A DNA stretch of 63,893 bases, the filler included, from Hyphochytrium catenoides (taxonomy: Eukaryota > Protista > Hyphochytriomycota), in the NCBI GenBank assembly GCA_900088475.1. It is 8 parts of 8 records of this genome, joined end to end, with 100 filler letters (N's around TTAATTAATTAA, not from the genome) between each part and the next. Parts side by side here need not be neighbours in the genome. Positions count along the whole stretch, not along the records: positions 27,603 to 34,053 come from FLMG01002035.1; 7 more parts are not named here. The stretch is one strand, 5' to 3'. How positions within the stretch are numbered: position 1 is the stretch's first letter; every line of letters starts with the position of its first letter. The position numbers were made by a program, and so were the translations under genes. Below, piece by piece: positions 1 to 63,893 of the stretch. The notes under the pieces were generated by a model. The model was not told the origin of the DNA. It searched no databases and worked only from the letters and a program-made list of their open reading frames with translations.

Positions 1-18
1 TGGAGAAAGACGCGTGCT

Positions 19-247
19 TTGACTCTTTTCTCTCTCTCTCTCTCTCCCTCTCTCTTTCTCTCTCTCTCCCTCCCCCTCTCTCTCTCTCCCTCTCTCTCTT
101 TCTCTCTCTTTCTCTCTCTTTCTCTCTCTTTCTCACACTCTCTGTCTCTTTCTCACACTCTCCCTCTCTCTTTCTCTCACTCTCTGTCTCTTTCTCACAC
201 TCTCCCTCTCTCTTTCTCTCTCTCGTTCTCTCTCTTTCTCACCCACA

Positions 248-279
<32 letters not shown>

Positions 280-350
280 TTCTCTTACTCTCTCTCCCTT
301 TCTCTCCCTCGTTTCTTATTTTCCTCCTCTCAGCTGTGTTCTCTCTTTTT
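19..350. repeat. (CT)n-rich microsatellite/low-complexity tract
   Basis: Nearly pure TC dinucleotide runs; explains the S/L-rich spurious ORF 19..360. Confidence 0.95.
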
Positions 351-833
351 CTATCTCTGACGTTGGTCCTTTCTCCTCCTCTGCCCGAAGGTGTGCCGGT
401 AGATCGTACAAGGGGAAGACAAGTCGAGGCTGCTGAGAAAGGAGGAGGAACGCAGAGAGCTCCTGCTGATGAAAGAGATGGGTGTGAGAGAGACTGAGAG
501 GGGCAGAGACCAGGACCTTGAGGATGATCGGAGGAGAGGGAAATGGGAAAGAGGTTCTAGGAGCAGGATGTTGGACCTACAAGAGAGAAAGGGCCTTTCC
601 CCGTACATTATGTCTCTCTCTCTTTGTTTCTCTCTTTCCCTTCTCTGTCTCTAGAATCTACTGCCTTTCTTTCAGCGTTTCTTCCTGGAACCTTGCCCCT
701 TCTTCTCCTCAATCATCGTCCCAGCCTCCTTTCTTGAGATGTTCCGCCTGCCACCTTTGGCTTAGGGACAAAGAAAGCCAACGAGGCCCAGTTCCTCTAC
801 CGTTCCTCGGTCTTCCACCTCCTTTTTCAAAAG

Positions 834-865
<32 letters not shown>

Positions 866-1499
866 ATGGTTCTTTCTTCTTGGGATTATACAGGGATAGC
901 CGTTGGTTTTGGTTGTTCCCTAGGTTGTTGTTGCTGACTTGTCGTCACTCGTCCGCCCGCCTGCTTGTCGGTGTCCACACTCTGGACGCGTTTGGTTGGT
1001 TTGTTCGCTGGGTGCGAAGAGTTCGCAATCCTCCGCAGCAGCTGCAGATTGTAAAGCTTTATCTCCTCTTGTTCTTCCCCGCCCGCCGCCAGCAGCGTCG
1101 TGGCCAAGAGCAATTCAGAGGTGGTTCAGTCAGCAATAACAGGACGACAAGAGTGTTCTTGTTGTTTCTTCTTTCTACAACTCTTTCGTTCTTTCCTGTC
1201 TGCCTGTCCTCGCACTTGCTCGTCTCCATTCAGACACGGGGCGACGAGTGGCAATCGTCCTCTCCCTGAGGTCGAGTCTTCTGACAGGTTCTGGGCAAGA
1301 AGAAGGCCGAAGAGACAGTGAGTTGAGAGCAGCAGAAAGACGGGCATGATTGGCTGTCTCACGATATCTCTTGTTCTCCCCTAGAGATATCGGCCTCCAA
1401 TCTTCCTTCTGCTTGACATCGGCGGCTTGCGTGAGATTGCTGGTCTTCTGTTCCTTTTCTACATAATTCCTCCCATCACTATCCTCAAAAAACGGCGAA

Positions 1500-2620
1500 G
1501 GAAAACGACTGTCGTGGGTCCGCTGCTAGTTATTAGAGGGGCTGGACGATCAGCGTTTGGTTGCTTTACCTGCTGGCTGCAAGGTAAGCACCAGGAACTA
1601 GAAGAAGGGCGGACCACTATGAAGCCAGGCAGTGAGCGACTAATAACTAAATCCTTCTTCCTGTATGTGGGTCCTTTATTGGCATCCTTTCTTGTCGATG
1701 GCACGCTTCTTGCTTTGAAGGTCGTACACTTTTAGCTCACAGCTGTTAGGGGCTTTCACCTCTTGCCGCCATCCGCCCACGACGGCTGTTTAGGTTGGCA
1801 GATCATCGGCAGGGTACCAGCGGCAATCCAAATACTGAGTGGCGTCCGTACAAAAGGTAGGTGGAAGCAGAGCAAGTAAGACATCTCTCGGGTGAGATAG
1901 AGGATGATGGACCATAATGGAGAAGAAGAAAGGTTGCTGCTGGGCATAAGAAGCTGGAAAAGGAGAGATGGAAGACTGAGGGAAGATGGCTGCTTCTCTC
2001 TCTCTCGTTGCGCACTTGTTTCCTGTCTGCTTCTTGATTTTTCTTCTCTTTGTGCCCCATCTTCCTGATGATGTCGCCATCCTAGACGCCACGCTCTGGC
2101 CCTCACACTCCTGCTTGCACTTCCTCTTCCTTGCGAGAGACTCCTGGCATATTTTAGTTCTGTGGTCCTCTTGGGCTGGTGGTGCTTCTCTCCTCTTTCC
2201 CTCTCTCTGTCATTGCGTACCTTCCTCTCTCTCCTCTTTAGCTCCGTGGTGTGTGGAGCTCTCATTCTTTTAGTTCCTCTCTTTTCGCTCGTCCCTCTAT
2301 TTCCTCATTATATCTGATGGCTTCTCTCGTTGAAAGAGGTGGACTACCGCCCCATCGTGCAGATAGACTAGCTTCTTTCTTCAACAATCTAGATCCCAGC
2401 TCTCTTCGTCTCTTTCTGCTTTCTCAGTGAGGCGCTGGTGGGGCTGCTCGGTGGTCCTCTCATAGTCTGCATCATTTTACCAATGATATTTGGTTCGGTA
2501 GCCTTTCTTGTATGAGCTTTCTTCCTCGTCGTGTCTTTTCTCTTAACCCCGCTTGGGATGACAAGTGCTGAATGATAGGCTGCAGTTATAGGGGAAGGTC
2601 AGAGGAAAACTGGCAGGATT
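1500..2620 (-). mobile_element. Possible highly degenerate LTR-retrotransposon (Gypsy-like) integrase remnant
   Basis: Broken minus-strand frames give, in integrase-like order, ALVIPSGV, RTKYHW*N, YLLYGRHS, PTYRKKDLV and WLHSGPPFF. Many stops and frameshifts; resemblance judged by eye only. Confidence 0.2.
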
Positions 2621-3694
2621 AGACGGCAATGAGGAGAGAGAGAGAAGGGAAAAGAGAGAGACAGGGTGCTCATTGTCACAGGGAGTAGGTCGCTAATCAC
2701 TCTTCATTGCTTTCTCTTCTCTTGTCTTTTTCATTGCTTCGCTCCCTTCTTTTTTCCTTTCGTTTTATCTCCTCCATCGCGCGGTATGATGCTTGCGGCG
2801 ACTCTACTCGTTGCATCTCTACCTTCTTGAAAGCAGACTGTTCACGGCTTGCTTATCACTACTAGTTGCCTGCTAGAGCTTAGCTTGGATCAGGACTTCT
2901 GGCAGAAGACAGATGGACGGGAGACCACCAAGGCGGTAGAATACTCATCTGGAGAGCACGAATCTTCTCTCTTCTTCTTGTCCAAGGAGGAAGTTAAACT
3001 TGAGAAGGTCAAAAGGTTAGCAGCAGTCTCACAGCATCGCCGCTGGTGGTGGCAACAACCGTCAGCTCCTGTCACTTAGCGCCAGAATAAGAATTGTTTA
3101 CGTCCAGGTGTGAGTAGAAGACAGTCCTCCAGCTGCCATGGCAGCGCGTGTTTCTTCTCAATATCCTCTTCCCTCTTCTCTTCATGGGTAGAGTCTCGGC
3201 GGACGTGCCTTCCCTTTCCATCGTTTTATATAGCTCACATCTCTTCTGGGTCGGTTGCTCTATCTCTCTGTTATCCAGTGTCTCTTCCCGCCCTTTGCCC
3301 ATTTTTCCTGTTACTCTTCTTTTTTAAAACTTCCGATCTCTCGCTTCTCTCTCTCTTCCTTTCTCTCTCTCTCTCTCTCATTGCTGTCTCTGTCTTTCTC
3401 TCTCTCTCTCTATCTTGTCTCCCTCTGCTTCCGTGCTTCCTAGCAGGTTTCGTCCTCTCGTGTCCTCCTGCATTCTCTCACTTGGCTCCATTGGTTAAAG
3501 GACCCTTTCTGTCTCTCTTTTCCGCCCAGATAAGGGCGATAAAAGCAAGAATGGACTATGTTTCGGTCTAGAGGAAGAGAAGACATCGGCGCTCGTTACT
3601 GGCTCTGTACCTTTGCCACTGTCTCATCCACGTCTGCAGGCACTTTCTGCCTTCGTCCCTAGTCTCGCGCGGAAAGAGTTTGAAGCAGTCCTGG

Positions 3695-5104
3695 ATGAGA
3701 AAACTGGGCCCCTCTAGCCAGCAAAGCGCCTCTGGGCGGCAGCCTGCCTCTGGCCGAGCGGCCGAAAAGGCTCAGCAAGAAGATATGTCAGCCGCAAGCT
3801 ACCTCTCCACAGCGTCTGTCCTGGGGCATGATCGCCTCCACGTGATGGCTCAAGGGCAACCTGGAGTTTTTAACTCTGGCCGCCTGGGTTTCTATCCGAA
3901 CTCACAGCCTGGGCTCATGAGCAAGGATGCCGCAGGATCCGGGGCGTCTCCATATGGTCTGGAGTCATCCACTAGTCTTTATCCGCCTCATCTGCAGCCG
4001 TCGATGTTCCTCTCCCGACCAGTGGCGCCTCCTGACAGCTTCTACCAAGATCCGTCCTCACTTTTCCGCCACCAGTCCCAACTCTCCCAGCAGACTTTCC
4101 GTCCCTTGCCTGGAGCGGTAGGACCAACTTACGGCCTTGACAGCAATACTAGACCGCTTTCGCATTCCTCAGATACCAGAACTGGTGCATCAGGTGACCG
4201 CAGCAGGGCGATGGCAGAAGATAAGGACGAAGTGCCCGACGGTGGGCGTCAAGGACAAGATCCTTTCCTATTCTCTTCCCGGCCAGGGATGGGTAACTAC
4301 GCATTGCCCGGCCCTAGCCCAAGCCTCAACCCTTGGCTCAATCAACCAGCTAATCTTAGGCAAGGGTTCAGTGACGCTGCGGCTGCCTTGAATGCCTCTA
4401 TTTTGCCCTACCAACAGCCACCGTATCGCCCACCCTCAGCGTCAGCCGGATACGCTGCCAACAACCCCGCATATTATCCAACGACTAGGGCAATGGAGGA
4501 GAGAGAGCCCCTTGACCCATACTATCAGCAACAGCCACGCAGCCAAAAGTCCAGCGCCTCTAGTCGATCTGCTGCACAGCAGGGCAAATCCTCGACCGCG
4601 GCTCCGCCTGCCAAACAGAAGCAAAATGGGACGGCCCAGCAAGGACGAGCAGGGCGAGCGGCTGGGACCAGCAATAGTGCCACAAGAGCAGCCAAGGCGT
4701 CTAGCAGCCGGCTCGGAGTAGATACTGAGGGTGCTGCGAGGCCAGCAGGAGGACCTGCAACGGCACGGAAGGTATGCAAAGTGCAAGGTTGCGCCCGTTG
4801 GGTGGTGAAAGGCGGCGTCTGCGTTAGTCACGGGGCGCAGAAAGTGAGAAAGAAGTGCGGTGTCGACGGGTGCCAGAAGCAACGGGTGCGCAAGGGCATG
4901 TGCAAAGCGCACTATGCTCTCAAAGGAGAGAAGAAGAGCAATCCTCCGCCCTCGAAGGAGGCGCCCCGACGCAAAGGCTCCACTAAGTCAAAGTCCAACC
5001 AAACAGAAGTTGGGGAGCAGTTTCAGTCCGTTCCTGAAGCAGAAGAAGAAGAAGCAGTGCCAGAGGAAGCCCTTGAAAGCTCCTTAGAAGAAGCCACATG
5101 TTAG
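3695..5104 (+). CDS. Zinc-finger protein with two WRKY19-like C-x4-C...C-x2-H repeats and a long low-complexity N-terminus (putative transcription factor)
   Basis: ORF 3680..5104, first ATG at 3695. Repeats CKVQGCARWVVKGGVCVSHG and CGVDGCQKQRVRKGMCKAH, followed by a basic then acidic tail. Confidence 0.8.
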   Translation: MRKLGPSSQQSASGRQPASGRAAEKAQQEDMSAASYLSTASVLGHDRLHVMAQGQPGVFNSGRLGFYPNSQPGLMSKDAAGSGASPYGLESSTSLYPPHLQPSMFLSRPVAPPDSFYQDPSSLFRHQSQLSQQTFRPLPGAVGPTYGLDSNTRPLSHSSDTRTGASGDRSRAMAEDKDEVPDGGRQGQDPFLFSSRPGMGNYALPGPSPSLNPWLNQPANLRQGFSDAAAALNASILPYQQPPYRPPSASAGYAANNPAYYPTTRAMEEREPLDPYYQQQPRSQKSSASSRSAAQQGKSSTAAPPAKQKQNGTAQQGRAGRAAGTSNSATRAAKASSSRLGVDTEGAARPAGGPATARKVCKVQGCARWVVKGGVCVSHGAQKVRKKCGVDGCQKQRVRKGMCKAHYALKGEKKSNPPPSKEAPRRKGSTKSKSNQTEVGEQFQSVPEAEEEEAVPEEALESSLEEATC

Positions 5105-6254
5105 GACTGAGCTTGCCTGACAGAGAATCTGAGAGAAGCTTGCGAAGTGCAATGTAACCTTCATCAACGTCCGCTACATAGAGAGTTATAGCGTGAATAT
5201 GTCCGCTTTAGACCGTAAACTAAGTCTTTAAAAAAGGCCGTCGATGGATTCGTTTATAGTCATTTCGCCGTGAATGGCCTTACTCAGCAATGGTGCTAGT
5301 GACTCTCCATCGCTCCTAGAGATTGTTCTCAGAAACAAGCCACATTACTGTCGATGCTCAGCATCAGTCGCCTTCGATAAAGACCATTGAAAGCAGGAGG
5401 TTAATCAACTAGGAGCTGACGTGCACATGTCCTTCCGGACGTCGAGAGATGCCTGTGACTGCTGTTATAGTTAGTTTGCATTGACAACTGTGCGCCGATA
5501 CCCGTGAGGAACAGCGTTACCGATAGTCCGTGATGTTCAACGTAAAAGGCAGCCCATATAGAGAGCGCCACCATTGACTACTATATCCTGACGGCTGGCC
5601 ATGGACAATCAGGGCTAACATCCTTAATGGGATGTGATGAGCCTTCCCTCCCTCATTCCTAGGAGCCAGATACGTAGTCCGGCCAAGTGCCTGACCTGCA
5701 ATCGGTACCATCTTCGTGTTAGCTCCACCTGGATCTAGCGCTAGGAGCCTAACATGTCAGGGTGGTACCAACTTGAAGAGTGACTGAGACTCCCTCATGT
5801 GCGGTAGAATGCTACCTGGCATCGCGTATGTAGATGCCCCTCGCCATACTTCCATGAGAGATGTCGCACCTTCAATGGAGATAATAGAGGACTATAAAGA
5901 TTAAGGAGAAGCAATGAAGTAACTCTGTGAAACATCCATGTGAGATATCCTTTCATTATCAACTTCAGTATACATCTGGCTTTGTTCTGCCTCATTGGCG
6001 TGGCACAGGTCGTAGCAGCCCGCCAGCTGGCTGATCCTAGTCTACAGCTTGCAACAGAACACGGTTGGCTTCGTCTGACCTTTCAGAAACATTGGGGAAA
6101 GGCGACAGACAAAAGAAAGCAGAAAGAGGACTCAACGGTTGAGTTTTGCCGGTCCAAGAAGAATCAAGCCCTTGGCTGTGCAAGCAATTTCTCTTTCTCC
6201 ATGGGCTCCAACATCCTTACGCAGTCGGCTTGGCTTCCCTGTACACAAAGCCCG

Positions 6255-7545
6255 TTACTTACGGGGCTCATCCTCCACCCGTGACTGATCCACTTGGCCC
6301 TTGTGAGCAAAAGTCTTTCCCAAAAACATTTCCTGGTCAAACTCGCCTGCGGCAACAAACAGAAAGAGTTAAACGTTCGTCTGGAATCTTTCTGCGCCCT
6401 TCTCCTGTCCGTCTCTCTGCCCGATTCTATGCTGCTCGTGGTATCCACACATAGAGCGCGCCCCGCGTTTTCCCAGGGGGAGGAAGAATAGCTCCCTTTC
6501 TCTGCGTCAAAGTTGCGGTGGAGTGGCAAGACTTCCTTCTTCTTACCAAGGAACTTAGCTCGGTCAACCTTTCTAGCATTCTCTATGAGCTTCGCTCTGT
6601 CCTTGCGCGCCGCCGCCTGACCCTTTAGTGCCTCGTCACCGCCGCAACCCCAGACTTCGAGTCCATCGAGCTCAAAGTCCGACTTCTCCGTCAGATGGCC
6701 TGTCTCAAACGTCAAGCAGCTCGATCGGGAGGAGCAATTCTCAAAATCTTCATCCAGAAAGAGGCGGAAGGCTGTGGAGAGAGTCAGTACAAGGTCTGCA
6801 TCAGTGAGTGGAGAAAAGCCTTGACCTTCACGTCTTACCTCCTACAGAGCCGCCCATGCCTATCCCATGCGGCAAAGAGAACCCTTTGCTGTTGAGGTAC
6901 ATATAGTTCTACACCATAGTGGACGGTTAGAGCTACTATCAGCTACTTCGGACTCCTCTCTCCTCTTTCTCCTGACTCTTTCGGAGTGCTTACGTTGCTG
7001 CCTGTGGGCTTTGGCGGGCAAATATTGACTGTGGGGTGGAGTCGAAAGAGAAAGCTGTCCATGGAGCCGTAGAACCCGTTACTTTCCTTCCATCCCGTCT
7101 TCGTATAGCAGCCAAACACCTCTATTGAAAAGCAGAGAGAGAGAGATTGAGGACGGAGAGTGAGGAAGAGAGAATGAGACAGAGAGCAGAGGGAGAACGA
7201 CATAGCAAATGTGAGACAACCATCTCAGCGTCTCCGCCGATGCGACAACATCACCGAAGGGCAGTACCTCCTGCTCTGTTTCTAATGAGTAGGATCGTGG
7301 CTCCGCTGTACCCCAGCACATGGTGACAGAGTCGATTGAATGATAGTCCATCCTGATCAAAAGCACAGCTTTAGAAAAATGGATATATGCCGTCGAGCAA
7401 AGGAGAAACAGAACTTAATCCACTGAAGAGAAAGAGAGAAAGAGAGAGAGAGAAAGAGGGAGGGGAGAGAGAGGAGAGACAGCAAGAGAAGCACAGGAAG
7501 ATCCTGTTGTACATACTCTGGTGCTCTTATAGAGCGCTGTCCATT
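6255..7545 (-). CDS. TLDc domain protein, multi-exon, 5' part not resolved
   Basis: Spliced exons read WTALYKSTR|DGLSFNRLCHHVLGYSGATILLIRNRAG|EVFGCYTKTGWKESNGFYGSMDSFLFRL...|NYMYLNSKGFSLPHGIGMGG...|FRLFLDEDFE...FELDGLEVWGCGG...|EFDQEMFLGKTFAH...*. Canonical GT-AG junctions; stop at 6255-6257. Confidence 0.9.
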
Positions 7546-7611
7546 NNNNNNNNNNNNNNNNNNNNNNNNNNNNNNNNNNNNNNNNNNNNNNNNNNNNNNN
7601 NNNNNNNNNNN

Positions 7612-7656
<45 letters not shown>

Positions 7657-7968
7657 ACAGCCCATCTGACATGATGCCAGGGAACTGATATATTAGCCTC
7701 AGATCGACCTCACGTCTTTTAAGAGAGATAGAGACAACAACAGAGTGCAGCACAGCAAGAGAGTAAGTGGGATTTTCTTTGAGATACGGACGGGGACAGA
7801 TAAAAAGCCCAGAGATGATACGATGATGGAGAAAGAACGGTCTCGCGACAGAATGTACAAGTCGCCTACCTGTCCAGAATGTCACTCTTGACACTAAGAG
7901 AGGGAAGCTCAAAGAGAGACAGTCGACGACTAGCGTCCCTCAGACACCGCAGCCGCACATAACGGTCT

Positions 7969-8068
7969 NNNNNNNNNNNNNNNNNNNNNNNNNNNNNNNN
8001 NNNNNNNNNNNNTTAATTAATTAANNNNNNNNNNNNNNNNNNNNNNNNNNNNNNNNNNNNNNNNNNNN
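7969..8068. other. Artificial contig linker (44N-TTAATTAATTAA-44N)
   Basis: Six-frame stop cassette flanked by exactly 44 N on each side. Confidence 0.98.
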
Positions 8069-8406
8069 TAATAATGGTACACTTTACGTACAGTACCAGC
8101 GCACAAGTGTTCATCTTGCTACGACTACTCTTTTCCTGATTGCCTAACAAACTAAGGAGCGCACATTGCGCTCCATGTAATCCTTTGTGGTTCCCATTTT
8201 TCGACAGTCACCTTCTGCACCCAGCATATACAGCATTGCCCTAGAGAACACTCGTAGTCTACACCTCGCCATCAGTCCAGAAAAAAAAATAAAAAAAAGA
8301 GATGTCAGAGTCTTCATCGTACAGGTCATGTCCCCAGAAAGCTGCGCTGCTGTAGTGCACGTCGTCGCCTCCTCATTCCAAGAGAGGTCAAAGCGTTCAA
8401 AAGCCT

Positions 8407-11400
8407 TCACTCTCCTGATGGGCTTTCAAACGATGCCTTTGTCTCACTATAGGGGCTTAGAGACAGGGGAGAGGACTGTCTGGAGCTCTCTGACGTAGGT
8501 TGGCTACTCTCCTTATCGCCGACTTCCAAGTCGACATTTGGGAAGCGCTTAAGAATTCGCGTTGATATACGCCGGCCCCCTGATGTGTTTTTCATGGTGG
8601 GAAGGTGCTTCTTGATGGCGTTTACCAGAACCATTCCCTGCTCGTAGGAGGCGACTGAGAGAGCTCTTTGTACAACGTAGTTAGCGTACTGATCTTGCAG
8701 GAGATGTTTAATGTTCTCCTTGGCAGAAATTTCTTGCAGGTACAGTGCCTTTACGGGCTCTGACGCCTGTCAAGAGAGGCGAAATGGAGATGTCAGGTTG
8801 CGGATAAGTGAAAGCTTCAAGAAAGAGGTTGGCAGTGTCGTGAAGAAACTGTCTAATGCTTGATACAAACTTAAAATAGACTCACCTTCTCTAAGCACTT
8901 CTCAATAACATTTGAGCTAAACTTTTGCACAGAGAGGTGTGCAATATGCCCAATAGGCTTAAGAATCACTCCGGCTGCCTCCTGGGGAGTACAGGTGTCC
9001 AGCACGTACTGTACAACATAGTTACCGAATGGGTCTTGCATGAGCTGCATGGCGTGCTCCTCAACCTTACTGATGATCTACGAGACGAAGGCAATCAGAC
9101 AGAAAGCATTTGAAAAAGTATGGCCAATAGGTGTGGAGATAGAGGGACGGAGAAGATACAAGGGAGAAAAAGCAGACTGTAGACACAAGCTAAGCCTGTC
9201 AATGTTTGTCAGTAAGAGAGCCTTCATACAGCAATAGATCGCTCACGTGGAACGACGAAGTTGAGCAGACAAGCGGTAGTACCAAAATATTGAGAAGGAG
9301 TAGTCATCGTTACCAGCCACTGGATACCCTTCTATCTGGCTTATGGGCCTGTTACTCTTTACTTACCAGTGCCTTTTGTCTCGGGTCAGCCGCATCTAAG
9401 CACCGTTGCAAAACGCAGCAGCCATGCCTATGAGTCCCTACAACCACGCAGCTCTCTGCCACAGCCTCAAAGACAAAGTTGTTATCCTTGGGCTTTAGGG
9501 TATTCAACACCCTCTGGATGACGTGGTTCCCATTTGAATCTATGCAGAGGCGCACAGCTTGCTGTCGTAACGCCTTAATGATGTGCTGCACCTGCTCCGG
9601 CTGTGAACACACTTCTACCACCTTCTGAACAGAGCGGGTGCCATGCAGATTTAGCGCAGCAGCCACAAGGTTGCCCCCAACTCTCTCAATGATCTCCGTC
9701 CTCTGGCGGTCTGAGATCTTCTCTATTAGCTTCTGGAAGAGATAATTGCCTGTGTTTAAAAATCACCAAAGTTGTAAGTCCGAGTCTAAGGTTCTATCGT
9801 TCGCAGACCTTGCCTCGAACACCGTTTCTCCCTTGGACTTCTCTTGCTCCCGTCGTGACTCTCATGTCATCTCAGGCCCAGCTCTACGCCACCACGATGT
9901 AGCCTTACCGAAGGGATCAACCATCATCTCGGTCAAATGGTCCACTGATTCTTCAAAAATTAAGTCCCGGAAGTCTGTCTTTCCTTGCTCCAAAAGCTCT
10001 TGAAGTAAACGACAGCCATTCTGGTCTTTGGACTGGGAGCACGTTTGGTCAGAACAGCAAAGGCAGACATATGCAGAAAAGCTAACTATTCTGGCCCAAT
10101 CACATGATGCCAGGGGAGCTGCCTTCACAGACAGACAGATGGGGAAACAAAAATATGCTCTGATAACAGACTACGACACGACCGCAAGATGAATGCGTAA
10201 CCAAGTAGAAAGCACCACGCAAAGTAAGACTCACCATCTGAAAGATCCTGCTCTTTATATCGGTGAGTGATACGTCTGCAGAGAAGTGCTCATGCGTCAT
10301 AAGTGACTCTCTTTCCGATCTTCGCCTCCGGAGAGGACCCTTTTCACCTCTGGTATCATCTGCACCGTCTCCACCCTGATTGCGTGAGCAGCACGGCCAT
10401 GATACCGGTTAGGAAGACAGTCATGCCAAAGAAATGGTAGAGGGTTACAGCGATTGAGGTTAGAATGAGTAAAAGCAGCTGCAAGAGGTAGATGAAGGCC
10501 CTGCTGAATATAGCAAACTAAATATAACGCCACTGAGAGAGCTCAACGTCAAAATAGTTAGACAACGTGTGAGACAGAGAATAGAGTAGACATACCTTCT
10601 GCCTTTGACCTCCGTAGTACTTTATTCCTCCTTTCAGAGTGCCCTGCTTGGGGCTTTGTGCAGGACCTTCATAACCCGCCCCTCCAGACATCATAGGTGG
10701 AGAAGGTGAAGGGTAGCCAGCATAGGGCTGAAGAGGGTGGAGCTGCGCCTGAGGAGGAACCAGTGGTACTGCCCAGTGCATCACTCCCGGAAGCATCATC
10801 TGAGGGTGCACCAGGTGCGGATAAGCACCAGGCATCATGGGCTGCAACTGCCCAGCCATTAAACCCGCTGCCCGCAGACAAAATAGGGGAGAGATTGCCA
10901 AAAGGGTGTTAAGACATTTGATAGAACAAGGGGCAAGATTCTACAAGTGAAGAAAAGCCAAGGAAGGGAAAGGAATGCAAATAGCCTTCCGATCAATATC
11001 TTTTAATGGACATCGGAAGTATTGAGGGGAGAGTGGCATAGGCAATGCAATGTGCAACAGCCATAGTGACGCAGCAGACAGAGGATGAGAAAAGCAAAGC
11101 CTCTTCGTGACTGGTAACTATTGTATTACCTGGGTAAAGAGCGACGTTGCCGTCCCCGAAGCCTGGGATATAATACGGAAGTGCGGCAGTAGGGACAATG
11201 CCTGGCACGCCTCCTTCTTGTGCGGTCTGTGACTCTGCAGTCTGGCTAGTGCGGTACATGGGATGTACCTGCTCAGCCGAAAGCTGGACCGATGGAGACA
11301 GAAAGGACCAAGGGTAGGAGACAGAGTGATAGACATAGGCAATACGAGCGAGACCAAAAGTGAGGAGGTAGGAAGCGAGACGGATACAGAACCTCAGTCA

Positions 11401-12679
11401 ATCAACAAGTGCGAAGCCACATGAAGATCGTGCATCGACCAACCTCATTTGGAGCGGTGCGTTGGGGTAAAGAGTTCATCTTTCCCTGCAGCTGCTGGGT
11501 GTGAGAAGGCTGCTGACCGTGAGGCGTCATTCCAAGCTCCTTTGCTGTCACTGGCCTTGCAGGGTGAGACTGCGACTGACGGAGGTTAGTTGGAGCTTGA
11601 GAGGAACGAGGGCCAGAGGGAGGAGGAGGTTGTCCCCATCCTGGTCCTCCTCTCCCGCTCACTGGTTCTGTCCCAACTCCCATTGGCCCTCCATTCTGTG
11701 TATATCCATGTATGGATCTGTAGTTCCTCTGTGGCTTAGCCTGTGTCCTCTGATGGGCAGGATGTTGGACAGGGGAGGGCGACGGAGAGGGAGAGAGTTC
11801 GTCCTCGAAATTCATCTTCATGAATGGTTCTCCTAGAGTGTGAGAGGGAGACTGTGCTAAGAACATCTCAATGGAATGCTTCCTCTGTCTGGGCTGCATG
11901 GGCAACCCTGTCTGACTTCCAATACTGAATCTTCCTCCTCTGCCAGCTCCCTCCTCATCTTGGGAAGGGCGAGGACTCTCTTCGAAAAACTGTCCAATCG
12001 CAGGGAGGCAGGAGCAAACAAAGAAAAATGGGATGCGCAAGTTTAGCTACATACGGAAGCAATGGTAACAAAAAAATAAGCGCGAAGGACCAAAGCCTGA
12101 CCCACCGTCACGTCCGAAGGCGCATAGTCTGGTTCCTCTGCCTTCTCTTCGACATAGTTGTAGCTTGAATAACTCTCTTCTTGGTATTGATCATGGAACC
12201 TGGTGAAATTTTGGGACAGGGCGTGTAAGAATCACTCGAGGTTTAAGACGTAGCGTACCACGCCTAGATAACCAAGGAAAGAGATGGGAACAACGATATC
12301 GACTACGAAAGCATCAATCTGGTCGCCAGATCTCCTTAGCATCCGCAACCCCCTGCCCTCCCCTCGATCTTCTGAACTGATCTCATGAAGCATGTTCACG
12401 TGCTTTACTTCTATGAAGCCCCTAGAGGACTCTGTACCTATTCTAGACTTACAAGAGTTCCGGAGAGTAGAACTTGGGTTGCGCGGTGAAAGCAAAGAGA
12501 CTCTTTGAAGTCAGGTCCAGCGTCGGAGGAGCGGAGCCGGGTCGCTCTGGGCCTTCCTCGTCACTTTCTCCTGGAGTCTTCTCTCCCGCCGACCCTCCGC
12601 TTGACTTCGTAGCAAAGTCGTGAGAAGGCGGCCCAGCCACACCGCTGGCGTACTGGTGACGGTCCTGCTCCATAACCAT
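8407..12679 (-). CDS. Pumilio/PUF RNA-binding protein (Puf4/Puf5/APUM7-like), multi-exon
   Basis: Eight PUF repeats: KDQNGCRLLQ, DPFGNYLFQ, NLHGTRSVQ, DSNGNHVIQ, HRHGCCVLQ, DPFGNYVVQ, QKFSSNVIE, DQYANYVVQ. N-terminal RPGSAPPT motif; P/Q-rich middle region. Start ATG at 12679 or 12673. Confidence 0.93.
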
Positions 12680-13114
12680 GGGGATTATAGAGCCTAGAAT
12701 TGGATAGAGAGTAAGGAATGAAAGAGAGGAGAAGTTTAGGGCAAAGCAGGCCAATGCGTTAGCGTCGGGGACTCAACTGAGATGAGAAGCTTAGTTCGCT
12801 ATTCGGGGACGACGCGGTAGCACTATGCACAAGCCTATAGCCCGCGGGGAACCCCAGTGATTGGAAGAAGGAAACCCACTTCGTGCGGGGACGTACAGCT
12901 AAGGTCTGGCAACACTGAGCACGAGAAGATTCCTGAACTAACCTGAGTGCAACCTAGTAATCAGGAAGCATAAACGCGTAGGTCTTCAAGCCGTTGGAGA
13001 CTGCAGGCGTGCCTTCAGCGCAGACCAAGCGGCTGAGGTAGCAAGGCCTAACTGAAAGCAGGAAAGGGTACGTCGTGTCAGCCACCTTCCATTCTCCGTA
13101 TCACACTCTCACCC

Positions 13115-13173
13115 GTCTCTCTCTTTCTGACCCCGTGTCTCTCTTCTGACCCCATGTCTCTCTTCTGACCCCG
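13115..13173. repeat. Three copies of a ~19-bp tandem repeat (GTCTCTCTTCTGACCCC core)
   Basis: Directly visible in the sequence. Confidence 0.85.
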
Positions 13174-13736
13174 CCTCAAGTCGAAAGCTCTTCGCGAACG
13201 CTAGGCCAATTTCGCATCCCACGGCATACTCACCCAACTATTTCCCAGGGCCGGCCCTCAACAGAGAATGCCTCAGTTCACTTGCCTCTCCTAGCTCTTC
13301 CAAGCTCTCCGTCTCTGCTGATACACCACCAAATGCAACGCGCCCGAGGGAGGCCAAGAATTATTGTCTTTCTTTCTCTTACCCAGCGCTGTTCAAAGGC
13401 TATATATCTACAGTCAATAGTGCTCTTCTGCGAGGCTACTCCCGCGCCCGCCGCCCATGGATGAGAAGCAGCGGGCGATATGACAAGGGAATGACAGGGC
13501 AAGAGAGAGAGGAGGGTAGAGAAGAGTAAGAGGCCGATAGAGACAACAAGAGGCGGTACAAAGAAACAGTAGTGAATGGAGACAGAGCTGAGAGAGATAC
13601 AGAGCGTTGTCGTGACAGAGAAGTTGAGGAAAGGAAGAAGAGAGAGACGGGGACAGGACAGCAGGTGAGAAAAGAGGGGTAAAGAAACTCGTAGCTATCT
13701 ATCTACCTTACAGTGAGCTAGGACACGTCCATCACT

Positions 13737-13850
13737 TTCTCTCTTTCTTTCTCTCCTCTCTCTCTCTAGGTGCACTGCCTCTCTCTCTCTCTCTCTCACA
13801 CACTCTCTCTCTCTCTTCCTCTCTCTTCTTTCTCTTTGTCTCCCTCTTTT

Positions 13851-13881
<31 letters not shown>

Positions 13882-13975
13882 TTCTCTCTCTCTATATCTC
13901 TTTCTCTCTCTCTCTTTCCATCTCTCTCTCCCTCTTTCTCTCTCTTCCTGTCTTTCTTTTTCTCTCTCTCTCAGC
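13737..13975. repeat. (CT)n microsatellite tract
   Basis: TC dinucleotide runs. Confidence 0.9.
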
Positions 13976-14978
13976 TTTGCAGGTGCTTTTCAGTATCTCA
14001 TCACTCTGCTCTGGCGCTTGTTTGTCATCACCATACTTCTTGTTCTTACTGTTTCGTTTCGCATTCGTAGATCGCTCTGTCTGTCTGCCACTCTGTCTCG
14101 ATCAGTCTTTCTATCTCTTACTCGACCTTCCCCGCACATCACGACTCTCTCTGTCCCTTCCTTTTACAGCTACAACACCCTTTTCTTCTTCCATCTCCAC
14201 GTCTCTCTTCCTCGTGTTTTTACCTCACTCTTCTTCCCAATCTGTCTCTTTCTACTTTAGGGCCAACACTATTTTAATGAGCACCTAACGTGTAAAGAAA
14301 ACTTATCTCTATCGTATGCTTGCCTGTATCTCTCCTGCCTCTGTCTGTCACATACTTTCTTTGGTGGTGAACACCTCAAACCAAGGCGATGACGCTGTTG
14401 TGTGAGTTAGTGGTTGGACCTCCACTCTCATAATACGCCCAAGGTACAAGTGCCCCTAGCCCCACTAGAGCTGTGTATAATACCCCTAGGGCTCTGGCCT
14501 TTTGGTGTAGTAATACCACAGGGTAAAATTGCCGTGAACCCAGTTCTTACCTCCATTTTGTGAAAGATTCATTCCTTTCAAGGAAGCATTTACATGCTAA
14601 AGATACAGTAACACCCCATCGAACGTCTAAGAAAGAGAGATCGTCTGCATGCAAGAGAGAGAGGATGGTCCCCATCCACAGTAGACTCTAGCCCAAGTCT
14701 TAGGTAGGGGGATATCCCTCGGTCACCCAGCGGTACCGACGCCTCTATCAGAATCACAAGGAGAATCCAAATATGGCGAACTGTACCAACATATTCCTTT
14801 TGAAACTTTCCATCACAAGAGACCTGTAGAATCTTTGATAACTGTAGACTTTAGTTTTTCTTTGGGTCCGGATGATGTGGCGCGGGTTGGTGATGAAAGC
14901 GCATCTTCACATCACAAGGAAATCTCTGCTGTTCATCGTGACAGGGAGTGAATGTTGAGGTGGGGATGGAGGTGCCTG

Positions 14979-17900
14979 CTATGTATGTCTGATGATAGCG
15001 TCGAGGCGCGGTGACCGAGTAGTCCATAGACTACGAATAGAGTAGAGCGTTGATGAAGAAGAAAGATGACAGATGTTTGTTAGATTTGATGAAATCGGCC
15101 TGTGCGAAAGTCCAGGTCGAGAGGAATGCGGCGCTCCTGGGAGCAGAGAAACACGAGGAAGGAGGAAACACAAGAGAAGAAGCAGGTAGAGGAATGAGGA
15201 GAGTAGGTAGAGGGTATCAAAGAGGCTATAGACCTTGATGTAGGCGTCCATGACTGGATCTGCAGCGCACTGTGCCTCAGGGAAAGGATTGGGTGCGTAG
15301 ATCTCCTGTACGTAGGTTGTGAAGGGCGAGATAATGTAGCAACACGTGCATCCGTCACTACTTCCATGCAAATCATCCGCACAGTCTTCTACTAGAGAAA
15401 TCCCTGAAGCTACTCGGCACTCCTCGCCGTACAGATCCACACCCAGAGGAGCATTAGGTCTGCGCTCGAACTCTCTAATGTAGGCAGCGACCGAACAAAG
15501 AAGAGGTCGGAGTCAGTGCGAGCATGACGAGCAAGGAAAATCGGTACACGTGGTCGCATACGGAAGGGAGGGAAGGGTGAAGGGCCAGTCAGAGAGTGAG
15601 AGAACAAGGATAATAAAAACGGAAAAAGGAGAAAAATGAGGGAAAGAGAATAGTGCAAGCAAGCAAGTCAGACCTCCCGCTCCAGAAGACAGCGTTATGC
15701 TTCAGGTTGGTCAGAAGCTTCTGGTAATCCACGCGCTGTCTGTCATCGCCGCCTGGACCGGCCGGATCGCGTCCCAGCCCGAGAACGTCAGCCATTCCAG
15801 ACCTGAACCCGATATCAAGGACAGAGACAAGACTCTGGTCCTCTTCCCATTCTCCCTCTACTTCTGCTATCACGCCCTGCAAACGTGCAAGATGCGTTCA
15901 TGTTACGAATTAGACCAGCACCGTATCTAGAGACACCTAGCTCCTTACCTCTGTTCGTAAGTAGTCTGAGGACAGGCGACTGATGGAGACATACTTCGCT
16001 CTCCGGCTTTCCACAATGTGTTGTGGTCCTACAAGCCGATCTGGTCCCGTCGAGTGCACCGCGTTATCAACCTAGACACCCAGCTCAGCACAGGATCATA
16101 CAGGTAGGCAGTTTGGGAGGAAGCGAAAGAACAGCGGCGGACAACAGAGCTATCGTCTTCATGAAAGGGCCATTAGAAGATCTTATGCCTACCATAAGTA
16201 GTTCCCTGTGGGGCCAAATAAGGCTTGGATATTGCCGTAACCAACCTCGATAGTTAGTGAAGTTCAGCCTACAGGATGGTCAGCCAGAGAATGTACAGGG
16301 TGCTCTTAGTTGAAGAATGGGAACGAATGACTTTAGGCGAAGGGGCCCTGTCATGATGATTATTGTCGAAGAGGAAACGCCAAAAGAGAAGAATAGAGCC
16401 ACAAGGAAGGGGCGGCACTGGCACTGGTACAATATCGTTTATAATCGACTCGCTGAGAGAAGAAGAGCTCTGTCCATAGGGAAGAGGGAGAAGAATCCGC
16501 AGCAGGAAGAAAGACAGCCCAGTGAGAAGAGACCATCTCACCTTCCACCGCTACCTCTGAGTAGCACTAGGAAGTCTGCTGGGTTGCTCTTTGGCTCCCT
16601 CTGCGCGGCGTTGAAATCCAGCAGCTCTGCAGGAGTAAGTATTCCGTCCATATTGTCGTCAAAGAGATCGAATGACTCTCGAGGCCCCTAGAAGATAGAG
16701 GGTTAGGAGAAGAGAAGAGGCTCTGGACAGTAGTAGGCCTGACTCTTGCAGGCCGTAAAAGGAGGTCAGTCGAAGGGGAAGTAACGGGTGAAGCATTCAC
16801 GCTTTCAAAGGTCTAAGTGGTAAGCAAGATGGGGGAGGGTGGAAAGAGTCAAGGAAGGATGGAGCGGAGAAAGGCCCTGATGACAAAGGAGACAACCTTT
16901 TCCAGCCATCTGTCAAACGCATGGTAATGGACTCGGCCGTCCAGGTCTGGGTCTAAATCGATGATGTTATAGTCCGTGATAGGAATTGCCTTCTCCTCAA
17001 AGAAGACAGAGAGTTCCGTCTCGTCCAGAAAGCTAAGAGAGTCAAGAGACGCAGGAGAAGGTCAGTTGTCAGTTGCTAACACGGTGTCAAATAAATAAAC
17101 TGGCACATCCTTCTCAATTACCGGACAATCAGTGGCAGAAGAGAGATTGCTAGCAGGGGGTAGCTTACGAGAGAGATGCTGGGAAAGATGAGAGGAAGAG
17201 GAATCCATACGAACAACTTCGGGGATCTCACCCAGATTTGTCTACATCATATCTGTCAAACAGCACATCTGGTTCCTCTCCTAGCCAAGCTTCAAACTCT
17301 CTGTAGCTGACGATGCCATCATTATTCGGATCGATCGTCTTCAGTTCTTCCGCCCTTAGTTTCTGACAGAAGGCATTGAGAGGACACGAATAATGGACAC
17401 GAATGTCCTGCTTATTTAGTTGCTGGAGTTTGACGGCCAACAATAACAAAGGAGGAGAGAAACCGTAATCCATACTCTTACAAAGCTGCTTTCTAGAAGG
17501 AAGAACCATATCATAGGGTTCCCACACAGAGCGGATTAAAACTAGAAAGTACCGTAGAAGAGACATGATGACAGGACTCAATGGAGAAGGCCACACCACG
17601 GATGAAATATCACACGGCCGATGTAAGTAAGCCCCATCTTTATTAAAAAGATGCTTATATTTACCTCGCACAGGCTTCGCACCCTAGCAGCCAAGTTCGG
17701 ACTGTTGCCGTTATAGACCTGCGTGCATCGCCGTTATGTTGTTTGCAGATTCATGAGGGGACAATGAGGGTGAGAGGAGTGAAGGCAGGAGTTTGAAGGG
17801 AGAGCGGGCTGCGCCAAGATTTGCGTACCACCAGATCACAAAGATAGGCTGATTATACCGTGGTGAGATGAGGACCGAGAGGATTGAGATAGAAGGGAAG

Positions 17901-20900
17901 AGTAGGTAGGAACAATAGATGACTCTGAGCTAGCACTACGGAATGGCAGGAGACACGATCACATGTACGAGGAGGAGTGAGGACGGAAGGAGAAGTACCG
18001 CTTCTAATTCATCCTTTTGGAGAATTCTGTCCTCATTTAGATCTACTCTTGCAAGTTCCTTCGGAGTAAGGATATCCTATATGAAGTGGTAGGACGGAGT
18101 AAGACAAGACCGAACCCAACCAAAAAGGAAGGAAAGCAGTAGGCGCAGGGACGACTACCCAGAGAGTTAATAACAGCAGAGAGCATCGCCTAGACACAGA
18201 CGCCGCAGCAGTACCCAGCTGCTGCTGACAGGGCAGGGCAGCCGTAGACAGAATGGAAGACAAATAAAAACTACTTGCACGCTCTAGCAGTGGCCGTCAC
18301 AGCCAAATATACCCCTTATTCATCTAGAGATAGAATGCTAATCAATCAAGGGGCACTGTTTGTCTGCGCCAGCCATGGACCCACGACGACTCCTTATCAC
18401 TAGCTGGCATCTTGTCTACTGTTATCCTACGCCTGCATCCCATGACTACCTACCATGTAATCGTCCGTGATCCTATAACCAAGGAAATCCAGGATAGCCT
18501 GAAATCCGCTTCCGTCACTTTCTAGCCGAATGGAGTTAAGACCCAATGACTCTACGTCAGGATAGACGTACGGCGGGATAAGATACCGCCGGTGAGCCTC
18601 GGCATCCGCCCCTATTTTTGAGAAGGAGAAAGAGGAGTCATATCTGTAGATTAGCCGGAGAAATAGGCAAATGCTAGTAGACAGGCATTCTAGAAGAGAG
18701 AAGGCGCTGCCGCACGAGGCTGGGATAGGACTGGGATAGGATGCAGTAGACAACGCTACATGAAAACGGGTTCTTCCTATTTTCCAAAGGCAGAATGGTG
18801 AAGGGACAAACTAGCAGAGAAAGCAGCTCATCACGTCGAATAATGGAGAAAAGGTTTATAGTGGCATTGCAAGGATCAGTCGCCCAGCATCAAGAGGATG
18901 AGAGAGCTCACCCGAAAGCGTGTAGAAGAGCTTTTTAGTCATGTTCGTGGATGTAGCATAGAGGTAGACAGAACTCCAATTCTAGGTGACATAGAAGTCA
19001 GCAAGGTAAAAATGAACAGAGACACGTGAGAGCGAGAGAGACGGATAGATTGTTTTCCTAGTGCTTTATAAAGCCCAGAGAAATGATCAGATAGTGGTGA
19101 AGGACTGAATGAGTGAGCAGCAGGGAACCATAGAAGAAGAGGGGACCGCTTAGAGGTTGGCAGGCGGAGTTAATATAGAAGGACACCAAAGGGAGGATAG
19201 TCTCTTACACTAGTCTCGTGGACGTCCAGATCCCATTGAGTGACTGCTGGAAAGGCGCGACCACGCCTTGGCGAGGTCGGAGTGAAAGGATCCTGGTATG
19301 GTTGTTTGGTTCATAAAGATCAGTTACCCTCGCCTCATTAATCTCTCTTCTTCATTGTGCTTTCCTATGGGTGCGGTCCCGCCTCTGTCTATCCCCTCTG
19401 CACCTTTAGGTCTAGTCACATTCACCCTTCGACCATCCGTCGCTAATAGTGACTCCGTGAGCGTCGCCATTCTTGCCTAGCCTGTCCGCATGTTCTCTGT
19501 CCCTCTCCCAACCTTTATTATGAACACGACTACGGCCAGACTCGCCTACGGCCAGACTCGCCGTCCTGTCGGCCAGCAGCAGCAGAGCGCTGAGAAGCTT
19601 TTATTACCTGATAGTGGGAGTATATAGGATTGGTGTTCCCTACAAGCCGCTTCCTTTCGTTCTCCTTGCATACGTTCTCGCCACTTTCATCCTCTGGCGA
19701 ATTAGGTGAGAAGGACGAAGCGAGAGAGTAGTGAAGGAGAAGCAAGAATGACAATACGGAGCTGGAGCCGCCACCACCTTTATATTCTAAGAATCTTGAT
19801 GATGGAGGAGGAAGAGGACAAGGGAGACTCACCGGCCAGGTAAACGTCCCTGCATTTTTGTTCTTCCTCCTGGTCGCAGCACCTCATGTGTCGGCTTTTG
19901 TGCTCCATCCTCCATTTCTGCAAAAGGATATCATCCGGATCGCTGTATCCGCGGGAAAAGGAGGAACGGTGGTAGGTCGCGCTATGGTCTCGATGGCCAG
20001 AGCCGTTCTATAGAGTTGTAAGGATATAGGAGATGGTCCAGAACAGAGGGCAGCGGAGTGGTGGAAATGAGAAGCATACGGACGTCCAAGGATGGTGGCA
20101 GAAGGCGAGAAAGCAGAGTACGACGGGCCAGGAGGCAGGGAACCAAACAAGAGGTCAGTTTCCTTGACTACTAGCTCGATGCTATTATCTGCAGAGGAGA
20201 AGTAAGCGAACCCATAGACGATGATTGGGCTCTAGACCCTCCTAACCATTCTTTGTTGTCTCCATTCCTCTCATATTTCTGTTGGTGCCTTGCCTATTTT
20301 TCTCTTCTGTCGATCTTGATCATCCATTCCTTCTCAGTCCCTATATTCCCCCGAGACGGATACCCAGCCAGCCATCCTTTGTTTTACTCCTGTAAGTTGG
20401 ACACTCCAGGCTCTCCTAGTTCTTGCGCACAACGTTACACTGTGTCCTTTATTCAAAGCACGAGCCTCTCTCTTTCCTCCACACTCGCGTTCTCATCGCC
20501 CTCTCTCTTTCCTCCTTCGCATAATGTTTACCTTTAGACTAGTCCACCAGGGCTCCATAACAGGTCTCGGCTGCCAATAATTGACCGTTTTATAGTACGA
20601 GCGCAAGAAGAAAGCCACCCCTGGCGAAACTTCCACTACAGTCTGTATGAAAAGCAACGAAGCGAAGATACAGTTCGTTAGAAGGATAGTGTCTGGGCAT
20701 CCTACCGTAGGCAAGAACAGTCAATACTCTGAGGAGGCGGCACCCGTTGTCTTCGGTGCGAGAGAAGAGCGAAACCTAACGCAAAGCAATGCAATTGTTC
20801 CAGAGTGGGGAGGGCTCTTGGCAAACCAGATTCGAAAGTGATACGCTTCCAGTCCTGCCGTTTGCCTCTCCAGGTCCTTTCTTTTCTTTACCTGATCGTG

Positions 20901-23900
20901 GCTTTCTAACAGGGTAAGGCCACCTGGGCCCTCCTTAACCGGATCAGCATAGTGACTGGCAACGAAAGTGAAGGGTCCATTGGGATAGTGGCTCACAGCT
21001 TTACCCACCAGGCCCAGCTAATGATAGTGGAGAGGATGCCCGAAAGCCAAAGGTCCGGCAGCAGAGAGAAGGTGTTCAGACAAAGCAACTGAAGAAGATA
21101 GTTCAGAACTGTAAAATCCTGACAAAGAGGATTTGAAGCCCTGCCTTCACTCGGTGTCTTGCCCAATGATGTCGATCCTGCCTTCACTCGGTGTCTAGCC
21201 CGATGATGTCGATCCTCTATCGCTCCTCATACTTATACCCACCACCACCACCACCACCACCAGGTTTATTCTCTGCACCCTATGAGCAGACTGCTGCCAA
21301 CACCGCTCCCTCTTCTGCGGCTGCCTCTCTTACACCCTCCGCCTGTTTTTTCTTCGCTCTCTACGCCCGATGATGCTCTCTGCAGTCTCTCTTCCTCTAT
21401 AATGTATGGGAAGTGGCATAATCTAATTCTTCACTCTTCTGACGCTTCAATCACAAGCTTACCTCCTTGGTGTTGAAGTCCTCCACCTGCATCCACATGA
21501 CGAACAGGCCAGAGCCATTGTTATAAAGAACCTACCGGGCACAAGTATCGAGGAAGATGGTTAAGATCTTTACTGTTAGTCGGGGCTTCTTCTTCTCCTT
21601 GTTCTTGCCACGTCCTTTAAACCTTACCCTTCTTCTCATTTTCCTAATAAGCTGTACGCTTTGAACCACCTCTTTCTTATCCAACAAGGTTCTCTCTCAC
21701 TCCATCGTAACGTTTCCTCGCTGTCTCTCAGCATCCTTTTCCATCCTCACTAACAGCGCATGAAGCAACATATGTTGCATGGAGCTACTAGATCTAGCCT
21801 TACTCTATTCTAACAGCTTTCTCCTTAGCAAACTAAGGAAACATCCATGCGCACACTACTTTCCAGCCCAGTTCTACCGTCCTTGATTTGTCCGTCCTCT
21901 TCAGACTGTTAGTGTCTCACCTTCGCCTTATCTGCTCCGAGCGCTCTCCCCACTGGTCTTTCTCCCAGGGGATCTTTCAGTTGTTCGTTAAGGAGTAGAA
22001 AGCCCTCAAAGATCCACTCTGAAGAGGAGGCCAGCGAAGAGCACGAGAAGACACCTCCTTGTAGTGAAGCATTGCTGGCATTCCACCAACGGTGGCTGCC
22101 TATCCAGTAATTGGTTGCTGGACAAAAATTTAGAGAGAAAGAAGAGAGGAAAGAAGTCAATAGAGCAAAACATGAGAGACGTCAAGGGCGGGCCCCCCTA
22201 GAGATGGTCATGCTTCGTATCCTTCTATCACATTGAAAACCTTTCTTCTCCATCACAGCTCTCCTTCTCCGGGCTGCTTTATCAGAAGAGCTATCCCTGA
22301 TGCTGCTCTTTTGTGGGTCTCTCAAAAGGAGATTGACGAGGTCCCAGGGGAGTCTCTTTGGCAAGGTAGATAATTAGTCTCTCATGTGCCCGTTATAGCC
22401 CTCCTTGTTCCATCTCCCTTCTTCTTGCCCGTAGCCTATCGGCGCACTTACGCTCGGAACTAACTGGAGGACTGGCTGATGAGTCAGACCAGGATCTGTC
22501 CGCAGTGCCTGCAAATGTGCTTGATGTGTCTCTGAGTAGCGAGACAAGTCGCGGCTCCACCTTCTCTCCCTCCGATCTGCCCTTGTCGCCGGCATTGTCA
22601 GTGTGGACCACGAGAAGCTCTCCAGAGGAAAAGAACCTATCTCTCTCCATATAATCTCCTCCTTCTTCCACGGTCTTAATATTCTTGACATCACTGCGGT
22701 ACATGACGTGAGGAGGTCCTGACATCTTCAGATTCTTCTCTTCTCCGACAACACGCCAGGGAAAGCTTCGCGTGTCAGTCTGAAGTCAAGAACCCGAAAA
22801 GGAAGAGGAAGAACGACGGTGAGAGGGTTTGAAGAAGTAGAAGAACTTGTAGAAGAAGCCGAGATGGAGTCTTCTCAATTCCGCGCTGCAGAGGCAAAGA
22901 CACCAAAGAAAACTCTAATGGAGGCTCATTAGTAGGCAAGAGGTAGAACTTGGACACCCTCAACGGGACGTGGGCTGTGCCTGGACACTCGAGAAGAAGT
23001 AAAGGCATTGACAGGTGATGATAGAACCGCCGTTCGTTGGAGAAACAGATGGGTGGCGGAATCACCAACAACTCTAAGTGGCTTCCTACCTCTTCATGGA
23101 AGAGAATCTCCTGTCCAACCATCATGCTGCCAGGATAGTTCACCTCTTGCCCTAAGACGTGGCTCTTCCATCCTAAATCTGTCTCCCCTCTTTTTATCTC
23201 ATCCCACTCATCTCTTCCACTTAGTGGTCCTACGCCTCCTTCATCCTTTACGTTTGAGGCAGGACATCTTGCGCCCATTGTATAGTCAGTTCCAACAAAG
23301 ATCTCATCCCACCATACGGTAGATGTCTGAGGGCTATACAGACCCACTGCGGCAAGCCCAGCTTGATAGACCGGCGCGAGAGTGAGTAAAAAGATCGAGC
23401 GATGCAGGAGAAACAGTCAGCGTTCAAGACCAGAGAACAAGAAATACAATCACTGTTTGGATATAGGGGAGTGATGTGATCACCTATGAAGAAGAACAAC
23501 AAGAACCATACCCAATGTCACTACAAAGGACCATGCAAAAATCCATTGAGCCTAACAAGAGCACATCTGATAGAGCAGCAACTTGAGCCTTAGGAGACAG
23601 CACACCCCTGTAACCAGGGAACAGACGATGGACGCCAGAAAATCTCTAGGTATAGATGCTATAGCTCGGACCGAAGAAGAGGAGCCAAAGAGATGATGGG
23701 GCAGACGCGAATTAAGAAGACTTGATCCTTACTTCCGGAAAATCGAGCCTTGCTTACTCTCTTGACATTGTTCAGAAGGACATCGTAGCTCTGACTGGTC
23801 CAGTTTGCCAAGATGTCTACCTTATACCAGCGATTGCTCTTGACCTAAGTTATTGTGAGGGGGAAGAGGTTGACAACAGATAGGTAGTTACGACAGAAAC

Positions 23901-26900
23901 GGGAAGGGGGGAATCTTGAGCTTCATTTTAGAGCGTTTGCAAGGAAGAAAGGCACGATGTCAGAAAAGACCACTGTGAAGTGCATCATTCTGGCACGCTC
24001 TATAAGGAGGGGGCACGATGCAGGCGACGGGAGAGAGAGACTGATGATGAGGGCTGCAAGGTAGGAGTCGTTGAGACCTGAATAGAGTCGTTGTACGTAC
24101 GCGAAGGACTGATAACACCAAGAGAGAGAGAAATCAGATAGCCTTAAGAACGAGGGAAGAGGACAAGATGAGATGAGAAGCAAAGAAAGCGAAGCAAAGA
24201 AAGAGAAGCTAACCTTTGCGTGCAACGTCTTTGGTGACGGCGTAAGGAGGTTTAGGTTGGAGCCATGGAAGAAGCTTCCCTGGTTAATGCCCACCGCAAT
24301 CATTCCCCAGCTCTGATTGTATGGTGAGGAGGAGAAAGGAGGCGCCAGCGTAGCGGAGGAGCTGTTCTGAGCGTGCAAGACAAACCATGCTTCACTGCTG
24401 GTGCGCACCGTGCCTAACGTTTAGAAGAGAGACCGAAGAAATAATAAGTTGTCGGCAAGGAACATAACAGAAGAGGAGGTGAAGCAAAGAGATTGCTCGG
24501 AAGCGAATGGCAAAAAATGAAATCGTTCGGACCGAGCGAACGAGAAAAGGATGTGGAACAACGAGAAGAGCGGCACCACTTGGAGGAGGAAACCAAATCA
24601 TACTTGTCCTTGAGAAGGGATAGAGAAAAAGAAAGGATAGACTCCACACCTCCATCCTCATCGTTAGAAACGCTGACATAGTAGGTAACCCTGGTTGGCT
24701 TCAGGGGATCGGACACAGAGAGTGGGCTAAGGAGGTGATAATAGGAGTTAAGGAAGGACGACATGAGATCTGCTCCTATGAGGATGGAGTTATTTAACAA
24801 GCGAGATAACAAAAAGGGAGAAGTATGATAAAGATGGAAGAACGTATGTCGAGGGAGAGGCCTCCCGTGGTGACCTGGGCGGGGGATCAGCGGTATGAGG
24901 GAAGTAGCTAGCGGAAGAAGGAAGCAAAAATAAAGGATATATAAACTGGCCCGTTGGCCGACAACGTTAGCTTCTCCTCATCTGAAGACTTGACCTTGAT
25001 CCAGGTTTTGGAGGCTGAGGATAGAGTAAGGATAATAGATGGGCTAACATAAGGAAGAAATGCAAGGATCATCCTGCCGAGGTGAAAATCCTCTACCACC
25101 CCGGAAAGCCACACATAGAACCACAAGAATAATAGGATTGGAAGGAAATGAAGACGTGAGAGTAAGGGAAGGGGAGAGAAGAGAGAGAAAGAGAGAGCAG
25201 GGAAAGGAAGGAGGACGAAAAGGGCAGCAAAAGGGAGTGGGAGGCAACCAATGGACGATACCTATGTCGAGAAAAATATGACAGAAGCAGTTAAGTAGAC
25301 CGAGGATCATCATCAGGAACTAAGGGGCCGTAATAGCGAAACACGCCAAGACGGAGATACTCAGAAGAGATGATGGTCAATAAAGAAGACGATCTCAAGT
25401 GAAGAGAAAAGAGAAGCTCATCAGACCTGTCACGCTAAGAGACTTCATAGTTCCCGCTGCCCCTACGAGAGGATCAACCTCCACCGCAAGATGGCTGTTC
25501 GCTTCAAGAACCTTTGTCCCCTCTGCACCATCATTAGTTTCCCTATCCGAGGAAAGTGATCCATCGTCCTCGCACTCTCCTCCCTTTCCGCCTGCAGTAT
25601 TGACACGAACCGCAGATCTGGTTTGGCCCGTTATGAATGGAGAGATAGGTGAGCATCATGAATGAGTGTCAGTGGTGATAAGAAAAAGAGACAACAACAG
25701 CACTAAGCGTAGATGGACAGACAAACAGATACACATCAAAAAGAAAAACGGTAAAGACAGAGAGAGAGGAGAAGAAGAACAAAGAGAAATCTAACCAAGC
25801 GAAGCCAAAGTAAGAATGCAGTACCATCTAGGGACGCATATGGAAAGAAGCCGCAAGGAGAAGGGGGCGTTGCCAACTGAAGAAGGGAAGAGAGGAAACT
25901 GGAGTGGAACGGTAAGAAGCAGACCGGACTGTTAGGGGGCAGTAGTAATGGGAGGATTAGGACAGCTTGCGCTCGGAAGAGCTAAATAAGAGAGAAAAGG
26001 ATACGAAAACCTCTGTTCAAACGATAAGCGGGCCCTTAGCAGTTACGAGGAAGAAGACAGCAGGAGAGGCTGATAACCGGTCACCTGTTGTTGGGCAGCA
26101 CCACGGACTCAGCCATAAGCAGAACCCTGCCTCCCGACCCTCCTCCCGCTATCCGAGGGGAGAGAGTACTTAAGGCTGTGCATCTTTCTGCGTCGTACGT
26201 GTTCCCTCCTGCGCCCCCCCGGGCAGATAGAGTGCCACTCAAACGCAGAGTCCCTCCAGCCACAAGGATGAGGCTCCCTCCACTTCATCGACAGCCAAAA
26301 ACATTGGAGCGAAAAAGTGTTGAAGATAGCACACGACAGCAAAGCACAAAGATTAGAGTGGTTAAACAGAAAGGAACGTGAGAGCAGATAGAAAAGTACT
26401 ACTATCAGCTGTGAGACAGGCGAACAGAATAGGGGGTAACCGTACGTTATGATGGGATGGGTCAAGGAATGTCACTTTTCTCTTTTATCGCTCCACTCCG
26501 ATAGCTCCACTCTCCTTGTTTGTTCTCACTCATCCTTAACTGTCTAACCTGCCTCCTCCTCCAGGAAACTGTCCTGCCTCTCCAGGTTCACCGTCAACAG
26601 CAAAGGTGACGTTCTCTCCAATCGTCAGGTCGTTCAGTGCACCTAGCAGTAGCGCACCGCCGCCAGCCCCTCCTCTCGTCAATCGAGGGAGTACAAAGAA
26701 GTCAGAAGACCGCACAGCCCCAGCACCACCTCCACTGCCGCCTCGTAAGTCGTTTAAGGACTGAATGGCGATGTTAGTGAACGAGTATGATTGATAGGGC
26801 TTGTTTGATCTTTCTCCTCTCTCCCGCGGTACCCCATTCTAGCACCCTGCGACCTTCTCCAGTCTTCTATCGCCTTCTTTAGCAGGCCTCTGCCACATTT

Positions 26901-27502
26901 CTCTGTCATCTCAGATCTTTGACGCTGCATCGGCTTTGTCCCTTCCTTCAGCTACCATTTCTTCTGAAAGAACTATTATAATCCACTCTGGTCCATTGCT
27001 TCACCTCGTTTCCGTTCTCCACTTTGTTTCTGACCTCGTCTAAGTAAAGGCTTCCGAAGGCCTTGTGCCCTTCATAACCTTGTCCTCCGATGCTTCCAAA
27101 GGATCCACCTGTCCCGCCTACGACAATAAGCGAGAAAGACGGACAAAAAGAAGTGAGCTTACAGAGTTGACTGGAAGGTTAAAGGGTTGTAGGATTGAAC
27201 TTGAAGGCGGAGCGCAGTAACTCTCCCTCGCACCATAGGCAGCCGAGAAGTAGTTCTGATCTTGAACTATGATAGCGGCACCGCTGCCGGTTAACGCTGA
27301 CCCGTCAGCCACCAGAAGCCGGTCTCCATCTTCTGAGGGCAATTGAGAGCCAGGCGTCGGAGGCTGAAGATTTCCGACCTTATTGGGCCAGAGAATCGAC
27401 AGATGACAGAGAAATATTATTGGATTAGAACGAGAAAGTGCAGTCACCTAAGGGGAACCCAGCAGGAATCAACAAGGGTATGGCTAAGAAGGCCGAGAGT
27501 AT
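14979..27502 (-). CDS. Giant multi-exon protein: Gly-rich repeats + ConA/LamG-like segment + GH43-like five-bladed beta-propeller interrupted by an EF-hand array (5' truncated, 3' end uncertain)
   Basis: Gly-rich exons: GGSGGGAG...GGAGGGALLLGA, GGGGSGGSLILVAGGTLRLSGTLSARGG. Lectin-like exons: RWYKVDILANW, VWWDEIFVG. GH43-like exons: WIFEGFLL, AK|VLYNNGSGLFVMWMQVED, VGKAVSHYPNGPFTF, ESHDQ|TV, YVSISRLSSDYL. EF loops: DLNEDRILQKDE, DPNNDGIVSYRE, DVDKSG|FLDETE, DDNMDGILTPAE. Not every internal junction was resolved. Confidence 0.75.
21140..21216. repeat. 37-bp tandem duplication (intronic)
   Basis: CCTGCCTTCACTCGGTGTCTWGCCCRATGATGTCGAT present twice. Confidence 0.9.
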
Positions 27503-27602
27503 NNNNNNNNNNNNNNNNNNNNNNNNNNNNNNNNNNNNNNNNNNNNTTAATTAATTAANNNNNNNNNNNNNNNNNNNNNNNNNNNNNNNNNNNNNNNNNN
27601 NN
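27503..27602. other. Artificial contig linker (44N-TTAATTAATTAA-44N)
   Basis: Same 100-nt cassette. Confidence 0.98.
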
Positions 27603-28009
27603 ACAAGTGCTACAGACAGAGAGGCTTGAGAGAGGGGATCCCTTTTGAGAAAATAGAACCTCTAAAAAGGCCAGTGCCATGGCTGCCGGGTGGGTGGGCC
27701 GGCGGTTGGTTATTATTATGACGAAGGTTCCAGATGTTTGTCCTTGGTGTACAATAATAAGTACAGAAACTACAAGTAAGTAAGTACAGTAAGTACAGTA
27801 AGTATGGCCCAACAAACCCACCAAGTCCAATGCGTTCAAACAGGGAGGAAGATAGTCTGGAACAGCCATGTACACGTACTGTTGTGTTTTACTACAACTA
27901 CGAACGACCTAATATAAAGACAGATCACGGGCATTCCTCTAATAAAGACCGAGCCCACAGTTCTGTTTCTGTGCCTTAGTTGATCGCTTGAACACTTCTC
28001 TTCCTGTCA

Positions 28010-28152
28010 CTGCAGCAGCAAGAGCACCAGCACCAACAGCAGCAGGCGCAACAGCAGCAACAGTCAGCGGCACCGCCGCCATAAACCATCGCCAACAGCA
28101 GCGGCCAGCAACAGTTCAAGAGCAGCAACATCACCACCACCGCGGCACCAGG

Positions 28153-28183
<31 letters not shown>

Positions 28184-28600
28184 AGAGCACCAGCACCAAC
28201 AGCAGCAGCAGCAGCAGCAACAGTCAGCGGCACCGCCGCCATTCATCGCCAACAGCAGCGGCCAGCAACAGTCAAGAGCAGCAACATCACCACCAGCGCC
28301 ATACCACCACCAGCAGCAGCAACAGTCAGCACCAACAGTCAGCAGCAACAGTCAGCAACACCAACGCCATCACCACCAGCAGCAACAGCAGCAGCATCAA
28401 CAGCAACGACAGTCAGCAGCAGCACCAGCACCAGCGTCATACCACCAGCGACAAGCAGCAGTCACAGCAGCAGCACCAACACCAGCGCCATACCACCAAC
28501 AACCAACAACCAGCAGCAGCAGCAAAAGGCAGCAGCACCAACACCAGCGTCATACCACCATCCGCCGCAGCCACAGTATCACCAGCAAAGCAGCATAAAC
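28010..28600. repeat. CAG/CAC/CAA trinucleotide-rich region with an internal ~130-bp duplication
   Basis: Block GCAGCAAGAGCACCAGCACCAACAGCAGCAG...CAAGAGCAGCAACATCACCACC occurs at ~28015-28140 and again at ~28178-28295. Confidence 0.85.
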
Positions 28601-28634
28601 GTCCTCTAAATTGAGAACTTTCCCAAAGGTACCA

Positions 28635-28962
28635 CCTGATGAGATGGCAGAGTTGGTTGGAAGGTCTTCTTCGTTGTGGTGCAAATAGCAGAATGAAGAT
28701 TATGAGCTCGAGGAGAGCTTGACAGACTAGAAGAAGTCCTCAAGTACTGTAAAGCCTAAATATGCAAAGCTATGACGAGGGTTGATATGCAAGAGAGAAA
28801 ACAGAGAAAGGTTCCTCTCTTTTGCATATTAACTTCATAGCTTTGCATACTGAGACTGTGGAGTCCTTTGTCTATCAAGCTCTCCTCGAGCTCATAATCT
28901 TCATTCTGCTATTTGCACTACAACGAAGAAGAGCTTCCAACCACCTCTGCCATCTCATCAGG
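28635..28962 (+). ncRNA. Long foldback / candidate miRNA or hairpin-siRNA precursor
   Basis: 28635-28727 is the reverse complement of 28870-28962 (93 bp, 4 non-Watson-Crick positions). An inner stem pairs 28761-28798 with 28816-28849. The inverted repeat is certain; expression as an RNA is inferred. Confidence 0.55.
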
Positions 28963-29073
28963 GGGAATGAGATGCTGAGCTCGTGCTCCAAAAACCAGGG
29001 ATGAGAGAGAGATGGGCACTCCCCATGCCAGGCCTCGTAAGGTGTCTGTCCACAGAGAGGACAGGAGGAGAGC

Positions 29074-29145
29074 GGTTAGCGCCCAGGTCTCGTTCTTACT
29101 AAGTGAGTCAAGTTCAGCTAGAGCAGCCGCCTTCCACACCAACCA
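29074..29145 (-). mobile_element. Ty1/Copia reverse-transcriptase N-terminal remnant
   Basis: WKAAALAELDSLSKNETWALT matches the Copia W..A...E..SL..N.TW.L motif. Confidence 0.6.
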
Positions 29146-30184
29146 TTGAGAGCTTCAGACTTTCTGCCAGCAACTATAGCACACAGCACCACTTCTAGCA
29201 GCAATAGCATGCATCAGCAACAGCAACAGCGCCTCCTCCTCCTTCTCCCCAAAGATTATCCACCAGCATAATACCCTTTCTAGTAGCAGGTCTGTCTCCT
29301 TATTCTCTCTTCTTCTTTTGAAGTCTAGTCTGGGTGGCTCTTTAGAAAAAGAAAGAACTTCTCTGTTTGACGTCCTTCCTCCTGCGCGGCTTCACTCTAG
29401 CTGAACATCGCTGCAAGTTAGAAGACGCCTACCTGCTTGCGTTCTCCATCGCCATTCTGTTGCTGCTGACACAGAAGAGTCAGAGTGAACAGCGGAACGA
29501 GGAGGAGGAGGCCGAAGAAGCTCGGAGACAAAGAAAGAATGGTCGTGGTGGCACGATAGGTCACGTAAGCTAAGAGAAGGCCATCAGCAGCCCTATGACA
29601 TTAGTGACTGATAAGAATCATGACGCCACCTTTGCAAGACGTAGTAGCATGCGGGGACCTTTCTCATAAAGAACGTGGTGGTGGACGAGCATGAAGTTAG
29701 AGTAGAACAGTCGAGAAAGTGCGTGGTGATGAACAGGGCTGATGGTTACCACTGATAGTACTGAGTGATATAAGGGGAAAGCAGTGAGCTATTAGCAGCA
29801 GCAACCGCAACGCAGGGCAAGAGAGAGTGGAATATGCGATGAACAAACCACAAGTAGAAGGTTGTCATGCTCCTCCTGCTGCTGTGCCACGTTGGCCTGG
29901 CAAGGAGGCGATCCCGCTGGTAGGTGCAAGTACTAGCCTGCTCGACCCTAGCTGTTGCTATCAGAAGGAAGAGAGAGAGCAGTCCTTCATTAGGCCTAGA
30001 AGAGGAAGAAGCGTCGGGAGCTCAGGCAGCGAGCTGCTCATACCAGGCAAGCGGCAGACCTGGAGGTGCACCAAGAGGGAAGAGAATACCGAAGTCTACC
30101 TGCGGTACCAGCAAAGAATAGAGTAGCAGAAGGTAGAGGTTAGGAGCGAGAGAAAGAGAAGGGAAAAGAGCTAGGTAGATAAGA

Positions 30185-30248
30185 CGCAGAGAGAGAGAGA
30201 AAGAGAGAGAGAGGCCTAGAGAACGAGAGAAGGATGAAGAGAGGGTGA

Positions 30249-30289
<41 letters not shown>

Positions 30290-30365
30290 AGAGGCACATA
30301 GAGAGAAACACATAGAGAGACACACATAGAGGGACACCCCTAGAGAGAGAGAGAATGAGAGAGTG
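30185..30365. repeat. (GA)n microsatellite tract
   Basis: GA dinucleotide runs. Confidence 0.85.
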
Positions 30366-30720
30366 TATCTAAGTGGAAGATGCGACGAGAGAAAGACCGA
30401 GGCGACAGTCAGGCAGGCCTGGAACTTGATATAATAACGACTCTTTAGACTTAGTAGCACTAACCACAAACAGAAAATTCTCTACCATCATGATGAAGAC
30501 CGGCGCCTCCTCATAAATAACAGCCAAAGAAGGTAAGTAGAAAGCGAGAGAGAGGACCTTCAAAGATAGCCAGTGGCCGCAGAGGAGCTCCTCAAGCGGC
30601 CGCATAGCGATCTCTTGCCGGTGGGATTGAGACCAACTCTGTCTGCTAACAAGCAATAGAGGCGGGAGGAAGACGGTGTCAGACTGGAAGGAAAAAGGAT
30701 TCTGCCCCATGAGCACAGCG

Positions 30721-33315
30721 TCAGCTGCTGCTAATCGAGGAAGGCGAAGGGGAAAAGAGGGAGAAAAAATGCTTGGCCAGAGCGCTGCGTAGGGCGTCGA
30801 TCTTCAAAGGCTTCATAAGACAGCCATCTAACTGCTTCTCAAGCCAGAAATTCTCGTCAGCCACCACGTTTGCCGTCAAGGCAATGATGACACTCTCTCC
30901 GCCTTCTCTCAAGCTGGCTGTCGAAGACGAGGTGGAAGAGGAAGAGCTGCCCAGGGTCCTACAAGGCGGCTTCTCTTCCGCGTCCATTTTCTCTGCGCAC
31001 TCTCTCCTCGCCGCCTCCAGCTGTCTAATCTGCCTAACGGCCTCGTACCCGTCCATGACCGGCATGCAGATGTCCATCAGGATCACGTCGTACTGACACT
31101 TTGAAGCACACTCTACCGCCTCCTGGCCATTCCATGCCGTGTGTACCTCACGACCTAGGCGGAACTTCAGCTTATCCAGCATTCGGACGACGATTCGCTG
31201 GTTTATGGCGTTGTCTTCCGCGACCAGGATCTTACACTTTGGATGGCCATCAGGACCGAGAAGAGAGAGTGGGAAAGGGTAAGAACCGGCGGCTAGTTCC
31301 TCGTCTGACGAAGAGTTGCGAGGTGTGGAGGAGGACAACTGTCTCTCTAGGTTAGGTGGTGGTGGCGGAGGGAGAGGGACAACAGGAAGAATAGAGCGAC
31401 ACGAGCTTCTTCGGTCATCCCTCATCACTCTGTCACTCTTCTTCTCTTTGGCAGGGCGGAGAGGAATCCAGAAGCTGGCGATTGTCCCTTGTCCCAAGAC
31501 GCTCTCAAGCTTGATGTCTCCTCCCATCAACTGTACCAGTCGACGGCATAGTGCCAGTCCGATCCCAGTCCCATGGTGGGCCCTGGTGGTGCTCTGATCG
31601 ACCTGAGAGAAGGGTTCGAAGAGCTGGCTAAGGTGGTCGTCAGGAATACCTATCCCTGTGTCATAAACAGAGAAGTGCATCATAGCCATTGATGCCGTCT
31701 CGACTGCTTCTGCAGCACTTTCCTGACTGATAGCCGTAGTAGGAGAAGAGGAAGGAGCCTCGCTCATCATGGAAGAGGCTGAAGAGTCAACGTCTTGATG
31801 AAGCTGCTGCTGGGGGCTCTGCATGTGGCGGCGAATGGCGATGACGTTCACTGCTTGGCTGTTGTCCTTGCTGAACTTGACTGCGTTGCCTATCAGATGA
31901 CAGAGAACCTGCTTGACGCGGGCGCGGTCTCCCTCCACCAGCCGCGGCAGTGCAGGATCAAATTCACAATTGATTGGTACAAAGGAAGAACCAGATTTCT
32001 CCAACTCATTTGCTTCTAACGCACAGGAGATGGAGCTCTGGATACATTCAACGAGGTCAAACGCCCCGCTGTCCAGCTTCACGCTGTCTGCCTCCAGCGC
32101 CGCCAAGTCTAGCGTCTCTGAGATGGTCCTCAGCAGGCTGTTGGCACACTTTTCTATGGTGCGGACCACGTGCAGATCCTCCTCACACAGCTTTCCATCC
32201 CGCAGCTCGTCGCACATCCCCAGAATCCCATTCAACGGCGTCCGGGCCTCGTGGTTCCACACTGTTAGCAGCTTGGACTTGAAATCTGAGCTCTTCTTGG
32301 CCTGCTCGAGCTTCACTGTCTGGCTCACATCTTTCAGGCAGCCAACGTACCGGACTACTGCTCCTGCGCTGTCGGTTTCTGGGATGATGACGACATGGCA
32401 TGGGAGCACCTTGCCTGTCTTCTGGTTTACCATGCGCAGTTGTTGACTGTAGACAATAGACGGTTCCTGCTGCGGTTGGATGAACTGTGTCCAAGCGGTT
32501 CTCGCGGCATGAATATCGCCCTCGTCCACAGCGTTAAGCCAGCCAAAACCATGTGCTTCCTCGCTATTCATGCCCAGCTTTCGCCTCCAGGCCACATTCA
32601 CGTACTGGCAGCGGCCCAGCGGGTCAGTCTCAAAGATGCCTACCGGCGCAAGCTCGGTTAGCCGACGGTAATGTGCTTCCTGGGCAGTGGAGACTGGGTC
32701 CTGACGCGCCACCAGCAAAATAATTCCGTTCCGACTTCTTTCTATGTCTTCTTTCCCGTCTCTTCTTCTGTCTTTAAGGCTCAGACGAGGAGAGATGGAG
32801 GCGTAGGAAGGCGCTGAGAAGCTGCAGTGGAGCCGTTCGTAGCTGCCATTCCGATGCCGCAATCGAAGCTGCACCCAGCAGCGCTGCTGCTGATCAGCTG
32901 GCAGAGTCGAAGGAGAGAGCAGCCCCTCACAGTCCAGCAAGACAGCCTCTCGGTCCTCAGGATGGACCAACTCAAGGAAGGAAGCCCGAGACAGCTCAGC
33001 TGGCGTCCAGTCAAGAACACGTTGCCATGCCAGGTTGCACTTCTGCAACTTCCCGCCTCCTTTAATTCTAGAGATGTCGATGACAGCCAACAGTTCTGAG
33101 GAGAGATCGAGAAGGAGAGAGTCATAGCCTCCAGTTCCACCACCTAATGAAGGAGAAGACGAGGCGTTGTTGTTGGCGCAGGAAGCGTGGTCTGGCGCAG
33201 CGGCGGTAGGAGGAGAGGCAGGAAGAGACAGTACCGCTAGTTCCATCTCCTCTTCCTCCTGCCTCTCGTATGTTTCTAAGTTAGCAGCCCTTTTCTTCTT
33301 AGCAGCAGTTTTCAT
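30721..33315 (-). CDS. Hybrid sensor histidine kinase (PAS-PAS-HisKA-HATPase-REC), intronless
   Basis: PAS motifs FLELVHPEDR and APVGIFETD. H-box NHEARTPLNGILG; N-box QVLCHLIGNAVKF; G1 DTGIGI; F-box LFEPFSQVD; G2 GTGIGLA. Receiver: ILVAEDN, ILMDICMPVMDG, IIALTA, KP. First ATG at 33315. Confidence 0.95.
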   Translation of the reverse strand: MKTAAKKKRAANLETYERQEEEEMELAVLSLPASPPTAAAPDHASCANNNASSSPSLGGGTGGYDSLLLDLSSELLAVIDISRIKGGGKLQKCNLAWQRVLDWTPAELSRASFLELVHPEDREAVLLDCEGLLSPSTLPADQQQRCWVQLRLRHRNGSYERLHCSFSAPSYASISPRLSLKDRRRDGKEDIERSRNGIILLVARQDPVSTAQEAHYRRLTELAPVGIFETDPLGRCQYVNVAWRRKLGMNSEEAHGFGWLNAVDEGDIHAARTAWTQFIQPQQEPSIVYSQQLRMVNQKTGKVLPCHVVIIPETDSAGAVVRYVGCLKDVSQTVKLEQAKKSSDFKSKLLTVWNHEARTPLNGILGMCDELRDGKLCEEDLHVVRTIEKCANSLLRTISETLDLAALEADSVKLDSGAFDLVECIQSSISCALEANELEKSGSSFVPINCEFDPALPRLVEGDRARVKQVLCHLIGNAVKFSKDNSQAVNVIAIRRHMQSPQQQLHQDVDSSASSMMSEAPSSSPTTAISQESAAEAVETASMAMMHFSVYDTGIGIPDDHLSQLFEPFSQVDQSTTRAHHGTGIGLALCRRLVQLMGGDIKLESVLGQGTIASFWIPLRPAKEKKSDRVMRDDRRSSCRSILPVVPLPPPPPPNLERQLSSSTPRNSSSDEELAAGSYPFPLSLLGPDGHPKCKILVAEDNAINQRIVVRMLDKLKFRLGREVHTAWNGQEAVECASKCQYDVILMDICMPVMDGYEAVRQIRQLEAARRECAEKMDAEEKPPCRTLGSSSSSTSSSTASLREGGESVIIALTANVVADENFWLEKQLDGCLMKPLKIDALRSALAKHFFSLFSPSPSSISSS

Positions 33316-34053
33316 CGGCGAAGGGAAAGAAACCGCGAAACAGGGAAGACCAGAGAGAGAGAGAGAAAGAGAAGAAAGAGAAAAGAAAGAGGGCAAGAGA
33401 GACAGGATCTAACTAAGTTCTCCTTATCTACTATAAGAGCTCCGGTGGGGACGTCCTGGTGTCTGGGGAAGAGTAGATTGCCGGGAGACTTGCATCGACG
33501 GATTGTCTCCCAGGCAGAGGAGATGATGGCCCACGAATACGCAAGACGCGGAACAGCGAACCTCGTACAGGGGGATGGAGACAAGGATGAGAAAGAGACA
33601 AGAAGCTATGGAAGAAGTGCTGTTATTAGTAGCTCTGAGGCGGGCGATGAGAAAGAACGTGCCAGCCTCGATGTAAAGAAGAGTGAATATGGAGAAGTGG
33701 TGCTGCTGGTCGCCGCCCTGGGCAGACTGTAAAACCACCGGAGCCAGCAGAANNNNNNGGATAGAGAGGGGAAAACGAAGAGAGAGAGAGAGAGAGAGAG
33801 AGAAGGTGAAGACAGGCAGAGAGAATACAGCCTATGCTTCACAGCAATGCAGGAGTGAGTGACGTTCTCACTCAAGGTCAATCATGAAGGTGCTACGAGG
33901 GCGGAGCGCGAGAATTATATCAAAATCAAGAGGGCCAATAGCAGTGCTCCTTTCTCTGCTCACCTTTCCCTTATCACGCTCCATAGGAGCTGAACAAAAT
34001 CAGCCACACTTCCTCGTCTCACAACTACGAGGTCGAGGCATCCGTCGGAAGGG

Positions 34054-34153
34054 NNNNNNNNNNNNNNNNNNNNNNNNNNNNNNNNNNNNNNNNNNNNTTA
34101 ATTAATTAANNNNNNNNNNNNNNNNNNNNNNNNNNNNNNNNNNNNNNNNNNNN
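34054..34153. other. Artificial contig linker (44N-TTAATTAATTAA-44N)
   Basis: Same 100-nt cassette. Confidence 0.98.
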
Positions 34154-35344
34154 GAGAGAGAGAGGGAGAGAGAGAGTTGATCAGCAGGTGAAACACGTCC
34201 AAACTGAGCCTTTTGGACCTGCTAGAGAGACAGAGCCAGGAGGAGATGGAAGAGATGATATAGCAATCCTATAGCTAGGTATCAAGACAGAGTCAAATAG
34301 ATAGAGGGAAGCATCACAACCAGAGGCGAAGCTTCAACATCTGTAAATGGGCATCAGAGGACATCTTTGTCTTGACATATTCTTGAGCGGTTGGCAGTAG
34401 CCAACAACCTTACAAACTGCCCAGGAATGTGTCAGAATATTGTACAGAATCTAAGTAATTGTTAATTTATAAAATTGACTCCCGCACCTCCCTGCCCTCT
34501 CTTCTCTGTCTGGGACGTTGGTTCAGCTGTTGGTTCTTTCTTCTCTGAGAAAACGAATGATCCTTCTCAGTCTAGTGTTTCCATCTCGATAACTACAAGG
34601 AAATCAGAAGAAGATATCAGCAGTATAACACCGGTAGTCATCAGTCAGCATTGCGTAGAGTAATCAAGGATTAGTCACTGATTGCACCCTAAATCTCAAC
34701 GGACATGAGCGTATATTCTGAATTCAGTGCTTGAATACTTGATAAGCATAGCCATATACGAGATATGCATGAGGCGTGAGGTGTGTCTTTTGGGGGTTTC
34801 AGTGATGTGGAGTTGGGAGGGAGCTCTCTCTCTCTCTCTNNNNNNNNNNNNNNNNNNNNNNNNNNNNNNNNNNNTTCCTCGGTCTCTCTCCTACCTGTCA
34901 CTCCTGTTCCTCTTGGGCTATTTCTGGGACAGAAAGCTCTCTGACACCTCCGGCTTGCTCTCGACCTCTCTCTTCCTCTCTTTTTCTCACTAATAATAGG
35001 AGTGCTTTGTCGTTTTTCCCTACCTCCTCCTCTCTCCTTCTCACTCGCTTTCCTGTCTTGTTGCCTCTTCCCTCTTTCTCGTCACATCCAGACCGTTCTC
35101 CCTTCCTCATCAGCTCGTGAGTGGTAACTTTTCTCCGCTCTTTCTTCGGTTCTTGCTCTTCCTTCCGGCGCTGGGACTATTTCCCGCTGGGCTTCAAGAA
35201 AGATCTGCGGCAGATCTGTTAATCACTGCGGCACAACGCTCTCTTGCATCGAGTAGCTTACCTGTGAGTGAGCGGCGCCATTCTTAAGCGAGAGAGTCCG
35301 TTCGGAGGAGGTTCACGAGCGGGGTTGCTGGAGAAAGAGTGAAG

Positions 35345-35631
35345 ATGTCGGTCGAGCAGAAGGTGCCAACCATTGAGATTGGGAGGTACAGTGTGGTCAC
35401 TGAGGGGAAGATTGGCGAAGGTGCGGCCTGGAGCTCCCTCTGGCACTTTCTCTCCTCTCTCTTCTAATGTGTCTCTATCTCTATCCTTTATCCCTTATCT
35501 CATTCCTTCTCTTTCTCTCTCTCTCTTCCTTCCACCCATGCCCACCTCTTCTTCGCCGACTTTACATCTTCTCTCTCATTTTCTTCCCTCTTTGATTTGA
35601 CCCTTTGCCGTCTAAGTTCCTTGTCAACGTG

Positions 35632-35670
<39 letters not shown>

Positions 35671-36327
35671 CTCTCTGTCTCTCACTCACCCTCTTTCTCT
35701 CTCTTACTTTATGAATATCGGTCTGCCATGTCTCACTGCTCCTTCCTTCGCGTCCATCAGGAGGATTTGCCGATGTATCTCTCGTTCGCGACGTGCGCTC
35801 TGAGACGCGCTACGTGCTCAAGAGGATGATCTGCCAGAACTCAGAACAGCTAGAAATGGCCAAGAAAGAGGTGGAAGTGATGAAGAAGCTCAAGCACCGG
35901 AACATCATTGAGTTCAAAGACTCACAGTTCCGCACTAAGTCGAGCTCTGTGACTGAGTGTCTGATGCTGCTGGAATATTGCTCTCAAGGCCACGTTCTGG
36001 ATAAAATCAAGAAGCTCCAGACGTCTGGGAAATCTCTGGAGTATCCAGAGCTTCTGGAGATTTTCAGAGACGTAGCCAGAGCCTTGAAGTACATGCATGA
36101 GCAAGATCCACCGATTGCTCATAGAGATCTGAAGCTGGAGAATATTTTGAAGGGCACGGGCGGAACCTACAAGCTCTGTGACTTTGGCTCGTGTGCTGTG
36201 GGCAAGCGCTCCGTGGTGAACAAGGTAAAGACAAACAGGACATCCCACGCTTCTCTGCTGCGGGCTGAAACACCACTACTATTATGAGACCTCCGATGTC
36301 TTCAGAAGTAGTTCGACTACTGCGGCA

Positions 36328-36378
<51 letters not shown>

Positions 36379-36387
36379 TTGTTCTCT

Positions 36388-36419
<32 letters not shown>

Positions 36420-38298
36420 AAACACACTCTCTCTCTCTCTCTTTGTTTCTTTTCTCCCTCTCTCTTCTGCCCACTGTCGTGTCCTCTGCCCACAGTGCTC
36501 GCCTGATGCGCGTGCTGTCTCTTCTTCTTCGCTTCTTCTTGTCCTCAGCCCTACGAGGCAACCGTCTTTCCACTCCAAAATCTTGGACCGTACCTCACCT
36601 GTTCGTTGTGGACTGTCTCTCTAGGTTGAGCGCGCCACAGAGCAAGAGATTGTTGAGAAGACCACTACGAAGGCTTATCGTGCACCCGAACTGCGCGACC
36701 TTGAGGGCGTCGCAATGTTCGGCCCCGGCTACGTCGATGAGAAGGTTGATGTCTGGTCCCTTGGGTGCATCCTTTATACGATGGCCTTCCAGAAAATGGC
36801 GTTTCCTGATTCTGGGTGTGCCACCGATAGGTAAGGAGACGTCTGGATGAGAACGTGGTAGAGAGAGACAGACATGGGGAGAGAAAAGAAGAGACAGACA
36901 GACAGGGGACTGAGAAAAGTCAAACAGACGAGGAGAAACGGAAGGAGAGCTGGAGGCGTTGCATTGCCAACTTGAGTATCTATCTTTCCGCTCTCGTGCC
37001 CTGTCTTGGTCCTCCTGTTCCATCCTAATCCTATTTAGCCATGGGCTACGGTTTGCCTGTTAGTCTCGGTATTCACTTCTCCTATCATGGCTCTGCCTGT
37101 CTGTCCCTTCTCTCTCACAAACGTCGCTCACGCTATCTTCTTTTTGTTCCCTTGTCTGTCTCTCTCCTGTTTCGCCGTTGTTTTTTCAAGGTACAAGATC
37201 CCAGACAACTCTCCGTACCCACCAGAGCTTAACGACTTCCTTAAGAGGATGATTGTCCTGGATCCAGAGAGCAGGGCAGACATTAAGGAAGTCAACGACT
37301 GTGTAGACGCCCTCATTGCAGGACAGCCGCTTCCTAAAAAAGCTGGAGGAAAGTCAGGAGAAGAAAAGAAGAAGAAGAAGAAGGCAAAGGAGGAGAATAA
37401 GACGGCATCTGCCTCCTCTCTCGTCTCCTTCGATGATCACTCTTCCCACTCTCAACTTGGCAAAGCTGAGGGCTTTCCCGCTCCGGCAGAGTTTGCTGCA
37501 GATTTTGGCACTTTCGACGCGTTCCCTGCTGTCTCGTCCCCTTCGTCTGCAGCTCCTTGGGACCCCTTCAGTGGCTCTCCTGCTCCGACTCAGCCAGCCT
37601 CTCTCCCTTCTTCCTCTGTTCCAGCTGGTCTTCCTCCCGCTCTATCCGTTGACCCTTTCTCTGCGTTCGATAGCTCTCCAATGACGACTGTCCCTGCAAA
37701 CAATCCTCTTTCCCCTATGGGAATGGGCATCACCGGGCAGTCCCTAGGCAACTCTGACCCTTTTGCTGACCTCTCCCCTTCTCCTCCATCCTCCCTCCAA
37801 GTCCCTGGGTCTTCCATGAGCTATGGAGGTAGAGGAATGGGCTCTCAGACTGGTCCCTCTCTCCCCCTGGGTGGCAGCAGCTTTAACCCTCTCTCCCCTA
37901 CCACTATGAACGCGGCAGGAGTAGGACTTTTCTCTCCGACTTCCGCATCTTCTGCGTTCCCTCTCTCGCCTTCTGCTGCTTTTGGAGCTCCTCAACCGTC
38001 ATCTATGGGTGCTTTCTCCTCAACTGGCTCAGGGAAGGGGAACATGATGCAGAATACCTCTTCTCTTCCCAATGCACCTTTCTCTCCTAACTCTTTCTCT
38101 GCTCCGCCGCCCGCTCCTTTCTCTCAGACCTCTGCAGCCCCTTTTGCCTCCTCTACAGCTGCTCCTTTCTCCCCAACAAACCAAGGCAACTTGGCCCAAG
38201 GAATGGCAAGTATGAACGTGGGCGGAGGAGGGCCATCTGCCAATCTTGGTCTAAAGCCCCTTTCCAAACCCAAAGCCGGGCTCTTTGATGATATTGAC
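35345..38298 (+). CDS. NAK-family Ser/Thr kinase (AAK1/BMP2K-like) with a DPF-motif tail; 4 exons, end falls at an N gap
   Basis: Exons 35345-35420, 35761-~36224, 36625-36830 and 37191->38298. Kinase motifs IGEG|GFADV, YVLKR, PPIAHRDLKLEN, KLCDFGS, YRAPE, KVDVWSLG. Tail contains WDPF, VDPF and SDPF. Confidence 0.92.
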
Positions 38299-38788
38299 NN
38301 NNNNNNNNNNNNNNNNNNNNNNNNNNAAAATCTGGTTGATTCTTTTCTTCCTCTTCTTGGTCTCTTCTGTAGTTTCCTAAGAAATGAAGTGACCTATTTC
38401 AAGCAAGTAATATATGGAGCTCGTTATAGCACGCAGCCTTCTAATCCTCGTCTTTCTTCTGCGCTCTCAACCTTGGTTTACTTCGCACAGAGGGACAAGA
38501 GCTATTGACAAGGAGGAAAAAAGGAGGATGGAGCGAAAGGCTCCCCGCAGTTATCGTGTAAAAGGGAAAGAGAACCAGACGGAGCAGAAGGGTAGATAGT
38601 TTGTAGCATATCTCTCCATCAGCCGCCAAGATGTGGCCCTGAGCTGCTGGATTGAGAGTCTATCGAGTCACGTTGGCCCGAGGGAGGAGCCCGAAAGATG
38701 GAAAAGAGATGTTGTCCGAAATAGGATCGGCTTACGAGTTCTTCCACGGCCTCATGGACCATAATCGCAGTGAAGAAGAGACACAAGC

Positions 38789-41000
38789 TTATCTTCCCAC
38801 TTTCCCTCGCTGGGCATCAACTTTTGGGTCTGCTGTCTGCTCCTGAGCGGTGCTAATGATGCGGTTAACTGAGCTTTGGAAGTCTCTGAGCGCCGAGACG
38901 TGCAGCATACGAAGAATAGTGAAGGGCCGCAGTAGAGCAGAGTCTAAGTAGAAGCATGTTAGTTGATCTCTTTTGCTAGGCGATAGACCGACAAAAGCTG
39001 GCTTCTGAGACAAAGCGGCAGAAAGAAAGGGTCGAGGAGCCGGAGATTGAGGACAGGCAACACCAGGAGGAAAAGGTTTGTCGTACTGAGTGAGAGAAAA
39101 AGGTCTAAAACCCAAGAGATGGTAGGACTGCTTTGGAGCATTTGCGGACGGGAGAAATTCTGTGTCAAAGGCAAGCATGGGCTTTTCGTCGTCCAGTGCT
39201 AAATCCTTACCTTCTATCGAGAAGCCTAAGGGGAATACTCCTGAAGGGTCTTGTACGAGGTCTAGTAAGGATGACTTCGCCCTGCTTTGCCTCATCTCTA
39301 GCTCCCGTCTGATAGTCTGCGGCCAGAAAACGAAGGGTCAAGGTACGTAGAACCGGAAAGAGCTGAGAGAGACGATGCTAGGGCAAGAGAGAGTCACAAG
39401 TGAGAGAAATGACATGTGTGTGAGCAGGCAACTTTATAGTACACCGTCATGAAGCTTATTAAGGGAGAGGTTAGGCTACCTTCAGTGATGTTAACGGATC
39501 CGCGGAAGCTTTGGGCAGGCCAAGAGCTTCCAGAAGATACTCAAGCTCGTCGTTAAGCTGCATTACACTCCCTAAACAAATAGAAGGCGGGAGAGGCAGG
39601 CAATAAGCACGGCCCATTAAGTATGCCGGAGGGAAAGAGAAGAGAAAGGAGGCAGAAGGGAGGCAGAGAGGAAGGTTGAAAGACGTATGAAGGACGAAGA
39701 GGAGGTTAAAAGGAGGAAAGATACAGACTCCCACCTGCAGGATGATCCGCGGCAGCAAGAGCTGATTTCTTTTGCTTTTCCGCAGCTTCTATCTCAGGCA
39801 CTGCCAGGTATTGTTAGTCCCGGCTAGCACTTCCTTCCATTCTTAGCACGTCTCGAGGTGGAGATGGCCCATTCCTCTGGCTGATCATCCCTCAAATTCT
39901 TCAGCTCTTCCTGCTCTCTCACCTGGAAGCCTCCTTGTGCTTAACAGTCCTCTCTCTCTTCCCTCTCCATCTCCCTGGGTGTCTCTTCCCTCGACCTTTT
40001 GCTCTCCTAGCTGTCCTCGCCATCTCTAATGCTTCGCTCCCCGTCTCTATATCTCTATGTATCTTCTTACTTTGGTCCTGATAGTTAGTACTTAAGGCAA
40101 AGTCTACCAGCCAATGTATCTGCGCCTTGTTCAGCCCAGCCGGGGCGTCAGGAGATGGAGCGAGAAAGCTTGGACAGGATAACTGCAGAAAGTACTAGAA
40201 GATTTTATCTTAGATACCGGAAGGAAGAGCCCAGAACTGCCAGACAACAAGAAATTAAGAAACGAAGCGAGAGCGAGGGAAAAGGGGTGTGTGTGTTTGG
40301 AGGGGGGGGGAGGGGGTAAAGAGAGATAGAAGAGGGGGAGGGGGAGAGAGAGAAAGAGAGAGAGAGAGAGAAAAAGAGAGAGAGAGAAAGAGATAGAGAT
40401 GGGCGCTAAGTGCGGGAAGAAGAGAGAAAGGATGGAAGAGGGAACACCCCAAAAGTAACAGTAAAAGAGAGAGATCGCGGCCGAGCCAGACCGAGGAGAA
40501 AAAAGTGGATTGTTAGCGAGAGTACCTCCCCTACGGCTTTCCACCAGCTCGTGATCTCGTCACTCTCTGACGTGGCCATTCCTCCTTCTTTCTTGAAGAC
40601 TCTCAGATCTCCTCTCTCTTCTATGGGATATAGTCGTATCACTCGATCCTCCAGCCATGCTACCAGCTGCTGCTGGTGCTTGATCCGACGCACTTAACGA
40701 GAAAGAGAGAAGGGCTGAGTAGACCGTCAAAGAATGACGAACCTGCAACAGGGACAGGCTAAGAAAGCAAGAAACCTATCAAGGGAGCTTTGGCAAGAAT
40801 TGTCTACCCAGGGACCAAGAAGGTTTCTATCACTGGAGCAAGACAAATCCTTACGGCCGTCAGGCACTGCCCAGAACGATTAGAATGAAGCGACACCACA
40901 AAGTCTTACTGATTTCCTCCTCTTCTCCTCCTGTCTCGGTGACTTCAGCAGGGATTGCATAAGGATAAGCCAAGAGCCGGAGCTTCTGGTCCAGCTGCAT
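38789..41000 (-). CDS. RTRAF: RNA transcription, translation and transport factor (C14orf166/CGI-99 homolog), multi-exon
   Basis: MQLDQKLRLLAYP..., LVAWLEDRVIRLYPIEERGDLR, FPLGFS, ILRMLHVSALRDFQSSVNRII...QEQTADPKVDAQRGKVGR*. The C-terminus is characteristic of the family. Confidence 0.88.
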
Positions 41001-41459
41001 CCTTTTGCTCAAATGATCCGCTGGCTTTCTGAAGTGTGGCAACACGGCACTACCTTTGCAGACCAGACAACGACCTGAAGACGCTACTGGAACCTCCTCT
41101 TGACGCAGCGCATCCCGTTGCCCTATCCAGCAACAGCTGATAGGAAGCGCACTTGCTCTCCGTCCACTTGCCGATGAGATCTCTGCTCTTCTGGAAGAAG
41201 AAGATCTGTGAAGATTCGTCATTGTTGAAGCGGCAGCAATCCTACCAACTACCCAACCTTCATTACCCATGGGTACATGCCCTACACAGTCATTGCTAAT
41301 ATTTGTTACCCATGGGTATAGTACCCAAATATACACTCAACAGCCATTGTACACAATGGGAGCACTATCTAGGTTAACCGAATTTGGGAATCAGAAGAGA
41401 CAAGTGAAGAAACGACTCTCCTTCTTAGCCACTGATGATGTACTCACATCACTCCACAG

Positions 41460-41559
41460 NNNNNNNNNNNNNNNNNNNNNNNNNNNNNNNNNNNNNNNNN
41501 NNNTTAATTAATTAANNNNNNNNNNNNNNNNNNNNNNNNNNNNNNNNNNNNNNNNNNNN
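41460..41559. other. Artificial contig linker (44N-TTAATTAATTAA-44N)
   Basis: Same 100-nt cassette. Confidence 0.98.
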
Positions 41560-41680
41560 TCTCTTTCTCTCTCCTCTCTCTCTGTCTCTCTTTCTCTCTC
41601 TTTCAGACTACAGTTACCTGTAGATAATCACCCACTTTGGCCGAGGTGGCGAGGTATCTCTCTCTCTCTCTCTTTCTCTC

Positions 41681-41725
<45 letters not shown>

Positions 41726-41885
41726 CTCTCTCTTTCCTCTCTCTCTCACTCTCTCTCTTTCCTCTCCCCCTCTCTCTTTCTCTCTCTTTCTCTCTCCTCT
41801 CTCTCTGTCTCTCTTTCTCTCTCTTTCTCTCTCCTCTCTCTCTGTCTCTCTGTCTCTCAACTCTCTCTCTCTCACTCTCTCTTTC
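41560..41885. repeat. (CT)n microsatellite tract
   Basis: TC dinucleotide runs. Confidence 0.9.
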
Positions 41886-42279
41886 GTTTTCACCTAATAG
41901 TTCCCTTTGATGATCTGGTCTCATCGAAAAGTCACGGTCGTCAGAAAGCTCTCTCTCTCTCCCCCACACGCCTCACCTGGTGGCCTTACTGAGGCCATGG
42001 CGATGTGGACTTTTGATCTCTAGGACGCGGAAGACTGGAGTGGAAGTGAGTCCATCTGCCGCGTGTCTCTCTCCTTCTTGCTCACAGCTGCTCGTTCTGT
42101 GTGGCTCTTTCCCCTTCCCAGTCTGTCATTCTCGAAGCTCTCCCGCTTTCTCAGCTCCTGCCGTCAATCTTCCTTCGCCTTTGAAATTATCACTCTTTAG
42201 TCTCTCTCTCTCTGCGTGTGTCTCCCTCTCCCTGTCTCTGTCTCCTCTCTACTTTCTCTCTCTCTCTCTCCCCTCTGTC

Positions 42280-42316
<37 letters not shown>

Positions 42317-42364
42317 ACTCTTGCACCCCACCTCCCCTCTCCCTTCTTCGTTCGCCACGAAGAA

Positions 42365-43174
42365 ATGAATCTTCCTCCGGTGGAAGGCGTGGATTGGGAG
42401 GCACTGAGGGAGAAATATGCCACAGTTGCGGCGCAGCAGAGAGAGACACAGCAATCTTATCAGCAGGAGAGAGAGAAAAGTCAGGAGAGACGGCCCGAAA
42501 GAGAAGAGACGAAGATCTGTTGGACCTGCGAGGGGCTTGGCATTAGGAAGATCCCCTATAACTTTATGGTGCTCGAGCAGAACTGCAGTGGTAGGATCTC
42601 TCTCTCTTCAAGGGAAAGACCACTCTAAAGAGAGGGATTAAGAGACGGAGAAGGAGAGAAGAGAGAATCGACGAAGAGAAAAGACTTCGCGACCTGGATT
42701 AAGGAGCAGAGAGGGAGGAGATGAAATAATAAGACGGCGGCACCAACACAGAGAGAGAGAGGGACAGAAAGAGAGAACAAGCCAGAGAGAGAGGGAAAAC
42801 AAGCCAGCAAAAGAGCGAGAGAGAAGAGAAGAGAGAAAGAGAGTGAGAGAGAGAGAGAGAGACAGAGAAACAGAGAGATAGAGAGAGAGAGAAACAGAGA
42901 GAGAGAAACAGAGAGGGAGAGGGAAGTAGAGAGAGAAATACGAGGAAGAAAGAGACAGGGAAAGGAAAGTGGACACACGAAGCGAAGGTACGAATTAGAT
43001 TGTCTGACTCCTCTCGTATATTCTTTGCTAGACTGCGATGGTAACGGAGTTATCCGGTCAAGTTCACTGTCCGGGAACGGAGCAAAACAGAGAGAAGAGA
43101 AGGACAAGGTTGCGGAGGTTCCAGTGCCAAAGTCAAAGCAGTCCTTCTATGCGTCTCTTCCCCCTTCTGCATAG
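42365..43174 (+). CDS. Small (122 aa) protein with a DnaJ-type CxxCxGxG zinc finger; 2 exons (42365-42590, 43032-43174)
   Basis: MNLPPVEGVDWEALREKY...ICWTCEGLG...QNCS|DCDGNG...*. Splicing at GT-AG completes the second CxxCxGxG motif. Confidence 0.75.
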
Positions 43175-43425
43175 AGCCACATGCTCTCTTTCTCTCTCTC
43201 TCTCAAACATTTCAAGGAAGAGGAGTTACCATGACCATCACATCGAAAACGTAGAGAGGTGTTTCTCCTTTTCTCTCTCTCTCTCTCTCCCAAAGAAGTT
43301 ATGGGGTGGATTGTCTTCCATAAAGGTCTCTCTATATTATCAGACAAGGCTAAAAGAAACAGCAAACTTCCCTAGAACATATAGTCTTCTGCCAGTCCTT
43401 TCCTCTTTCTCCCTCTGTCTCACGC

Positions 43426-46086
43426 TTACGCCTTTCTCCTCCATACACTTGCCTCTGGCACCGTCACGCGGAAGGCTCTACCGTTCTCTCTCTGCAGAAC
43501 AGGCATATCTGCCCTCTCCACAAGCTCAAATTCAGAGCCTAGAGCAGCTCTGATGCCGTCAATGGAGGAGACAGCTTGACCGCGCTCATCCTGGTAGCCT
43601 CCCAGCCAAGAGGCCCGCGGCGTGCGCTTCTCGGTCCATTCATAAGAAGAAAGAACCAGAACCAGCCCACCAACCTTGACCAGCCCCTTCGGCCCGGCCA
43701 TGCGGGAGAGAGGGCCAGAAGGAGAGGACAGGAACTCGAGAAGGTTTGAGACAACCGCTGCGTCGTAGCCTCCCATTGACGGAGGAATACACTGCGCGTC
43801 CGCCTGTTTAAAGTGCACCTTTGACCGGTTGATGGAGCCATCTACAAGCCCCAGGAAAGGAAGAGAAAGAGCGCCCTCGGTCATGATAGACATAGAGATC
43901 ATCCCCTCTTTCTGCACTCTCTTGGCTGTCTCTATCATCGTAGCGCTGATGTCCAGCGCATCCACGTGGTTGAAGGAGCGTGCTAGTTCAAAAGAAACAG
44001 CACCTGCCCCGCATCCAACATCAATCACTTTTCTCATGCCGCCCGTTCGACCGTACTTCGCCATACAGTCAGCAAGATAGGCAGCACAGCGTTGAGGAAA
44101 GCTTGTGGCGGAGGAGATAGGGAAAGAGAACGGCATGATTTGCTCCTGTCCTTCCCCTTGCTGAGCGTAGTGTATGAAAACATTTTTCTCTATCGCGTCT
44201 CTCTCGCTCATGTTGGACCTCTCCTCATTGGCCTTGTCCGAATGGCAGCAGGGAGAGCCCTTGACATACGGTCCTAGCCCATCCATACAGGTCGTAGGGA
44301 TAATGTTGTTTGCATCCTGGGCATCAACAAGTCTAAAGCCCGCGTGCTGAAAGAAGTGAGGCCGGAAGTGGTACCGGCAATAAATAGAGCCTCCGTTGTC
44401 GCCAGTGCTGATGAAAGATCCGCCCAAGATAATGTGATGCTCTCCGTCAAAGCAAGGGGACGAAAAGTCGTCATAGAACGGGTGAATCTCAAAGCCTGGC
44501 AAGGCGGAGAAGTGATCCTCGCACCATTCCCATACATTCCCAAAGACATCGTGGAAGCCTGCGTGAGAGGCAGGAAAGAGGTTAACTGGTGTCTCTGATC
44601 CAAGGGACAGATTCAGGTTCATCGCCTTATCCTCTGTCATCCTGCCCTTGGTGCTCATCACAGGGTCATCATGGTAGTCATCGCGGATCCTATGGTGCTC
44701 TGCCTCTGTCATGATGCGGTAAGGCGTCGGACGACCATCTTTTTCAGCCTTGAAGGCAGCAAATGCCTTTGCCTCATGATAGTTGACGTCTACTGGCCAA
44801 GACCATGGCATCTCAATCTCTTCAAAGATCGTTCGAAGGCGGAACTGATTGAGTCCAGCGGGTCCATCCTGTACCCAGAAGGTCGGCTTCTTGATGTTTC
44901 TGAATGTGCGCCACTTCCATCCTTCCTCAGACCAGTACTTTGGGTCATGATACGCCTTGGACACGACGAAGTCATAGAACTCTCCATTGGTGATCTTATA
45001 GCTGGTAGCGGCGAACGGCTTGACAGCCATGCGCTTCGATCCATATTCATTGTCCCAGCCATAGGAAGGGAAGTCCTTGGGTTTGCCAATTGAAGCTTCG
45101 CCTTCATCGACCGCTACCCAGCGGTTGACAGGAAAGTCTACACCTTCCACAGGAGCCTTCGTGGCCTGCTGCTCATAAGCGGAGCTGTGTAGTTCGGGCC
45201 AGAACTCGGGCTTGCGCAAGTAGGATAGGGGAAGCTCTCTTAGCAGAACAGAAGACGTCTCTAGGTGAATCCTTTCGTGCTCAAAGCCCATGAAAATGCT
45301 CCAGAGAGGATGCTGTTGAGTGATCGGCTTGTGTCCAACTGCCAGGTCCGGATGAGACGCAATAACGCTCTTGACAGTCTCATAGACCTTGCGCCTATAC
45401 TCGTGCACCTCTCCCACCGTGGGCCACTCCAACTGGTTCTTGCTCATGTCATCCCAGCGCATCTCGTCCACTCCGGTCTCAAAGATGCTCTCAAAGTAAG
45501 GATTAATGGGCTCTGCGATAAGCCCTGCCAGCCGCATCTTGTTGATATAAAGTACCGCGGGATGACCGTAGTAGAAAATCATAGGATGGCGAAGGTCATG
45601 ATACGGAGGAATAGTGAAGGCATCTTTCCCTTGGAGAGAAGCGAAGAGAACTTCGGTCAACGTCCAGGTATTGTCAAAGTAGTCCATTACCTGCTGACGC
45701 GTGCACGTGGCGAGATTGGGCAGGGCAAGAGAGGACATTGCGCCATCTTCCCATAGACCTGGACAGCCATCAGATGGTGCCACGCCAGTCCACCACGTGT
45801 CAGGGCGGCGGCCATAGAGATCGTGGTTCGTGATAACACTCGTCTCCTCGTCATCCGCAGCACTAGAAAGCGCAGTGCTGTCGGCTACAGGCTTCCGCAG
45901 CGTCGTAAAGCTTCTCTCGAACGAAGGGAAAGAGGGAGCGTAAGGAAGGTACTCTCTTCGCAAAGAGAGCAGTCCTGAAGCAGCTCCAAACGACCTTGGA
46001 AGCGTCTGGGAGACGAGTGAGCGGATCGATAACGACCGCTTAGACGCTGTCGGGAACCGTCTGGGAAGCATCGTGATAGGGATCAT
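43426..46086 (-). CDS. ovoA: 5-histidylcysteine sulfoxide synthase OvoA (ovothiol biosynthesis): DinB-like + FGE-sulfatase + SAM methyltransferase, intronless
   Basis: LRHPMIFYYGH, FETGVDEMRWDD, iron-binding EHERIHLETSSVL, YGWDNEYG, GNVWEW, RYHFRPHFFQHAGFR. Methyltransferase motifs IDVGCGAG and WLGGY. First ATG at 46086. Confidence 0.95.
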   Translation of the reverse strand: MIPITMLPRRFPTASKRSLSIRSLVSQTLPRSFGAASGLLSLRREYLPYAPSFPSFERSFTTLRKPVADSTALSSAADDEETSVITNHDLYGRRPDTWWTGVAPSDGCPGLWEDGAMSSLALPNLATCTRQQVMDYFDNTWTLTEVLFASLQGKDAFTIPPYHDLRHPMIFYYGHPAVLYINKMRLAGLIAEPINPYFESIFETGVDEMRWDDMSKNQLEWPTVGEVHEYRRKVYETVKSVIASHPDLAVGHKPITQQHPLWSIFMGFEHERIHLETSSVLLRELPLSYLRKPEFWPELHSSAYEQQATKAPVEGVDFPVNRWVAVDEGEASIGKPKDFPSYGWDNEYGSKRMAVKPFAATSYKITNGEFYDFVVSKAYHDPKYWSEEGWKWRTFRNIKKPTFWVQDGPAGLNQFRLRTIFEEIEMPWSWPVDVNYHEAKAFAAFKAEKDGRPTPYRIMTEAEHHRIRDDYHDDPVMSTKGRMTEDKAMNLNLSLGSETPVNLFPASHAGFHDVFGNVWEWCEDHFSALPGFEIHPFYDDFSSPCFDGEHHIILGGSFISTGDNGGSIYCRYHFRPHFFQHAGFRLVDAQDANNIIPTTCMDGLGPYVKGSPCCHSDKANEERSNMSERDAIEKNVFIHYAQQGEGQEQIMPFSFPISSATSFPQRCAAYLADCMAKYGRTGGMRKVIDVGCGAGAVSFELARSFNHVDALDISATMIETAKRVQKEGMISMSIMTEGALSLPFLGLVDGSINRSKVHFKQADAQCIPPSMGGYDAAVVSNLLEFLSSPSGPLSRMAGPKGLVKVGGLVLVLSSYEWTEKRTPRASWLGGYQDERGQAVSSIDGIRAALGSEFELVERADMPVLQRENGRAFRVTVPEASVWRRKA

Positions 46087-46399
46087 CCTTGGCAACAACT
46101 ACGTTGAACAGCCTTTCCAACCCCGCCGGAGTGTTGACTGCAAAGAGAAACAGAGAAAGTGCGTCGAAGGCTCAGAGATCAGCTTCTCTCTCTCTCTCTC
46201 TCTCTGCAGCAGGTTGTCTGGCACTGTCTGAAGACGATGGATACCAGCAGGAGATGCAGTTCTTAGGGTCTGAGGACTGCTGAGGAAGGTGGGGTGGGTG
46301 ACAAAGACGATGGAGAGGATTCAGGTTTGCCGCCCAAGCAAAACTCCTCAGATTCGCGGTCTGTGGTTGATGTTCCAGTGCCATGATCTTTGGCAGCAA

Positions 46400-46415
46400 C
46401 AACAGAGAGAGAGAG

Positions 46416-46451
<36 letters not shown>

Positions 46452-46622
46452 GGAGACAGAGAGAGAGGGAGGCGGGAGAGAGAAAGAGAGATACAGGAAG
46501 CACGAATGGAGCATCCAGAGATGTGAAATGTCACCGAACTAGGAGACAGACTAAGAATAGACTGGGTGTTTGGGGTAAGAGGGAGGAGCCAAGAGATATT
46601 TGTAAAGCAGAACAAAAGGCCA

Positions 46623-46653
<31 letters not shown>

Positions 46654-46656
46654 TAA

Positions 46657-46715
<59 letters not shown>

Positions 46716-46735
46716 AGAGAAGAGAGAGAGCGGTT
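46400..46735. repeat. (GA)n microsatellite tracts
   Basis: Two GA runs at ~46400-46490 and ~46620-46735. Confidence 0.85.
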
Positions 46736-48199
46736 CGATATTGTGGGGGCTTGGCCACAACTGAATAACCTCCATTTTATCTGTCGCATCATCTGTCTTC
46801 TTGCAATTATAGATCTTCTTCCTCTAATTGTCCTTATTACCCTAACAAGCCTCACTATCTCTCATAATATACGTGATCTGTCTCGAAGATAACATATATC
46901 TCAGGCCCTCTGTCTCATTGCGTCCTCTTTCCTCTCGCATTCGTTAGAAGTGTGGGTCCTGCATTGCTCTGATTGGGTAGGTTCCAGAACAGACAACATT
47001 ACTACGCCAAATATATGCTTAGTATATATAGACTTATTCTCTGCCTATTACTACTGCCATCCTGTAGTCTAGTCCTCGCACCGTTGGATTAGGGTTCCTA
47101 ACCTTGAGATCCCTACCCCATGGGATTATATCGCCTAAGGTCTTAATCAAAGCAGTGAAGATTAACATTAAAGAGGAATCCGTTGATTGGGGTGTCTCTT
47201 TCCAATGGGGAAAGTGCCTTGTGGGCTCTTCCCATCCCCGAATGATTGTTTCTGACATGATGTATGCAATGTGCGTAGTAGCTGTACCTCCTAAAAACTC
47301 TCACAAGTAAACTCACAATGTCTGTAGTTCGAGCGTTGTATCCTTGTTTGTAAAGACTGATGTCACTCTTTTTCGTCATCAAAGAGTTTGGCTAAGATTC
47401 AGTTTAGGACCAAAGTGCAGTGCTACCCATAGATAATATTAGGCGTGACGGCCTGTGATGCCGCAGGTTTGAGAGGACAAACCTTCGTTGATCTTCGATA
47501 AGAATTTGCAGTGACGTCAAAGAAGAAGAGACAGGCGGAATGGATAGAGTTTCTCTTCTTTATTTTGAGGTCTGAAGCTCTTTAGCTTTTTCTCTGAGAG
47601 AACGGGCGTGATCAAGATCAAAAGAGCCAAGAAACGCTGTTGGGAAGATTGGCGGGACGTCCGTGTGACGTACTGCAATATGTATGAGAGCCTGAGACAG
47701 GCGATGACGGGGTATAGATGCCAGGTGCTGGTGGTGGTACTACTGTACATAAACCTCCTTGAGACTTGAGACTTACGTATGTTTCTCTTCTTCGAGCTCG
47801 CCGGCTTGTTGCATGGGAGAGCGTAGATCGAAGCGCATTGGAGGTGTTGAAGCACAGGCGGATCAGAATTGTCTGCCTCTGGGGTTTATCTTCTTCTGCT
47901 CCGAACTAGAAAGAATGACATGGAACTTGTTATTATGCCTTGTGACTTGTACTTTCCACTTTGTACCGTAGAGCTCGGCATGCTCTATATTATCTTCTCA
48001 TGTTGTCTCAGACGTTGGTCGACTTGATTGTGCTAGGGGCTACCGACAACAACATGTTCATGCTAAGGGCTACCATTACTTTCAAGAGACAAACCTTTAC
48101 GTGGCTAGCATACTAGTGGTGGCCGCCTGATTTGGAGACAATAATAATGGCGAAACTCTCGCTTTGCCTCGTTTCTCGATTGTCTATCGTACCCTGTCT

Positions 48200-50010
48200 T
48201 AACTTTGGGGCAGCGAGTAGATAGGGAAGATGAAGAAGAGACGACAAGCCAGATGAAACAACACCTCCTCCTTATGACATTTGGAGAGGTTAGATATAAC
48301 AGGAGGGCGGGCGCCTGTCGTACCGGCATCATCGTGCAGCAGTGCGGAAACAAACCCGCAGGACAAGCACTACTCTTTGGTTCGTATGTACCGGTGCTGC
48401 TGCTGCCTAATCGTGCTAGTACTTGTCTCTCCTCGTCGTCGTCGTCTCGTATGCTTGGTTGTTGATGAAAGCCCAATGATTAGAAATCGGCCCAGTATAG
48501 CTCTTCAATTTTCGTTGAAAGCAGCAGCAGAAGAGCACTTCTTTGTTCTCGCGCACCGCCCCTGACGACAGTGGATTGACTGTCCAATGGAGAGGATGAG
48601 AAAAAGAAGGCATGCTGAGTCGAGAGAAAAAGAAGGCATGCTGAGTCCAAACTATGCATCGGTTATAGGAATGGGGAAGGCTCGTAAGTAGTAGGTTATG
48701 AATAGAAGTAAACTACACATTTTATTCATCGTTGCGATTTCGAAGAGCTTGAGGGTCAAGGTCTCCTTCTTTTTTGCCTTCTGTGCTTAGCAATTCACGT
48801 TCAACAACAAGAAGGCGAAGGGGCATTCTATGGCTCAAGTGGACAGCAGCAAGGGGCCAGGACTGCCAAGGAAGTGCTACTTCTTGACGGCTTCCAATCG
48901 CTGCACCAGACGAGCGTCAACATCAGGACATTCGTCCCATCTTCTTTTTGCTTCTCGTTCCGTCGCCATCATAACATCCATCGTCATCATGTATCATTAC
49001 CTTCTAGCCTGCGCACCTCCACTATTGCCTATCATCAGGCCATCATCATCTCGCACATCGTGCGCGGCGCTATCCTTGCGCGATAATACTCATCCTTGTT
49101 CTCGTTAGCATCTCTTATCATAAACCTGTGGTGGATGCATCATGACGATCGACACCTCATCATCCGAACCATACATCACGTATCTCGACGAGCATCGGCA
49201 GAACCCAACAGCAGCAATAGCAACGTCAAACCTGATGATGAAGAGTTGCAGCTCCACCACAAAGAGTCGACGTTCCCTCCATCCTTCTTCTCATGATGAG
49301 GTTGCTGCAACGCAACCTGTGCCTACAACCGTGTTTCTGTTGCTTGGAGAGAAGCAACAAGATCCTTTTTCCATTATGTTGGGCTGCAGGCACCTCCCTG
49401 TGAATCTTCTGCCTAGAGCCCTAGGGATCTGCCGGATGATGGTTGATGAGGCGTGTGGAGATAGATCAATGTGTTGCAGCGGACCTCCTTCGAGATGAAA
49501 CTTCTAAACTCTCGCTCAATGCAGCAAACCATCCTACCATTAGCATAAGAGCAGACAACCTTTGTCGCGCTTCTTTGAACACAAGAAGCATAAGGATCCT
49601 GCTGCTGAGTCTTTCCTCTGCAATGGCGTTCTTTGGCTCTGTTAAAGTATGAGACACAGCTTGGCAGTGGCCACTTGTCGCTGACCAGAAACCTTTTAAG
49701 CACAGCAACGAGGCCAGTTGTTGAGACTCCTTCTTCTTCTCACCACTTTAAAGCTTCTTATCTAACAACCTTGAAAGTAGAAGGGCCTCGATCGGAAGTC
49801 TGTCTGTCTCTCGTACCTAGTTCTACTTGTACTTTTTATAAAAAAACCTGGTGAAGCTTCAATGTGACCGCTCCGCTCTTGATGGTTCTCGGCATCCTTG
49901 GTCCTTGGTCTCGCTTAGCTATGGGCCTACGCCTTCATACGCGAGTGTCTTTGGCCATTCACGAAGAAAATGCTCTTCAAATCTTGAAGCGCGTTCCTCC
50001 TGAACAGCTG
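48200..50010 (+). mobile_element. Degenerate non-LTR retrotransposon remnant (CRE/SLACS-like RT + restriction-like endonuclease end)
   Basis: Fragments in the expected order across broken frames: MTFGEVRYNRRAG (cf. RPI..GE..RR), LLLDGFQ, IISHIVRG...SLFSLA (cf. GVxQGDPL...LFSLA), ITYLDE (cf. YLDD), LGILGP...RVSLAIHEENALQILKR (cf. R.S.A.QR.NA..I). Confidence 0.4.
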
Positions 50011-50061
50011 GACCCTTCTCTTGCTTGTCTCGCGACGGCTGAGCTCGACGGTGTTGACATG

Positions 50062-50110
50062 ATGGTTGCTGGTGATGACATGGTTGCTGATGATGACATG
50101 GTTGCTGATG
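50062..50110. repeat. 18-bp tandem repeat, ~2.7 copies (ATGGTTGCTGRTGATGAC)
   Basis: Directly visible in the sequence. Confidence 0.85.
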
Positions 50111-50314
50111 GTTCTTCACCTCCTCCTCCTCCTCCTTCTCCGCTCATCATCATTTCTGAGGAAATCATCAACTATGATTCTTCTTTTACTGATGATGAGC
50201 TGGGAGCAGGTTCGAGCTGAGATGAGGGAAGAGCCTAAGGGTTAGGGTTAGCCCTAAGGCCCACCTACAGAATGCGGCCCAGCGCCTCTTGAAGAAAGCA
50301 CAAGAGGCGGATGT

Positions 50315-50414
50315 NNNNNNNNNNNNNNNNNNNNNNNNNNNNNNNNNNNNNNNNNNNNTTAATTAATTAANNNNNNNNNNNNNNNNNNNNNNNNNNNNNN
50401 NNNNNNNNNNNNNN
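50315..50414. other. Artificial contig linker (44N-TTAATTAATTAA-44N)
   Basis: Same 100-nt cassette. Confidence 0.98.
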
Positions 50415-50804
50415 CTCTCTCTCTCTTTCTTTCTTTCTGTCTCTTTCTCTCTCTCTCTTTTCCCCGTCCCTTATGTGCTGCTTCTTGGCACTATGCCCCG
50501 TTTTCTCCGTCTCGTTGGTCCGTTGGTGCTGGGACAGCTCCACGTTCTGTTACACTGTCTTTTCTTGCCTTGTCTAATCTACTCTCATCTGTCTTTCCCT
50601 TGCACCTTAATTGCTCCCCTGGTGCGTTCGTTGATTACTTGCTCTGATGACGTGCGCGAGACTCTTTCACGTCTCTCTACCCACTATCATCTCATCAGAC
50701 ATCGCGGCCTGGATTTCTGGTCTCTCTCGGACTGTCTGGTTTCTTCCATCTGTGTCTTCCTCTTCTGTCCTCCACCATTTGTTAATGCTGTGGCACTGAA
50801 CTAG

Positions 50805-52903
50805 GTACTTTCCGTCTGATCAACCGGAGCGGTCGAGAAGAGAAAAAGGTCCAGGCCTCGGACTTAGGAGCCATCATCTCGGTTCGCTGGGCACTGGACG
50901 GCTCAGCATTAGCCACGGCTGGAGAGGATGGCACCATCAAAGTCTGGTCTAGACAGTGCAATCTCAGATCAACACTTGTTCAGACAGGTACCTTGCCCCT
51001 GCTTCCCCCTGCTTCCCTATCTTTTCACGGGTCGATCTTCTGATGCCTTTTGTCGCCTGTAGGTAACCCTGTGTATAGTCTGGTTTGGGGTGCAGACAAC
51101 GAGTCCATCCTCTATTCTAATGGCAAGGACTTGGCGATCAAGAGCCTCCAGGTGTGTAGGCGTACCAAAGAGACGGCCCGACAGAGATTGGAAAGAGTCA
51201 CGGAGGAGAGAGGGAGAGAAAAAGAGAGCGAGAGAGAGAAAGTGAGAGAGAGAAAAAAATATTAGCAAAGTCTGCTTTCATACTTCAGATAGATCAGGTC
51301 TGCTCATTAGGCTTGCAGCTGTCTCTTTGCAAGTTCTCCCTTGAACCATATCCGCACCTACCTTTCTCCTCTCTCTCGCCAATCTTGCCTACAAATCCCG
51401 CTGAACTTTGTCCACGATTCAGATTATCAAGCTCCATTTCTCTCTCTCTCTTTCTTTCTCTCTCTTAGCGCTTAGTCGTAACTGTTGTGGCCGCCTCCTT
51501 GTCTTTGTCTTGCCCCTTCAACGCCCTGATTGATGAGTTTTTTCCAATCCCCCGCGTAGGCAAACAAGAAGCAGCTTCAGTGGAAGGCCCACAATGGAGT
51601 GGTCCTGCAAGTGGACTGGAACATTGTGAATGGGCTCATCGTGTCCGCAGGAGAGGATCGCTGCTATAAAGTATGGGATAACTTTGGAAGGCAACTCTTC
51701 CAGAGCCAACCGCTCGAGCACACCATCACCTCCCTCGCCTGGTCACCTAATGGCGAGATGTTTGCCATTGGCAGGTAAAGAAGCAGGAGAGAGAGAGTGG
51801 GCAGCCTAGTCAAGGGCGGTATGGCAAGAGTTAGACTAATCTCATATCTTGCACGTTGTTCTCTCTCTTTCATCTCAGCTTTAACACTCTCCGCCTATGC
51901 GATAAAACGGGTTGGGCCTATTCAAGAGAGAGGACCAAGACAGGTTCACTGATGCGCCTGAGCTGGACCTCAGACGGCACGCAGGTTGCTGGTGCGGGTG
52001 GAGCTGGGACGGTGGTGTTTGGCCAGCTGGTCGAGCGGACCGTTGAGTGGAATAACTGGGTGGTAAGTTATAAATGCCAAGAGAGCGAGAGCGAGAGACT
52101 GAGAAGACGTCGACAAAGCACTAGGACAGAGACGACTTGCAAGAGAGGAAGGTATCGGACGTATCTACCTTCTGGGCGAGTAGAAGGAGGACAATGCTGT
52201 AAAAGGATTATTGTTTGGAAGAAGGAAAATAAGTTTATCACGACGCTGACAGACGGAGGGCTCCTTGTAGAGAGAGTAAAGGAGACCAACAGTCTAGCGC
52301 ACATGAGAAGAAGAGAGTGCAACGCAGGGGATGATGGGGAGGCTAGCTGACAGGCCCAACTTCGGACGACGATCTGGTGGTGGCTAAAGAAAAGATCTCG
52401 GGCAACTGTCAAGCGAAAGAAACTGACTTTTCTTTTGCTCCCTTCCCTTTCTGCTTATCCCTCTTGGTGTCGTCTCCTCAGGCAACTCTTATTGACCCTC
52501 ATAAAATCCGAGTGGAGGACGTAGTGAATGAGACGGCAGAGGAGCTAGAGTTTCCGCGAGACAGAGTGATTGACATGGCTCTTGGATATGCGCACTTCGT
52601 GGTCTGCTCCACCACCCAGGTAAGAGAGCAAACAGAGAAAAAGGAGGAGGAAGAGGAGTGGCGGCAATGTGCTAGCACTGAAACAGAGAAACTTTCGCAG
52701 TCTAACGCGCTCTTTTCCGTCTGACTCGAACTTTCCAGTGCTTTATCTATGCCCTGAACAACCTCAACACGCCTCACATCTTCGATATTCGCGCCACCGT
52801 GAATCTCATCATTTTGAGCGACAAGCACTTCCTTGTCTGTGACAACATTAACGGTGTACAGGTCAGTCAGGCCTAGAAGGACTGAGAGACGACTAACTAT
52901 AAT

Positions 52904-52934
<31 letters not shown>

Positions 52935-55577
52935 GAAGAGAAGGGCGGGGGGGAGGAAGAAATATGAGGAGTCATGAGCCACGGTGAAGCCCACACTGAT
53001 TTCTCCTGAAGGTTGCTTCAATAGCGCAGCGGGTCCTTTCTGCTTTACTTCCATTCTTGGGCATTTGTCTGTCTCTGAGTCTGACTGCAATGCGACTGTA
53101 GGTCTATAACTATGAAGGTAGGCCGCTTGGGAGCCCGAAGTTTCCTGGCCTGCGAGTGGAGTTTCTTAACCGGAATACTGTCTCACTGAGGTAAATGGAA
53201 GGTTATCTACATCACTATCTGGTTGCCTCAGTCCTTTCGTGCCTGACGCACTTGCTGTTCTGGGCAACTTCCTAGTGGCTGTTCCAGTCCGCATCTCTCT
53301 CTCTCTCTCCGTCTCTCTTTCGGGCTTCTCAATCTCTGTCACACTTCCTTTCGCTTCATACTGCGTTTATTCTCACGGCAGCTTTCCTGACTTCTTGACG
53401 TCCGTTTACTTGTCATCTACTTACGAGACTGCCTCTCTCAGCTGCACCTCATTCACTTAATCCTCTTGTCCAATCTCTCGCCGCTTTCCACGCTCACGGT
53501 CACTAATCTCTCCTTCTCCTGACAATATCAGTCCCGAGATCGTCGCCATCCTAGATCGCACAGACTCAAAGACCGTCAGACTCTTTGATGCCACCTCTGG
53601 CCGGCCCCTGAGTACCACCATCGCCCATCCTATGGAGATTGTACAGATTTCTCTCAGCCAGCTGCCCAGAGGAGAGAAGAAGCTCGCCTTTGTTGACAAG
53701 AATAAAGATCTCTTTCTCTCGCCTACAAATATCTGCAAGCCTCTCAAACTGCACTCACAGGTTGAGTCTATTGCCTGGAATGAGGAAAGCGATCAGCTCA
53801 TTGGTGTGGCGGATGGCAAGCTTGTCACATGGTAAAGAAGCAGCTTAAGCGCATCCTCGTGGGTCGCTTTCTGTCCGCATGCCTCTTCTCTCTGTCTACC
53901 TCGCACTAAGTGTCGTTCTGTCTCTCCGCCTTCTGCCCGCGATGGCTCGAAGAATTCACTGACCGCCGCCTTCTCTTATCCGTCTGCATTCTTGCATATC
54001 CTTCGTTTTGCATTGTGTGCAGGATGTATCCTTCCATCCTTTATGTGGACAAGGACCTTCTTCCCCTCACTACGGTCTCCAGAAGTGCCACAGAGCTAGG
54101 AAAGATGCCCCATATCGTCCATTTCTCCTCGTCCCGGGTGACAGTGAGGCGAGCCGACGGAGCTCTGTTGCATCAGAGCCTCTCGCCGTACCCGCTGCTT
54201 CTCTATGAGTTTGTAGGGTCCGGCCGCTGGGAAGAAGCAGTGCGGATCTGTCGCTATGTGAAGCAAGAAAGCCTCTGGGCCTGTCTGGCAGGTGAGAGAG
54301 AGGCACAGATGGGAGTAGAGTGATCAATTGCTTCTAGCTGACAAGGAAGACTTGACGTTCACCAATCATTACCGGACGTTAGTACGTCCTGCTACTTGGC
54401 CGCATTTTTCTTCGTTGACGCTTGCTTTTCTGTGGGACACAACGCTGACCCTTCTCGTTGTTTTCATACTACAACTCCCTTCCCTCCTTCTCTTGACGGT
54501 CACTTTCATGTCCTCTCTCGGCTAGGCATGGCCATCAACGGCCGTAACCTAGATACTGCGGAGATCGCCCTCGCGGCGATCAAGGAGACGGATAAACTCT
54601 ATTATATTCAGTACATAAAGGACATTCCCAGCGAGGAGGGAAAGAACGCGGAGCTATTGCTCTATAAGAGACAGATAGACGAGGTACGTTGTGTCCGTAC
54701 CTACTAGCAGATAGCTGTGTTGGAAGAGGGACATAGGAGAGAAGAGGACGACACTCCAGAGAGACAGACGAAGGAGAATTAGAAAGAGGGAAGGAGAAGA
54801 ATCTATGCTTCGCCGTTCAAGCACCTTGAGTTAGTTAATTGCACGGTTACGAGACCTTCTCCCCGATATGCTGGCATCACTCTGATGGACGTCACATACA
54901 GGCAGAACAGGTTCTTCTACAGAGCCAACCACCTCTGGTCTATCGCGCTATCAAGATGAATCTTCGCCTTTTCAGATGGAGCAGGTATCAATGCTTATAG
55001 CTCTTACCTTTTAACGTCCTGTATACCTGTAGAGAGCACACGCTAGGTCTCCAATGTTGCCCATGTCTTCCTTCCTCTGACTGCCAATGGGGTCTCCATC
55101 GCTACTATCTCTCTGTACGATTTGACTCTGACCTTGCTCCTCCGGTGTTGCTATTCAGAGCTTTGACATTGGCAATCAAGAACAAGACTCATGTTGACAC
55201 TGTCCTGGGATACAGACAACGCTTCTTAGAGGTATGGAATGGTGGTCTGTCTCTGCTCTGCCATGCCATTATCGACAGCAATCATAAAACTTGCATCTCC
55301 CTCTGACCATATTTTATAGCATGATGAGGCTCCTTTTGCCCTATTTGGACATGGTCTTTCGGGTCATCTTTCCAAGCATCTACCTCTCTTCCTCCCACCA
55401 GTCGGAGTTAACATGTTTCTGGTCTTTCTTCGTCTCTCCTAGGCTTACAAGAAGGAGGAAACAGATCCCCTATTCAAGGAGTACGCTGCGCAGGTGACAG
55501 TGGACTGGGAGGCCATCACAGCTAAGAAGCAACAGGAAAAAGATAATGAGAGAAACCGAGGGAGCCGACATAAGTAA
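50805..55577 (+). CDS. IFT80: Intraflagellar transport protein 80 (WD40), multi-exon, 5' truncated
   Basis: [109 protein letters not shown]. Stop at 55575-55577. Confidence 0.95.
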
Positions 55578-56075
55578 GTGGAGGCCAAGGCACAGTGAAG
55601 AGCGAGCCTTGGCTCAGAGACTGCTATACAAACACCTCTAGCCACGACGGAGGATGTGTGTGCCGTCCAGAAGAGCTCGTTTCTGGATGATCTGGTCTGT
55701 GAACGCTGCTAAGATCAGTGTTAACAACTATAATCGCATACTTTGGGTTTCAATGTCCATGGCTTGCAGACAAGCTTCAGTCCACTCCCTCATTTGCAAA
55801 CAGGTGTAGCAGCAATTCTGAACCCAATGAAATGCCAGAGATTAGCTTAGGAGAGACCAAGCCCTTTGTTGCCAATCTTCCTATACGTTGCTTATTATCG
55901 CCCCCACTAGCCTCTTTCCGTCTCTGTTCTGTGTACTGCCGAGTGTTAGAAGCAGCGACTCCCTCGGGCGCGGTAGTCAAAGTCTCTCCGCTAGCTCGGA
56001 CCAAGGAAGAAGTTAGAATGCTTCCTACAGCCTCGATAAATAAATAGTCAAGCCTATCCCCATTCATTATCTCTA

Positions 56076-57222
56076 TCACCACTTGCTCATCTCCTCTGTC
56101 CCCGCATCGTCACAACGCTCTAAGAACGCATCCAAGTGCTTCGTGCAAGCCCAATCTTTCACTATGAACTTCTTTTCTGCGGGCAGATAGCTGAGTCTGC
56201 AGACACAGGCGTTGGGTTTATAGACGGTCTGCTTACTCCCGCAAGGTAGGCCGTGTGCTATGAAGTAGAGATCGTTCAAGACTCCTCCATGTGTGAAGAG
56301 AAGAACGCGCTGACTGGGATGACGCTCGAGGATCTCAAACACCGCCTCAGAGATACGATTGAACTTCTGCATCGCACTAGCGAGAAAGGAGCATCAGGAG
56401 CTCTGAATGGTTGCTGCCAAGATGAGACAGCCGGAGAAACTGAGGCAGAAGGAGCGATATGTATAGAAAACCAAGAGGTAGCACATTGGGAGAGCGGAAC
56501 AAAGGTACCTCTCTCCGTCGGGGATGACATAGTTGGAGTCTCTTTGATACTGGTGCATAATGTCAGCAAATTTTGACTTTGCCTCTTTCCGGGTCCAGCC
56601 TTGCAGCACACCCAGATTGAACTCTCGCAACCTTTGATCCTGCTGAACGGGCAGCCCCAGTCGCGAGGCTACCGCCTTGGCGGTGTTTAGCGCCCGGGCA
56701 AGGTCGCTAAGAAGTGCCCGCACCGTAAGAAGGACGGAGCGAGGCAAGAGGGGTAAGACCAAGAAGGGCGCAAGAAGGGCGCAAAGTGACAAATGTTAAC
56801 GGCGGTAAGAGTTAGGACTAGGACGTTGAAAGCTATAAAGCAGAGGTAAGCGGAGATGCTAATCTACCTAGAGTAAATGACAGTGAAAGGATTCTTCGCG
56901 TGCTCCTTCTCTATGTGATCAGCGGTGAGTTCTGCCTGCCTGACGCCAAGCTCGTCCAGATCAATGTCAATATGCCCTTGCATCCGAGCGATGGTGTTCC
57001 ATGATGTCTGACCATGTCTGTGCAGGAGAGCAAGTTAGTTTAAGCAGAAAGGAGCTGTGCAAAGACAATGTTCCTCTGAGGAAAAGCATCACAGAGAAGA
57101 GCTGGAGCGCTTAATGACTCAGCCATGGGAGAAAAGGCGTTTGTGCGCTGACTAGAAGGAGGCATGGCACATATATATGTATACCTTACGGCCCAAAGCT
57201 CAGTCGCTGGACTGTCCTTCAT
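56076..57222 (-). CDS. Histidine phosphatase superfamily (phosphoglycerate mutase/GpmB-like) protein, 4 exons
   Basis: LWAVR|HGQTSWN...MQGHIDIDL, YS|SDLARALNTA, RLREFNLG, PDGE, LLFTHGG. Confidence 0.9.
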
Positions 57223-57441
57223 CTCTGATGGTAGAGCAAGCCTAGCGCCCGACGACCCAAGCACAAGTAACGCGTAAGTGAAAGGCAGAAAAATTTCTTG
57301 CGTTGGAGAGGGCCGCCTTCCTCTTGATGATGGCGCTTCGTGCCCTTCCGGTCTTTTAGAGCTTATGGCCGTGACCAAGGCCTGTGATGTGGATGTGAAA
57401 GCGATGGGAGTGCTCACGCTCAAGCGCTCTCTCTCTCTCTC

Positions 57442-57541
57442 NNNNNNNNNNNNNNNNNNNNNNNNNNNNNNNNNNNNNNNNNNNNTTAATTAATTAANNN
57501 NNNNNNNNNNNNNNNNNNNNNNNNNNNNNNNNNNNNNNNNN
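57442..57541. other. Artificial contig linker (44N-TTAATTAATTAA-44N)
   Basis: Same 100-nt cassette. Confidence 0.98.
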
Positions 57542-57970
57542 GGGGGAGGAGACAGAGGGAGCCCAGGCAGCGAGCGGCGCAAAGTGCGAGACAGACATAA
57601 GAAAGGAGAGAGAAAGAAAGATAGACGAGAGCATAGCGGTACGGAGAGGAAGCAAGTAGAAGAGAGAGCGGGAGGAGAAGATGAAGAAAGAGGGAAAGAA
57701 GGAAGGAGAAAGAGAAGGAAGAGAAGAGAGAACGAAGAGATATGCAGCAAAAGAGTCAAAGACAAAGAAAGGGGAAAACTGAAAGGAGAGTGAGGGGGAG
57801 AAAGAGGACAAGGAGATAACAGAACTCCAGAAACTGGGCAAGAAGCGAGCAAGATGATAAGGAAAGGACATAAAGAGAGAGACAAGCGGAAGTAGGCTTC
57901 CTGGAACACCCAGGCGAGACGGGGGCAGCGATTATGTATGCATTGGACGGGAATAGAGCAGGAGAGAGAA

Positions 57971-58003
<33 letters not shown>

Positions 58004-58053
58004 CAGAGCGATGGGGAAGAGCTGCAGTTGAGAGCAAGGAGAACTCCTGTTAC

Positions 58054-58191
58054 CATTCCTGTCTTCCCGTCTCCGACACACTTCAACAGCTCATAGTCGT
58101 CCTCGACAGAGCCTTTTATAACGACAGCGTCATCAGGACTCTGACGGCGTTTCTCCGTCTTGCCGCACCAGCAACAAAGGAGGGCGGCCAT
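58054..58191 (-). CDS. First exon of a CAMK/CDPK-like protein kinase (rest beyond contig end)
   Basis: MAALLCCWCG...VEDDYELLKCVGDGKTGM|(GTAAC donor): kinase subdomain I glycine loop. An alternative upstream ATG lies at 58230. Confidence 0.6.
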
Positions 58192-58714
58192 GCCTCTTCT
58201 CCCACCTTCTTCTCTCTCTTTGGAAGGCATTCAGCCGCTATCCAGAGGATCTTCACATGGCGGCGCTGCTGGTCCGCATGATGAGCGAGAGAGAAACAGC
58301 GGAAGAGAAAGAAAAAAGAGAGGATGCACGAGTAGAGTCGCTGTCTCTCTTATGTCCTCCTAACAGCTCCACCTTACCACCTCTCCACGCTGGAAACAAA
58401 AAGCAAGAGAAGCTAGGAGTTCAGTGCTGAAGATGGGAGCAGGCGGCCCTAAGGAAAGAGGGACAGCGAAAGGCAATCAGACGACAGACAGCGGCGGGGC
58501 CTTCCTCAGGGCGACTCTCGATCGGAGCGCCAGTCTGCAGCTCTTCAGACTGTCTGGGCCGAACGTGTCTATTGCATCTGCACATCTGCAGTCTCCCTTG
58601 CTCGACACTCGGCCATCTCCTATCTCTCTCTCTCTCTCTTCCTCTCTCTTTCTCTCCAACTCTCTCTCCCAAACTCTCTCTCTCTCCAAATCTCCAAAAC
58701 TAACTCTCTCGTTT

Positions 58715-58745
<31 letters not shown>

Positions 58746-59747
58746 TTCTCTCTCTACCCTTCTCTCTCNNNNNNNNNNNNNNNNNNNNNNNNNNNNTCTC
58801 TCTCTCACTCACTCTCTCTCACTCTCCTCTCCGACTAGCCTGATCTCGGCCGGCCGGGACGGAAGTGAAGGAAGGTCAGCAAAACTTGGACAACAGGACC
58901 CAAGAGGGCCACCATAGGAATATGACTCGTAAATATACCGAATAGTGCTAACCTAGTCTCACAAGAGACAGACCCTCTCTTGACTCTATCAGGAATTTGA
59001 ATGATAAGAACCAAAAGCGTCATGTCTTTCCTGCAAGCTCTAGCCGTTACCGGTCTTCCGCGGTCATACCTTCCCAGCAAAAAGAATACTGATAACTGAT
59101 AACGCCCAGCAAGTAAGAGCGATTTGGAATGAATTACCATCTAATTCGGAATAACCGCTGGAAGGGCCGTCCGGCTTGCACTCAGACTTTTTCTCTTCTG
59201 CTCTGTTGTCCGTCTGGGAGACCAAAGGAAGCTCTGGAAATCGTGATAAAAATCTGAATATCTGAAGCTTCGTCATCGGTTCTTGCGCCTCAATAGCACA
59301 GTCTTGGAGAAGAGATGAGGTCTAAGCGGTGAGAAGAGCAGAAGGAGACTAACATGGAAAGGGTTATAGGCTGTCATAGTAGGTGACAGAGCTTCGTTGC
59401 TGTACGCTCTCGGCACACTTCCCTCGGTAAGCTTCTGAGAAAACGAAACGTGACAAGGGGAGGATCCTTCTTCTTTGGCTGAATAGGCCTGAAGAGCTTC
59501 AGACACTCTTGGTTACCTAGTTAGGGCTTGAGTGCGCAGATCCGCTTCTTAGGTAAGTTTTACTTTTCCCTTACTGCACATTTGCTTTTTCTTTATGGGC
59601 AAGACAGAGGTTACCGGGGCCTTATAAGCACTTTAGTGCTGTGAGTGCGCTTGTGCTATGCTTTGCTTCCCACCCTAATCGAATACTGGTTCCTTAGGGT
59701 TCTTAGAGCTCAGTAAGAGTACCAGGACGACCAGTGCACTTGCTCTT

Positions 59748-59847
59748 NNNNNNNNNNNNNNNNNNNNNNNNNNNNNNNNNNNNNNNNNNNNTTAATTAAT
59801 TAANNNNNNNNNNNNNNNNNNNNNNNNNNNNNNNNNNNNNNNNNNNN
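59748..59847. other. Artificial contig linker (44N-TTAATTAATTAA-44N)
   Basis: Same 100-nt cassette. Confidence 0.98.
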
Positions 59848-61292
59848 TCCAAGGCCTTAATGCTAGGATAGTAGCTCTCGCCGTGAGAGTTTAAGCTCGA
59901 AGTGCCCTTCTCCTCTGCCGCGCGTGCAGTTAAACGCAGCCTCTCCGTCTCGAACTCCGAAATAGTTGCATGGTCTAGAGATGCTAACAGAGGTTCGAGA
60001 GCCTTTATACCTTGCAACACTTCGAGGAGAAGTTCGCTCAGCTGCAGCCAACGAAGGTGGAGGTTAGACAGGAACATGGTGGCAAGTTGACAATTGAGGG
60101 AGGACAGCGTTGATGCTAGCAAGAGACGTCTCTCAGCACAGAGAACGCAGGTGTCAAACGTCAGGTTTCAGAGTGAGTTCGGCCCATTCAGTAAACTATT
60201 GAAGAGAACCACGAGGACATCACAAGGCCCTTCGCCCTTACACTATGTCCGGCCTCTGTGATAGTGCCTCGTGTGTCTTGAAGAGAGAGAGCAGCCTGAA
60301 GTGGCGCCAAGTGCTCCTCTTGACAGTAGTTTACGTCCTAAAACCGTGCACATATTATCACGTTAGAAGTCTTTCAGAGAGCTGTACTAGGACCGTAGGG
60401 GTGAAAGCGAAGGACATTGGGCTGACGGAGCGAGCAACGGAGATATTGTCACCTGGAGTGCATTCCCGAACTCAAACTTTCTCCCGTTTTCCTGATCAGC
60501 TGCCAGCAGCATCTGACACAAGTCGAGGAGAGCCTCTGAGGACACCATCAGACGTTTATTGAGCATGCGGGCGTACTCATGCTCAATATCCCTAATGACC
60601 ATAGGCATAGCTCCGGGATAGGTAAGGGATCGAGCCAAAACAAAAATCGCGGTATAGCAGCCTGTGATCGAGAAAGAGAAAAAGCAACGTTTGATGAATT
60701 GCTGTTCAATCTCCATAGACAAGAAGAAGTAGTCATAGGGAACTCGCACCAGAGCGCTGGTTGTAAGCTTGGAGAGGAGATCAGAGTCGAAACACCAAGA
60801 CAAAAGTTGACGGATCGGTCAATCGAGGCAACAGTATAGGAACAAGATAAGGTAACGAGAGTTAATGCTAAGCCATGGTGACAGGAGCAAACGACCAGGT
60901 GGAAGTGGGGCAGTGAAGTATCTATAGGGCAAACCTAGGAGTATGAGGGCCAAGAGACCAGGCTGCGTGAGGACGCTAGCTAGCCAACGGAAGGTAACCC
61001 ATGTGGTGGCAAAGAGAGCTTGAAGCACAAGAACCACCATCGCAGTTAACTTTGGGTTCACGATGAGGATGCGAAAAGGGAGCCACAATTGCTCTGCTAG
61101 GTAGACGGGGTCTCCGGTTTGCTCCGTCTCTGGCCCTTTCCCTCTCTCGCAAGCCCCTGCCTGCGGCGCCATTTGGGCTTCTGGACTATCACCTCTCTGC
61201 TGGACCATGCATTCTTCTAGGGCTCGGGGACTTGTATCCTCCACAAGTGGCTGGAAAGCGGGCGCGGCCAAATTGACTCGCACATCAGCCAT
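59848..61292 (-). CDS. N-terminal part of a membrane-anchored protein (possibly an alpha/beta-hydrolase), 3' truncated
   Basis: MADVRVNLAA..., hydrophobic segments AMVVLVLQALFATTW and GLLALILLGL, then ARSLTYPG...DIEHEYARML. The hydrolase assignment is recollection only; no catalytic domain lies in the contig. Confidence 0.5.
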
Positions 61293-61629
61293 GCCTTGCC
61301 TGGCACTACATCTCAAACAGACATCATTGAGAGAGTTAGTCTACGACTGAGACTCTACCAGCGCGCACTGCATGCGACGGTATGGTTCTGATGCCCCTAA
61401 TAATAATGTAGCCTGCACGCCATGCTCGTACGATGATCTAGGCCCTCAGTCGGCAAGGGCTTCAATCCTTACTAATCTTAGCCTCAAGGCACCTCTTCTG
61501 GGACTGGGTGCATCACATTCTTCGTCCCAACTCGCTGTTCCTCTCTCATCTCGTTACTCTTGGAGGCTTTCTGCTTTCTGTCTCTCCCTCTTCCCTTCTC
61601 TCTCCCTCCCAATGCTCCCTCCTAGAAAA

Positions 61630-61704
61630 ACTCAACTCTCTCTCTCCTTCTCTGTATCCATCTCTCTCTCTCTCTTTTTCTCTCTCTCTCTCTGTCTCTC
61701 TCTC

Positions 61705-61736
<32 letters not shown>

Positions 61737-61750
61737 GCTCTCTCTCTTTC
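61630..61750. repeat. (CT)n microsatellite tract
   Basis: TC dinucleotide runs. Confidence 0.85.
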
Positions 61751-62344
61751 TGCCTGTTTCCGTCTCACTACCGCTAACGGCACTATATCCCTAACCAGAA
61801 TGAGTAGTTCTAAATAGGGCGTGATTCTAGTGCTTGCAGGAAAGCGGCTTCAGGGGTCAAAGACCTTGTTCTATATTCAGGCCTCTCTTTCACTAAGATC
61901 CGAAATCATGCGACTGAGCAGGGGTTACTTCAGAAATCATCTTCGGAAGCCGCTTTGAGTGATCTTTCACGTTGCGTTTGCCAGGTAAATGTTAGCCTTT
62001 AGCGCTGCGTGAGTGAACCCATCATCTTTTGGAAAGTGTGTCTTTGATGATTGGCAAGCTCTGTTGATTCTTTCTCTCTCTGACGGTGATGGGCCACGGC
62101 GACCTAGGCCTGACAGACGTCCAGGTAAGGAAGGAGAAGCTTTTTATCGGCGCCTCAGCCCGCAGCAGGGCTCAATGGGCGGAGCAGGGAGTGGTAGTAA
62201 GAAGAGTCAAAGCGACCAGCTCTTAGGTTCTGCAGATATGTTAAGGCAGGGGCTATTGGCCATGCGCTAAAGACGGAGGATTGAACACTTGATTAGTCTG
62301 GAGAGATAGCAAGCTCGTGCGGCGAGTAAATTGATCCTCACAAG

Positions 62345-63893
62345 ATGGCTCGGACGATAGAGGTGAAGCAGGTGAAGGCCAAGAAGGATGGAAGTAAGTA
62401 GCACGAAATATGAGACCAGTTCTGTTGGCGGCATGCCTAACCCTGCAGTCTCTTTCCGGCGTACCTCTTTATTTCTTTGCAGAATGCCTGGCCATCCTCC
62501 TCTACGCAGTTCATACCATTTCACTGGTTTTCGCTGTGCTCCTGGCGCTGACAGCACTATCGGTGATGGGCTCACCCTCCTCTAGAGTGACTCTGCCCGG
62601 CTTCGCACAGGACATTTGCCTGTACTTTGGCATCATCTCCATAGCGGGCTCTATCATAGCTATCGCTGGAGTGCGCATGCACATTACCTACATTCTAGGC
62701 AAACAGTTCAATGTTCTCCTCTGTCTGGTGAGTGAACGCTCAGACTATTCATCCCATGCACAGCAAGGCCTATCATTGAATGTTACTCTTCCCAGTACTT
62801 GTTGGTGGCCATAATATCTGCAGGACTCATAATACTAGGGGGAGCGGCATCCATTGCTATGACTAACGTGATCCAGGACGTGGCGGAGATACATACGCTG
62901 CCCCCAAGATCAAAAGTGCCATCGGAAGCCGTCAAGGCGTTTGAAGTTTACAGCATCGAGTCTATCGCTACTCTATCGTCGGCCAACCCTGAGAGGTGGC
63001 TGCAGATCCAAGAGAGTCTAAGCTGTTGTGGGTACACTAATGGCTCCAAGATTGACTGGTACATTGAACCAGAGGTGAGGGGTCTGAGAAATTCTCTAGA
63101 CTCTACTTGCTCCTGCATTTGTGAAGGCACAAACAGCTTGTTGAACTTCGATAGAATATGGGTCCTAGTCTTTGTACAACGTTATACGCTCCTCCATTCC
63201 CCACCATCTCCTGCTTTCCGCTGTCTCTCTCCTAGCCACGCACTCCCTCTCTCTGTTTCCCTTGCTCTTATAGTCAGATCTTGCCTCCCTTTCATCCTTG
63301 TTAGCATCTCCTCTTGACTCCATCCATCTTCAAGTCTTTGGTGGCCTTCATGTGCAACTTCCCTAGTCTTCTTCTTCTAATCGCCCGGTTGCTTGCTTCC
63401 TACCTTAGATCGTAGCTCTAAACGGCAAAATTCAAACGTATGAAGCTGCCTGCCACTCCCGTTGCTACACGGCTAAGGGCCGTGGTGGTACAGTTGAGTG
63501 TCCCTCTGTCTCTTGGTGTAAGGAAGTAGTTCTAGGGATCGATCACGTCAGTCTCTTTTACATGGGCTTGGGCATGATTCTCTATGGCAGTTATCAGGTA
63601 CACTCGCGGCATTCTAGGGAGTCCAACCACTTCATCCCCAGTCTTTCTATCCACCGCCTTCCAGCGAAGACAGCTTTATGCCCTACAATTGTCATATTGA
63701 GTTCTGGGTTTAACTTCTTTAGGTCCTGATTTTTCCCTCCAACTGGCCGCTGTCCCCTTAATATTCTGCTCGACCTCTATGCCGCCTATTTGATTCCATT
63801 GTCATCCCTTCTGCTTATTGATTCCATTGTCATCCCTTCTGCTTTCCGTCGTAGGTCATCTTGGTGCTGGTGACAGCGTATTTCTTTATCCTA
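62345..63893 (+). CDS. Tetraspanin family protein, multi-exon, runs off the window end
   Basis: Short N-terminus and three TM segments, then a large loop with WLQIQESLSCCGY and further Cys residues (ACHSRC, ECPSVSWC), then a fourth TM. Confidence 0.8.
63790..63845. repeat. 28-bp tandem duplication in an intron next to the 3' splice site
   Basis: TTGATTCCATTGTCATCCCTTCTGCTT present twice. Confidence 0.9.

Follow-up and report, generated by a model that had tools for sequence, protein, structure and literature searches.

A 334-nt imperfect palindrome in intergenic DNA of Hyphochytrium catenoides, a genuine long inverted repeat that may be a young foldback-type element

The window, i.e., the whole stretch of DNA analysed, is 63,893 nucleotides long and was joined from eight parts of the Hyphochytrium catenoides assembly GCA_900088475.1; all positions given here count along it. 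The foldback lies in the 6.4-kb part at 27603-34053 (FLMG01002035.1), hereafter called the piece. The only recognisable gene of the piece is an uninterrupted ORF on the - strand (30721-33315/33396, 864-891 aa) coding for a hybrid sensor histidine kinase with the domain order PAS-PAS-HisKA-HATPase_c-receiver, in which the receiver carries a serine-rich insert. No close relative of this kinase is present among 5.8 billion proteins; its best relatives, mostly bacterial, are 25-35% identical (maximum 35% over a substantial alignment), and the N-terminal 240 residues have no detectable relative. Look-ups of the exact protein gave no record. When the kinase was used to look for syntenic relatives, the metagenome matches were just 21-54% identical, the higher values being confined to short receiver-domain segments, and the viral collection gave no matches. 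The divergence of the kinase points to a poorly sampled eukaryotic lineage, and a eukaryotic origin of the piece is indicated by its microsatellites, its low coding density and the low-complexity inserts in the kinase. The kinase gene has GA/AG microsatellites on its two sides (a GA tract at 30188-30350, and two others at 33351-33375 and 33779-33803), and a scaffold gap of six N (N6) is found at 33735-33740; together they can be taken as signs of a fragmented short-read eukaryotic assembly.

The foldback is situated between a CAG-rich minisatellite at 28012-28560, repeating every 160 nt (92% matches) and every 113 nt, and a region with no convincing ORF at 28966-30720, in which the small ORFs have no Pfam match. 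All three + frames are open across the minisatellite and every one of them stops at 28596-28614. A putative two-exon gene on the + strand (27679-27775 and 28016-28614) can be drawn there. It would start with ATG at 27679, use AA|GTAAGT at 27776 as a donor-like site and a pyrimidine-rich tract closed by CAG at 28015 as acceptor, and continue in a frame-2 ORF to TGA at 28612-28614; its product would be a low-complexity protein rich in Ser, Thr, Gln and His, with no Pfam match. Such a gene would possibly place the foldback in its 3' UTR, 18 nt past the stop codon. It should be kept in mind that every frame is open in this region and that the splice-like dinucleotides may be there by chance. The ORFs that cross the arms of the foldback have no Pfam match either, in line with the preliminary description of this DNA, where the sequence was called non-coding. 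The foldback is thus non-coding and lies in repeat-rich intergenic DNA, with both flanks non-coding or of low complexity.

Alignment of the sequence to its own reverse complement over the whole length delimits a 334-nt imperfect palindrome at 28632-28965. It comprises the following parts, none of which has a strand assigned:

28632-28727, no strand: left outer arm, 96 nt, 95% complementary to the right arm (repeat finder; mismatches listed below)
28728-28760, no strand: left degraded middle section, longer than its partner by about 11-13 bases and with mismatches (self-alignment; 79% inner repeat)
28761-28798, no strand: left half of both inner stems, i.e., 15 bp, a 4-nt bulge and about 19 bp (minimum free energy, MFE, structures)
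28799-28815, no strand: central spacer or terminal loop of about 17 nt (MFE structures)
28816-28849, no strand: right half of both inner stems (MFE structures)
28850-28869, no strand: right degraded middle section (self-alignment)
28870-28965, no strand: right outer arm, 96 nt (repeat finder)

The outer arms are spaced by 142 nt, and the repeat finder detects a second, weaker inverted pair between them (28742-28775 / 28835-28868, 79%). The 93-bp core of the outer stem, 28635-28727 paired with 28870-28962, contains exactly the four non-Watson-Crick positions that had been counted in it: 28653/28944 (U.C), 28664/28933 (G.G), 28678/28919 (G.U), and 28723/28874 (C.A). Outward of the core, three extra pairs, including one A.G mismatch, extend the stem to 28632/28965. 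The A.G, U.C, and G.G mismatches are of the transversion type, so that the differences between the arms are a mixture of transversions and transitions. A large asymmetric internal loop (28728-28760 / 28850-28869) separates the outer stem from inner stem 1, which is perfect over 15 bp (28761-28775 / 28835-28849); the latter is followed by a 4-nt bulge and by inner stem 2 of ca. 19 bp (28780-28798 / 28816-28834), with two G-U pairs on the + strand.

The predicted RNA structure of the 28635-28962 segment has an MFE of -226.7 kcal/mol on the + strand and -221.3 kcal/mol on the - strand, against shuffle means of -88 and -84, which corresponds to z = -25.6 (+) and -27.6 (-), none of 100 shuffles being equally good. 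The full palindrome, 28632-28965, reaches -230.8 (+) and -224.4 (-) kcal/mol with 143 pairs on either strand, and z for the DNA fold is -26. The near-perfect foldback of about 330 nt at 28635-28962 reported in the preliminary description is therefore borne out, and its coordinates are right; the second stem and the terminal loop of about 17 nt placed inside it are both present in the MFE structure, and the folding of both strands that had been proposed as a check gave a strong fold on each.

The scaffold is short, the assembly fragmented, and the N6 gap belongs to the same piece, all of which would suit an artefact of assembly or amplification (a chimeric fold-back read, for instance, or a hairpin in a de Bruijn graph). 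Artefacts of this type, however, have identical arms and usually terminate a contig, whereas in this foldback 5 of the 96 arm positions are mismatched, indels distinguish the two halves of the interior, and unique sequence continues for over 1 kb on each side. We regard an artefact as highly improbable, and the earlier judgement that an assembly fold-back is unlikely holds for a repeat located inside its scaffold, between unique flanks and with arms that have diverged. The foldback is a long inverted repeat that truly belongs to the genome; its general kind is known, and its structure is far beyond chance.

As regards the strand from which the foldback might be transcribed, a weak preference for the + strand had been proposed on the basis of three G-U pairs on that strand versus one on the other. 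The count turned out to be different, with three in-register G-U pairs on the + strand and two on the - strand, and five on each in the MFE structures. The energies of the two strands differ by less than 3%. With the G-U pairs balanced and so small an energy difference, no strand can be called, and neither the G-U pairs nor the folding energies carry a strand signal. Nothing points to selection at the RNA level, the differences between the arms being of mixed type and the G-U pairs balanced between the strands.

The G+C content of the foldback is 0.44, while the mean for other 334-nt windows of the piece is 0.534, and its observed/expected CpG ratio is 0.31 against a mean of 0.66; both values fall within the lowest ca. 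1% of the 334-nt windows, which overlap, so that only about 18 of them are independent and the test is a weak one. The low G+C and CpG values hint at a sequence foreign to its surroundings, or at an inserted or methylated, silenced repeat. The divergence between the two halves is uneven: the outer arms differ at 5 of 96 positions, the middle section at about 10 of 24 and by indels as well (Fisher p = 3e-5). This is a pattern in which the termini are conserved and the interior varies, although two or three indel events could also yield it.

A size of a few hundred bp and a palindromic form over the whole length are typical of MITE and foldback repeats. The element under study resembles MITEs and Foldback-type non-autonomous DNA transposons in this size, in the lack of coding capacity, in its intergenic location, in possessing long terminal inverted repeats (the 96-nt arms) with a more variable interior, and in being AT-richer than its flanks. 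It differs from them in the lack of a target-site duplication (TSD): none of at least 3 nt was found in register with ends that preserve the repeat, where only two out-of-register 3-mers occur, and the longest word shared within 100 nt of either end is of 6 nt, the most frequent length in the shuffles as well and so at chance level. The TA dinucleotide is found at the left end only, and we recognised no superfamily-specific terminal motif known to us. Since the TSD is a hallmark of MITEs, the foldback cannot be filed as one of them. A second copy of the hairpin was not detected within the 6.4-kb piece (blastn against the rest of the piece gave nothing above shuffled controls), and a 22-mer from the arm had zero matches in the metagenome, viral and prokaryotic genome collections, which do not contain this organism.

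The same observations bear on an origin without any mobility, namely a neutral local inverted duplication produced by fold-back or template-switch repair or replication, which has never moved, is not expressed and is slowly decaying. The missing TSD and the single copy in the piece are what it would leave behind, and so is the centre degraded by indels, as palindromes tend to lose their centre of symmetry. The 18 nt directly following the right arm (28966-28983) resemble, in direct orientation, a segment of the left arm (28692-28710), with 16 matches in a 19-column alignment; the likeness could be a template-switch scar or a chance one, as its score is only 21. A local duplication should copy native sequence, yet the composition of the foldback departs from that of the DNA to its left and right, and there is no parental single copy to point to. 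We consider this purely neutral origin possible, though not probable.

The reading we prefer, tentatively and with a probability of about 0.45, is that of a foldback-type repeat which is young and lacks a dedicated gene function, either a MITE-like relic or a local inverted duplication, whose read-through transcript would be diced. Of the two origins, the relic of a non-autonomous MITE-like mobile element would be somewhat favoured by size, architecture and composition, while the missing TSD would speak for the local inverted duplication. Any transcript crossing the foldback, from either strand, would be expected to fold into a hairpin with about 150 bp of near-perfect double-stranded stem. 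Dicer would cut such a hairpin, provided that the organism has RNAi, into heterogeneous siRNAs of the hairpin RNA (hpRNA) or inverted-repeat siRNA type, acting chiefly in cis or on sister copies, and a single discrete miRNA/miRNA* duplex would not be released.

The structural likeness of the foldback to a small-RNA precursor is real, and that part of the claim that it resembles a miRNA or hairpin-siRNA precursor stands, while the miRNA half of it is disfavoured by the length of over 300 nt and by the outcome of the Rfam search. An unannotated small-RNA locus, as proposed in that description, would require that the foldback be transcribed and diced. Rfam covariance models, searched with a permissive E-value, gave only sub-threshold miRNA matches; the best, mir-3202, scored 30 bits where the gathering score is 90, so that the foldback belongs to none of the curated miRNA families at gathering score. 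As this match occurs on both strands and covers the inner stem only, which is what any hairpin yields, it carries no family assignment. According to the rules for plant miRNA annotation, a foldback should not exceed 300 nt, and the region of the miRNA duplex must contain neither secondary stems nor internal loops larger than 5 nt (Axtell and Meyers, doi 10.1101/213314). The palindrome is 334 nt long (328 nt when taken from 28635 to 28962) and has the large asymmetric internal loop, although individual 21-nt duplexes in its outer stem would satisfy the miRNA pairing rule. Tarver et al. (PMC4513859) give mean foldback lengths of 170 nt for Ectocarpus, 140 nt for Chlamydomonas, 136 nt for Arabidopsis, 132 nt for Dictyostelium, and about 82 nt for Eumetazoa, and miRNA annotation demands precise, offset miRNA/miRNA* reads (PMC4513859). 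The foldback is like the miRNA precursors of land plants, Chlamydomonas, Dictyostelium and Ectocarpus in being a stem-loop in non-coding DNA, and unlike them in being about twice as long as even the longest of these lineage means, almost fully paired, interrupted by a large internal loop and not assigned to any Rfam family. The same literature on miRNA criteria names MITE inverted repeats as a common confounder of miRNA prediction, and long transcribed inverted repeats as a source of siRNAs (PMC4513859; doi 10.1101/213314).

The near-perfect stem of ca. 100 bp or more that characterises hpRNA and inverted-repeat siRNA loci is present, with 143 predicted pairs and 95% complementarity over the 96 bp of the outer stem. 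Given 334 nt, about 150 bp of near-perfect pairing and the large internal loop, the foldback, if transcribed, would be an hpRNA substrate rather than a canonical miRNA precursor; it would thus fit a hairpin-siRNA substrate better, and the miRNA variant is disfavoured. Known loci of the former type include the hpRNA genes of Drosophila and IR71/IR2039 of Arabidopsis. The putative transcript would resemble theirs in forming a double-stranded stem of about 150 bp, far beyond that of a miRNA and with very few mismatches, for which RNA-dependent RNA polymerase would not be needed. Those loci have been defined by small-RNA reads and by dependence on Dicer and Argonaute; the foldback, unlike them, has no recognisable target gene.

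Whether the locus is a dedicated regulatory gene is a separate matter. Such a gene would be either an hpRNA or a proto-miRNA of recent origin, of the long-hairpin kind found in plants and algae; its transcript would be made for the purpose and diced into siRNAs or miRNAs that silence targets in trans. A long, almost perfect stem would be an ideal Dicer substrate, the absence of a TSD agrees with a gene, and the position 18 nt past the putative stop codon could place the foldback in a transcribed 3' UTR. Moreover, the miRNA foldbacks of Ectocarpus, plants, Chlamydomonas and Dictyostelium are long, with means of 132-170 nt (PMC4513859), and new miRNAs are thought to originate from genomic hairpins or inverted duplications (PMC4513859; doi 10.1101/213314). 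On the other side stand the lack of a strand bias, the Rfam match that is sub-threshold on both strands, and the length beyond both the annotation limit and the lineage means. In addition, the foldback has neither homology nor 21-mer complementarity to anything else in the piece, none of its 21-mers matching the rest of the piece at up to 3 mismatches (mean of the shuffled controls, 0.05), and the arms have no protein-family match, hence no recognisable origin from a target gene. On this evidence a dedicated small-RNA gene is unlikely, and its more specific form, a candidate hairpin-RNA gene that the low-complexity + strand ORF possibly carries in its 3' UTR and that would serve a poorly sampled lineage as a young regulator of the proto-miRNA or hpRNA type, is decidedly so. 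An origin of the foldback by inverted duplication of a recognisable protein-coding gene was also considered and set aside, the ORFs of the arms having no match to a protein family.

If the foldback is transcribed and diced, it would be an endogenous source of hairpin siRNAs in a eukaryote without close representation in public protein and contig collections, and would bear on how often hairpin-derived small RNAs have originated independently. The reading as a hairpin-RNA gene, if true, would mean one more independent case of small-RNA regulation based on hairpins. Were the locus a repeat of the foldback or MITE-like type, it would be a routine component of the genome, and mainly a warning that structure alone gives false miRNA calls.

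The ends of the foldback are accompanied by splice-like sequences, AG|GTA at 28627-28631 and CAG|G at 28959-28962, found on the + strand only and delimiting a 333-nt unit; with no coding sequence on either side, the pair may be due to chance. They raise the possibility of a cis-acting RNA structure or a hairpin-shaped, introner-like or mirtron-like intron of a + strand transcript, with GT at 28629-28630 and AG at 28960-28961, for which the putative spliced ORF upstream would provide a setting. Introner elements are transposon-derived introns known from some algae and fungi. The foldback shares with them an inverted-repeat unit enclosed within GT...AG on one strand, which is a very weak likeness, and differs from them in having neither flanking coding exons nor a TSD, nor a known family of copies. 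All + frames stop 15-33 nt ahead of the putative donor, the sequence downstream is rich in stop codons, so no coding exon would be joined, and splice dinucleotides at two fixed places easily arise by chance; an intron or cis element is thus very unlikely. GTAAGT motifs occur several times farther upstream, within a tandem repeat at 27750-27804 composed of a 9-nt unit (AAGTACAGT) and a 23-nt unit.
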